This document shows positions 1 to 39,055 of a stretch of 39,055 nt of DNA, piece by piece. The position numbers were made by a program, and so were the translations under genes. The DNA comes from a virus. Taxonomy: Duplodnaviria > Caudoviricetes. The stretch lies in the IMG/VR virus record IMGVR_UViG_3300017700_000484, positions 1-39,055 of that record; one strand, 5' to 3'. How positions within the stretch are numbered: position 1 is the first letter of the stretch; each line of letters opens with the position of its first letter. The notes below the pieces were generated by a model. It saw only the letters and a list, made by a program, of their open reading frames with translations. It was not told the DNA's origin and ran no database searches.

Positions 1-123
1 GCGACCAGCAGCCATAATCAGTAATCCATGCTATAGTGGGCCATGATCTTGATAGTCATGGTAGCGTTTCTGTGGTGGACCGGGAACCCGTTCATTGCTG
101 CGGCTCCTCTGCTGCTGCTTGCA
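1..123. repeat. Terminal direct repeat, left copy (circular assembly overlap)
   Basis: Bases 1-123 are identical to 38933-39055, giving a unit length of about 38,932 bp. Confidence 0.95.
29..37 (+). promoter_or_regulatory. Extended -10 promoter (TGcTATAGT) for a probable leaderless transcript
   Basis: TG-N-TATAGT at 29-37, with ATG at 43 at the expected +1 position. Confidence 0.5.
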
Positions 124-327
124 TTGGAACGACATCAGATTGTGCCGCAGCCCGCACGACAGCGTCTCTGTTCAAGTCCCACCACTGAGCAAAGGCCGCG
201 TTCCGCCTCGCCAAGTTCTCAGCGTCTGGCACGATACGTTGAACGGGTCCAGCGAGCCAGCGAGCGACGCCAGGCGATGTCAAAATCCGCGACAATCCAT
301 TACCTGCGACCCCGGCCCCGACAATAG
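43..327 (+). CDS. Putative small membrane-anchored protein, antisense to the 3' end of the gp16-like gene
   Basis: Hydrophobic N-terminus MILIVMVAFLWWTGNPFIAAAPLLLLAL followed by a basic tail; extended -10 immediately upstream. Confidence 0.4.
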   Translation: MILIVMVAFLWWTGNPFIAAAPLLLLALERHQIVPQPARQRLCSSPTTEQRPRSASPSSQRLARYVERVQRASERRQAMSKSATIHYLRPRPRQ

Positions 328-2185
328 TCGCGGCTGGAATCAGGTTTCCGGTCATGGCCTGTTGACCAGCGAGCGCCAGACCCGAGCCCACGCCGATGTT
401 GCCCGCAGCGTTGCCGCTTTCCGAATAGTTATAGAACCGACCGGCCTGCTGTTGCTGGCGCATGACGCGGGCGAGGGCGTTGAGGTCTGAGAACTGTTCG
501 GCACGTTCCGCTCCACCGAACAGGATGCGGCGCGCTTGTGGCGTCATCGTTTCCCATTCCGTAGCGAAACGGGCGACAGAGAAGTCGTCGCCACGCTGGC
601 CAAGATCGCGGATAACGCCCGATGCGATCTCGTCCCAGTCTTCGGCAGGGACCGATGAGCGAAGCTGGCGAAGCTGTGCCCAGTTGGAGCGACGGCCCGT
701 AGCCTTGGCTGCGTCTATCAGGCGCGCGTATGCGTCGGCAGGATTGTTCGCGTCGTAGAACCGCGAAAGGACATTGTCAGCACGGGAGCGGGCGGCGCTG
801 TAGTATGTGTCTGCGCGGGACAGGGCTTGTGCCGCCTCTGGGCCGCCAAGCTGTTCAGCGCCTGCCGCAACGTCGTCAGACAGCGCGCCATACAGGCGGC
901 GAAGTCCGGCCTCCGAGCGCGAGTTAAACACGGTGGGATCGTTGAGCATCCGGCCCACGATGGACCGAAGTTGGCGCGCCTCTCCGAACGTAACGCCCTG
1001 ATCGGCCTTTTGCAGAACATCCTGGAACTGGGTCAGGTCGGTTGCGTTGCGGGTGAACCAGTCACGCAGATCTGGCGTGGTGAAGACCGACAGGCTTTCG
1101 TCCACGGCCTGACGCGATGCAGTCAGAGGGATTGGTGTCGGGTTCGATTCAAGAGCGTTAATCGGCTCATACAGTGCCCCACCCTCACGGCGCAGCGTCT
1201 GGGCACCCTCGCGTGCAGACCGCTGCAACGTAGCGCCAGCCGAGGTGCGACCCTCTGCCGTTCCGTATGCGCCAGCGATGCGATCAATAGCCTCGCCAGT
1301 CTGCGTCTCGGCACGGCGAGCAGCGGCTGCAATCGGCTGACCCGTCAGGACGTTACCCGCCAGCGTTTGCGCCGTGCGCTGCGATACCGGTCCGCCAACG
1401 CCAGCCAGCGTCGGCTCAATGCCGACCTGATCGAAGTCCGCGACGCTTTGCGCCATGCGGCTGGTTGGTCGTGTGCCGGTGCTGGAGATGCCAAGAAGGC
1501 GACTGGCATACGGCGCGGCGGCTTGAGCGCCAGCACCAGTAGCGGCCCCCAGAACAGCGCCGGTTACCGCACCGGGGGCGCGCTCTTGGAAGGAGCCGTC
1601 ACCCGCGCCGAAGCCATAGGCAGCGCCGTAGCCTGCGCCTATTTGGGCGGCTCGCCCCACGCTCGCTGCACCGGTTGCGCCACGAACATAAGCAGACCCA
1701 GGCGCGGCCAGACCGGCAGCGAAACCAGAAACCCCGCCAGCATTGCGAGCCGCACCGTAGTTCTCACGGTCGTATTGATTCAAGTCTGTCTGTAGATCGC
1801 GAACCTCGCTGTATGGCGTGCCAGTTATCAAGCCCGCAACCCATGCGGCAGCTTCATCCAGCAAAGGTATTTGCTCGGTAGCCCCGGAGGCAAACGACTC
1901 GACCTGGCCCGACTTAAGCGCCCCAAGTTCAGCCGTGCGTGTCCTATCAGCTGAATAATCAACGGCAGGTGCTTCGGGCTCCGTGTATTTTACCCATTGG
2001 CCGTTTGAGTCTTGACGGAACCCCATGTTCAATAGCTGGGTCGGGTTCTCGTTAATGGGCGCACGATTAACGACGGGCAGTTGAGCGCCATCTTCAGGGC
2101 GCGTGTAGGTGTCCTGAGGCGATTGAGGCGGCGCGACTTGCTGCGTATGAGCGCGGGCCGCTGCGTAGATGTCTTGAACGGCCAT
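92..2185 (-). CDS. DNA ejection/internal virion protein (P22 gp16-like position)
   Basis: 697 aa, Ala/Gly-rich, with GAAYGFGAG-type hydrophobic glycine stretches; start MAVQDIY coupled by TAATG to the upstream gene; last of three ejection genes. Confidence 0.7.
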   Translation of the reverse strand: MAVQDIYAAARAHTQQVAPPQSPQDTYTRPEDGAQLPVVNRAPINENPTQLLNMGFRQDSNGQWVKYTEPEAPAVDYSADRTRTAELGALKSGQVESFASGATEQIPLLDEAAAWVAGLITGTPYSEVRDLQTDLNQYDRENYGAARNAGGVSGFAAGLAAPGSAYVRGATGAASVGRAAQIGAGYGAAYGFGAGDGSFQERAPGAVTGAVLGAATGAGAQAAAPYASRLLGISSTGTRPTSRMAQSVADFDQVGIEPTLAGVGGPVSQRTAQTLAGNVLTGQPIAAAARRAETQTGEAIDRIAGAYGTAEGRTSAGATLQRSAREGAQTLRREGGALYEPINALESNPTPIPLTASRQAVDESLSVFTTPDLRDWFTRNATDLTQFQDVLQKADQGVTFGEARQLRSIVGRMLNDPTVFNSRSEAGLRRLYGALSDDVAAGAEQLGGPEAAQALSRADTYYSAARSRADNVLSRFYDANNPADAYARLIDAAKATGRRSNWAQLRQLRSSVPAEDWDEIASGVIRDLGQRGDDFSVARFATEWETMTPQARRILFGGAERAEQFSDLNALARVMRQQQQAGRFYNYSESGNAAGNIGVGSGLALAGQQAMTGNLIPAATIVGAGVAGNGLSRILTSPGVARWLAGPVQRIVPDAENLARRNAAFAQWWDLNRDAVVRAAAQSDVVPMQAAAEEPQQ

Positions 2186-4002
2186 TAGCGGCGACGCCTC
2201 CGGGTGTCTGAGGGTGGCTTCTGTAGAACAGAACCGTCGGGGGCCACGAACCACGACCCAGGACGAATGTTACCGTAGCTGGTGGCTTCGTCGGCTGGGT
2301 TTACATAGATCGGGTTCTGGCGGTCGCCACGCGGCGCGCGCACGTTCGCTTGTCCGCCTTGAACAATCTGCTGACGAAACTGTAGCTGCTGAGGCGTGAT
2401 GTTAAACGGCAGTCCGGGGGCGTTCGTGTTTGTCCTGCGACCACCCGTAGCGCCGGGCGCTTGAAGCGAGTTAGGTGTGCGGTCAGACCGTCCGCCCTCA
2501 CCCCGCGCCAAGGCATCACGCTCGACCTGTGCGCGACGCTGTGCTTTCTGCTGACGGACAGCAGGGCTGTCGCCAAATACGGGGAAGTATGAGCGTCGCG
2601 CACTTTCCACTTCGTCACGGGTAGCAGCAGCGCCGGTCGTCAGGCGCAACAGGGAGTCGGCCCACTCAAGAGCGGCTGCGTTGTAGCGCCTGTAATCTTC
2701 GGTGAACTGTCCGCCCGCTTGAGCGCGGCCAAAGTCAAAGTTGTTGCGCTCAAGGCTTCCAACAATCTGACCCGCGTCGCTCATCCGGTTCGCGTTGAAC
2801 GAATCCTTGTTCTGGGCCTCTGTAGGGTTGCCTTGGCGACCAGCTCCAGGCGCCGCCTGCAACACACTGATTTGGCCGGTGCTGGACCGCTGATAGACGC
2901 CGTTAGGATTTAGGCCAGCGGCTTGCACCTCTTCGGGGCTAAGGATTGAGCCGCCACGATTACCGCCACCGGAACCACCTGCCTGCGCGGCAGAAACAAG
3001 ACGTGGGCCAGACCGGGGCGCTTCGCCACGGCCAAAGTTAGGCGCTGTAACTTCGCCCTCCCACGCGATGTGCCAGTGGTCTCCTTCGTCAATCAGTTCG
3101 GCAACGCGAACGCCTTGGCTTTCCAGTTGCGCCCTGAGTTGCGCGGGCGTGGTGCCTTGCTGCGGTGGAATGTCAACTGCCCGTCCGCGAAGGTGAAAGC
3201 TGTTCGGAGAGCCGCCCGCCGCTGCATTTTGTTCAGGGGTGCGAAGCCCGCTATTGAACGAGACGCCGGGTATAATGGATTGCAGGACCGAGACAGGGTC
3301 AGCACCAGAACCGTTCCCCGTAGAGCCCGGAGCAACTCCAGGCGAGACCTCCAAAAGGTTTCTGTTGGGGTCTTGCTGGATATATTCCGGCGCGACATAG
3401 CCCTGCGCCACAGGCTCGTTCGTCTCGCCGCTGAACCGTGTCGTCCCGATGGTGTAATCAGGACGCGGGGCTGTAATGTCGTTGACGATCTCGCCTGTGC
3501 CCTTGTCAAACACAGTGACGTTCCCGCCGCCACGATTTACGATCTCAAGCTGACGCTCTTGCTGAGCCGTGGCCTGCTCGACCGTATCCAGAAACCCCGT
3601 GGGGTTGGCCATGAGCGCCTGACGATAGGTCGCCTGCGTCTGCGGGTCGATGCCAAGCTGCGAGAACGCGGGCGCGAACGAGTCGAACGCGGCGACAGGA
3701 TCAGCGCCCTCATTCATTGCGCGACGCAGTGTCGTTGTCGCCTGACGCGTAAACGCAACCTGCTGGGCCAGTTGTTCGGTCTCTTGCGCCTTCTGTGCGG
3801 CCTGCTGTTGAGCTTGTAGGTTCTGGACGCCTACGCCGCCCTGAATGTCCCCATTCCCAAACAGTGCCCCTGCTGCCTGCTGGTAGTTACCTGATTGCAG
3901 GGCCTGACCGGCGCGGCGGTTAGCGACCTGAGTGAACGCGCGATCAACGCTTTCCTCGCCCGCACGAGCGTAGCGAAGCGGATCGTATGCAACATCACTC
4001 AT
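2185..4002 (-). CDS. DNA ejection protein (gp20-like position) with internal peptidase M15 domain
   Basis: Gln/Ala-rich helical N-terminus; SGLRTPEQN..SFHLRGRAVDI..DHWHIAW matches the M15 Zn-peptidase signature. Confidence 0.75.
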   Translation of the reverse strand: MSDVAYDPLRYARAGEESVDRAFTQVANRRAGQALQSGNYQQAAGALFGNGDIQGGVGVQNLQAQQQAAQKAQETEQLAQQVAFTRQATTTLRRAMNEGADPVAAFDSFAPAFSQLGIDPQTQATYRQALMANPTGFLDTVEQATAQQERQLEIVNRGGGNVTVFDKGTGEIVNDITAPRPDYTIGTTRFSGETNEPVAQGYVAPEYIQQDPNRNLLEVSPGVAPGSTGNGSGADPVSVLQSIIPGVSFNSGLRTPEQNAAAGGSPNSFHLRGRAVDIPPQQGTTPAQLRAQLESQGVRVAELIDEGDHWHIAWEGEVTAPNFGRGEAPRSGPRLVSAAQAGGSGGGNRGGSILSPEEVQAAGLNPNGVYQRSSTGQISVLQAAPGAGRQGNPTEAQNKDSFNANRMSDAGQIVGSLERNNFDFGRAQAGGQFTEDYRRYNAAALEWADSLLRLTTGAAATRDEVESARRSYFPVFGDSPAVRQQKAQRRAQVERDALARGEGGRSDRTPNSLQAPGATGGRRTNTNAPGLPFNITPQQLQFRQQIVQGGQANVRAPRGDRQNPIYVNPADEATSYGNIRPGSWFVAPDGSVLQKPPSDTRRRRR

Positions 4003-4619
4003 CAGCCGAACCCGCCCGTAAACGCCTTGATTGCGGCGCTTTGGGCCTGTCCGCCAAGGTTGGAATACAGGTTGCCCATGATGTTACCACGGTTGATGTA
4101 GCTGGAGCCAAGCGCCTGCGCGCGAGTCTGATTGATGCCCGTTACCTGATTTGCGTAGTTGGCCCCCAACTGCGCGTTATTCGACGCCGCAGTCTGCCCC
4201 ACACCAGCAAGGCCCGCAAGGCGGTTCGCGTAAGTGTTAAACTCGCCCGCTGCAAGGTTGCCGGAATACTGCATTGCGGCCTTCTGTGCCGCGCCGCTGT
4301 CCTGAATGCCCAATGCAGAGTTACGCGCCGTCAGTGCGCGGGCCTGCTCAGAATGTCGGAAGGCGTAGTCTGGCGATGCCTGGAACTGCCCCATCGCCGT
4401 GCCTTGCGCGTCTGTACCATTTTGGCCAATAAGACTTGCGTAACTGTTTAGCGCCCCCGTACCCGCAGACAGCCAAGGCTGCATGTCTGCGCGGCTTAGG
4501 TCGTACTGGCGGCGTTGTTCTGCTAGCGAAGCGGCGGACGCCTCACTAGCCGCAGCAGCGGCCTGCTTTTGTCCTTTGGCGGCAGATCGCGCCCCGAAAA
4601 TGTCAGCTACAAAGCTCAT
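4002..4619 (-). CDS. DNA transfer/pilot protein (P22 gp7-like)
   Basis: Ala/Gln/Gly-rich; EQRRQYD..RADMQPW..AG and SPDYAFR motifs typical of podovirus DNA transfer proteins; synteny. Confidence 0.75.
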   Translation of the reverse strand: MSFVADIFGARSAAKGQKQAAAAASEASAASLAEQRRQYDLSRADMQPWLSAGTGALNSYASLIGQNGTDAQGTAMGQFQASPDYAFRHSEQARALTARNSALGIQDSGAAQKAAMQYSGNLAAGEFNTYANRLAGLAGVGQTAASNNAQLGANYANQVTGINQTRAQALGSSYINRGNIMGNLYSNLGGQAQSAAIKAFTGGFG

Positions 4620-5050
4620 TGCGACTTCCTGCCTATTGGCGATTTATACCACGCTTCCGGCGTGAGAATCCATCTTTTACACGCAACCCCGAACACTGTG
4701 TCCTCGAATACACCATCTTCGCGGAAACCGTAAGAGGCGGGCGGCTTTGACCGCCAGTTATCAGCCCACTCATGCGCGATGACCGTAACGCCCTCGCTCA
4801 TTTTCTTGCCAAAGATGTCTCTAAACGACGCGGCTAACTTACGCCCCCAATAGCCCGGAAGGAACGCAACGTGTATTTCCTGGCCGTCTGGTTTGTCCAT
4901 GAACACAAACCCACCGCCTGGGTATTGGTATTCGTGCACATCGTCACGCTCAAGCCAGTCAAGGAAGTCCTCTACAGTCCCGACGCCACGCAATACGAAT
5001 GGCTCCACGTCTGGATGCGTCAGGACGGGGTGCCAATGCTCTCTGGTCAT
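4616..5050 (-). CDS. GNAT-like protein (P22 gp14 position)
   Basis: EIHVAFLPGYWGR resembles acetyltransferase motif A; lies between the tail and ejection genes. Confidence 0.55.
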   Translation of the reverse strand: MTREHWHPVLTHPDVEPFVLRGVGTVEDFLDWLERDDVHEYQYPGGGFVFMDKPDGQEIHVAFLPGYWGRKLAASFRDIFGKKMSEGVTVIAHEWADNWRSKPPASYGFREDGVFEDTVFGVACKRWILTPEAWYKSPIGRKSQ

Positions 5051-5697
5051 ACTGTCCTGCGAGCATACAGGCGGGCTGGTACGTCAGTAATCTGCCACAC
5101 CGGATTGTCTAACTTGAAGTCCAGGCGGTAGCTAATCGCGCCCGTTGATGTTCGGGCATCAAGGAAGGCGTTTATATCAGCCGGATTGTTGCAGAATACG
5201 GTGTTGAAAAGCGTGTCCTTGACGGACGTAAACGCCCACGGCCCGCCGATGACTGTGTCGCCGCCGTCTATCTCGACAAGTCGAACCTCTCCAGAGAGGG
5301 GCGTAAGGTTCTGGTCCGTGCCCGCGTCCGCAAACAGCCCCGACCCAGGAATAGACACGTCGCCAGCAACAACGCCCGCCAGATCGACCTGTGGCCCAGG
5401 CTGCCAGGTGTCACCGATGATGTCCATCGTAAGCGTCTCAGAACCGGCGTTACCGCCGGTCAGGCCGATTGCGATGTTGGCTAGCTGTAGCGCCTCAACG
5501 ATCTGTTCCTGCTGTGCCTCTATCACCAACTGCTGCGCGGTCAGCATAGCGATTGTCTCAGCCTGTGCAGCCTCTTGCGCTTCGATCTTTGGCGCAAACT
5601 GGTTGTTGAAGAAGTCCAGAAACGTTGTCGTCGGCCTGCCCTGGTTATCGACTATGGCCAGCCGAGACTGGAGGCGAGGCAAGCGGAACGCGGGCAT
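5047..5697 (-). CDS. Tail-associated virion protein (gp26/tail needle position)
   Basis: N-terminal IVDNQGRPTTTFLDFF motif, then a coiled coil and a beta-rich C-terminus; directly follows the gp10-like gene. Confidence 0.5.
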   Translation of the reverse strand: MPAFRLPRLQSRLAIVDNQGRPTTTFLDFFNNQFAPKIEAQEAAQAETIAMLTAQQLVIEAQQEQIVEALQLANIAIGLTGGNAGSETLTMDIIGDTWQPGPQVDLAGVVAGDVSIPGSGLFADAGTDQNLTPLSGEVRLVEIDGGDTVIGGPWAFTSVKDTLFNTVFCNNPADINAFLDARTSTGAISYRLDFKLDNPVWQITDVPARLYARRTV

Positions 5698-7064
5698 CAG
5701 AGCGGCTCGTTATAGACGGCGGCGTGCACCGTGAAGACAAAGTCACCCGTCGCGCTGAACTTCCACAGACGACCCGGATAGCGCATCATGCCAAGGCGGT
5801 TCAGGCGAATGCCGTTACCGTATTGGCCCTGACGCCCCATCGACACATCTTGAAAGTCGCCATACGTCTCCAGGTCATCAGACCATGAGATGCGGACTTT
5901 CGGATATTCGTTCGGGTCTGGCGTCGTTCCTGCTGACGCATACAGGCAGATAGAGTCACACCGAACCGGCGTTCGCGGAACAGGCAGCCCGCCCATAACT
6001 TCGCGCTCTAGGGGCTCGCCATCGTCGGTGTTGTTCTCCGCGTCCAGAAAATAGACGTTGCCCGTCTCGCTGTCGCCGCACAGCACCAGGCGGTCTCCAG
6101 CGTCGCCAACGTGCGCGCGCCAGAAGTCATAGCCGTATGACCGGAACTGCGACCACTGTTGAGACGACACGTCATAGACCCACGTGCCCTGCGTCAGCGT
6201 CAGGCAATAACAAGTGTGGCCATCAAAGGCGAACGACCACGCCAGATAGTCTGAAGACTTGCGGATTTGTTCTTCAATGGAGTTGGTTGACATCCGAACA
6301 GGCGTGTTGTCGCCGCGATAAACGATGCCGTCATTACCGACCCACGCAACGCTGTTGTCAAACCGGCAGATTGCGTCTTTGCTGCGCGCGCCCTTGTCGT
6401 AGTTCCGTCCTGGCGTGCGCTGAAACGGCAAGTCAGGATCACCAGTTGGCGTCCAGACCTCAATGCCCTCCTGCTTGAAGAACCACAGCTCATCCCCGAC
6501 GCGCTCTATTTTCAGGATATTGCCGGGGCTGGATTCCGTCGTGGCAAACGACAGGCCGTCAGGGTCATCCTGTCCAGGCTCGATCCAGTAGAACCGGGCA
6601 GAGCCCTCTTGCGGGATAATGAAATAGCCGTTCAGTTGCGCCACAGACCCCGCAGGCCGGTCGTCTGGCATCACGATGTCAACCAGCGTCACGCCGTCCG
6701 TGCGGTACGCCTGACCGTCCGTGACCATGACAGCACGGGTTGCCGTTGCCGCCGCCGTGAACCGCCCCGTTCCGTCGAAGTCACCAATGAACGTCGCCGC
6801 GTCGCTGCCCTCCACAACGCGATACAGCTCCGCGCCTTGAGCCAGCAGAAAATCGCCACCAAACGTACCCGCCTGCCTAAATATGCCCTGTATCGGGTTT
6901 GGCCCGATGTTCATCAGTTTCGTGAGGCCGGGGCGCTGGATGTGGTCAACGCCGTCGTATTGGTTCGTCACCGTCTGCTCGACAAGCATGTTCAGCACGC
7001 GAGCCTCTGGGTTCCACGTGGTGCGCCTGTTGTGAGATGATGTGCCGAGCGGTATTTCAGGCAT
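5697..7064 (-). CDS. Tail hub / packaged DNA stabilization protein (P22 gp10-like)
   Basis: 455 aa, beta-propeller-like; FATTESSPGNI, TWVYDVSSQQW and GRQGQYG..RLNRLG motifs; synteny. Confidence 0.8.
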   Translation of the reverse strand: MPEIPLGTSSHNRRTTWNPEARVLNMLVEQTVTNQYDGVDHIQRPGLTKLMNIGPNPIQGIFRQAGTFGGDFLLAQGAELYRVVEGSDAATFIGDFDGTGRFTAAATATRAVMVTDGQAYRTDGVTLVDIVMPDDRPAGSVAQLNGYFIIPQEGSARFYWIEPGQDDPDGLSFATTESSPGNILKIERVGDELWFFKQEGIEVWTPTGDPDLPFQRTPGRNYDKGARSKDAICRFDNSVAWVGNDGIVYRGDNTPVRMSTNSIEEQIRKSSDYLAWSFAFDGHTCYCLTLTQGTWVYDVSSQQWSQFRSYGYDFWRAHVGDAGDRLVLCGDSETGNVYFLDAENNTDDGEPLEREVMGGLPVPRTPVRCDSICLYASAGTTPDPNEYPKVRISWSDDLETYGDFQDVSMGRQGQYGNGIRLNRLGMMRYPGRLWKFSATGDFVFTVHAAVYNEPL

Positions 7065-7520
7065 CTAGACCCCGCTATTCGGTAGCATGATGACAGACAC
7101 CTTGACGCCGTTCGCAGGGCCGTATGTTGTGACGGTCTGACCGCCCACGGCAACCGAGATACCCAGCACGGTTACGGCGGTAAGGTTTTGCGGTGCTGCG
7201 AGCCTATACCCACGCACGTTGGCCCCGGTGAACGTCTGACCGGTCATAATCCACGACTCGACAAGGAAGATGCACGGCCCCAGGCTCATGGGGGGCATCT
7301 GGGCAAAGGCAGGCAGGGGTTCGGTCGTGAACGCGCGCGAGAACGTCGCCACGCCCTCGCCGTTGGCATCCAGCGTCAGAGGCACAGAGGAAGTAATGCG
7401 CGGGTGCTGATGGTCTCCACGGGCAAAGGTGTTGACCTCTGCCCCGATTGCGCCCGTGCCCTCGCTGCGGGGCAGGGAGTCGGCAGGTTGCGGAGCGGGT
7501 ACTGATACGCCTTGAGCCAC
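7065..7520 (-). CDS. Hypothetical virion protein
   Basis: Coupled within the structural operon; FARGDHQHP motif seen in fibre proteins; beta-rich. Confidence 0.55.
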   Translation of the reverse strand: MAQGVSVPAPQPADSLPRSEGTGAIGAEVNTFARGDHQHPRITSSVPLTLDANGEGVATFSRAFTTEPLPAFAQMPPMSLGPCIFLVESWIMTGQTFTGANVRGYRLAAPQNLTAVTVLGISVAVGGQTVTTYGPANGVKVSVIMLPNSGV

Positions 7521-7894
7521 TAGTAGGTCTCCAGAAAGCTGACCGTCTGTGCGCCGCCAGTAGCGATGCCAGAAACCTGACCGTTATACGGCAGCGTTAC
7601 CGACGCGCCAACGACTCCAGGAAGAAGAAGACCGGTCGTCGCACTCACAGAACCTGTGCCGATATAGACCGGGTTCGTGCCGTGGTTGACGATGGTAATA
7701 GCGCCCCGAGCCGAACGAGCTGCGGCGATCTGCGTTGCCGTCAGACCGACGCTAACCTGATTGGTATTGAGGTTCGGCTGTCCGTATTCGCGCGCAGCCT
7801 GAGGCGTTGTGGATGTCGGAGGTGTCAGATAGACGCCGTTAGGATCAACAGCCACGGATGGCGTTGCTGGGCTGCTCATGTTTGCTGCTGGCAT
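7520..7894 (-). CDS. Hypothetical virion protein (small beta-sandwich)
   Basis: AAGGAG Shine-Dalgarno; R.AITIVNHGTNPVYIG..GLLLPG pattern. Confidence 0.6.
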   Translation of the reverse strand: MPAANMSSPATPSVAVDPNGVYLTPPTSTTPQAAREYGQPNLNTNQVSVGLTATQIAAARSARGAITIVNHGTNPVYIGTGSVSATTGLLLPGVVGASVTLPYNGQVSGIATGGAQTVSFLETY

Positions 7895-7908
7895 CGCCTT
7901 GCTCCTTG

Positions 7909-9144
7909 CTACCCGATTATTGCCACAAAACGACGCTGAACGCTAGCGTTAGACCCTGAGGCAAACAGCGTGTCGCTGTCTTCTGATATAGCAGCGTTGC
8001 CGGAAATATACAGCCTCGCGTTGGACGATGCGTTGTCATTTGCCTCCGTGATGTTGGCGCTGGCGAATATCGTGTTGGAGGTGGTCCCTGTCGCGGAAAC
8101 AGTGTCTCCCGTCTCGGTTATTGAGGCCACACCTTTTATGGACAGGCGAGACGATGACGCGACTGTGTCGTTGGCTTCGGTTATCGCGGCTGTGGCAGAG
8201 ATCGCCAGGCGGGCCGCAGAGGTGACGGTATCGCCCGCCTCTGTGATCGAGGCCGCGCCTTCAATCAGCAGTTCCCCGGTAGCCGAAACCGTATCAGACG
8301 CCTCCGTGATGCTCGCCGTGCCTACGATGGCAGGGGCTACTGCTGTGCCAATAGCCGTGAGGGTGTCGTCGCTCTCTGTAATCGACGCACTGGCCGTGAT
8401 GGCAATCTTGCTCGACGCGGATAGCGCGTCAGCGGCTTCTGTGACCGAGGCGGTGCCTGCGATGGGCAGGACGCCAGAGGACGAGACGGTGTCTGGGTCT
8501 TCGGTGATCGACGCGGCGGCGGTAATGCCGCCGCCGCCCGCCACAGGCTCAATCGCTACCGTCCATAGGCTTGAGTTTGTGCTGGTTCCGGTGAACGGGC
8601 TTGGGTTTTCACTTGCCGCGTTCAGGGCAAGCTCCGCGCAATGCGTCGAAGCCCCTTGAGAAGCGGCAGTGTTTCGGGATTGAAGGTTCGAATATCCTGT
8701 CGGAGCGCCAGGAGCGGTAAGGATGCCTCCCCGACCTATTGCGGCAAGCCACAGAAAGTCCTTCGCCCCGCCGCTAGGTGTGTGATTTGGAGGATCGCCA
8801 GCGTTTGCACCGCCGCCTGCCGATGCGGCGCTTGTCCCGCTTATCCCAGCAAAGCCAGAAATCCGGTAGGAGAGGTGGCTAGAACGTGAACTGGCGTGAG
8901 TGACAGTCAGAGCATCAGAGCCGGTCACCGTCTTATAAAATACAGCCAGACTCGTCGTGTTGTCGTATCGCGTCCCCAGAAGGGTCCACCCTGCCGTCGC
9001 AGTAGGCGTACCAGAGCCGCGCCATGCGATGAAGACGACAAGAAGTTCTCCCGACACCACACCAGACGGCAGGGTGACAGGAGACGTAGTGGAGGCGGTA
9101 TCTTTAAGTCCGCCAGACCGCCCATTGACGACCGGAAACGCCAT
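7909..9144 (-). CDS. Fibre/adhesin-like protein: N-terminal globular domain plus nine ~21-24 aa repeats
   Basis: Repeated ASITE..DT.SA units in the C-terminal half; Ser/Thr/Ala-rich. Confidence 0.7.
   Translation of the reverse strand: MAFPVVNGRSGGLKDTASTTSPVTLPSGVVSGELLVVFIAWRGSGTPTATAGWTLLGTRYDNTTSLAVFYKTVTGSDALTVTHASSRSSHLSYRISGFAGISGTSAASAGGGANAGDPPNHTPSGGAKDFLWLAAIGRGGILTAPGAPTGYSNLQSRNTAASQGASTHCAELALNAASENPSPFTGTSTNSSLWTVAIEPVAGGGGITAAASITEDPDTVSSSGVLPIAGTASVTEAADALSASSKIAITASASITESDDTLTAIGTAVAPAIVGTASITEASDTVSATGELLIEGAASITEAGDTVTSAARLAISATAAITEANDTVASSSRLSIKGVASITETGDTVSATGTTSNTIFASANITEANDNASSNARLYISGNAAISEDSDTLFASGSNASVQRRFVAIIG
7960..8520 (-). repeat. Nine degenerate coding repeats (A-[SA]-I-T-E-x-x-D-[TN]); boundaries approximate
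   Basis: ASITEDPDT, ASVTEAADA, ASITESDDT, ASITEASDT, ASITEAGDT, AAITEANDT, ASITETGDT, ANITEANDN, AAISEDSDT. Confidence 0.85.
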
Positions 9145-9166
9145 GCGTCAGCCTCCCGGCAGGAGG

Positions 9167-9562
9167 TTAGTTGCCGCTGGTGAGCGTGAAAGTCGTAACC
9201 GAGAACGCTTGGCCAGCCGTGAATGACAGACTGTCAAGGATCATGTCGCCGCCGCCGCCAGACAGGGTCGTAGTGCCCTGGATGGTGCCGCCTGAACCGA
9301 CAATGCGGAAATAGCCCGCCGTGCCCGTGGCGTCCGCGCTGGCGTCTTCCCATGTCCCGGATTTGGCCTTGGCACCGCCCGATGCGGCGGCCATCCAGTC
9401 AGACGGGAGGGTGCAGGTCGCAAGGACCGTGCCCGTAGCCGCCGCGTCAGCGTTGGCCGGTGCGGACCCCGTTCGAATGACGAGGCTAGGCGCGGTGCCC
9501 GTGGTGGATTCAACCGCGTCCAGTCGTGCGTTTTTGATCGTGGCTGTATAGCTTAGGGCCAT
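9167..9562 (-). CDS. Small beta-rich virion fibre subunit (putative)
   Basis: 131 aa; IRTGSAPANADAAATGTVLA and ADATGTAGYFRI patterns common in phage structural regions. Confidence 0.6.
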   Translation of the reverse strand: MALSYTATIKNARLDAVESTTGTAPSLVIRTGSAPANADAAATGTVLATCTLPSDWMAAASGGAKAKSGTWEDASADATGTAGYFRIVGSGGTIQGTTTLSGGGGDMILDSLSFTAGQAFSVTTFTLTSGN

Positions 9563-9563
9563 C

Positions 9564-10043
9564 TCATTTAGCTCCTGCGAGAGTGATGTAAACGTCAGAC
9601 AGGGTGCCGGACGAGGTAAGGGTCAGAAGGCCAGCGGTGAGCGCGGGCTGTAACAGTGTAATGACGCCAGAGGGGAGGCTGACGGATGCAACCGGCGCAC
9701 CATCCAGATCGAACGTCACCGACCCCGTGCCCGTGCCTGTCGCGGCGCACAACGCAGCCTGTAGCGTGATCGGGAACGTCAGCAGGATCGACAGGGGGGC
9801 GGTCAGCGCGCCGGGTAGTCCGTAGGGTATGGCGGCGACGTTATCGGCCCAGCCGGTCGCGTAGTTAGTCGTCGCTGTCTTGACCAGTATTTGCCCCATC
9901 GCGCCGCCTGGAGCGACCCCCGCCCCAGCAGGCCCCACGGCACGCGGAAACGACGCCTCGCTGGCCGCACCGCCGCCCGTCGTCGGCACGGTCACAACCG
10001 AGTCAGTCCCGCCCGTGCGCGGCGGCAGGACGATACTAACCAC
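9564..10043 (-). CDS. Hypothetical virion protein
   Basis: GVAPGGAMGQILVKTATTNYATGW is a fibre-joint-like motif; coupled to neighbours. Confidence 0.55.
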   Translation of the reverse strand: MVSIVLPPRTGGTDSVVTVPTTGGGAASEASFPRAVGPAGAGVAPGGAMGQILVKTATTNYATGWADNVAAIPYGLPGALTAPLSILLTFPITLQAALCAATGTGTGSVTFDLDGAPVASVSLPSGVITLLQPALTAGLLTLTSSGTLSDVYITLAGAK

Positions 10044-10668
10044 AGTCGTCGTTCCCGTGATTGCTAACCAGCGCCAGCTTGTAGCGGTTCGCGGCCATGA
10101 CCGTCGCGGGGCCTGGTTGCAATCCGAAGTCGTCAGACACGCGCATCGCCATCACAGCGGCCAGCCCATCGGGGGACCGGGCGGACAGCGGCGCTTCCTC
10201 CGTAAGCGTCAGGGTATCGACGCGCATCCAGCGCTGCACCGTGCCGTCGTAAACGTATGTCGCGCGCGTTGCGCCGTATTGGTCCGTCACCATAACGACA
10301 GCCTTGTCGCGCGGGACATTCAGGCCGTCAGACCCGCCATATGGAACCGACAGGCCCCAACCGTAATCACGGCACGGACGCCAGTTTTTCCAGTAGAACC
10401 AGTCCACAGTCGCGGGCAGATCGACCGTCACCGCATCGACGGTCAGGATGTTCACGTGTTGATTGGGCGTGGCAGTGATGGTGCCGGAGGTGCTGACGGG
10501 CGTGTTATACACCCGCCCGAAAGCACCCCCAGTCACCCACTCCATGTATTGAGACGCGAGGGATGCGAGCATGTCCGCAGCATCAGCCGCAGTCATCTCG
10601 CCACCGGCACGCAGTACGCCGAGCTTCTTGAGCGCCCGCGTGCCGATGTCCCCCACAGTCTCAACCAT
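10036..10668 (-). CDS. Head-to-tail adaptor (P22 gp4-like)
   Basis: N-terminal TVGDIGTRALKKLGVL..GE..A and C-terminal LAAVMAMRVSDDFG; synteny. Confidence 0.7.
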   Translation of the reverse strand: MVETVGDIGTRALKKLGVLRAGGEMTAADAADMLASLASQYMEWVTGGAFGRVYNTPVSTSGTITATPNQHVNILTVDAVTVDLPATVDWFYWKNWRPCRDYGWGLSVPYGGSDGLNVPRDKAVVMVTDQYGATRATYVYDGTVQRWMRVDTLTLTEEAPLSARSPDGLAAVMAMRVSDDFGLQPGPATVMAANRYKLALVSNHGNDDCG

Positions 10669-11018
10669 TACTCTTCTCCAGCGGCCTTGACGCTGGCGTC
10701 GTAATCCGCACGCAGGGCGCGCAGCTTATCAAGGCCAACCTTGTGGTGGAAAGGCACGTGATGGTCCCGCAGATAGGCGCGCAGGGTGTCAGATTCGGCG
10801 TCTTCAGCCTCTGCCTTCGCTTCCTTCACGTCGTCTGCATCGGAGCCTTCAGTCTTGAAGAACCGATTGGCAGCGAACTTGGCGACCACGTCCTTGTCAG
10901 ACACGGACACCGATTTGCCGCCACGGGTGAACCGCTCGCCCAGGTGCTCGATGAAGGCATTGCCGTCTTCGTCCACTTGGCCTTCGGGGAACTCGCCGTG
11001 ATAGGTTACGCTAGCCAT
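10668..11018 (-). CDS. Hypothetical head-region protein
   Basis: AGGAG SD; C-terminal LRAYLRDHHVPFHHKVGLDKLRAL resembles a small helix-extension-helix module. Confidence 0.6.
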   Translation of the reverse strand: MASVTYHGEFPEGQVDEDGNAFIEHLGERFTRGGKSVSVSDKDVVAKFAANRFFKTEGSDADDVKEAKAEAEDAESDTLRAYLRDHHVPFHHKVGLDKLRALRADYDASVKAAGEE

Positions 11019-11029
11019 TACGATACTCC

Positions 11030-11383
11030 TTAGGCCTGGGGTTCTTCGACGGTGTATTCGATGGCGACTTGGACGTTGCCAGCGGTGGTCACGGCTTGGG
11101 CCGCCAGGTAACGGTCGGGGTCAGCGACAACGGCAACGCCGTCAGCGCCAGTGAACCCACCGTCACCGATGTTCAGTGTGCCAGCGCCCAGAGCGTCGTT
11201 CTTCACGATCAGACGAAGAACCCGCACGTTGGCGGGCAGCTTGAACAGGTTGATGGTGTCGGTCGTGGTCGCGCCAACCGGCAGAGCAACCGTGGTGTAT
11301 TGGGTGCGGACCTGACCACCGCCAGCGCCGAAGCCGGGAACCGGAGCGCCAGTAGAGATAGCGGTAGAGTTGAAGATAGCCAT
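11030..11383 (-). CDS. Putative capsid decoration/cement protein
   Basis: Directly after the capsid gene; AGGAG SD; DTINLFKLPANVRV..TLNIG..DPDRY beta-sandwich pattern. Confidence 0.6.
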   Translation of the reverse strand: MAIFNSTAISTGAPVPGFGAGGGQVRTQYTTVALPVGATTTDTINLFKLPANVRVLRLIVKNDALGAGTLNIGDGGFTGADGVAVVADPDRYLAAQAVTTAGNVQVAIEYTVEEPQA

Positions 11384-11402
11384 TTTGATAGTCTCCTAAG
11401 CG

Positions 11403-11438
11403 TTTCCCCGGCCAGCGTTATTGCCGACCGGGGGGAAT
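11403..11438 (-). promoter_or_regulatory. Stable intergenic hairpin after the capsid gene (mRNA stabiliser or partial terminator)
   Basis: Minus strand TTCCCC(CC)GGTCGGC-AATAAC-GCTGGCCGGGGAA; no U-tract. Confidence 0.5.
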
Positions 11439-11449
11439 GCCTGAGTGGG

Positions 11450-12580
11450 TTACGCGTTAGCGACAGCGGCAGTGAAGATCGAGTAGCTGCCGTACTGGAC
11501 ACCTTGGAACGAAGTCTTCTTGATGCCGATCAGTTCTTCGATGGCACGCGCAGGGCGGAACTCATAGTCCTGCGAGTTGTCGGTGATCAGGCGCGGACGC
11601 TGACCCCATGCGACGGCGATAGCCGACTGACCCACCAGCGTGGCTTGGGCCACGTCGATGCCGCCCGCACCGGCACCGGCGATGATCGGAAGGTCAGCGA
11701 CCTCCTTGATGATCATGCCGTTCCACAGCAGGTCGCCGTTACGGAACAGAGGGTTGTTCTTGCCCCGCTCCATAGCGTCACGGTTGGCCTGGAACATCGT
11801 GGCGTCCCGGCGCAGGTCACGCATCTGGCGACGGTTGACGAACACCACGTACCACTCTTCGCCGTCTTCCGTCATATACGGGTTGATGGCGGGACCGGTC
11901 GAAGCGATGTCGGCAGTCTCGGCAGCGCGAGCGCGTGCGGTGTCGAGAACGGCGGTGGACATCTTGTCGTCGGTGTTGTCCAGAGTCGCCAGAGCCGTAG
12001 CCATGACGTTGGACGAACCGTTCGACACCAAGGCACCGAACTGCACGCGGTCAGCGTTGTTCACCAGGAAGGTGTTGCGCTGGGCGGCAGAGGCGTCCTC
12101 GTAACGCAGAACAGTGTCAGCGTTGGCGAAGCCCTCGGCGTTGGCAGCGCCGGGAATGACGATGCCGTTCAGGTTGTTGATGATGCCGGTCTTGAGTACG
12201 ATGCGAGCGGCCCAGTCACGAAGCGACGGACCAGCCACGCGCAGGATGTCCATGTTCGTCTTGTAGCTGGACGACTTCGGCACCTTGATGGCGTTACGAC
12301 GCCAGTTGGTGGTGACCTTGTCCACGAACTGCTCAAGATCGACCTCGTTACCTTCGAGGACTTGCGAGCCGGAAACGCCCGCGTTCTTGACGGTGCCCAG
12401 CAGCGGGACGATGATGTCCTTGCCGCCATCGGTCTTGGACTCGTTGAAGACACGAATAACCGCGTCGGAACCTTCGCCCATATACCGGTCAAAGCCGGAC
12501 TGACGGATGTAGGGTTTGTAATAATCGTTAATGAGCCACTTCGTCTCATTAAGATTCGAGTTGATGATTACCTCGGCCAT
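11450..12580 (-). CDS. Major capsid protein (HK97 fold, DUF4043-like)
   Basis: 376 aa, strongly biased codons; GG.DI.VPL..GVSGSQVLEGNE and NPLFRNG motifs; follows the scaffold gene. Confidence 0.85.
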   Translation of the reverse strand: MAEVIINSNLNETKWLINDYYKPYIRQSGFDRYMGEGSDAVIRVFNESKTDGGKDIIVPLLGTVKNAGVSGSQVLEGNEVDLEQFVDKVTTNWRRNAIKVPKSSSYKTNMDILRVAGPSLRDWAARIVLKTGIINNLNGIVIPGAANAEGFANADTVLRYEDASAAQRNTFLVNNADRVQFGALVSNGSSNVMATALATLDNTDDKMSTAVLDTARARAAETADIASTGPAINPYMTEDGEEWYVVFVNRRQMRDLRRDATMFQANRDAMERGKNNPLFRNGDLLWNGMIIKEVADLPIIAGAGAGGIDVAQATLVGQSAIAVAWGQRPRLITDNSQDYEFRPARAIEELIGIKKTSFQGVQYGSYSIFTAAVANA

Positions 12581-13362
12581 GCCTTTTTATCCAATGCAAA
12601 TGAGACATCATCCCATCCTGCATTGGCCGTCTGCTTAGACCCTGTCGAGGGAACATTAGCGAGACTGCGTGGCGGGGTGGGCTGAGACGGTTTCAAAGAA
12701 GAGGGTTGCCCCTCGGGTGAAACAATCCAGCCCTGGCTCTTGGCGTATTCTTCGGCCCGTTCCTTGACCAGATCGTCAAGGTCTCGGCCTCCTAGCGCCT
12801 CAAGGGTCTGTGACCGCTTGTATTCTGCGACAACGAAATCGGCGGGCCACTGAGCCTTGCCGATCTGACTGTCAAACGCGGGGTCAGTCGCTGCACGCTG
12901 GATCGCCCATTGGGTCGCCGCGTCAACAGTCTCTTGCCCGTGCTTCTCTAACGCACGTTCCCGCGAAAGGTCCGCCCTGATCTGAAACGCTTCCTGCTGG
13001 ATGCGGCTCTCGAAAAAGGCGTTCACCCCCTCGGGGTCTTCGTAAGCGTCAAGTCGCGGCTTGGGTGCTTGCGGCACCTTCTGCTGTGCTTCCTGATACC
13101 GACGCTCCATCTCTTGCGCCTTCGCCTCGGCCTCCTGGCGTTTGCGGCGCTCCTCCTTCATCTCACGATAGAGAGTCGGGTTGAAATTCTCCGCTTGTTC
13201 TTCTGCCTCGTTAGCTGGCGCTTCCGGGTCTGCGGGTGCGTCTTCGGTCGGAACTTCAGGCGCTTCTACAGTCTCGGCAACTTCAGCCTGGGCCACTTCG
13301 TCTGTCTGGACACCTTCGTCCTCCAGCCACGCGTCGCCCATAGTATCGGCAAAATCAGCCAT
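12568..13362 (-). CDS. Scaffolding protein
   Basis: Acidic N-terminus, EERRKRQEAE coiled coil, C-terminal PPRSLANVPS; lies between portal and capsid. Confidence 0.75.
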   Translation of the reverse strand: MADFADTMGDAWLEDEGVQTDEVAQAEVAETVEAPEVPTEDAPADPEAPANEAEEQAENFNPTLYREMKEERRKRQEAEAKAQEMERRYQEAQQKVPQAPKPRLDAYEDPEGVNAFFESRIQQEAFQIRADLSRERALEKHGQETVDAATQWAIQRAATDPAFDSQIGKAQWPADFVVAEYKRSQTLEALGGRDLDDLVKERAEEYAKSQGWIVSPEGQPSSLKPSQPTPPRSLANVPSTGSKQTANAGWDDVSFALDKKAWPR

Positions 13363-13373
13363 TCGTCACTCCC

Positions 13374-13432
13374 TGCCCGATCATCGGCGGCATCCCTTCT
13401 TTGCACATGGTCATCGGCTGTGCGTCCTCGGC
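13374..13432 (-). promoter_or_regulatory. Tandem 5'-UTR hairpins sharing a GCCGATGA loop
   Basis: tcatcggc at 13381-13388 and 13411-13418, each inside a short stem; the proximal hairpin abuts the GGGAG SD. Confidence 0.55.
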
Positions 13433-13435
13433 AGT

Positions 13436-13464
13436 ATTGTAAACGCGGTTGCTGATTAGCGCAA
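13436..13464 (-). promoter_or_regulatory. Sigma70-type promoter for scaffold/capsid
   Basis: TTGCGC-17 nt-TACAAT on the minus strand. Confidence 0.6.
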
Positions 13465-13482
13465 TACCTGTAGGCGCACAGC

Positions 13483-13514
13483 AAAACGCCCCCACTCGGT
13501 TAAGAGTGAGGGCG
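13483..13514 (-). terminator. Rho-independent terminator
   Basis: CGCCCTCACTC-TTAACC-GAGTGGGGGCG-TTTT on the minus strand. Confidence 0.7.
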
Positions 13515-13546
13515 AATGCGCGAGGCCGGAATCAATACCGGAAGAT

Positions 13547-13632
13547 GCAAAAAGACTGGACTCGAACCAGCGCGCTCCAGGTAGAGTGATAATCTATGCC
13601 TGGCGCTCTAAACCAACTGAGCTACCTTTTGC
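13547..13632 (-). tRNA. Atypical tRNA-like element with an elongated anticodon arm (apparent anticodon AUC)
   Basis: Acceptor (G)CAAAAGG/CTTTTTG(C); D-arm GCTC-AGTTGGTTTA-GAGC; T-arm GCTGG-TTCGAGT-CCAGT; anticodon arm CCAGG-CA-TAGA-TTATCAC-TCTA-CCTGG; no encoded CCA. Confidence 0.75.
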
Positions 13633-13683
13633 CTCAAGCTTTACACTCATAGCCGCGAACCAAGAGCCGCCGCTCGCCCAAAA

Positions 13684-13712
13684 ATCTTAAATCTTTGGCG
13701 CCAATCAGTCAA
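13684..13712 (-). promoter_or_regulatory. Sigma70 promoter of the tRNA-like RNA
   Basis: TTGACT-17 nt-TAAGAT on the minus strand. Confidence 0.7.
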
Positions 13713-13714
13713 CG

Positions 13715-13942
13715 CTAGTCAAACCATGTAGCTGCATCTCGCAGATTGATCGCAGCCTCTTCTCTGGCCTTGGCTCTGTTTCGGGCTGACTCGGCTTCAG
13801 CCTCAAGGCATCCGGCCTCTTCGTTAAGTCTGGCGGCCTCTCTTTCGTACCCCTCTGCCTTTTCAATCAAGACGCCCTTGGGGGTGTGTTTTTCTTTTTG
13901 TGGCGATTCTTCAAGCAGTACAACCGGCGCTTCCATACTCAT
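13715..13942 (-). CDS. Hypothetical coiled-coil protein
   Basis: AAGGAGAG SD; Glu/Ala heptads. Confidence 0.6.
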   Translation of the reverse strand: MSMEAPVVLLEESPQKEKHTPKGVLIEKAEGYEREAARLNEEAGCLEAEAESARNRAKAREEAAINLRDAATWFD

Positions 13943-13949
13943 CTCTCCT

Positions 13950-15851
13950 TTAGCCCATCAACCCCATATCCCGCGCCTGCATATCCGCAGCCTTGACGAC
14001 TACATCCGCCTCGGCCTGGTTAGCCTTGGCGACGTTGAGGGCGGTCTTGGATTCGGTCTCGGCAATGTCAGCCTGTGCGGCGCGCATGCCCAGCTCGGTC
14101 TGCATCTGCTGCATCTGCTGCTGCATCTGCGCCATCTGCTGCGCCTGCGGATCGTCGCCGCCCTGCGACTCCTTGATGATGTCCTTGACCTCTTGCTTGT
14201 CGGGCATCGACGACAGGGCCAGAGCCACGTTGAACGCGACCTCTGGACCGAACGCCTGTTGCAGGCCCGGGAACATCGGGGCCATCGCCTCAAACTGTTC
14301 GGCTTGCAGGTTCGCCGTGTCAGGCACGGTCTGCACTTCGATGTCGATATCCCAATCCGCCAGCTTGTTCGTGATCTTCATCTGCTGCGTGGACGGATCA
14401 ACCACCGGCTGTCCGGTCTGCGGATCGACCTCAGGCGCGTTAAGTTGCACGAAGTCGGCCTTGCCCTCCATACCCGTCACGCGAATGAACTTAGGCTCCT
14501 GCCAGAACTGACGCGCACGCATCCAGCATTGGTGATAGATCGACGTCTCGAAGTCCTCCAGACGACCAAGGCAACGCGCAATCTCCGTCATGCCCGCCTG
14601 TTGCAGCACCAGCCGCGACCGGCCCGACTGCGACGAAGCAGAGGCATCGGCCAGCACAGCAGGCGTGGGGGCCTGCCTGACCAGCGCCTGTCGTGCGTCC
14701 TGCATCATAGCCGAAGCGCCTGCCGTCAGGTCAGACGTGGGCACAATGCTGTATCCCGTAGGCAGCAGACCGTCTGCGCGTGCCGCCTCTTTGCGGGCCG
14801 TGTCAGCGTCCACGTCAGGCGGGAGGTTCGGGTCCGTGACCTGTAGTTGGCGGGAGTTCGTCAGATGCAGCAGACGCGAGGCATAGGCGTTAAGTTCGTC
14901 CTGCTGGCTCAGCATGGACGCGACCAAGCCGTAGCGCTCGTTTTCGCGGTTCACGTTGCACGACGACGCCACGATGGGGTTGCAGGGGTTCTGGTAGTCG
15001 TCCAGATACGGGCTAGGCGTCTGGTCCAGCACGCCCGCCGCATAGAACACCGTCCGCATCCACTCGTCTTCGCGGTGGTACATCTCGACCACGAAGATAC
15101 GGCGCTTCTTGGTATCAGCCCAGCACTCGGCCAGGTTATCGGGCCGGTCCTGCATTGTCGTCAGGCTCATGTCGCCCCAGTTGGACGAATAGACCAGCGG
15201 CAGGTCTTGCGCGAACATCGGATACAGCTTGGCCAGGTCATCCTCTGCCAGCCACTTGCCGATGCCCATGTATCGCGCGTCTGAGAAGTCCGCCTCACGC
15301 GAGCGCGGGTCGTAAATCAGTTCCTCATACCGGATGCGGTTGATCAGGATGTTCTCGCCGTCGCACTCGACCACGGCACCCGTAGCGCCTTCGATCAGGT
15401 AGTTCTCGGCACAGTCGATCTTCTTCTTGTGCAGGCGGTTCTGGTCCCCGATGTAACGCAGGGTCTTGGACGCCACATCAGCAGCGTCCTCATCGGTGGG
15501 GTTGCGTGGATAGGCGCGGGGATCAACCTTGGCCTGGGTCAGGATGCCCAGCACGCCGTTGATCGCGGGCTTGATCTCATTGCGGATGATCTGGGGCTGA
15601 CGGGCACGACGCAGGGCGGCGAGCTTCTTCGTGTCAAGCTGCTTGTCGTCGAAATAGTCGCGGCACATCTCGGCGCGCTGGCGAGCCACATCAGTGCCGT
15701 CGCGGAAGTCATCGACCATGCGGCGCATGGGCTTGACGTCGATACTGGCGAGGCGGGCGCGTTCGGCCTCCAGTGCAGCAGCTTCTGCCTCGGCCTGCAT
15801 AAGCGCCATGTCCTCTGGCGACATGTATTCGGCCATCATCGTGTCAGTCAT
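13950..15851 (-). CDS. Portal protein (P22-like, with C-terminal barrel)
   Basis: 633 aa; DYFDDKQ..RNEIKPAINGVLG, YDPRSREADFSDARY, RYGLV..QDELN; Gln-rich coiled-coil C-terminus. Confidence 0.9.
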   Translation of the reverse strand: MTDTMMAEYMSPEDMALMQAEAEAAALEAERARLASIDVKPMRRMVDDFRDGTDVARQRAEMCRDYFDDKQLDTKKLAALRRARQPQIIRNEIKPAINGVLGILTQAKVDPRAYPRNPTDEDAADVASKTLRYIGDQNRLHKKKIDCAENYLIEGATGAVVECDGENILINRIRYEELIYDPRSREADFSDARYMGIGKWLAEDDLAKLYPMFAQDLPLVYSSNWGDMSLTTMQDRPDNLAECWADTKKRRIFVVEMYHREDEWMRTVFYAAGVLDQTPSPYLDDYQNPCNPIVASSCNVNRENERYGLVASMLSQQDELNAYASRLLHLTNSRQLQVTDPNLPPDVDADTARKEAARADGLLPTGYSIVPTSDLTAGASAMMQDARQALVRQAPTPAVLADASASSQSGRSRLVLQQAGMTEIARCLGRLEDFETSIYHQCWMRARQFWQEPKFIRVTGMEGKADFVQLNAPEVDPQTGQPVVDPSTQQMKITNKLADWDIDIEVQTVPDTANLQAEQFEAMAPMFPGLQQAFGPEVAFNVALALSSMPDKQEVKDIIKESQGGDDPQAQQMAQMQQQMQQMQTELGMRAAQADIAETESKTALNVAKANQAEADVVVKAADMQARDMGLMG

Positions 15852-16051
15852 TTACGCGCCTCATGCAGACGGACCATCTCGGCAGCTTCCCGCCACGCCT
15901 TGCGATGTGCAGCGCGCGCGGCTCTCACGTCGTCAGGAATCGCACCCCTCGGCACGACGCCCCACTCTTCGGCGCGGCGCTCCATGCGGTCGGCAAGGTC
16001 AGTCACTGCAAATACCCCACGACATGCTCTGGCCTGTATCGAGTCAGTCAT
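15848..16051 (-). CDS. Hypothetical protein
   Basis: Overlap-coupled between TerL and portal. Confidence 0.55.
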   Translation of the reverse strand: MTDSIQARACRGVFAVTDLADRMERRAEEWGVVPRGAIPDDVRAARAAHRKAWREAAEMVRLHEARK

Positions 16052-16160
16052 CGCGCATCATCTCATCCCAGGCAGCCTCAGCCATCCACACGCCGAACCA
16101 CGACACGACTTTGTCGGGCGCGTCTATGGGGGCGACCGGCCACGGCGCAGAATCATCCAT
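16044..16160 (-). CDS. Hypothetical 38-aa protein
   Basis: MDDSAPWPV..; overlaps the TerL stop and the next start; GGAGG upstream. Confidence 0.4.
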   Translation of the reverse strand: MDDSAPWPVAPIDAPDKVVSWFGVWMAEAAWDEMMRDD

Positions 16161-17460
16161 ACATTCCGCCTCCGTAGTCATCGCCATCCCTGTCGCGGTT
16201 GCGCGTGTAGATGTCGCGCGGTCGCCTAGTATCGCGCACTTCGGCCTTAGGAGCAACACCGGCTCGACGCAAGCCTTCTAGTGCATAGCGCAGTGCGTCG
16301 ATTGTGTGGTTGTCCTTGTCCTCAAGCATTGGCAGGACTTCATCGGTCTGTCGGTCCACCTTGTAGCTGTAGGACGACAGCTCACGAATGACGTTCTCGC
16401 AGCGAGGGTGCACGATGATGTCGAAAGATTGCAGAAACGAGATACCGTCCTCCACAGACCCTTGACCTTTGAGCGCGCTGACGATCTTCGGGAATCCGTG
16501 GCGGCGCATGTAGCTGACTGTCTCTGGCCTGGCACTGTCAGCCGTGATGCGGAACTCACGGGCGCGTGGGATGCGGTCAAACAGGGCGGGTGTCTGATCC
16601 ACCTCGCATTGCTCCTCATACGCCTCGTAATCGACGTATAGCTTGCGACCGTCCAGATACCCGCGAACCAGCACGGTCGGGTCGATTGCGAACCCCCAGT
16701 CGGCACCAAACCGGAAGACGGTGTCGTGCGTGGTGATGAACTCGCTGCCGTCACCGACTCGCCAGTTGCGGAACACGCGGGCCTCTGAGCGGCCTTGGTA
16801 TGCGCCAAGCCAGACGTGCGCGTATTTGTCGGGGTCGCGCTCTCGGTCGCCTTCCAGTTCGTCGCGTAGTTCGTCCGGGAACCAGGGATTGTCGGTATAG
16901 TTCGCCTCGACCACGACGGCGTTACGGGGTGGATTAGGCCCCCTTAACAGCACGTCAACGGGGTCTGTGTCCTTCGACGGGTTCCAGCCAAACCACAACT
17001 CTGACCCCGGCTTGCGGATCGTGGGGCGCAACAGGTCCAGCGACCTCTGGCTGATCGACTGCGCCTCCTCCACCCAGGCAATGTCGTAACCCTCCAGCGA
17101 CTTGATGCTGTCGTTAGTGTGGTTCTGCATCCCCTGGAATGCAATCAGGCCGCACGGTGTGCCGCGAGCGTCCAGAACCTTGATGTTGGCGCTGCGGTCA
17201 ATCGGCACGTCGAACAGGTGGCCGACACCCAGCTTGGCGATCTTGTCTTCCACAAGCTGACGGACGGATTGCGATATGGACTTCTGCACCTCACGAACGC
17301 ACACAACACGCGTCGTCGGGTCGATCACGCAGCGCTCTACCAGCATCTCCGCGAAGAAGTGAGACTTCCCAGAACCGCGACCACCATACGCGCCCTTGTA
17401 GCGGCTTGGGCCGAGCAGGGGCTTGTAAACGCGCGGGGTCTCGATGCGGAGGGTGGTCAC
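16153..17460 (-). CDS. terL: Terminase large subunit (PBSX/Terminase_3 type)
   Basis: Walker A YGGRGSGKS, Walker B AWVEEA, nuclease GADWGF..DPT and DNHTIDALRYA. Confidence 0.95.
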   Translation of the reverse strand: MTTLRIETPRVYKPLLGPSRYKGAYGGRGSGKSHFFAEMLVERCVIDPTTRVVCVREVQKSISQSVRQLVEDKIAKLGVGHLFDVPIDRSANIKVLDARGTPCGLIAFQGMQNHTNDSIKSLEGYDIAWVEEAQSISQRSLDLLRPTIRKPGSELWFGWNPSKDTDPVDVLLRGPNPPRNAVVVEANYTDNPWFPDELRDELEGDRERDPDKYAHVWLGAYQGRSEARVFRNWRVGDGSEFITTHDTVFRFGADWGFAIDPTVLVRGYLDGRKLYVDYEAYEEQCEVDQTPALFDRIPRAREFRITADSARPETVSYMRRHGFPKIVSALKGQGSVEDGISFLQSFDIIVHPRCENVIRELSSYSYKVDRQTDEVLPMLEDKDNHTIDALRYALEGLRRAGVAPKAEVRDTRRPRDIYTRNRDRDGDDYGGGMYG

Positions 17461-17627
17461 GCCAGGCCGAACCTAAGCGCCATGCTGATCGCCTTCGCAG
17501 CCGGTCCGGTTGGCCCCTCGGTCGCGTATCGCTGCGCCGTCTTGTTGGAAACACCAAGCCAACGGCCCGCACCTAGCTGACTAAGGCCGAGGGTTGCTAG
17601 AGCGGCGCGGTATTCAGCGGGGGTCAT
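17457..17627 (-). CDS. Small XRE-like HTH protein (56 aa; not in the ORF track)
   Basis: MTPAEYRAALATLGLSQLGAGRWLGVSNKTAQRY..; ATGA/GTGA coupling on both sides. Confidence 0.75.
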   Translation of the reverse strand: MTPAEYRAALATLGLSQLGAGRWLGVSNKTAQRYATEGPTGPAAKAISMALRFGLA

Positions 17628-17815
17628 AGGGCGTCCTTAGCCCTGAAAACACAGGTCTGGCCGTTATCATACCGAACCGCGATCACCTTTCGTTCGGTCC
17701 AAAGTGTGCCATCAATCATTCGGGCCAGACGCTTTTCCTGGGGCGGATTGCACAGATGCCAAGACCAGTCGTACTCGTAATAATCGCCGTAGTCGTTGTA
17801 GCTTACCGCCTTCAT
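17624..17815 (-). CDS. Hypothetical protein
   Basis: 63 aa, coupled to the HTH gene. Confidence 0.5.
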   Translation of the reverse strand: MKAVSYNDYGDYYEYDWSWHLCNPPQEKRLARMIDGTLWTERKVIAVRYDNGQTCVFRAKDAL

Positions 17816-17849
17816 TTTCTACCCCCAAGCGACATTCTAAGCTCGTCGT

Positions 17850-18245
17850 TTAGGTATCCAGAGCCAACCCTATCCATAATCTTAAGCGTTTTTCTACCAC
17901 CGACCTCGGAAGGCTAACCATCTCTCTATCGTCTTTCCAGGCAACCCAGCCCAGCCAGTCAGCATCCTCTGACACCCCGCCGATGTCTTGATACCAGCAA
18001 GCGACGGCGAAGCTTTCCGACCAAGACGCGGGCGCGCCTTCGTTAAGACGTTTGTCATAGGGCACAATCAAAGACCCATCGCGCGGCGCATCCCTCATAG
18101 GCCTAAGGATCAGGCCTGTAGGACCGCAAAGAATTACCGCCCCTATCCTCTCAATCTCGCGCACCCTTTCGGAATCGCTGCCGCCCAAAAAAGCAGCCTC
18201 CGACCCACAGACGCAATGAATGAACTCCTCAAGGTCTCTGGTCAC
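17850..18245 (-). CDS. Hypothetical protein (RPMRDAPRDG, DUF551-like motif)
   Basis: GTGA-coupled to the upstream ORF; lower GC. Confidence 0.5.
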   Translation of the reverse strand: MTRDLEEFIHCVCGSEAAFLGGSDSERVREIERIGAVILCGPTGLILRPMRDAPRDGSLIVPYDKRLNEGAPASWSESFAVACWYQDIGGVSEDADWLGWVAWKDDREMVSLPRSVVEKRLRLWIGLALDT

Positions 18246-18400
18246 TTGACCGAACCCGCAAACCGGATTTCACCCATGCGGGCCAGGGTGCGAACGTGAG
18301 AGGCGTTGCAGCCCAGATCAACCAAGAAGGCTTCTTCAAGGTCACGACCGAAGCCAGCTTCAAACTTGCGGACTTTGGCGAGGGTTTCGGTGATGCACAT
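18242..18400 (-). CDS. Hypothetical 52-aa protein (not in the ORF track)
   Basis: MCITETLAKVRKFEAGFGRDLEEAF..; first ORF after the cassette promoter. Confidence 0.5.
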   Translation of the reverse strand: MCITETLAKVRKFEAGFGRDLEEAFLVDLGCNASHVRTLARMGEIRFAGSVK

Positions 18401-18449
18401 GATCTTCAATCCGTCCGGCTAGTGCTTGATTGCCCTGCGCCGATGACTG

Positions 18450-18478
18450 GTTATCCCACATACGTCAGACTGACGCAA
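18450..18478 (-). promoter_or_regulatory. Promoter with palindromic operator CGTCAG-A-CTGACG
   Basis: TTGCGT-17 nt-GATAAC; perfect inverted repeat at 18463-18475. Confidence 0.55.
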
Positions 18479-18487
18479 GCGGTTATT

Positions 18488-18871
18488 TTAGCCAATCACG
18501 ACGCGCTCAATCTTCTGCACTTGGACCGGTCCGCCGTCAGCGCCGGTCAGCTCTTGCTCGGTCTTGTCTTTCCAGCCGTGGTTGTTCTTGAGGTCGAAGA
18601 TCAGACCGGGGGTAAACCCTCCCTTGTCGATCAGCGATTGCCACCGATCATCCTCAATCCGCATGCGGGTTTGCTTTACTGTGCGGGAAAAGTCGTCGTC
18701 ATATTCGGCGTAGCGGACGAATGTTTCCCGGTCCTCGAAGTCCATGAAGTAGGACAGACCAGCCAAAGTCGGGCGTTTTCCGTTGGTCTCCAGAGACGCA
18801 AAATACTCGTCCACCTTGGCGACGAACGAGGCGTGGTCCTGATACAAACGCGGACGACCCATCTCGGCCAT
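18488..18871 (-). CDS. terS: Terminase small subunit (P22 gp3-like)
   Basis: GRPRLY, PTLAGLSYFMDF, GLIFDLKNNHGWKDKTEQELTGADGGP. Confidence 0.85.
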   Translation of the reverse strand: MAEMGRPRLYQDHASFVAKVDEYFASLETNGKRPTLAGLSYFMDFEDRETFVRYAEYDDDFSRTVKQTRMRIEDDRWQSLIDKGGFTPGLIFDLKNNHGWKDKTEQELTGADGGPVQVQKIERVVIG

Positions 18872-19092
18872 CAGCTATCCATCTCCGCAATCTTCGTCCG
18901 GATCGCAGCAGCGCGTTCGGTCTGGCTCTCCTGACCCTCGATTTTGGCGAGGGTGCGCTCCAGGTCGGCTTTGGTCTTGACAGTAGGGTTTGGTTGATCA
19001 CCGAGCGCATAGGCTGCGAGACGCATGGCCTCTTCGGGCGTGGCCTGGCCAGTAGCGAGAACGGGGCCTGTCGCAGATCGGGTGGATGTCAC
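18871..19092 (-). CDS. Hypothetical protein
   Basis: GTG start coupled to the upstream stop; TGATG coupling to terS. Confidence 0.5.
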   Translation of the reverse strand: MTSTRSATGPVLATGQATPEEAMRLAAYALGDQPNPTVKTKADLERTLAKIEGQESQTERAAAIRTKIAEMDS

Positions 19093-19223
19093 GTCAGCAC
19101 CCAAACAAGCGCGGTGATGAAGAACCCCAAGCGACCGGCCCACTCGGGCACACGCGAGTTAGGCACTGCGGACACGAACCACAGGCCGGTGGAGATGAGC
19201 AGCAGGAGCGCGAGCAGGTTCAT
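19089..19223 (-). CDS. 44-aa two-TM membrane peptide (not in the ORF track)
   Basis: MNLLALLLLISTGLWFVSAVPNSRVPEWAGRLGFFITALVWVLT; stop coupled to the next GTG. Confidence 0.5.
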   Translation of the reverse strand: MNLLALLLLISTGLWFVSAVPNSRVPEWAGRLGFFITALVWVLT

Positions 19224-19230
19224 GCGCTGA

Positions 19231-19464
19231 TTATCGCTGAGTGGGTGGGGTTTGTCGAGGGGTCACGATTAACCGGGCGTCCGTTGCCTGGATCAACATA
19301 CGGATGGCTTCAGACGGTTCCTCTGTGTGCGCCCATCCCGACGTTATCGACTCTAACTCAGGCCCCGTCAGATACACGCTGACCTTATGCACCCTACCCT
19401 CAGCCAGCCTCGCGCGTTGCTGGCGCTTGCGTTCGGTTTCGTAGAGGCGTTTGGGGTTGGTCAT
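19231..19464 (-). CDS. Putative ribbon-helix-helix regulator
   Basis: ERKRQQRARL..KVSVYLT..E..SEAIRMLI pattern; AGGAG SD. Confidence 0.6.
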   Translation of the reverse strand: MTNPKRLYETERKRQQRARLAEGRVHKVSVYLTGPELESITSGWAHTEEPSEAIRMLIQATDARLIVTPRQTPPTQR

Positions 19465-19658
19465 GTTCCGTCTCCTAGATAGTATTCCTGCCCTACCGTG
19501 CCGCCCTCCCGCACACCAACCGACTTACCAATAACCGCCCGGCTTACGTCCATCGTCTTCCAGATAGACGTGTAAGGATACGGACCAGGCTGGATTTGCG
19601 GATATACGTTGAGGGGGCCAACTGCGGCGTAAAACTGCTCCGTAGTTACCCGCCTCAT
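19461..19658 (-). CDS. Hypothetical protein
   Basis: MRRVTTEQF..; ATGA coupling. Confidence 0.55.
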   Translation of the reverse strand: MRRVTTEQFYAAVGPLNVYPQIQPGPYPYTSIWKTMDVSRAVIGKSVGVREGGTVGQEYYLGDGT

Positions 19659-19846
19659 GCCCGCACCGCCTTCCACATGTCCTCGGCTTCCATCTCAACC
19701 ATTTCAGCGTCTCCGCGAGCCATGCTCAGAACGCCATGAACCGCGAAAGCCGTTGCCGCTTCGATGTTGAACGTCTGAGCGGTTTTGGTAGCCCAAGCGC
19801 GGTAGGCATTGGCGAAGTCAGCGGCTGCGGTTTCGATGCGGGTCAT
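19655..19846 (-). CDS. Hypothetical protein
   Basis: GGAGAG SD before MTRIETAA. Confidence 0.6.
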   Translation of the reverse strand: MTRIETAAADFANAYRAWATKTAQTFNIEAATAFAVHGVLSMARGDAEMVEMEAEDMWKAVRA

Positions 19847-19874
19847 TTCGTCTCTCCAGTTCCGATACCCACTT

Positions 19875-19901
19875 GTCCCACAAGGGACGTTAGGCGTCAA
19901 C
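19875..19901 (-). promoter_or_regulatory. Promoter/operator copy 2 (TTGACG + GTCCC-TTGT-GGGAC)
   Basis: 14-bp inverted repeat identical to the copy at 20249-20262. Confidence 0.65.
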
Positions 19902-20078
19902 GGTTATTTTTGCGGCTGACAAAGAATCTTTAGCCGCCTCAATCGAGCGCAGCGCTTTCTCAGCCGACCGAACCAGATGCTCCGTGTCCGTGCCTTCGTG
20001 ACGATCTGCATTGTCCGCCAGCCATTTCGCCGTCCAAGCCGATCCCGCGTTAAGGGCGTTCTGGATTTGCCGGTCCAC
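19890..20078 (-). CDS. Hypothetical protein
   Basis: 62 aa within a small-gene cassette. Confidence 0.5.
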   Translation of the reverse strand: MDRQIQNALNAGSAWTAKWLADNADRHEGTDTEHLVRSAEKALRSIEAAKDSLSAAKITVDA

Positions 20079-20080
20079 GA

Positions 20081-20221
20081 TCAGCCCTCACTTTTGATGA
20101 GGGCGATGCAAGCGCGTTGGCGCTTGGTCATCGACTTCATGTAGCCGACGCGCTGCATAACTTCGTAGCGCTGCATGGCGGTCATTGCGTACCAGGTCTG
20201 GGTTGCGGATTCGGTGGTCAC
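20081..20221 (-). CDS. Hypothetical 46-aa protein
   Basis: GGAGAG SD before GTG ACC ACC. Confidence 0.5.
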   Translation of the reverse strand: MTTESATQTWYAMTAMQRYEVMQRVGYMKSMTKRQRACIALIKSEG

Positions 20222-20245
20222 CGTCTCTCTCCGTGTTGATGACTC

Positions 20246-20276
20246 TATGTCCCACAAGGGACATACCCTCGTCAAC
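20246..20276 (-). promoter_or_regulatory. Promoter/operator copy 1 (TTGACG + TATGTCCC-TTGT-GGGACATA)
   Basis: 20-bp inverted repeat at 20246-20265 downstream of the -35 TTGACG. Confidence 0.65.
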
Positions 20277-20322
20277 GGTTGTTTTGGTGGGTGAGAGATT
20301 ATTTTTCCTCGGGATGTCGGCT

Positions 20323-20468
20323 AAGGTGGGGATGACGACATCAGCGTCTCCCCACCTGTTCTTAGCCCCGACCGGCGCCGCCTAAGGGGCTACAGGTGGG
20401 GAAGCTGAAAGTCAACCCCCACCGCCGGGGTAGAATATGGGCCGATTTCCCCACCTTTTCCCCACCTT
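20323..20468. repeat. Putative replication origin: six CCCCACC iterons in both orientations
   Basis: Copies near 20325(-), 20350(+), 20395(-), 20417(+), 20449(+), 20460(+); non-coding, directly downstream of the primase-helicase. Confidence 0.6.
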
Positions 20469-20487
20469 GAAATCACAGGTGAGGAAA

Positions 20488-22461
20488 CTAAAACGGGGAG
20501 TCGTCGGTGTCGTTGTCAGTGTGCGATTTGCCCGCTGACAGTGGGATTTCGGAGGGTGGGCAGGCCAGGTATTCGCGGGGGTTTCCCTTCTTGTCTTTGC
20601 GGATTTCCACGGCAAGAACCCCACTCGAAATCCACGTTTTGATCGCATAAATGAGGATGCCTTTTCCGGCTCTATCCACAGAGTTGATGCCGAGTTTCTC
20701 ACCGACAACGTGACCGAACCAGTCTGGCGACGTGTGATCCCTGCGAGAGATGTACGGGTTTTCATGCGCGACACGCTGGGCGATGATGACGGCATTGTCT
20801 GGGAGGCTGTCGATCGCCTTGGCTTTCTCGGGCAGCTGATAATGCTCCACGACGCCGACACGGTCAGAGACGCCTACAGGGCCGTTGCCAAGGTCCAGGT
20901 CGTACAGGTGCCGCCACTTTGCGTCTGACGTGCGCTTGGCCATGTTGGCCTTGCCGTTGGTGACTGAGAAGTAGCTGTAGCGGTCGTCAACCTTGAAGTC
21001 CGGAATGGCCAGCGCGATTTCCTCGCTCATGACATTCAGGACGCGGGCGGACCGGACGCCGCCGATAAGGGCGGATGCCCCACGGGCGTCGTTCACGTCG
21101 GTCTGTTCCTTGGAGCCGCCACCGGGTTTGCGGACGTGGTGGACGACCTCGACGGCGCAGTTGGCGCGTTCGGCTAGTTTGCCGAGGCGTTTTATGACTG
21201 CGTCGATTGCGTTGTTATCGTTTTCGCCCATGCGGTGCGAGGATACGAACGGGTCGAGAATGAACACGTCGATCTGACGGGCAATAATCTCGGCCTCCAG
21301 CTCTGCGAACAGGTCTTCATCAAGGGTGATCTGGCCCGACATGATCTGGCCGAGGGTGATGGTCTGCTCGCGGCCCGTGTCGGTGTAGAGGCGACCGCCG
21401 ACTTTATCCGGGGTAAGGCCGTGGTGCATGGCGGCGGCGATGACCCGGCGCTGAGTTTCCTCTTGCGGGTCTTCGCCGTTCCAGTACCAAACGCGCAGAG
21501 GCTCAGGGACGCGAACGCGGTCGTCCTTAAGCAGGTGCTGGCCGGACGCCATAGCCAGGGCCTCAACGAGAACAAGGCTGGACTTACCCAGACCGCCAGG
21601 GCTGACGGTGACGGACACGAAGCGGCGGATCAGGTGATCGCCGTAAAGCCAGGCGCGGGGTGCGATGTTAGCGGCGTCGATCCACTCGAATGGGGTGGGG
21701 ACGACGCGGCCCGGTGCTGGCGATGATACGTCAGAAACGGTCGTAACAGCGCACTGGTCTAGGCTGGCATCAGGCAGGCGCGAGAACTCACGCAGGGTCT
21801 TGACGCCGTCAGGGAGCCGCCAGACCGGGGCATTAAGCGCGTCGGAAAACGCGCGGCAGAACTCGGCAGACCGTGCGCCGCCAGTGTCGAGAATGCGAAC
21901 GTCACGACCTGCTAGGTGGTGGATAAACGAAGCGTCAGTGTGAAGGTCCAGGCCGCTTGGGTATGTCGTGGCCACCTGATTGAAGCCGTCACGGATCAAC
22001 TCTGCATGATGTTCGCCACGGACCAGCCAGATCGTTTCATCCGTCAGGACATCGGACAGGGCGTAGGGGACGATCAGGTCAGGAGTGCCGGGGACGAACC
22101 CGTCGATGTCGAACTTGTGCTGGCGGTATGAGCCGTCCGACATGGCCTGGACCATGTGATAAGGCTCGCCCTTGGCGTCCTCGTACACATACTCACGGGC
22201 GACAAATACCGGCTGGGCCTGTGACTTGACGCCGTTGGGTTTCCACGCGGGCATGCCGAGTTTGTCGCGGACGAAGTCGCGGCACTCTCGGAAGTCGTCG
22301 CCTGCGAAACTGTGAACACCGAAGCCCTCAGGATATTCGGGGCCGAAAATAACGGACAGGGAAACGTCGCGCTTGCCGTGGCCGGGTCCAGGGCATAGGA
22401 TGCCTGTTCGCCCTGACTTCACCCCGCCTAGCGCCTTGATTGCAGAGGCTGGGGTGATCAC
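20488..22461 (-). CDS. Primase-like/RepA-type (AAA_25) replicative helicase
   Basis: N-terminal CPGPGH..D.SLS..HSFAG domain, degenerate TOPRIM-like LVRGE, Walker A SPGGLGKS, Walker B FILDP, HHVRK, ARGASAL. Confidence 0.85.
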   Translation of the reverse strand: MITPASAIKALGGVKSGRTGILCPGPGHGKRDVSLSVIFGPEYPEGFGVHSFAGDDFRECRDFVRDKLGMPAWKPNGVKSQAQPVFVAREYVYEDAKGEPYHMVQAMSDGSYRQHKFDIDGFVPGTPDLIVPYALSDVLTDETIWLVRGEHHAELIRDGFNQVATTYPSGLDLHTDASFIHHLAGRDVRILDTGGARSAEFCRAFSDALNAPVWRLPDGVKTLREFSRLPDASLDQCAVTTVSDVSSPAPGRVVPTPFEWIDAANIAPRAWLYGDHLIRRFVSVTVSPGGLGKSSLVLVEALAMASGQHLLKDDRVRVPEPLRVWYWNGEDPQEETQRRVIAAAMHHGLTPDKVGGRLYTDTGREQTITLGQIMSGQITLDEDLFAELEAEIIARQIDVFILDPFVSSHRMGENDNNAIDAVIKRLGKLAERANCAVEVVHHVRKPGGGSKEQTDVNDARGASALIGGVRSARVLNVMSEEIALAIPDFKVDDRYSYFSVTNGKANMAKRTSDAKWRHLYDLDLGNGPVGVSDRVGVVEHYQLPEKAKAIDSLPDNAVIIAQRVAHENPYISRRDHTSPDWFGHVVGEKLGINSVDRAGKGILIYAIKTWISSGVLAVEIRKDKKGNPREYLACPPSEIPLSAGKSHTDNDTDDSPF

Positions 22462-22649
22462 TGGTTAGCCGCCTTCTCCATAGCGATCAGCTCTTTCAGC
22501 GTCGCCATCCCCTCCGACATAATCTCAGGCCAAACGCCACGCGGTATGATATTGCGCGTTTTCCACATACGGATTGTGCCGTCACGATAGCCGAACACAT
22601 CATGTAGTGTTTTCGGGGTTTTTTCGTCAATCCAGTCTGCAAACGTCAT
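22458..22649 (-). CDS. Cro-like HTH protein
   Basis: FGYRDGTIRMWKTRNIIP..W pattern; first gene of the replication operon. Confidence 0.65.
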   Translation of the reverse strand: MTFADWIDEKTPKTLHDVFGYRDGTIRMWKTRNIIPRGVWPEIMSEGMATLKELIAMEKAANQ

Positions 22650-22711
22650 GTGTTTTTCCTCTTGCGTTAGCCAGCGGTATCACGCATTGTGGCGAGGTAG
22701 CAAGGGAGAGA

Positions 22712-22981
22712 ATGATGTCAGATGTTATGATTTTGGTTGCCGGCCCGTGCGACGGTCGCAGGGTTAAGATCGACGGGCGTCCAAGGGTTTATTACGTGCC
22801 TCGCGTCAACCGCATTGATATGAAAATCAACCCGCGCGACGAAACGGAAGCGCGGTACATCAAGGAAATTGCAGAAGAATACGTCCGCTGCGAGAGCGGC
22901 GTCTATATGCACGAAAGCATCAGTCACTTGGATGTGGTAGCTGTTTTAACGGCAGGTTATCGTAACGAGATTGGCGAATGA
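22712..22981 (+). CDS. Hypothetical protein
   Basis: GGGAGAG SD; LVAGPCDG motif; ATGA-coupled to the exonuclease. Confidence 0.6.
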   Translation: MMSDVMILVAGPCDGRRVKIDGRPRVYYVPRVNRIDMKINPRDETEARYIKEIAEEYVRCESGVYMHESISHLDVVAVLTAGYRNEIGE

Positions 22982-23667
22982 CCATCACTGTATTCCGAGA
23001 CCTAATCCAAGGCTCCGACGAATGGCATGCCGCCCGGTTGGGAATCCTGACCGCCAGCGAGTGCAAGCACATCGTCACGCCGACACTGAAGGCGGCGGAC
23101 AATGAGAAGACCCGCAGCCACGTCTGGGAGATCGCAGCACAGCGCATCAGTCAGTATGTCGAGCCGTCGTATATCGGAGACGACATGCTGCGCGGCTGGG
23201 AAGACGAGGTCCACGCCCGCCTGAAGTATGAGGAGTTCACGGGTAACGCCGTGGAGGAAGTCGGCTTCATCACGAACGACAAGTGGGGCTTCACCATCGG
23301 CTATTCGCCAGACGGCTGTGTCGTCGGTGCGAAAGGCGGTATTGAGTGCAAGTCCCGTAAGCAGAAGTTCCAGGTCCAGACGATTGTGGAGTGGCACCGC
23401 GACGGCGTTATTCCCACCGACTTCCTGATCCAGTGCCAGACCGGCCTGCTGGTCGCGGAATGGGATTGGCTGGACCTGGTGTCGTACTCAGGCGGGCTGC
23501 ACATGCCGATCATGCGGGTTCTGCCGGATGAGAAGGTGCAGGAAGCGATACTGGCGGCGGCGGCCTCGTTTGAGGCGAAGGTGTGCGCTGCGGTATCGGA
23601 TTATAACGAGGCGTCTAAGGCGATGCCGATCACAGAGCGGAAGATTGAACAGGAGATGCACGTATGA
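22978..23667 (+). CDS. YqaJ/lambda-type exonuclease
   Basis: QGSDEWHAARLGILTAS, GYSPDG, IECKS, QCQTGL. Confidence 0.9.
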   Translation: MTITVFRDLIQGSDEWHAARLGILTASECKHIVTPTLKAADNEKTRSHVWEIAAQRISQYVEPSYIGDDMLRGWEDEVHARLKYEEFTGNAVEEVGFITNDKWGFTIGYSPDGCVVGAKGGIECKSRKQKFQVQTIVEWHRDGVIPTDFLIQCQTGLLVAEWDWLDLVSYSGGLHMPIMRVLPDEKVQEAILAAAASFEAKVCAAVSDYNEASKAMPITERKIEQEMHV

Positions 23668-24314
23668 CCCAAGACATGACGGGGGTGATCGTCCCCAAAT
23701 CAGACCAGATCAACGCCGACGACTTCCTATCCGGCCCGCGCACGGTGCGTATCAAGTCCGTGGCGATCACGCCAGGGACTGAACAGCCGGTGACGATTGA
23801 ACTGGAGGATTCCAAGCCCTGGCGTCCCTGTAAGTCTATGTCACGCCTTCTGGTCGCCGCATGGGGGCCGGATGCCAAGGAATACGCGGGCCGTTCAGTC
23901 ACGCTGTATTGCGACCCGAAGGTTAAATGGGGCGGGATGGAGGTTGGCGGGATTCGTGTCAGCCATATGAGCCACATCGACAGCGACCTCGTGCTGGCCC
24001 TGACGATGACCAAGGGGAAGAAGGCACCGACGCGGGTTAAGCCGCTGAAGGCCGATGTAGCGCCGCTGAAGGTGGTCAAGGCCGAACCTGCCCCCGCCAC
24101 CGAATACGACTTTGACGGCCTGTCTATGATGGTTGCCGAGGCGTTCGTACTTGCCGAGGGCGCTACAGGATCGCAGGGCCTCAAGAAGTGGTGGGAAACC
24201 ATGAAGCCCGACCGCATGAAGGCCGGTGCTGCCGACCGTGCACGGGCTATTGAAATCGCGGATATGGTCAAGGCCAAGATCGCGGAACTGGAAACGAAAG
24301 AAGGAGAAGTCTGA
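23664..24314 (+). CDS. Hypothetical protein in the recombinase position
   Basis: [32 protein letters not shown]; lies between the exonuclease and ssb. Confidence 0.65.
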
Positions 24315-24772
24315 TGGCCGGATCGGTAAACAAGGTAATCGTGGTGGGGAACTTGGGGAAAGACCCTGAGATTCGCACCCTGAACAGCGGCGAGCGGGTG
24401 GCAAACCTGTCCGTCGCTACGTCGGAAAGCTGGAAAGACAAGGCGACCGGTGAGCGCAAGGAAAAGACCGAGTGGCACCGGGTTACGATCTTTAACGAGA
24501 ACATCGTCAAGGTGGCTGAGTCGTACCTGAAAAAAGGCAGCACGGTCTATATCGAGGGGTCGCTACAGACCCGGAAATATGAACAGAACGGGGTGGAGAA
24601 ATACACCACCGAGATTGTGTTGCAGAAGTTCCGTGGCGAACTGACGATGCTGGGTGGTAAGTCGGATAGTTCGGCGTCACGCGACGATGACTATTACGCC
24701 AACACTCCAGCGCAGCAAGGGCAGGCATCGGCGCAACAGTCGCTGCCAGACGACTCGGAGATTCCGTTCTAA
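24314..24772 (+). CDS. ssb: Single-stranded DNA-binding protein
   Basis: [35 protein letters not shown]; acidic tail DDSEIPF. Confidence 0.97.
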
Positions 24773-24915
24773 TGCCCCGCGACGCCGCACAATACGCGTG
24801 GCGCATGATGGGCCGTGGTCAGTCGCTAAAGCTGTCTGCGGCCCGTTTGGGCTGCACAATCGGAGAACTTGACCGCGCTATTTGGCGCTATCGGAAACTC
24901 CAGACGCAATCCTAA
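24772..24915 (+). CDS. 47-aa HTH-like protein (not in the ORF track)
   Basis: TAATG-coupled to ssb; GQSLKLSAARLGCTIGELDRAIW. Confidence 0.45.
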   Translation: MPRDAAQYAWRMMGRGQSLKLSAARLGCTIGELDRAIWRYRKLQTQS

Positions 24916-25279
24916 GCGCATCATCCACTGACCTAGCAAAGCCTGCCCGACCGCCCGCCTTCTGGACTGCCTGTATAAACTCAGGTTGACCGGGACGCGG
25001 GCGGTCTTTTCCTGCCTTGACCTCGATTGCGGTAACGACCGCCACAGTCTGCCCGATCATGTCAGCGGTGATCACGACAGGCGTAAATCCAAGGGTGTCA
25101 GACAGACCACTGAACCCGACATTCACCAGGCGGGCGTTCTTCAGGATCATGTGGCCCTGTTCCGTGCGACCTACCGGAACGCCAGCCCAGAACTTCCCCG
25201 TGACCATAACGAAAAGCCGCGTCCCTACTTTTGACGCGGCTTCACGGATTTGGTTTGTCAGGACTTGGCCAGGGGTCAT
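24878..25279 (-). CDS. VRR-NUC domain nuclease
   Basis: GLSDTLG..AIEVKA..Q..FI..V..AGGRAGFARSVDDA. Confidence 0.85.
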   Translation of the reverse strand: MTPGQVLTNQIREAASKVGTRLFVMVTGKFWAGVPVGRTEQGHMILKNARLVNVGFSGLSDTLGFTPVVITADMIGQTVAVVTAIEVKAGKDRPRPGQPEFIQAVQKAGGRAGFARSVDDALRIASGVSDSAK

Positions 25280-26715
25280 TGTCTGGCGCTCGCTGCTGCT
25301 TCCATAGCTTTCGAGAATGACACGGGCTTGCCTATGCTGGCCATGCGCTTGTGAATCCAGGCGGGTTTATATCCTCTGGACGCAGCGACACGGGCCACGC
25401 TGTCCAGATCACGGGCGGACCGCATCTCGACCTTCTGAACCGCCTTCCGGTGTATCTCGGCAAGCTCGCCTTCCTCAATGTCAACCTTACGTTCGCGCAC
25501 GACCCGTTCGCTGGAACAGTGCGGACAGGCGGACAGATGCGCCCTATACGCGGCGAAACACGACTCGCACTGTTTCACATCAAAGGATGGCCCGCCTTCC
25601 ACCCGTTTGCCGGATCGACCCTCCAGGCTCCATTCGCGGTCATCGTCAGGGAAGCCGTGATGAACGGTCCCGTCACGGTTCATGATCATGTTGACGTGGT
25701 CGAGAATGACCGCCTCGCCTTCCTGCGCCGTCATGCACCGCATCATCATCTGGATTGCGAGCTGTAGCGACTTCGTGGGACGCAGAAGCTGGACGCACTG
25801 GATCGACACGTCGCGGCCAATCAGCGAGGCGAGGTCAAATCCCGTCGTAAGAAGGTCAACAGACACGATGACCGATATTGACCCGTCCGCCAGTGCGTGA
25901 GCGATGCGGCGTTGTTCGGCCTTGGGTGTCTCGCCGTCGATATAGCCCGCTGCTATCCCGGCCTGCGTGTACGCCTCCAGCACATGCCGACCGTGCGCCC
26001 GTGAGATCGCATACACCACCGTCCGCAGACCGAGGGCGTATTTCTGCCATGTCGAAACGGCGTCACCCACGATTGAGGGCCGGTCAAGGCGTTCCTCGAC
26101 TTCGGCCTGTACGTAGTCGCCCATGCGGGTGGGCAGGCCCTCTAGTTCTGGCCTGACGGGCGCATAGGCCCTGTATCTGGCCAGTGACCCGCGCTCGATA
26201 AGTTCGGCTTCTGTGGGGCCTAACACCATCACGTCGGCAATGTCGGACAGCGGCTTGCCGTCCAGACGAACGGGCGTGGCGGTCAGGATAACGATTTTTG
26301 CGCCCGCCTCTTTCGCCGCGTCGATGATCTGTTTCCGCGTCTTGCTGTTCCACAGGTGGCCCTCATCCACGACCAGCAGGGCACAATCCTTCAGCATGTA
26401 AAGCCGGTTCCGCAGTGTGTCCGCACTCGCCACCTGGGCCAGTGCGAACGGATTGGACGGCCTTCCCGATGCGATGAACCCGTGCTTGATGCCGAACCTC
26501 TCGAATGTCGCGGCGGTCTGCACAAGGATGGCGTCGCGGTGGCAGGCAAAAATGACCAGGCGGCGTTTTAAGGTGGATTGCTGGGCCATGTATGCCGCCA
26601 CTACAGTCTTGCCGAATCGGCATGGAGCGCGGAACAGGACGGATTGGTGGCCCTGTGTGAAGGCTGTCCGCATGTCCTCAACCGCTTTGGTCTGGTCATC
26701 GCGCAGGGTGATCAC
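25276..26715 (-). CDS. SF2 (DEAD/DEAH-like) helicase with C-terminal Zn ribbon
   Basis: LRDDQ, GKT, DEGH, TATP, LTTGFD, LRPTKS, ILDHV, CxxC..CxxC; GTG start coupled to the MTase stop. Confidence 0.85.
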   Translation of the reverse strand: MITLRDDQTKAVEDMRTAFTQGHQSVLFRAPCRFGKTVVAAYMAQQSTLKRRLVIFACHRDAILVQTAATFERFGIKHGFIASGRPSNPFALAQVASADTLRNRLYMLKDCALLVVDEGHLWNSKTRKQIIDAAKEAGAKIVILTATPVRLDGKPLSDIADVMVLGPTEAELIERGSLARYRAYAPVRPELEGLPTRMGDYVQAEVEERLDRPSIVGDAVSTWQKYALGLRTVVYAISRAHGRHVLEAYTQAGIAAGYIDGETPKAEQRRIAHALADGSISVIVSVDLLTTGFDLASLIGRDVSIQCVQLLRPTKSLQLAIQMMMRCMTAQEGEAVILDHVNMIMNRDGTVHHGFPDDDREWSLEGRSGKRVEGGPSFDVKQCESCFAAYRAHLSACPHCSSERVVRERKVDIEEGELAEIHRKAVQKVEMRSARDLDSVARVAASRGYKPAWIHKRMASIGKPVSFSKAMEAAASARQ

Positions 26716-27443
26716 AACAAACTCTCCTGCACAGGCTTTGCAACCGGATCGGCAAAGAGGCGGGGCTGGCGCATTGCTTTTTCGATTCTTCGACACGCCA
26801 AGTCGAAATAGACCGGGTCGATTTCACAGCCGACAAACTTGCGTCCGCTTGCAATCGCAGCAACTGCCGTGGTGCCTGACCCTGCGAACAAGTCCAAGAC
26901 GACGCCACCAGGTCGAACCCATTGCTCAACAATGTGGGTGACTTGATCCAAAGGTCGGGGGCAAGGGTGCGCCTTCTCCATGTTCTCTGGACTGGCGACA
27001 ACGGGGGCTGTGTTGGCGACGTGAAAGTCTCTGGTCGCCGTTCCTGCGCTCCAAGGCTTCTCGCCCGGTGTCCACCAGACGGCAACAGGGTCGTAGGTCC
27101 ACTGCATCGCCGTTGGTCGCATCTGGACAAAGTTTTTAGCCGCAACAAAAAGTCTCCAGTCACGCGGAAACCAATCGTTGAAATGCCGAAGGTTGGGGCC
27201 GGACTGCCAGACAAAGACGGGCGATCCGGGCAGGCATAGAGCCTCGGCCATTTCGAGACGCTCCCATAGCCACGCGCCGTAGCCGCCTTCATAGGACTCT
27301 GGCCTGTCGTCGTGGCTGGAGTATTTGAAGCCGACGCCATACGGAGGATCGGTTATGATTGCGTCCACTGGACCAATAGTAGAAACAGCCTCCCGGCAAT
27401 CCCCCAAATACAGGGTGCATTCGCCTATCGTTTCGACCCTCAC
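26712..27443 (-). CDS. DNA amino-methyltransferase (N6A/N4C, beta class)
   Basis: TDPPY before HPCPRP and VLDLFAGSGTT. Confidence 0.9.
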   Translation of the reverse strand: MRVETIGECTLYLGDCREAVSTIGPVDAIITDPPYGVGFKYSSHDDRPESYEGGYGAWLWERLEMAEALCLPGSPVFVWQSGPNLRHFNDWFPRDWRLFVAAKNFVQMRPTAMQWTYDPVAVWWTPGEKPWSAGTATRDFHVANTAPVVASPENMEKAHPCPRPLDQVTHIVEQWVRPGGVVLDLFAGSGTTAVAAIASGRKFVGCEIDPVYFDLACRRIEKAMRQPRLFADPVAKPVQESLL

Positions 27444-27994
27444 ACCCCCACCCCCGGCAGATGCTCGCCGCGCCCGTAGAATACGGTTGGAGCGTCAGAA
27501 GGTTTGTCGAACAGATACCAAGCGCAGTTATCCTTGCCGGTCATCTTGCTGTCAGGAATCCATTTGACGCGACCTACGCTGACGATCTTACGAAGGCGGT
27601 TCATGAACGGCGCGGACTGTCGCGTGTGCATCCAGTCTGCGTCGAACAGCAGCCATGTCGGGGCCTGATTGGACAGGTTGACGATGATGGGATGCAGCAG
27701 CTTACGATCCCAAGGCGGGTTGGTGATGAAATGGCAACCTTCTGGAACGCCAAAAGTGCCGCACGTTGCGTCGCCTAGCATGGGGTCAACAAGGCCCTCT
27801 CTAATCTCAATATCAGATGCCCCGTAGCAAAGATGGCCGGTGTTTTCTAAATGCTCGACCAGCGCACCGTCACCCGCGCATGGCTCATAGAACCACCTCA
27901 GCCGGTCCAGGTGCGGCAGCAGCGGCACCACCGCCTCATAAGGCGTCGGATAGAAGTCGCGCGGCACTCGCTCAAAGTCTGATCGCTTGCCCAT
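27440..27994 (-). CDS. Small SAM-dependent DNA methyltransferase
   Basis: DFYPTP, EPCAGDG, ITNPPW motifs. Confidence 0.8.
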   Translation of the reverse strand: MGKRSDFERVPRDFYPTPYEAVVPLLPHLDRLRWFYEPCAGDGALVEHLENTGHLCYGASDIEIREGLVDPMLGDATCGTFGVPEGCHFITNPPWDRKLLHPIIVNLSNQAPTWLLFDADWMHTRQSAPFMNRLRKIVSVGRVKWIPDSKMTGKDNCAWYLFDKPSDAPTVFYGRGEHLPGVGV

Positions 27995-28680
27995 TAAGCC
28001 GCCACCTTGATGTAACCGCCGCACAGCGCAGCATGTGATTCGCACATCTGCGTCCCGCGCCATACGGGCGCGCAGCAGCTATGGATGTTGCCGCGCTCGC
28101 CGTAGGGGTAGTTGCATTCGCCTTTGAGGCGGGTGAGCCAGGGGCGGGCCGTGTCGGGAATGATTTCGGGAGCGGCCTCTGGCCGGGTAATCGTACGGGG
28201 CTTGGCAAACACGGTGACTGTCCGTGCGCGGCTGCGCGGCTGATTTAGTCCCATCGCCTTGAGACGCTTGGCGACGGTCGATCCAGACCGGCCAAGATGC
28301 GCCCCGATGTCCCGAACTGACTTGGTCAGGTAGTTGTCCAGCATGTATTGCTGTTCGTCGGCATCCAGCACGTCAACCTTTTTGAATGTGCCCTTGAAGC
28401 CGTAGCGCTTGGCCATCGACGCTACAGAGTTTTTGCTGACCCCAAAATGTGCGCCAATGTCTGTGTAACTGTGCGTGGACATCATGGCGGACGCCTCTTT
28501 GATGCGGTCAGGCGTCCACTTGATGACGACGGGGAACTTGAGTCCCATGCGTCGCGCCTGCCCAGCCACAGCGTTACGGGATCGCCCTATGCGCTCCGCA
28601 ATCTGGCCAAACGTCTCGCCGTTGGCAAACCCCTTGCGGATTTCGGCATCGTCTTGCGGGGTGTACGGCAGCTTTCTCAT
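27994..28680 (-). CDS. GcrA-like regulator with three tandem HTH units
   Basis: Three (W/Y)T..IA..G.S.NAV..R.GL-type repeats plus the C-terminal L...ECNYPYG..CC....C..H region characteristic of GcrA. Confidence 0.75.
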   Translation of the reverse strand: MRKLPYTPQDDAEIRKGFANGETFGQIAERIGRSRNAVAGQARRMGLKFPVVIKWTPDRIKEASAMMSTHSYTDIGAHFGVSKNSVASMAKRYGFKGTFKKVDVLDADEQQYMLDNYLTKSVRDIGAHLGRSGSTVAKRLKAMGLNQPRSRARTVTVFAKPRTITRPEAAPEIIPDTARPWLTRLKGECNYPYGERGNIHSCCAPVWRGTQMCESHAALCGGYIKVAA

Positions 28681-28889
28681 TTCTTCACCACCGACCACAG
28701 TTGCTTCTCGCGCTTGATGCCCAGCAACTTGCAGAACTTCGGCCCCGGAACTGAGCCGCCCATCACGTTGGAAACGTAGGACGGCGTGACGTTCAGCTTG
28801 ACGGCTAGTTTCGCCACGCCGCCAGCCTTGTCGATCTCTGCGCGGATGCGGTTCAGCACCTGTTGTCGCGTAAGGTATTGTTCGGACAT
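28677..28889 (-). CDS. Cro/XRE-like HTH protein
   Basis: GGVAKLAVKLNVTPSYVSNVMGG..PGPK..LGI; GGGAG SD. Confidence 0.75.
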   Translation of the reverse strand: MSEQYLTRQQVLNRIRAEIDKAGGVAKLAVKLNVTPSYVSNVMGGSVPGPKFCKLLGIKREKQLWSVVKK

Positions 28890-28940
28890 TCAAATCTCCC
28901 TGATTGAGATTGATACCTTACGCTAAAGAAAGTTGGTCTG

Positions 28941-28986
28941 CAACACCGTTCTGGTGTTGACACCCGCGCAAGGTCTGGCTTATGTT
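28941..28986 (+). promoter_or_regulatory. Early promoter with an overlapping inverted repeat
   Basis: TTGACA (28957)-18 nt-TATGTT; CAACACC-N5-GGTGTTG at 28941-28959. Confidence 0.6.
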
Positions 28987-29016
28987 GGGTTTATCGAAGC
29001 GAATGGAGAGACGCAG

Positions 29017-29214
29017 ATGATTGACCGCACATATTACAACGTCCCGCCTTTGCCGCACGGTTGCGGCTCTTGGATTGTCGTCCAGAAAGGAACGCTGGCG
29101 TCTGTCATTGAGCTGTTCGATCTAGGCATTGCTCGCTGCGTTGACGGCGAACGGTTCGACGTTCTGACCGCCGCTGATTATCTCGGTCGCTATAACAAGT
29201 CGGTGGCAGCATGA
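29017..29214 (+). CDS. Hypothetical early protein
   Basis: GGAGAG SD before MIDRTYY. Confidence 0.6.
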   Translation: MIDRTYYNVPPLPHGCGSWIVVQKGTLASVIELFDLGIARCVDGERFDVLTAADYLGRYNKSVAA

Positions 29215-29405
29215 ACCCCTCCGACCCCACCGTCGTCCACCCCGGCGAGTGCCGGACCTGCTATGCGTTCGTCCGCGACAACGAGACGATGACGGATGGC
29301 GAGTGTCCAGCCTGCGTCGCTGCGGCTGTCGAGGATGATGAGCCGGAAGATTTCGATAAAGAGGGCTTCGACTTGATGGCCCGTAACATGTGGGAGATGA
29401 GCTGA
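29211..29405 (+). CDS. Small Zn-ribbon protein
   Basis: CRTC..CPAC; coupled. Confidence 0.55.
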   Translation: MNPSDPTVVHPGECRTCYAFVRDNETMTDGECPACVAAAVEDDEPEDFDKEGFDLMARNMWEMS

Positions 29406-29737
29406 TGTGCGACTTCAAGCCGGGAGATGAAGTGGTGTGCGTGGATGCGAGCCTAGAGTCGTCGCCCGTCGGCTTCAATTGGGCCAACCCTCTGGCTCTG
29501 GGAGAGACGTATACGATTGCTGGTCTCGGCATTGATCGCCGCGCCCACATCGTGGTCGCGTTCCTAGCAGGGCATCCAAATACGGGCCCCGTTACGGGCG
29601 CAGACTTCGGGTTCATGGCCTCTCGCTTCCGCAAGGTAGAGCGCGAGAACGACAGCCTGTCGATCGAAGCCTTCCTGACGATCAAGCCCGGATTCGAGGA
29701 ACCCAAGCGCGCCCCTGCTAAAAAGGTGCCCGCATGA
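29405..29737 (+). CDS. Hypothetical protein (SH3-like FKPGDEVVCVD)
   Basis: TGATG coupling. Confidence 0.6.
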   Translation: MCDFKPGDEVVCVDASLESSPVGFNWANPLALGETYTIAGLGIDRRAHIVVAFLAGHPNTGPVTGADFGFMASRFRKVERENDSLSIEAFLTIKPGFEEPKRAPAKKVPA

Positions 29738-29886
29738 CCCTCTCAATCTCACCAGGCGGTTACGACGGCCACCGCTTCCGCGTCTGGCTAACCACGCGAC
29801 GCGGGGACAAGCGGTTGGTGTGCGCGTGTTCCAAGATTGATACGCTGGCCTTTGCGGTTGGTTCGATTAGGGAGGCTTTGAAGTGA
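29734..29886 (+). CDS. Hypothetical 50-aa protein (not in the ORF track)
   Basis: Fills the gap exactly, with ATGA/GTGA coupling. Confidence 0.5.
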   Translation: MTLSISPGGYDGHRFRVWLTTRRGDKRLVCACSKIDTLAFAVGSIREALK

Positions 29887-30110
29887 GCAGGTATAGGATT
29901 TGCCGAAACGAGGCACCGCATCAGGATGCGTGGTGGACGGTCGAGATTGAAGTTCCGCGCCTCTGGTTCTGGAAAAGGTGGCTTCCTGTTAAACAGTATT
30001 ACGGAGGCAGATTTTCAAAGGTCAGGCGGTTCACGCGCCCCGAAACGGCGCAGGTCTGGATTGACGAGGATCGCAAACCGCGCATCCATGAATGTGGTGA
30101 TCCTCAATGA
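29883..30110 (+). CDS. Hypothetical protein
   Basis: GGAGG SD; coupled. Confidence 0.55.
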   Translation: MSRYRICRNEAPHQDAWWTVEIEVPRLWFWKRWLPVKQYYGGRFSKVRRFTRPETAQVWIDEDRKPRIHECGDPQ

Positions 30111-30289
30111 CCCCCGCGCACGACTGGCAACACCGCTGCACGACCGCCCCCCGCAACGCCGAACAGGCCCTAAGCCTCCTGTCCGCAGGCGTCGGGGCCT
30201 TGGCGTCGGTCGAGCTTACAGAAGACGAAAAGCAGCGCGTATGGCGCTTGATTGACAAGGCGCTCGACGCCGTTGGAGAGACAAGATGA
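30107..30289 (+). CDS. Hypothetical protein
   Basis: ATGA coupling. Confidence 0.5.
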   Translation: MTPAHDWQHRCTTAPRNAEQALSLLSAGVGALASVELTEDEKQRVWRLIDKALDAVGETR

Positions 30290-30573
30290 CACATAATGTA
30301 GGAGATTGGGCCGTGATCAAAGGCCCGTACAGCGAAGACGTAGGACAGATAACAAAGGTGTCTGAAAAGCAGGTGCGAACCCGTCGATGGGGCGACCGCG
30401 AGGCGTACCATCAGCCAGGGGAGGTTCTTTTTTCGGGCGATGAAAAGACGGCGCTAGATTTGGCGTCTGTCCTTAAGGGGCTACGGAAACGCCACGAAGA
30501 TGCCCGAAGCCAACTTCTTGATCAGCACAAGGCCCGCATGGATGCGGCCATTCAGAAAGCCAATCAGCCATGA
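30286..30573 (+). CDS. Hypothetical protein (SH3-like plus coiled coil)
   Basis: GGAGAG SD; VGDWAVIK. Confidence 0.55.
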   Translation: MTHNVGDWAVIKGPYSEDVGQITKVSEKQVRTRRWGDREAYHQPGEVLFSGDEKTALDLASVLKGLRKRHEDARSQLLDQHKARMDAAIQKANQP

Positions 30574-30878
30574 CCCGCCCCACCTCAGAACAGATCAAGG
30601 CCTTGCGTAAGGGCGACGTGGTTACGGTGCGGGCGGTGGTGGGTCGTGTTCTTTATGACGACGACGTAACGATCAGCCTCAAAGGTTTTACCGACATTTA
30701 CGTCAAGCCCTCCGAAATCATGACTATCGAACCGCGCGAGATCGCGGTTGGTGATCGGGTGATCAACGGCACTTGGGAGGGCGTTGTTCGGTTTGTGGAT
30801 GATGGCCAAATCGTAGTGCGGTTTAACAACGGAGTCCTCGGCATACGAGCCGCAGGCGAACTAAAGGTGATCCCATGA
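30570..30878 (+). CDS. Hypothetical protein (two small beta-barrel units)
   Basis: LRKGDVVTV / IAVGDRVI repeats. Confidence 0.55.
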   Translation: MTRPTSEQIKALRKGDVVTVRAVVGRVLYDDDVTISLKGFTDIYVKPSEIMTIEPREIAVGDRVINGTWEGVVRFVDDGQIVVRFNNGVLGIRAAGELKVIP

Positions 30879-31096
30879 CCGCCCAACGCGCCACCATCCC
30901 CGGCCCGGTGTTCGACCGTGCGCAGTCCGCCTTTTGTGCCGTTCGGAAGCTTCAATCGGTCATGGCATCCCGCAGCGCCACAGAGGCGTCGCTGATCCAG
31001 GCCATCAACTCAGCCGAACGCGCACTGCCCGAACTGGCGCACGTCGCCAGGGACGCGCGGCGTATGCTGACCGAGCTGCGGGCGAGGGGGGGGTGA
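30875..31096 (+). CDS. Hypothetical protein
   Basis: ATGA coupling. Confidence 0.5.
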   Translation: MTAQRATIPGPVFDRAQSAFCAVRKLQSVMASRSATEASLIQAINSAERALPELAHVARDARRMLTELRARGG

Positions 31097-31287
31097 TGGA
31101 AGATACTAAGACCATCCTTACCGCGCCCCTGCATCTTCAAAGCGAAGCGCTACAGGCCTTTCACTACGCATATCATAACAGCGACTTTTCTCACGGATTC
31201 GCCTGTATCGCACTTGGCCCTCGTCATTGGGTCGTGAAGCGCAACAAAGCCGGTTATTCGGTGCTGCTATCGGAGTCCAGTAAATGA
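31096..31287 (+). CDS. Hypothetical protein
   Basis: TGATG coupling, MEDTKTIL. Confidence 0.45.
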   Translation: MEDTKTILTAPLHLQSEALQAFHYAYHNSDFSHGFACIALGPRHWVVKRNKAGYSVLLSESSK

Positions 31288-31484
31288 CCACCCCCACCCC
31301 AAAACCGCGCGGCTTTGCCGCAATGGCCCTCAAGAACCCCGACCGGCTCAGGCAGATCGCGGCGAGAGGCGGTGCCGGAACCGAGCCGCACAACAGGTCG
31401 TTCGCCAAAAACAGCGACCTGGCGCGAGAAGCCGGACGCAAGGGCGGGCTGATCTCGCGTAAGAATCCGGTTGACATTAGGTGA
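31284..31484 (+). CDS. KGG-repeat general stress protein homologue
   Basis: RGFAAM..RQIAARGG..SFA..LAREAGRKGG. Confidence 0.8.
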   Translation: MTTPTPKPRGFAAMALKNPDRLRQIAARGGAGTEPHNRSFAKNSDLAREAGRKGGLISRKNPVDIR

Positions 31485-31507
31485 GTAAGCTGTAGCTTAG
31501 GGATGAA

Positions 31508-31546
31508 AGGGGCGGTCCTTTTCTGGGAGAGAGCAGGGACCGCCCC
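31508..31546 (+). promoter_or_regulatory. Leader hairpin downstream of a TTGACA promoter (31471)
   Basis: GGGGCGGTCC(T)..(A)GGGACCGCCCC inverted repeat. Confidence 0.4.
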
Positions 31547-31577
31547 ACACATCGCGGATTTTGGAGATCAGCGCGAC

Positions 31578-31691
31578 ATGAACAACGATAATACACACCC
31601 CCGCCGCGATAGGCAACCGACGCTGCTAGAAGTCGCTACGGTCGTCGCCTTTTTCGCCCTGGCTTTTGCAGCTTATGTGGTGACGCCATGA
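31578..31691 (+). CDS. Small single-TM peptide
   Basis: GGAG SD; LLEVATVVAFFALAFAAYVV. Confidence 0.45.
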   Translation: MNNDNTHPRRDRQPTLLEVATVVAFFALAFAAYVVTP

Positions 31692-32134
31692 CTGACCAGA
31701 CCCAAACGACGACAAAGCCGGTGCTCTTGCCGTGCCCGTTCTGTGGCGGTGAAGCCGACAGGTTGGCAGCGATGGGCGAGTCGTGGGTCCGCTGTATGAC
31801 CTGCAATGCCGCAACAGAAATGTTCGGCACTGACGCCGCCGCCATCGCCGCATGGAACCGCCGCCCCGCCCTATCCCCGCCCGCCGAGGTTCCGTTCTCT
31901 GCCGAGGATGCGTGTCTGGCCTGTAACTCGTCCACTCCCGCCCCCGTCGATTGGAATGTGGTCGGGCCGAAGCTGGTGGAGGAAATGAATGGGATGGCGG
32001 GCGGCTTCTACCTGCTGACGAAGGCCGTAGAGGCGGGCGATCCGAAGCACGAAATCCTGTTCCGCATCCGTGAACTGGCGACCGAGATCACGGACGCCCT
32101 AGCCGCCACGCAACCGCAATCCAATGGAGAATGA
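31688..32134 (+). CDS. Lar-family restriction alleviation protein
   Basis: LLPCPFCGGEA..VRCMTC..AIAAWNRR. Confidence 0.75.
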   Translation: MTDQTQTTTKPVLLPCPFCGGEADRLAAMGESWVRCMTCNAATEMFGTDAAAIAAWNRRPALSPPAEVPFSAEDACLACNSSTPAPVDWNVVGPKLVEEMNGMAGGFYLLTKAVEAGDPKHEILFRIRELATEITDALAATQPQSNGE

Positions 32135-32633
32135 GATGACCGATACGACAGCCGGTGAGGGGGACTTGGACCTGTATGACGACAAGGTTCAGGCGGGCAT
32201 ATCTTGGACGATGCGTCAGTGGGGCGAGGCTCTTGGCTTGACCACATGGACGCAGGGCGACGGCTCCGAAAGTGTCGAGGGTGATGTGGGCGCTGAAATC
32301 CACACCATCCTTGTCGATGCGGGTTTGCGCGACCCCGAGACAAACGACATGGCGACCCTCGCCGCCCAGCCGTCAGCCGGAGCGCAGGGGGAGGCGGTGG
32401 GTGTGGACCGAGATTGGATGATCAAGGTCATTCGCGAACGCTCCCTACCGCAAGACGCTGCCGACATGATCATTGGCGCGATGCGGTTTGCAGCCACCCC
32501 CGCCCAGCCCGACACCGGCGACGTGGCGGCTTTGCGGTCGATACTGGCACGATACCCGTCAATCAGGCTTCACGCGGCCCTGAATAAACTCGCCGCCCTG
32601 TCCAAGCCCAACGCACCAGGGAGGGAGGGATGA
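32124..32633 (+). CDS. Hypothetical protein
   Basis: Coupled in the early operon; mosaic linker segments; start may be 32136. Confidence 0.55.
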   Translation: MENEMTDTTAGEGDLDLYDDKVQAGISWTMRQWGEALGLTTWTQGDGSESVEGDVGAEIHTILVDAGLRDPETNDMATLAAQPSAGAQGEAVGVDRDWMIKVIRERSLPQDAADMIIGAMRFAATPAQPDTGDVAALRSILARYPSIRLHAALNKLAALSKPNAPGREG

Positions 32634-33004
32634 GCGCTCCGACACGCGTCCAACTGAAGCGGACGAAGGGCTGGAGGATGCCCGAGAACACTGTGAAGGT
32701 GGACAGGTCAACGCGGTTCGGAAACCCGTTCGCCGTGATTGAAGGCATCCGAGACGCCGCCACGGCGGTTGACCTGTTTCGTCGGGCGATGCGGACGCCC
32801 GCTTCACTTCGGCGACATCAAATCTTGACGATTTTGAAGGGGCAAAGAGGCAGGGGCGAAGGTGCCATTTTGGACATCAAGGTCGGACTTCCGTCCCTTC
32901 GCGGAAAGAACCTCGCCTGCTGGTGCAATCTCGATGCGCCGTGCCATGCTGATGTTCTGCTGGAACTCGCCAACGCCACCACCCCCGAAGACGGAGGGGC
33001 GTGA
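32630..33004 (+). CDS. DUF4326 family protein
   Basis: RTKGWRMPENTVKVDRSTRFGNPF..LRGKNLACWC..CHADVL. Confidence 0.8.
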   Translation: MSAPTRVQLKRTKGWRMPENTVKVDRSTRFGNPFAVIEGIRDAATAVDLFRRAMRTPASLRRHQILTILKGQRGRGEGAILDIKVGLPSLRGKNLACWCNLDAPCHADVLLELANATTPEDGGA

Positions 33005-33291
33005 GGATGGGCGAGGCAAAAACCGTTTGGGTTCATCTTGGCCGCTACATTCTCAGAGATGACGGATGGGTCGCGACAATCCTGATTGCCGCCAGACCCG
33101 ATCTAATGCGCCGTGATGAAGAGGGCCTTGAGGTGCTTTCCGGTCTCAATGTCTTCATTCACTTTAGGAGCCCATCGCCACGCTGGCTGCGTCGTTGGAG
33201 GTCTCCCGTCGTTGTTTCGGTCCATTCGGATCGCGAACAGATTGGACGGCGCAATGCCATAAACGCCGGAATGACCGAGATCGCAACATGA
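33001..33291 (+). CDS. Hypothetical protein
   Basis: Coupled on both sides. Confidence 0.45.
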   Translation: MRMGEAKTVWVHLGRYILRDDGWVATILIAARPDLMRRDEEGLEVLSGLNVFIHFRSPSPRWLRRWRSPVVVSVHSDREQIGRRNAINAGMTEIAT

Positions 33292-33662
33292 CTGCCCCCA
33301 TAGACGAGGCGCGGCTGCGGGAGTTGGCTGAGGCTCTGACTTTCTTCGGGCGCTATGCCGACGAAACCAGAGAGGCAACTGCAACCCGCCGCAACAACAA
33401 CGCCAACGACGCATCCAAGGCCATCCTCACCCTTCTCGACGCCCTGTCGGCAGAGCGGGAACGGGCTGCGTGGAAAGACATCGACACCGCGCCTAAAGAC
33501 GGCACATCAGTTTTGCTGGTCGATGCCGAAGACCACCTACCACTTTTTTCAATCGGCTTCTGGAACGGTCGTGACGGCTGGGATTACGGCGACTTTCACG
33601 ACCACATGACGGGATTTACGCATTGGAAGCCGCTCACATTCGAGGATGCCAGTCATGGGTGA
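33288..33662 (+). CDS. Hypothetical protein with DUF551-like C-terminus
   Basis: WKDIDTAPKDGTSVLL..THWKPL. Confidence 0.65.
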   Translation: MTAPIDEARLRELAEALTFFGRYADETREATATRRNNNANDASKAILTLLDALSAERERAAWKDIDTAPKDGTSVLLVDAEDHLPLFSIGFWNGRDGWDYGDFHDHMTGFTHWKPLTFEDASHG

Positions 33663-33858
33663 TGTGGTCACGATCATCGACAAGCAGCAGGAACAGGCTG
33701 CGCGACGGCTATTCAGGACGCTTCACGATGAGGGTGTCGAAGCCTTCGCCAAGGCTTTTGCCGAGCGCGAGGAGCAACGGCAGCGCCTCGCCACCCAGAA
33801 AGCGGAGGGGGCTACTTCCACACCTCCCACCACTTCCGATTCCCCGCCTCAGCGATAG
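33655..33858 (+). CDS. Hypothetical protein
   Basis: GAGGA SD; converges on the spanin gene. Confidence 0.45.
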   Translation: MGDVVTIIDKQQEQAARRLFRTLHDEGVEAFAKAFAEREEQRQRLATQKAEGATSTPPTTSDSPPQR

Positions 33859-34075
33859 CGACGACAGCATCCTTCTTGGCCGAGCAGATGCGCGTGTCTG
33901 CGTCGCCTTGGAGGATGCCGCCTGACAGTTCGCCTAGCGTTTGTGCTGTGCTGGCGTCGAACGTCGGGACGCAAGGGGCCTTGAGGCTATCTGGAATCGC
34001 TATTCCCGCGCCGCACCCGCTCAAGAGCATCGCCGTACCCGTCAGGCAGGCGATCACTGGACCCCGGTATTTCAT
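33812..34075 (-). CDS. Outer-membrane spanin (Rz1-like lipoprotein)
   Basis: Signal peptide with lipobox LLSG-C; IPDSLKAPC; overlaps the Rz-like gene. Confidence 0.75.
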   Translation of the reverse strand: MKYRGPVIACLTGTAMLLSGCGAGIAIPDSLKAPCVPTFDASTAQTLGELSGGILQGDADTRICSAKKDAVVAIAEAGNRKWWEVWK

Positions 34076-34298
34076 CGACTTCACGTTGCTTCTCCTGTTG
34101 ATCCTGGCGAACGGCTTCTGTCTCCGTCGCCACCTTATCCAGCGCATCGACGGTTACGGTCGCCTGTCGCGCCTCCGCTACGGCCCGGTTCGCGCGGGCT
34201 TCCTGAAAGCGGTATGCGCCGTATAGGGCGAGGATCAGCGCGACAACGCCAATGCCGATCCAGACCTTGAGGGGGAATAGGCGGAGGATGGTGGTCAT
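33987..34298 (-). CDS. Inner-membrane spanin (Rz-like)
   Basis: N-terminal TM plus coiled coil, directly after the endolysin. Confidence 0.75.
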   Translation of the reverse strand: MTTILRLFPLKVWIGIGVVALILALYGAYRFQEARANRAVAEARQATVTVDALDKVATETEAVRQDQQEKQREVDEIPGSSDRLPDGYGDALERVRRGNSDSR

Positions 34299-34900
34299 GA
34301 CGCATACATCTCCGCTTCAGCAGCCCGACGCCGCACAAGGCCGTTCATGACCTTGCCGTCGTTCTTGTTCCACATGGCGAACGCGGCCTGTGCGCCTGCG
34401 TAGTCGCCAGCCTTGTGCTTGCGGGCCACGGTCGATCCTGTGAACGCCCCGACGCCGATGTTATAGGCCAGCGACACCATCGCGTCGAACTGGCCCTGTG
34501 TGACCGGAGCGCCGTTTAGGGCGTGTAGAACGCCGCCTTCAAACTTGGCCAAGTCCTGCTCAAACTTGTCGTTGGCGTATTGCTGCGTCCAGATGTCGGT
34601 TAGCTTGATGGGCTTGCCAAACAGGTCAGACGTTGACCCCCAACCAATCGTGATCGGCAGTCCGTCTTTTGATCCAGGGTCTTTGTAGGCATGGGCGCGA
34701 AATGACTCCATGCTGTGAATGAGGTCGATGGCCCGTTTTGAGGCCTTCATACCGGGCGGCATAGGCGGGATAACCAGCCCATACTTAGCCTCCCACGCGC
34801 GGAGGGTGTTTGCCCCAGCCCATCCATCCGGCGCGACGCCAAGGTGTTTCTGCACCCGCTTGACGAACGCTTCGTTGTCGGTGGTTTTCTTGCTGGACAC
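34295..34900 (-). CDS. Endolysin (GH24 lysozyme with N-terminal peptidoglycan-binding-like segment)
   Basis: VQKHLGVAPDGWAGANT; E..AYKD..TIGWG; QFDAMVSLAYNIG; GLVRRRAAE. Confidence 0.92.
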   Translation of the reverse strand: MSSKKTTDNEAFVKRVQKHLGVAPDGWAGANTLRAWEAKYGLVIPPMPPGMKASKRAIDLIHSMESFRAHAYKDPGSKDGLPITIGWGSTSDLFGKPIKLTDIWTQQYANDKFEQDLAKFEGGVLHALNGAPVTQGQFDAMVSLAYNIGVGAFTGSTVARKHKAGDYAGAQAAFAMWNKNDGKVMNGLVRRRAAEAEMYAS

Positions 34901-34921
34901 GCGCCCTCCGTAAAATCGTGC

Positions 34922-34951
34922 TTGACCTTTATAGCGTGTTTGCGGCAGTGT
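34922..34951 (+). promoter_or_regulatory. Putative ncRNA promoter overlapping a divergent endolysin -10 (GCTATAAA, minus strand)
   Basis: TTGACC-18 nt-CAGTGT. Confidence 0.4.
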
Positions 34952-34956
34952 GGTTA

Positions 34957-35107
34957 GGCGAGCGGGGCCGCATTAGCTTGCGGGCATCATCTAACTAAGA
35001 CAAGGCGATAGAAGGGTCTTAGCTGCGAATCTCCTAACACCCATTGGAGACCCCGAAAGGGATAGCAGAAATCGCTACGAGTAGGATTTGCACCCTACAC
35101 GCTCGCA
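34957..35107 (+). ncRNA. Structured ~150-nt non-coding RNA (multi-hairpin junction)
   Basis: Closing stem GCGAGCG/CGCTCGC encloses six hairpins including CCC-GAAA-GGG; followed by a terminator. Confidence 0.6.
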
Positions 35108-35112
35108 CACCG

Positions 35113-35149
35113 AACGCCCCGCTGGATTGAACCCCCGGCGGGGCGTTTT
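35113..35149 (+). terminator. Rho-independent terminator
   Basis: AACGCCCCGCTGG..CCGGCGGGGCG-TTTT. Confidence 0.75.
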
Positions 35150-35225
35150 GGTGTTTGACGCGGGGTGTGGTAGCGTTCGGATGCGGTGATATTGCCGCGC
35201 CTAGCCTCTGCGGAGGCCGAGGAGA

Positions 35226-35576
35226 ATGACTATGAAGCCCGGACTTAATGTCGAATATCGTGTGCGCGAAATCAAACGCTACACGGTCACCCGTCACGAA
35301 ACGCAAGTGTCTGACGACGGCGCGGAGGCGCGTGGATCAAACCGCCAAATCGGCTCTCATTATGACAACTTCGATACCGCCTATGCGGTTGGCTATGCTC
35401 TTTGCTCTAAGGAGCATGCCGATCTGGGATACCCGCCCGCCGATGAGCGGATTCAATATCCTATCAGCGTTCCGCCCGGAACTGTTTTGACTCCTGCGGA
35501 AGAATATCCAGAACTAAAGGGCGTCAAGTCTGTGATTGCCACGGTTGACGGCGAACTAGAGGCCGTCGAGGATTAA
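35226..35576 (+). CDS. Hypothetical moron-like protein inserted in the lysis region
   Basis: GAGGAG SD; opposite strand to flanking genes; TTGACG upstream at 35155. Confidence 0.65.
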   Translation: MTMKPGLNVEYRVREIKRYTVTRHETQVSDDGAEARGSNRQIGSHYDNFDTAYAVGYALCSKEHADLGYPPADERIQYPISVPPGTVLTPAEEYPELKGVKSVIATVDGELEAVED

Positions 35577-35584
35577 CGAACCAG

Positions 35585-35612
35585 CGCCCTCGGCCTTACC
35601 CAGCCGGGGGCG
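35585..35612. terminator. Hairpin between converging genes
   Basis: CGCCCTCGGC-CTTACCCA-GCCGGGGGCG. Confidence 0.4.
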
Positions 35613-35862
35613 TATTCGTTATGGCCGTCTTGACCATTTCCCACGCCTTGGCCGTGTAGATGCCTAGAACGATGCCGCCGATGGCACCCAAGGCTATCGC
35701 CCCGTCATTTCCGTTCTCGACCTTCAGGGCGATGATAACGGCTGCAATCGCGGCAGACAGGGACGTGACGTAGATGGCAAACGGACGCGCCAGGTCGCCC
35801 ACGATGCTGCGGAACAAATCCCAACCGTGCGGCGGATTGCTATCGGGAGGCGTATCACTCAT
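35596..35862 (-). CDS. Two-TM membrane protein (holin candidate)
   Basis: MSDTPP..; two hydrophobic helices; LARPF and GIYTAKAWE motifs. Confidence 0.55.
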   Translation of the reverse strand: MSDTPPDSNPPHGWDLFRSIVGDLARPFAIYVTSLSAAIAAVIIALKVENGNDGAIALGAIGGIVLGIYTAKAWEMVKTAITNTPPAG

Positions 35863-36238
35863 CGCCACCGATCCTGGCCACCCGTGCCCACATCGCGGGG
35901 CCTGTCTTGGCGCAGAAGTACGCCATGAGGCCCGCGCCGGATGCAATGGACGCCCAAGCCTCCCAAGGCGTGTGTGGGATCAGCAGAGACTGCGTCGTAA
36001 GCATCATACCGCCAACGCATAGCCCTAAAGCCCCTCGCTCAAACCTGCTAACCGGCCCTGCAATACCGGCGATCATGGCGGACATGAACAGGATCAGCGC
36101 GCCTCGAATAACGGCGGCGACGATGGCCAGCTCGCTCATGGTCGGGAACGGCCATGTCGCCCCAATGAATATAACCAGCGCAGCAACGCCGAACAGGGCC
36201 GCGTAGAACCATGCCTCCCGATGGATGTGACGCTTCAT
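35855..36238 (-). CDS. Four-TM membrane protein
   Basis: GGAGG SD, MKRHIHREAWF..; four hydrophobic segments. Confidence 0.6.
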   Translation of the reverse strand: MKRHIHREAWFYAALFGVAALVIFIGATWPFPTMSELAIVAAVIRGALILFMSAMIAGIAGPVSRFERGALGLCVGGMMLTTQSLLIPHTPWEAWASIASGAGLMAYFCAKTGPAMWARVARIGGDE

Positions 36239-36561
36239 TGTTCGCCTCCCGGCGTGACTGATATTTTCACCTGTTTCGCCCACTGGGTAACGCGCTTGAC
36301 GATAATAGGCCCAATCGCCAGAGACAGCATCGACACCATGAACAGGGCGAACGCTGCTGCTGACGGATGGGCGTCTTGGAGAAAGCGGTGTAGCACAAAA
36401 GGGCCCGTGAAGATTGCGGCGATGAACGCCAGCATGAACCGCCACGCTTTCGTTTTCATGGTGATCGTCGCAAAGTCCGCCTGAAGCGATACGCCCCACA
36501 GCGCCCCGGCGAGCGCGGCGGAATAAGAGAATAGCTCGCCAGTCAGTGACCATTCAATCAA
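36235..36561 (-). CDS. Three-TM membrane protein (holin candidate)
   Basis: Three hydrophobic helices and a basic C-terminus; TTG start coupled to the upstream stop. Confidence 0.55.
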   Translation of the reverse strand: MIEWSLTGELFSYSAALAGALWGVSLQADFATITMKTKAWRFMLAFIAAIFTGPFVLHRFLQDAHPSAAAFALFMVSMLSLAIGPIIVKRVTQWAKQVKISVTPGGEQ

Positions 36562-37028
36562 CGTCCCGCTTCCTTACTAGCCGCACGACGAGCCAAACTA
36601 GGCCGGGGGCCACAGCCAGAAAGGCTCCTAGCGCCCTCCAAACATAATCCCACGAAGCATCTAACATCCTTGCCCCCAACGAGCGATAAAGCAGCAGCCA
36701 GAACCAAGGCGTTTACAGACCACATATACACGCCCGGAACGTAAAAGCCCAACCTATCCGCGAGGCTGAATGCGAAGTGCGCGAAAAGTAGAAGCGCCGT
36801 AATCCGCGCGGCGTTTGCGGACCTCGGTGATCCCTTAGCGGCGCACCAGAACAGCCCCCAAAATGCCACGGCATCGACGTAAAGACTGAAGTCCCACATA
36901 CCCACGGACCCCATGAAAGCGCTGACGGCCCACGACCAGACCATGACCAGAACGGCCCTTCGCGACGACGGGGTCGCCAGCGCCGCGAGAAGCACCACGG
37001 CCAAAACCAGATAATAGGCCGTCAGCAT
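36558..37028 (-). CDS. Multi-TM (4-5) membrane protein
   Basis: Highly hydrophobic, with a basic C-terminal tail. Confidence 0.6.
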   Translation of the reverse strand: MLTAYYLVLAVVLLAALATPSSRRAVLVMVWSWAVSAFMGSVGMWDFSLYVDAVAFWGLFWCAAKGSPRSANAARITALLLFAHFAFSLADRLGFYVPGVYMWSVNALVLAAALSLVGGKDVRCFVGLCLEGARSLSGCGPRPSLARRAASKEAGR

Positions 37029-37031
37029 CGG

Positions 37032-37169
37032 CTACCCTACTGTGTCGCCGTCACCACCACCGCCAGGAGGCGGGGTGCATTGCCCTCTGTGCCGCGTGTT
37101 GCAGCGGACGCAAAGGGGCGGAAGGGGGTCCTCACCGACCGGGCCTTCGCCTTCTGGATCATCAGCCAT
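37032..37169 (-). CDS. 45-aa acidic Pro/Gly-rich peptide with C-x2-C-x3-H-x3-C (not in the ORF track)
   Basis: AGGAG SD; MADDPEGEGPVGEDPLPPLCVRCNTRHRGQCTPPPGGGGDGDTVG. Confidence 0.6.
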   Translation of the reverse strand: MADDPEGEGPVGEDPLPPLCVRCNTRHRGQCTPPPGGGGDGDTVG

Positions 37170-37204
37170 CTTCGTTACTCCTGAATATCGGCGGAAGTGC
37201 CGAT

Positions 37205-38947
37205 TTAGCCAACCTTCACGGTGAACAGGTAGGACTCGCCGTCAACCGGCGTTCCAGCCCACCGAAACTGCCAGGTCGTCGTTGTTTCGCTCAGGCCAAA
37301 ATACTCAACCACCGTGAACTGACTTCCGCCGCTCCGCTGAACGCTCTGGATCATAGGCGTGTATGGAAACGGCTTGTTGAAGGTAAAGGTCACATAGGGA
37401 AACGCGGCTTGCCCGGTCCCCGCTGAGTTGACCGTAAACCTCACGCAGCCGTCATCGCCCACAACATCAGTAACCGTAGCGGCATTCCCCCACTCGCTTG
37501 TCAAGGCAAACTGACCGGACGTTGCCGCAACCCCGCGCGACATCACACGGTCTGCAATCAACGTATCGCGGTCCATGATGACGTTGCCGCGCCCCACAGT
37601 GCCAAGCGGCGTCAGTCCTTCAGGGCGCTGGATACGAACGATGTTTCGGGAGTCAGCAGAGATGCTGAGGGCGTCCACTCCGATATCTGCGACAATGTCG
37701 GCAATGTTCCCTGCGCCGGTCTGCGTATAGCCCACGCTTCCGGCCAAAGGATTGCCCGCCAAGCGCCATTGATATTGATTGGCCAGCCCTTGGCAAAGCA
37801 GAGCGCTAGTGACCGAGTATCCCCATGTATCGGCACTACAGGCCGTCCAGAAGTTTCCTTCCGTGTCTGTGTCGATGAGAGGTTTATCAACCTGGAACGT
37901 CACGATCTCGTTAAAGACGTTTTCCGCGATGATCTGCCCTGCCGTGGCGACCATGCGGATTCCGATCTGCCCCGCGACAGCACCGCCCGCGATCTCCAAG
38001 TCGGAAAAGCGATGGAAGCGAGCCGAAGCGCCAAGGGTGGTTTTAATGTCGATGCCAACCGCCGCAGCGCCAGACCCCAGGCCAAGCCGGAAGCCCTCTA
38101 GGCCTGAGTTGGTTGTGCTGTCAAACTCCAGCATGACGCCATTAAAAGCCGCGTTGAGAATACAAGACCTGGACCCAGACCCAACCAGCCGAACGCGATC
38201 AGGAACCACGATCTTTTGAGATGTGGAATAGACCCCGGCTGGCCAATAAACTGAGCCACCCTTGCCGCCTGCCGTATCGACAGAGGCGAGGGCGGCGACA
38301 ATCTTCGCGTAATCGTCCCCGCCCTGCCCCGCGCCAAAGTCGGTCACGCTGACGATGTCTCTGTTCTTTGCCTGCTGCGTCCGCGCAACCGCCCCCGTTC
38401 CCGACGCGATAACGCCCACCAGCTCCGCGCCCGTATCGTCGGCAAGGTCGGCACTCGCTACCGCCCCGATGGCAGCGAGCAATCCGGCTTGGGCGTTATC
38501 GCCGTTCCGGTTCAGCTTCCCGGCAATAGCGGGCGCAGTCGATCCTGCGGCCTCAATGGCCTGAATCTCCGCCAGGTCCGCTGCGGTCTGCGCCGCGTTG
38601 GCCGCTGCCTCATCAGCCGCTGCGTCGGCTGCGTCCGCAACCATGATGGCCACGCCCTGCGAAACAGAAAGGCCGTCGCCCGTGAACGGAATGCCAGCCG
38701 GGCCGTAGGGTGCCGAGATGCTGTAGCTGTACGTTACGGCGTCACTGGCCCAGATCGTCGGGAAACGGCCCGACGAGTTTGCAAATACCGGGTTGGACAA
38801 TGGCACCGACAGGGTGTCGTCAGCGTAGATTGACGCCAGCGCGTCCGTCTCGTTGAGATAGAAATAGGCCGAGGCAGCAGGAATCGGCGCTCCGTTATTG
38901 TCCAGAGCGGGCATCCATCCCGGCAAAAAGAGGCGACCAGCAGCCAT
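37205..38947 (-). CDS. Tailspike / receptor-binding protein with a pectate-lyase-like beta-helix
   Basis: N-terminal head-binding-like domain (LSNPVFANSSGRF); VSVTDFGA..DD..GGSVYWPAGVY beta-helix cap. Confidence 0.85.
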   Translation of the reverse strand: MAAGRLFLPGWMPALDNNGAPIPAASAYFYLNETDALASIYADDTLSVPLSNPVFANSSGRFPTIWASDAVTYSYSISAPYGPAGIPFTGDGLSVSQGVAIMVADAADAAADEAAANAAQTAADLAEIQAIEAAGSTAPAIAGKLNRNGDNAQAGLLAAIGAVASADLADDTGAELVGVIASGTGAVARTQQAKNRDIVSVTDFGAGQGGDDYAKIVAALASVDTAGGKGGSVYWPAGVYSTSQKIVVPDRVRLVGSGSRSCILNAAFNGVMLEFDSTTNSGLEGFRLGLGSGAAAVGIDIKTTLGASARFHRFSDLEIAGGAVAGQIGIRMVATAGQIIAENVFNEIVTFQVDKPLIDTDTEGNFWTACSADTWGYSVTSALLCQGLANQYQWRLAGNPLAGSVGYTQTGAGNIADIVADIGVDALSISADSRNIVRIQRPEGLTPLGTVGRGNVIMDRDTLIADRVMSRGVAATSGQFALTSEWGNAATVTDVVGDDGCVRFTVNSAGTGQAAFPYVTFTFNKPFPYTPMIQSVQRSGGSQFTVVEYFGLSETTTTWQFRWAGTPVDGESYLFTVKVG

Positions 38948-39055
38948 AATCAGTAATCCATGCTATAGTGGGCCATGATCTTGATAGTCATGGTAGCGTT
39001 TCTGTGGTGGACCGGGAACCCGTTCATTGCTGCGGCTCCTCTGCTGCTGCTTGCA
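38933..39055. repeat. Terminal direct repeat, right copy
   Basis: Identical to 1-123. Confidence 0.95.

What the first reader, a model, noticed from the sequence alone, without database searches (positions are those of the whole stretch)
13483..13712. tRNA mimic with an elongated anticodon arm in its own transcription unit
Seen: canonical D-arm, 5-nt variable loop and TTCGAGT T-loop. The anticodon arm is 5 bp + CA bulge + 4 extra perfect bp, capped by a 7-nt loop UUAUCAC that keeps U33 and purine 37 (apparent anticodon AUC). The acceptor can form 8 bp (extra G:C, as in tRNA-His or tRNA-Sec) and no CCA is encoded. It sits in a ~195-nt transcript with a near-consensus promoter, a ~45-nt leader, a trailer hairpin and a terminator, between the portal and scaffold genes. 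Known: bacterial A34 anticodons are essentially limited to Arg-ACG. Inference: the extra bases are paired, which suggests selection rather than decay, and the longer arm should not decode normally. It could be a decoy for anticodon nucleases or tRNA-targeting defences, a synthetase or ribosome ligand, or a tRNA scaffold displaying a guide loop.
Basis: partly seen in the sequence, partly recalled or inferred. Interest (0 to 1): 0.78.

Follow-up and report, generated by a model that had tools for sequence, protein, structure and literature searches.

The report
Phage histidine-tRNA mimic without working anticodon
This phage carries an inserted gene for a histidine-tRNA look-alike whose codon-reading arm is ten bases too long, so it likely cannot read codons and likely serves as bait for host enzymes that attack tRNAs; look-alikes with the same histidine-type end recur in unrelated phages.

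Summary
The element is real and was read correctly. It is an 86-nt tRNA body (13547-13632, minus strand; Rfam tRNA 47 bits, missed by ARAGORN) in a 506-bp cassette that near-identical phages lack.

Its core comes from alphaproteobacterial tRNA-His (10 of 12 anticodon-blind matches are His). It keeps G-1:C73, the HisRS identity pair, but has lost GUG, and its acceptor is fully re-sequenced yet paired 7/7.

No direct homologue was found, and the extra 4-bp helix alone is not beyond chance (14% of shuffles).

It belongs to a wider class of phage tRNA bodies with a long hairpin in place of the anticodon arm. Among those with G-1, 18 of 28 have C73, against 0 of 20 intron-type controls. Their arms fold better than shuffles and their loops are not conserved, so the 'AUC anticodon' is probably not the working part.

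Best reading: a non-decoding tRNA-His mimic acting as a decoy through its acceptor and elbow (function inferred, 0.45). Main rival: a recently broken tRNA-His gene.

Precedents: T5 RNA1/RNA2 and Mukai's G-1 tRNA1. This scan noted His-ended mimics before on other DNA; I found no paper describing them.

The parts
13448..13953 (-). 506-bp accessory cassette (moron) between portal and scaffold genes
   Evidence: Contigs in runs X2 and X3 join 13447 to 13954 with 9 other letters between; two contigs in X10 skip 513-515 bases; closest IMG/VR relative L002 lacks it. GC 52.8% against 60.0% for the genome.
13715..13942 (-). Orphan 75-aa ORF inside the cassette, upstream of the RNA; role unknown
   Evidence: Purine-rich stretch before ATG; no PHROG or Pfam hit, only itself in the protein search, no usable Atlas hit, one weak unrelated viral hit.
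13684..13712 (-). Sigma-70-type promoter candidate of the RNA (-35 13712-13707, -10 13689-13684), overlapped by an imperfect inverted repeat at 13675-13700
   Evidence: 9 of 12 matches, 1 found against 0.4 expected. Inverted repeat read from the sequence. Activity untested.
13633..13677 (-). Predicted 5' leader of about 45 nt
   Evidence: Inferred from the -10 position; start site not measured.
13547..13632 (-). 86-nt tRNA-His-derived body: G-1 (13632), 7-bp acceptor, D arm 13622-13605, variable loop 13576-13572, T arm 13571-13555, C73 (13547); no encoded CCA
   Evidence: Rfam RF00005 47 bits; coordinates and pairs; His ancestry.
13577..13603 (-). Extended anticodon arm: outer 5 bp, 2-nt bulge (13598-13597), inner 4 bp, 7-nt loop (13592-13586); no GUG
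   Evidence: Pair probabilities 0.8-1.0 for 8 of 9 pairs; outer stem and G26 identical to tRNA-His of L536, L537, L540.
13526..13541 (-). 4-bp trailer hairpin
13479..13514 (-). Intrinsic terminator candidate: 11 pairs plus T-rich tail
13436..13464 (-). Promoter candidate for the scaffold/capsid genes; its -10 lies outside the cassette and its -35 (13464-13459) is supplied by the cassette
   Evidence: In the insert-less form a -35-like hexamer in the portal end lies 17 nt from the same -10 (read from the joint and from L002). Not picked up by the scan; inferred.

Best explanation
The phage carries, as an inserted cassette, a gene for a tRNA-His-derived RNA that keeps the acceptor, D arm, T arm and the G-1:C73 histidine identity pair but has a 10-nt-longer anticodon arm without GUG, so it likely cannot decode and likely acts as a decoy for host enzymes that grip tRNAs by the acceptor end and elbow. 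Steps: (1) transcription from its own promoter to the terminator gives about 195 nt (inferred from consensus sites). (2) RNase P would cut before G-1, as for tRNA-His, the trailer would be trimmed and CCA added by the host (inferred from established tRNA processing). (3) The L-shape would form, as the tertiary bases are intact (bases shown, fold predicted). (4) A HisRS of the G-1:C73 type would charge it; in a Caulobacter-type host, whose HisRS wants A73 and the anticodon, it would stay uncharged (both from PMC9976931; host order not determined). (5) The long arm would keep it out of decoding, and the loop lacks the G34-U35 that GUN-cutting nucleases use, so a stable tRNA-shaped RNA would compete for tRNA-inactivating defence enzymes that read the CCA end, acceptor and T arm (inferred; no target identified).
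For: His ancestry: a pattern taken from the element alone, blind to the loop and the acceptor, gave 12 matches in 151 alphaproteobacterial genomes; 10 are tRNA-His(GUG), including all 4 with at most 2 mismatches. Against tRNA-His of L536, 6 of 7 acceptor pairs and 1 of 5 T-stem pairs differ, and all still pair. Class: a generic pattern hits about 810 stretches in IMG/VR by estimate. Of 109 distinct sequences, 38 (window included) have a 5-bp stem enclosing a longer non-anticodon insert, 34 of them with at least 6 acceptor pairs. G-1:C73 enrichment: in a scan that demanded G-1 but not C73, 18 of 28 extended-arm viral hits with intact acceptor have C73, against 0 of 20 intron-type hits, 6 of 32 extended-arm hits without G-1 (P 5e-4, not corrected for kinship), and 0 of 20 canonical non-His tRNAs with G-1. 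It is not general 8-bp pairing: A-1 pairs in 2 of 11 and C-1 in 1 of 13 (hand count). Arms of 21 G-1:C73 members fold better than shuffles of their insert (combined P 4e-5; 43 intron-type controls P 0.81). Two three-member families keep acceptor, D and T arms while the arm sequence drifts. Precedent: G-1 tRNA1 species were charged by E. coli HisRS but not used in translation (PMC5389517); G-1:C73 minihelices are charged (PMC9976931); Cas12a3 binds T arm, acceptor and CCA and does not need the loops (PMC12851939). This phage group invests in tRNA repair and supply: 3 of 17 closer relatives carry canonical tRNAs, and G010 has RtcB next to them. The same junction holds a different tRNA-like RNA in L009 and L010.
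Against: No direct homologue in IMG/VR or in JGI metagenomes (only the window's own contig), so selection on this copy's arm is unproven; its own arm is not better than shuffles (P 0.18-0.21). The compensatory acceptor changes could predate the insertion, from a time when it was a working phage tRNA-His. None of 14 close relatives displayed has it, so it is dispensable. No shared partner gene among 24 viral G-1:C73 loci (108 of 143 nearby ORFs scanned). No target enzyme identified. In the genome-contig scan the enrichment is weaker (7 of 21; that set includes archaeal intron tRNAs and gap artefacts). The host looks alphaproteobacterial and the best phage SSB hit is a Caulobacter phage (72%), where HisRS would not read G-1:C73. 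Only 1 of 21 class members encodes CCA after C73, so CCA addition is assumed.
Confidence: 0.45

Rival explanations
1. A recently broken phage tRNA-His gene: a working tRNA-His moron took a 10-nt insertion and is now passive cargo.
For: Seen once only; absent from near-identical phages; inner helix at chance level; relatives do carry working tRNAs with divergent acceptors; the inner hairpin resembles a His anticodon stem-loop (9 of 12 positions outside the anticodon, a score other isotypes also reach).
Against: No GUG is left in the 17-nt insert, so more than one event is needed, yet no stem has a mismatch; no working tRNA with this acceptor was found (1 hit, unrelated); the class shows G-1:C73 enrichment and folding beyond shuffles; working tRNAs of relatives encode CCA (6 of 6), this one does not.
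Confidence: 0.22
2. A charged, non-decoding His-RNA that acts on the host's translation housekeeping (ties up HisRS or EF-Tu, damps or mimics starvation signals, or donates histidine to a non-ribosomal transferase) rather than on a defence enzyme.
For: The specific conservation of G-1:C73 points to HisRS; charged-but-unused tRNA1 precedent.
Against: No transferase or synthetase gene in the window's scanned ORFs or shared by class loci; benefit to a phage unclear; may not be charged in a Caulobacter-type host.
Confidence: 0.15
3. A tRNA scaffold that displays a codon-like loop (AUC) to pair with the anticodon loop of host tRNA-Ile(GAU) or tRNA-His, or that baits anticodon nucleases with an Asp/His-like loop.
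For: The loop is complementary over 6 nt to a tRNA-Ile loop and over 5 nt to one tRNA-His loop, the best of 82 distinct loops; the 7-nt U33/purine-37 geometry is rare in shuffles (0.16%, post hoc); Cas13b6 cuts isolated His stem-loops (PMC13692257).
Against: Any U33/A37 loop is complementary to the loop with the opposite anticodon at those places, so most of the match is built in; class loops vary from 3 to 11 nt and only this copy has such a loop (1 of 21); the loop lacks G34-U35.
Confidence: 0.08
4. A processing or insulation signal in the late transcript: RNase P cleavage plus the terminator uncouple portal from scaffold and capsid expression.
For: Sits exactly in the portal-scaffold junction; the cassette brings a terminator and restores the -35 of the downstream promoter.
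Against: Has its own promoter; near-identical phages do without it; other relatives put unrelated cargo here; class members lie in many different gene contexts.
Confidence: 0.06
5. An intron-containing tRNA that is spliced to a working tRNA, or a tRNA that decodes with A34.
For: Introns in phage tRNAs have been reported (10.1101/356790); 22 of 109 class-search hits look like intron tRNAs; a relative encodes RtcB.
Against: 0 of 15 distinct single-block 10-nt removals give a 5-bp stem with U33 and purine 37, and none gives GUG; no bulge-helix-bulge layout by inspection; no ligase or splicing nuclease among the window's scanned ORFs.
Confidence: 0.03

Closest known systems
Bacterial tRNA-His(GUG) of the G-1:C73 type (alphaproteobacterial examples L536, L537, L540; identity rules in PMC9976931)
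   Same: G-1, C73, D arm, G26, identical outer anticodon stem, G49-U65 wobble, T loop.
   Different: No GUG, 17 nt instead of 7 inside the stem, acceptor re-sequenced, no encoded CCA.
Phage T5 tRNA-like stable RNAs RNA1 and RNA2 (NC_005859 annotation: 'tRNA-like stable RNA with unknown functions')
   Same: Phage RNA with acceptor, D and T arms and a long hairpin in place of the anticodon arm; no CCA at the annotated end.
   Different: 125-144 nt, extra variable arm, lie in a tRNA array, no G-1:C73 end apparent in the fold; the window's RNA is a lone 86-nt body in a podovirus moron.
G-1 tRNA1 irregular tRNAs (Mukai et al., PMC5389517)
   Same: G-1-bearing irregular tRNA, charged by HisRS in vitro but not used in translation; suspected link to toxin-antitoxin systems.
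   Different: They have GGU anticodons with a nearby GUG, some an 8/4 branch, and lie in polycistrons ascribed to acidobacteria; an extended anticodon arm is not described in the parts read.
Phage tRNAs that evade PARIS and retron nucleases (PMC11555353, PMC12409363; search listings and abstract starts only)
   Same: Phage tRNA-shaped RNA proposed to counter tRNA-targeting defence.
   Different: Those are working tRNAs that replace the cut host tRNA; this one cannot do that.
Intron-containing tRNAs of Lak megaphages (10.1101/356790) and of archaea, eukaryotes and giant viruses
   Same: tRNA gene with extra bases in the anticodon arm.
   Different: No removal restores a canonical loop here.

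Membership tests
Canonical tRNA-His | G-1:C73 pair | tested here: met
   G13632 and C13547.
Canonical tRNA-His | GUG anticodon in a 7-nt loop on a 5-bp stem | tested here: not met
   17 nt inside the stem, no GUG; ARAGORN 0 genes.
Canonical tRNA-His | 7/5 acceptor-T branch, D arm and tertiary bases | tested here: met
Canonical tRNA-His | Charged with histidine by HisRS | not testable with these tools
   Inferred from PMC9976931; depends on host order.
Intron-containing tRNA | Removal of one block restores a canonical anticodon loop | tested here: not met
   0 of 15 removals.
tRNA-Sec | UCA anticodon and long variable arm | tested here: not met
   5-nt variable loop, no UCA anticodon; Rfam's best clan hit is RF00005.
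allo-tRNA (Mukai) | 8/4 or 9/3 acceptor-T branch | tested here: not met
   7 (+1) acceptor pairs with a 5-bp T stem.
Other Rfam families (tmRNA, Y RNA and the rest) | Covariance-model match | tested here: not met
   Only tRNA listed at E up to 5 in 12500-14500; one lower-scoring same-clan overlap was left out by the tool.
T5-type tRNA-like stable RNAs | tRNA body with the anticodon arm replaced by a long hairpin | tested here: met
   Layout compared; no sequence match to T5 in the phage blastn.
T5-type tRNA-like stable RNAs | Accumulates as a stable RNA in infection | not testable with these tools
   No RNA run holds the stretch.
Extended-arm G-1:C73 phage tRNA mimics (class defined here) | Intact acceptor, D and T arms, G-1:C73, longer non-anticodon arm, usually no CCA | tested here: met
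Extended-arm G-1:C73 phage tRNA mimics (class defined here) | Covariation in this copy's own arm | tested here: inconclusive
   No homologue to align.

The most novel reading that the evidence does not exclude
Phages widely encode a dedicated class of non-decoding, histidine-ended tRNA decoys, an RNA-only counter-defence against immunity enzymes that attack the tRNA acceptor end or elbow. This podovirus picked one up as a swappable cassette, at a junction where relatives carry a second, unrelated tRNA-like RNA.
Probability: 0.3. Interest if true: 0.82.

Novelty: new variant of a known kind. Interest (0 to 1): 0.55.

Why it matters
tRNAs are a main target of bacterial immunity. The phage answers I found in the papers searched are working replacement tRNAs and repair enzymes. 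A tRNA-shaped RNA that gives up decoding but keeps one synthetase's identity pair would be a third route. It would also give a testable handle on the T5 'stable RNAs of unknown function'. Gene finders miss these RNAs or list them as undetermined, so the class is undercounted. The G-1:C73 enrichment makes a sharp prediction (charging by HisRS, lost on changing either base) that one acid gel can test.

Tried and rejected
Direct homologues: four patterns. One search gave 16 hits, all normal-length tRNAs. One search gave 19 hits, none homologous (tmRNA-like ends and other odd tRNAs). One search gave 8 hits, one being the window's own contig. One search gave 1 unrelated hit. Blastn against phage records gave only 24-26-base T-arm matches.

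Expression: no RNA holder listed; this is no evidence either way. Of 8 runs laid, only X1 covers the element; small-share runs were not used to name a habitat.

Host: no prophage relative in genome contigs; capsid homologues carry no organism names; RtcB and endolysin searches were uninformative.

(11 of 12 His in 301 genomes) used a pattern relaxed to admit one His tRNA. It is biased and was replaced. The isotype means inherit that bias.

A third small family (L109, L130, L142, L148; not G-1:C73) showed no two-sided change. A loop-inversion origin (positions 34-38 read as the reverse complement of one His loop) was considered and set aside as post hoc. The 75-aa ORF gave no family. No structure or complex prediction was run.

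Literature: ten searches found no description of His-ended extended-arm phage RNAs. The library lacks most subscription papers, including older T5 work, and no supplements were read; those of PMC5389517 could hold similar structures.

Full report
Setting. The window is a whole 39-kb virus record of a podovirus-like phage: terminase, portal, scaffold-position ORF, major head, head closure and DNA ejection genes run on the minus strand. Its capsid protein has 16 relatives at 77-92% in IMG/VR and none above 33% among named phages. The SSB is closest to Caulobacter phage Sansa (72%) and scores 167-186 bits in four alphaproteobacterial genomes against 125 in one gammaproteobacterial genome. The host is probably an alphaproteobacterium; its order is unknown.

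Observation. A re-assembly of run X1, possibly the source, is identical at depth 70.9, so the long arm is real DNA. Two cautions. The extra 4-bp helix arises in 13.6% of shuffles, and the arm is no more stable than 20.6% of shuffles. The promoter match is 9 of 12.

It is a recent cassette. Near-identical phages in X2 and X3 join 13447 to 13954, X10 shows the same gap, and L002 has no insert. The 506 bases hold an orphan 75-aa ORF, the promoter, the RNA and the terminator. They split a likely scaffold promoter and bring a new -35 at the right spacing (inferred). The junction is a cargo site. Of 14 close relatives displayed, three carry a 113-128-aa ORF, one a 77-aa ORF, four a short promoter-terminator unit, and two (L009, L010) a different tRNA-like RNA with a T arm and long hairpin that has no Rfam match; some carry more than one of these. 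None carries this element.

It derives from tRNA-His. A pattern copied from the element's D-stem end, outer anticodon stem and T arm, blind to loop and acceptor, matched 12 places in 151 alphaproteobacterial genomes at up to 3 mismatches: 10 tRNA-His(GUG), 1 Pro, 1 Arg, and all 4 with at most 2 mismatches are His. All 13 alphaproteobacterial tRNA-His retrieved are of the G-1:C73 type. Independently, the element has G-1 and C73. Against L536, 6 of 7 acceptor pairs and 1 T-stem pair differ, yet all pair. GUG is gone, and no single 10-nt removal gives a canonical loop (0 of 15), which rules out a simple intron.

No direct homologue, but a class. Four targeted patterns found no homologue. A generic pattern for a class I D arm and T arm with 6-18 extra bases between them hits about 810 stretches in IMG/VR, estimated from 10 of 64 parts. 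My script sorted 109 distinct sequences (window included) into 38 extended-arm, 22 intron-like, 11 long-variable-arm and 38 other; the sorting is heuristic. All 6 extended-arm members with G-1 had C73. I then ran a scan that required G-1 but left position 73 free. Of 62 distinct viral sequences, 55 had at least 6 acceptor pairs and were counted: C73 occurs in 18 of 28 extended-arm, 6 of 7 other and 0 of 20 intron-like. Canonical non-His tRNAs with G-1 show 0 of 20. Extended-arm elements without G-1 show 6 of 32 (P 5e-4). Kinship is not corrected for, but most acceptors are unrelated. In genome contigs the figure is 7 of 21, in a set mixed with archaeal intron tRNAs and gap artefacts. The inserts of 21 G-1:C73 members fold better than their shuffles (combined P 4e-5, only 4 of 21 individually at 0.05, the window at 0.18), and 43 intron-like controls do not (P 0.81). 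Apical loops run from 3 to 11 nt, and only the window has a 7-nt U33/purine-37 loop. In two three-member families the 8-bp acceptor and D arm are nearly invariant and the T stem covaries, while the arm changes sequence (3 and 5 two-sided changes overall; small samples). No partner gene is shared by 24 viral loci (108 of 143 ORFs scanned).

Mechanism. What the class keeps is the acceptor end and elbow; what it drops is the anticodon. G-1:C73 is enough for HisRS to charge minihelices, and Caulobacter-type HisRS instead uses A73 and the anticodon (PMC9976931, passages). Irregular G-1 tRNAs were charged by HisRS but not used in translation (PMC5389517, passages and part 3 of 5 of the main text). 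At least one defence nuclease, Cas12a3, binds T arm, acceptor and CCA and tolerates loss of the loops (PMC12851939, passages). Cas13b6 excises GU from His and Asp anticodons (PMC13692257, abstract and passages), a dinucleotide this loop lacks. Among 26 related records searched, 4 carry canonical tRNAs, 3 of them among the 17 closer relatives. G010 has RtcB directly upstream (417 aa, PF01139); G003 shows similar DNA there but was not scanned. I therefore favour a processed, non-decoding tRNA-His mimic that titrates host enzymes reading the acceptor and elbow, most likely tRNA-inactivating defences (0.45). Shown: sequence, ancestry, cassette, class statistics. Inferred: expression, processing, charging, target, benefit. 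The main rival is a recently broken tRNA-His gene (0.22), because this copy is unique and its paired acceptor may be inherited from a working ancestor.

Comparison and novelty. It works like a tRNA mimic but is not a member of canonical tRNA-His, intron tRNAs, tRNA-Sec or allo-tRNAs (Membership tests). The T5 record annotates RNA1 and RNA2 as tRNA-like stable RNAs of unknown function, and they fold with long arms in the anticodon position, so the kind is known. Phage tRNA introns are reported in 10.1101/356790 (passages), and tRNA fragments from mobile elements in PMC9897764 (passages). Ten searches found no paper on the His-ended extended-arm form; subscription papers and supplements were not seen. 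Earlier notes of this scan describe His-ended mimics in other phages; I reached the His reading before seeing them and took the T5 lead from one. Verdict: new variant of a known kind, interest 0.55.

Noticed in passing
L009 about 1210-1310 and L010 about 5045-5145: A second, different tRNA-like RNA at the same portal-scaffold junction: short acceptor-like stem, small D-like hairpin, long interrupted arm, 6-bp T arm with one compensatory change; no Rfam match.
   Followed up: partly
L001, L006, L009, L014, just after the portal stop: Promoter-like site, about 60-nt RNA with a pyrimidine-rich anti-Shine-Dalgarno-like start, and a terminator; in L006 that start is complementary over 11 nt to the end of the 77-aa ORF upstream (read). 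Possible small RNA family.
   Followed up: no
window 13365-13425 and the matching leader in L001-L026: A GC-rich hairpin motif, usually twice, before the scaffold start codon, kept even in phages with 28-35% capsid identity; candidate site for translational control of scaffold.
   Followed up: no
L271 (G010) 1420-2902 and L272 (G003) 200-545: RtcB RNA ligase gene directly followed by tRNA-Pro(UGG) and tRNA-Gln(UUG) in roughly 40-kb relatives; G002 has tRNA-Asn(GUU) near the small terminase.
   Followed up: partly
L163, L165, L167-L170, L174, L176, L177: A very short RNA with tmRNA-like 5' and 3' ends joined by a small hairpin, recurring in nine viral contigs.
   Followed up: no
L183, L184, L187, L189, L190: tRNA arrays with A34 (AAU) tRNA-Ile calls, 9-nt inserts and several four-base-anticodon calls.
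   Followed up: no
L050, L052, L058, L065, L095, L108, L144, L154: Phage tRNAs for Gly, Asn and Val with canonical anticodon arms but long variable arms.
   Followed up: no
L109 232-337; L345 1233-2828: A drum RNA lies near one extended-arm element; a 531-aa RNA-binding protein (phrog_850; Ro60-like by recall) lies next to another.
   Followed up: no
window 13675-13700: Imperfect inverted repeat across the -10 box of the RNA's promoter, found once in the genome; possible operator.
   Followed up: partly

What the first reader, a model, noticed from the sequence alone, without database searches (positions are those of the whole stretch)
34922..35149. Six-hairpin structured RNA divergent from the endolysin gene
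Seen: a 7-bp closing stem (34958-34964/35100-35106) encloses CCGCA/TGCGG, CTAAGAC/GTCTTAG, TCTCC/GGAGA, CCC-GAAA-GGG, TAGC/GCTA and GTAGG/CCTAC hairpins. Loop GCGAT could pair with ATCGC, and CACCC occurs at two loops. A promoter-like sequence and a strong terminator bound it, and there is no credible ORF. I cannot assign it to a family I know. The plus strand is favoured by the GNRA loop and U-tract, though the minus strand shows a T-loop-like GGTGCAAATCC. Inference: a new phage sRNA (protein sponge, antitoxin-like or lysis-timing RNA); it is antisense to any read-through into the endolysin.
Basis: partly seen in the sequence, partly recalled or inferred. Interest (0 to 1): 0.7.

Follow-up and report, generated by a model that had tools for sequence, protein, structure and literature searches.

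The report
Swappable tRNA-shaped phage small RNA
This is a predicted 150-base folded RNA gene inserted backwards among a phage's cell-lysis genes, in a slot whose middle is swapped between related phages; it is likely a divergent member of an uncatalogued family of tRNA-shaped phage RNAs that may act as decoys for the host's RNA-attacking defences.

Summary
The structure is real: a 150-nt RNA body (34958-35107, +) with a 7-bp closing stem, six hairpins and a 14-bp terminator (z -3.4 to -3.65), no Rfam match. It lies in an optional insert between a holin-like gene and the endolysin of a complete 39-kb phage. In related contigs promoter, first stem strand and terminator persist while the interior is replaced by 51-166 other bases. 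One such contig ends in the hairpin that marks a family I assembled here: 16 phage/prophage RNAs with a tRNA-like 7-bp acceptor, D-like and T-like arms (13 of 17 pairs covary), no anticodon arm, variable cargo, 3 of 16 with a nested damaged tRNA. A second member lies in this window (13517-13679, -). The finding's RNA keeps the family's ends and arm geometry but not its loop sequences, and both covariance models miss it, so membership is likely, not shown. Best guess: a stable tRNA-shaped carrier displaying variable hairpins as decoys. Expression and function are untested.

The parts
34922..34951 (+). Promoter-like site: TTGACC (34922-34927), 18-nt spacer, weak -10 CAGTGT (34946-34951), 6 nt before the RNA's first G
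   Evidence: Sequence; same 6-nt spacing before GCGAG in the second element's better promoter; 34880-34965 kept at about 99% in contigs of other runs; not found by the consensus scan; function inferred
34958..35107 (+). Predicted 150-nt RNA body (element A): 7-bp acceptor-like closing stem plus unpaired A
   Evidence: z -3.65; only hit in the window of a 7-bp / 5-bp+6-nt / 5-bp+8-nt descriptor
34968..34983 (+). D-like arm position: 5 bp, 6-nt loop (family geometry, loop sequence differs from family GATGGA)
34984..35080 (+). Variable cargo: hairpins 34995-35022, 35030-35050, 35052-35061 (GAAA), 35063-35077 (weak); replaced in relatives
   Evidence: joints; near-identical copies of parts of it in two other runs (X11 34880-35013, 2 differences; X3 35064-35169, 1 difference)
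35081..35098 (+). T-like arm position: 5 bp, 8-nt loop (loop lacks the family's T1 and A6)
   Evidence: family loops
35112..35149 (+). Intrinsic-terminator-like hairpin, 14 bp with G-U pairs, then TTTTG
   Evidence: stem kept and loop varied in contigs of other runs
35226..35576 (+). 116-aa ORF of unknown family, part of the same insert, SD GAGGAG at 35219-35224
   Evidence: 15 homologues besides itself at 47-77%; no PHROGs, Pfam or PADLOC family; no named look-alike
35584..35613 (+). Second terminator-like hairpin closing the insert
   Evidence: kept in relatives
34295..34900 (-). Endolysin (phage lysozyme), divergent from the RNA
   Evidence: PF00959 E 2.8e-37, phrog_7
35596..35946 (-). Holin-like gene (by position and hydrophobic segments; no family hit)
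   Evidence: endolysin directly adjacent in 10 of 31 related loci
13517..13679 (-). Element B: second member in this phage, with a nested tRNA-like module (13547-13631, 17-nt anticodon loop, no CCA), promoter TTGACT-17-TAAGAT and terminator 13514-13483
   Evidence: absent between portal and scaffold genes in 3 of 3 closest relatives

Best explanation
The element is a predicted stand-alone small RNA gene inserted backwards between a holin-like gene and the endolysin, in a slot whose interior differs between related phages, and it is likely a divergent member of a family of tRNA-shaped phage RNAs that probably serve as stable carriers displaying variable hairpins as decoys for host RNA-binding or tRNA-attacking defence proteins. 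Shown: structure, optional insert, swapped interiors, the covarying family shell, nested damaged tRNAs in 3 of 16 members. Inferred: transcription from the weak promoter to the terminator (about 190 nt), trimming or protection through the acceptor/T-arm/D-arm shell as in tRNA (RNase P favours a 7-bp acceptor stem, PMC4201824 passage), no decoding role (no anticodon arm, no encoded CCA), and a decoy or sponge function under arms-race selection.
For: Fold far above shuffles. Insert optional: holin-like gene directly adjacent to endolysin in 10 of 31 related loci. Flanks conserved, interior replaced: 4 contigs from 4 of the 8 runs laid bridge the slot with 53 or more letters on each side and 132, 98, 51 and 75 other letters instead of 165, 171, 143 and 135; 3 more joints have sides of 23-30 letters. 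One X2 contig carries the family's T-like hairpin directly before this slot's CTCGC (loose end at 35102). Family shell: 13 of 17 pairs change on both sides, 97.3% of 220 cells paired, 0 of 500 shuffles reach it, slid controls 31-46% (9-member MAFFT alignment gave 13 of 17 and 97.4%). One member's T-like loop is TTTCGAGT, a canonical T-loop plus one base. Element A shares the opening GCGAGCGG and closing CTCGC with B, D, G299 and L248 and is the only place in the window with the family's arm geometry. Nested tRNA-like modules with enlarged, shortened or collapsed anticodon arms in 3 of 16 members. This phage carries two different elements, L078 two more. tRNA-cleaving defences that phages counter with RNA exist (PMC11464382 passages).
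Against: Both covariance models miss element A: nothing at its place at E up to 5 or 10, and only fragments of 4 bits or less in a 1-kb search. Its D-like and T-like loops have lost the conserved bases that would make a tRNA elbow. The descriptor was tuned with A in view and gave 0-2 hits in each of 6 shuffled windows. The link between slot and family rests on one contig with a 25-letter side; two X5 contigs end in other sequences before the terminator. No covariation exists for A's own interior. No expression data. The one counter-defence case I read works by a cleavage-resistant working tRNA, not by a decoy (PMC11464382). No defence gene is tied to the family in the neighbourhoods examined.
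Confidence: 0.4

Rival explanations
1. C4/CI-like antisense RNA: an RNase P-processed, multi-stem phage RNA whose variable loops base-pair with target mRNAs to give immunity or gene control, with loop changes setting specificity.
For: C4 is a three-stem phage RNA processed by RNase P, with specificity in a variable loop (PMC5320573 passages); a conserved shell with variable loops fits; A has many single-stranded loops.
Against: RF01695 gives 0 matches at E up to 10 in 3 of 3 records holding members; longest shared words with the genome are 10-12 nt; two-loop complementary sites number 53 against 25-54 in 10 shuffles; whole nested tRNA modules are not what an antisense RNA needs. Targets in the host or other phages were not tested.
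Confidence: 0.2
2. Cis-acting or partner RNA for the neighbouring gene: an antitoxin/leader for the 116-aa ORF behind the terminator (type III toxin-antitoxin layout, recalled) or a regulator of endolysin timing.
For: Order promoter-RNA-terminator-ORF-terminator; ORF homologues follow the same terminator in X4, X6, X5 and X13 contigs; several members lie at lysis cassettes.
Against: No tandem repeats typical of type III antitoxins (sequence); ORF has no toxin or defence family; other sequences follow the terminator in other contigs; family members have unrelated neighbours; the ORF stays while the RNA interior is replaced.
Confidence: 0.13
3. A separate small RNA that replaced the tRNA-like shell in this slot and merely inherited its first eight and last five bases, promoter and terminator; function as a protein sponge of its own.
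For: Models R1 and R2 miss it; nhmmer of its interior finds nothing at E up to 5 in 242 loci; loops differ at the conserved positions; other slot occupants also lack the canonical T-like hairpin.
Against: It keeps 7-bp, 5-bp+6-nt and 5-bp+8-nt elements in the family's order and an unpaired A after the stem.
Confidence: 0.15
4. Largely neutral relic: debris of tRNA-cluster recombination carried by a mobile cassette whose selected parts are the promoter and terminators.
For: Interiors are unrelated between strains and hold damaged tRNA pieces; an earlier scan note read a sister cassette this way (e1-5769137, unchecked AI note).
Against: Compensatory change in all three shell helices across phages of Alpha- and Betaproteobacteria; A folds at z -3.65 and parts of it recur almost unchanged in two other runs.
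Confidence: 0.08
5. The working strand is the minus strand: a YrlA-like, permuted tRNA mimic inside the late lysis transcript, with the GGTGCAAATCC T-loop.
For: Minus strand folds at z -2.47; T-arm directly after the closing stem is the YrlA order (PMC4201824 passages); late genes run on this strand.
Against: Terminator G-U pairs and U-tract, GAAA loop and family orientation favour +; no GNCGAA motif at the stem; no Rfam YrlA match; interior not conserved among slot relatives.
Confidence: 0.04

Closest known systems
YrlA / bacterial Y RNAs (PMC4201824, passages read)
   Same: Non-coding RNA with tRNA-like D and T arms, found in bacteria and phages, modular
   Different: YrlA is permuted (T, acceptor stem-loop, D) and lies beside Ro60; this family has normal tRNA order, an open acceptor end, an 8-nt T-like loop and cargo in place of the anticodon arm; no Rfam match
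C4 antisense RNA of phages P1/P7, RF01695 (PMC5320573, PMC2864571, passages read)
   Same: Small multi-stem phage RNA, conserved scaffold with variable loop, processed from a longer transcript
   Different: No match to RF01695; 100-167 nt with wholly exchanged interiors and nested tRNA modules; no target sites found
GOLLD RNA (10.1101/2024.12.08.627333, passages read)
   Same: Phage RNA of unknown function near tRNA genes, sometimes with tRNAs in its linker
   Different: GOLLD is often over 800 nt and forms nanocages; these are 100-167 nt with a tRNA-shaped shell; no Rfam hit on any member
Allo-tRNAs and irregular tRNA polycistrons (PMC5389517, passages read)
   Same: Irregular tRNA-like RNAs in bacteria and phages, some inactive in translation and linked to mobile elements or toxin-antitoxin loci
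   Different: Those have 8/4 or 9/3 branches and an anticodon; this shell is 7/5 with no anticodon arm
tmRNA (features partly recalled; PMC4201824 passage)
   Same: tRNA-like ends enclosing a non-tRNA interior
   Different: No G3-U70, no encoded CCA, no tag reading frame, under half the size; ARAGORN finds none
Phage T4 stable RNAs C and D (recalled only; search found 0 papers)
   Same: As recalled: 120-140-nt tRNA-like phage RNAs of unknown function among tRNA genes
   Different: Not compared here; no sequence test made

Membership tests
tRNA-shell phage RNA family defined here (models R1, R2) | 7-bp acceptor-like stem closing the RNA, followed by an unpaired purine | tested here: met
   34958-34964/35100-35106 + A, p 0.95-1.0; register differs: A extends the stem inward using the two linker bases
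tRNA-shell phage RNA family defined here (models R1, R2) | D-like arm of 5 bp + 6 nt and T-like arm of 5 bp + 8 nt at the two ends of the interior | tested here: met
   (descriptor allowed a 3-nt linker and a 1-nt bulge, chosen with A in view)
tRNA-shell phage RNA family defined here (models R1, R2) | Conserved loop bases (D-like GAWGGA; T-like T1...A6) | tested here: not met
   A has TTAGCT and ATTTGCAC; B's D-like loop and G299's T-like loop also deviate
tRNA-shell phage RNA family defined here (models R1, R2) | Detected by the family covariance model | tested here: not met
tRNA-shell phage RNA family defined here (models R1, R2) | Occupies a slot that holds a canonical member in relatives | tested here: inconclusive
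   One X2 contig shows the canonical 3' hairpin in this slot (30-letter loose end); full interiors of the other contigs could not be read
Canonical tRNA | Anticodon arm, 7-nt T-loop, match to RF00005 or ARAGORN | tested here: not met
C4 antisense RNA (RF01695) | Match to the covariance model | tested here: not met
C4 antisense RNA (RF01695) | Two loops complementary to adjacent target sites in the phage | tested here: not met
   53 two-loop sites vs 25-54 in 10 shuffles; short seeds cannot be excluded
C4 antisense RNA (RF01695) | RNase P processing | not testable with these tools
   needs RNA ends or in vitro cleavage
YrlA Y RNA | Permuted T-AS-D order with GNCGAA motif | tested here: not met
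   + strand has D before T; no Rfam match; motif from PMC4201824 not at the stem
YrlA Y RNA | Ro60/TROVE gene adjacent | tested here: not met
   10 neighbouring ORFs scanned, no TROVE hit; the whole phage was not scanned for TROVE
tmRNA | G3-U70, CCA end, tag reading frame | tested here: not met
   sequence; (features recalled)
Type III toxin-antitoxin antitoxin | Tandem pseudoknot repeats upstream of a terminator and an RNase toxin gene (recalled) | tested here: not met
   no repeats seen in the sequence (no repeat tool run); ORF116 has no family

The most novel reading that the evidence does not exclude
Proteobacterial phages have evolved a natural 'tRNA-scaffold display' system: a conserved anticodon-less tRNA shell, placed as a mobile moron, into which interchangeable RNA modules (hairpin arrays, whole damaged tRNAs) are swapped to titrate host tRNA-targeting nucleases or other RNA-binding defence proteins; element A is one loaded variant whose shell loops have themselves drifted.
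Probability: 0.27. Interest if true: 0.88.

Novelty: new variant of a known kind. Interest (0 to 1): 0.63.

Why it matters
tRNA mimicry is known (YrlA, tmRNA), but a small phage RNA family with a covarying tRNA shell and freely exchanged cargo, including nested damaged tRNAs, is not in Rfam 15 and is unannotated in 5 named phage records and one plasmid record where it occurs. If it is a decoy platform it would be an RNA-only counter-defence class. It is directly testable because Caulobacter phage DMCA (host C. vibrioides CB15) and Komagataeibacter phages phiKX1/2 are isolated phages carrying canonical members. It also warns that some single odd phage tRNA annotations are the cargo of a larger RNA.

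Tried and rejected
Rfam: no family for A or for any of the 16 shells (terminator-only weak hits such as ctRNA_pGA1 E 2.7). blastn of A against 50,697 phage records: 9 terminator-only hits. Pattern scans with A's flanks: 0, 1 chance hit, 0 in genome contigs, only the window's own contig in metagenome contigs, 1 chance hit in coding DNA; 3'-end pattern in viral contigs 0. DNA search of 276 genomes of the Brevundimonas-centred genus: 7 weak hits over the terminator part of the query, not read further. 3'-end pattern: 7 of 401 family genomes and 21 of 276 genus genomes with one mismatch; the 7 and 5 of the 21 were read and looked coding, without a shell. L235-L237, L243 and L050 rejected as lacking the shell. 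ORF116: no loci in viral contigs. Relaxed ARAGORN output was noise and was not used. No RNA holder listed among 24 runs, which says nothing on expression; only 8 of the 24 runs were laid. One search contained one member on the wrong strand and was replaced; alignments A4 and A5 misaligned the acceptor and were not used. Literature searches found no description of the family; motif search of 6 supplementary files of PMC10690425 found 0 occurrences, but files 1, 2 and 4 were not searched and may hold it among that paper's candidates.

Full report
Setting. The window is a complete 39,055-base virus record with direct terminal repeats. Terminase, portal, capsid and tail genes and the lysis genes run on the minus strand. 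The best endolysin relative among genome contigs is in Brevundimonas viscosa at 60%, so a Caulobacteraceae host is an inference. The finding lies in a 700-base plus-strand insert between a holin-like gene (35596-35946) and the endolysin (34295-34900). In 10 of 31 loci found with the holin-like protein the endolysin follows directly, so the insert is optional.

The 228-nt stretch folds at z -3.42 (0 of 200 shuffles), the 150-nt body alone at z -3.65. Five hairpins have pair probabilities of 0.65-1.0; TAGC/GCTA is about 0.48 and competes with another helix. The consensus scan found no promoter and did not list the terminator, whose loop is one base over the limit. Rfam gives only a weak terminator hit.

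The interior is swapped in relatives. Of 24 runs listed (none on record as RNA) I laid 8. Promoter side (to about 34965) and terminator side (from 35102-35137) are kept nearly unchanged, while the interior is replaced: 4 contigs with 53 or more letters on each side have 132, 98, 51 and 75 other letters where the window has 165, 171, 143 and 135; a fifth has 166 for 172 with a 30-letter side, and two have unknown interiors with sides of 23-25. Two contigs hold parts of A's own interior with 1-2 differences (X11, X3). One X2 contig shows a 5-bp hairpin with loop TATCAAGT directly before the slot's CTCGC; two X5 contigs end differently.

That hairpin marks a family. It recurs in this phage at 13517-13679 (minus; element B), which also opens with GCGAGCGG, has a good promoter at the same spacing, a terminator, and encloses the window's only Rfam tRNA hit. 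B and its 75-aa neighbour ORF are absent at that place in the 3 closest relatives. Descriptor, pattern, blastn and model searches gave 16 distinct full members: B; G282; G290 (3 of 47 records matched, one being the window); Komagataeibacter phage phiKX1 (phiKX2 identical), Caulobacter phage DMCA, Pseudanabaena phage Pan3; G712 (1 of 351 genomes); a Roseomonas plasmid record and Alcaligenes phage QDWS595; two in L078, one in L083; G299; L247 (2 of 8 genomes matched, one being G712), L248 and L249 (2 of 151). They are 100-167 nt: 7-bp acceptor-like stem, two bases, a D-like arm (5 bp, usually 6-nt loop GAWGGA), variable interior, T-like arm (5 bp, 8-nt loop with T1 and A6; 15 of 16), then mostly an unpaired A, no encoded CCA, no anticodon arm. 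In 13 members 13 of 17 pairs change on both sides and 97.3% of cells pair, against 75% in shuffles (0 of 500) and 31-46% in slid controls (that alignment is fitted to the model, but the unfitted 9-member alignment gave 13 of 17 and 97.4%). None of the 16 shells matches Rfam; 3 of 16 contain a nested tRNA-like module with an enlarged, shortened or collapsed anticodon arm. phiKX1, G712 and L248 follow tRNA genes; others lie by lysis, terminase, portal or integrase genes.

Is A a member? For: same opening eight and closing five bases as several members, same slot as the X2 contig, and the family's arm geometry, unique in the window (0-2 hits in each of 6 shuffled windows; descriptor tuned on A). 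Against: its two outer loops lack the conserved bases, both covariance models miss it, and its interior has no match in 242 loci. I put membership at about 0.6: a divergent occupant of a family slot.

Mechanism. Shown: structure, optional insert, interchangeable interior, covarying shell. Inferred: a plus-strand transcript from about 34958 to the terminator, stabilised and perhaps trimmed like a tRNA, unable to decode. A conserved shell with fast-changing cargo, several copies per phage, moron positions and nested tRNAs with damaged anticodon arms suit a decoy or sponge for host RNA-binding or tRNA-cleaving defence proteins (0.4). No partner is identified, A lacks the elbow bases, and the published case I read (T5 tRNA-Lys against PARIS, PMC11464382) works by resistance, not decoy. 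An antisense role (0.2) found no support: no RF01695 match and no target above chance in this genome. A role tied to ORF116 or to lysis (0.13) is weakened by varied neighbours and by ORF116 having no known family.

Literature seen. Passages only: PMC2864571, PMC5320573, PMC5389517, PMC4201824, 10.1101/2024.12.08.627333 (124), PMC11464382. PMC10690425: listing and a search of 6 supplementary files, three not searched. Ten searches found no description of the family; the library lacks most subscription papers. tmRNA identity bases, type III antitoxin layout and T4 RNAs C/D are recalled. Two earlier notes of this scan appear to concern the same family; they are unchecked AI notes and not independent support.

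Verdict. Real, well-folded and uncatalogued; most interesting as an entry point to a modular tRNA-shell RNA family of proteobacterial phages. Novelty: new variant of a known kind (tRNA mimics). Interest 0.63; 0.88 if the cargo-display decoy reading (0.27) is right.

Noticed in passing
window 13483-13942 (-): Second moron between portal and scaffold genes: 75-aa ORF, promoter, element B with a nested tRNA-like module whose 17-nt anticodon loop can form an extra 4-bp stem with a 7-nt loop, terminator. Absent in L162-L164.
   Followed up: yes
window 34928-34956 (-): Possible minus-strand promoter for the endolysin overlapping the RNA's promoter (TAACCA-17-TATAAA); 34954 reads C in all 4 runs, which would improve its -35. 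Divergent overlapping promoters, inferred from sequence only.
   Followed up: no
window 34930-34960 and 35145-35176: The sequences just upstream of the RNA and just downstream of its terminator resemble each other (GTGTTTG...GTGTGG...TAG); could be related promoters or a recombination aid for cassette exchange.
   Followed up: partly
L194, about 1760-1830 (-), upstream of the G290 member: A further mini tRNA-like element ending in CCA with a GGTGCAACTCC T-loop and more hairpins before the shell; not in Rfam scan range.
   Followed up: no
L078 4671-5001: Two divergent family members back to back just after the spanin-like genes, sharing one promoter region.
   Followed up: partly
L229 265-380 and L231 2290-2390: Additional structured non-coding leaders before the phiKX1 and DMCA members; the DMCA one follows a gene annotated as transposase.
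   Followed up: no
L247 161-1403 (-): Two ORFs of 169 and 232 aa without Pfam hits directly downstream of a member in a bacterial genome; possible accessory or defence island.
   Followed up: partly
L190 5700-6180 (-): An ORF that looks like an HNH/AP2 homing endonuclease follows the G282 member between the terminase genes (read by eye, not scanned).
   Followed up: no
L187 2850-2922: Canonical tRNA-Asn(GTT) in the closest relative G280, not inside a shell.
   Followed up: yes
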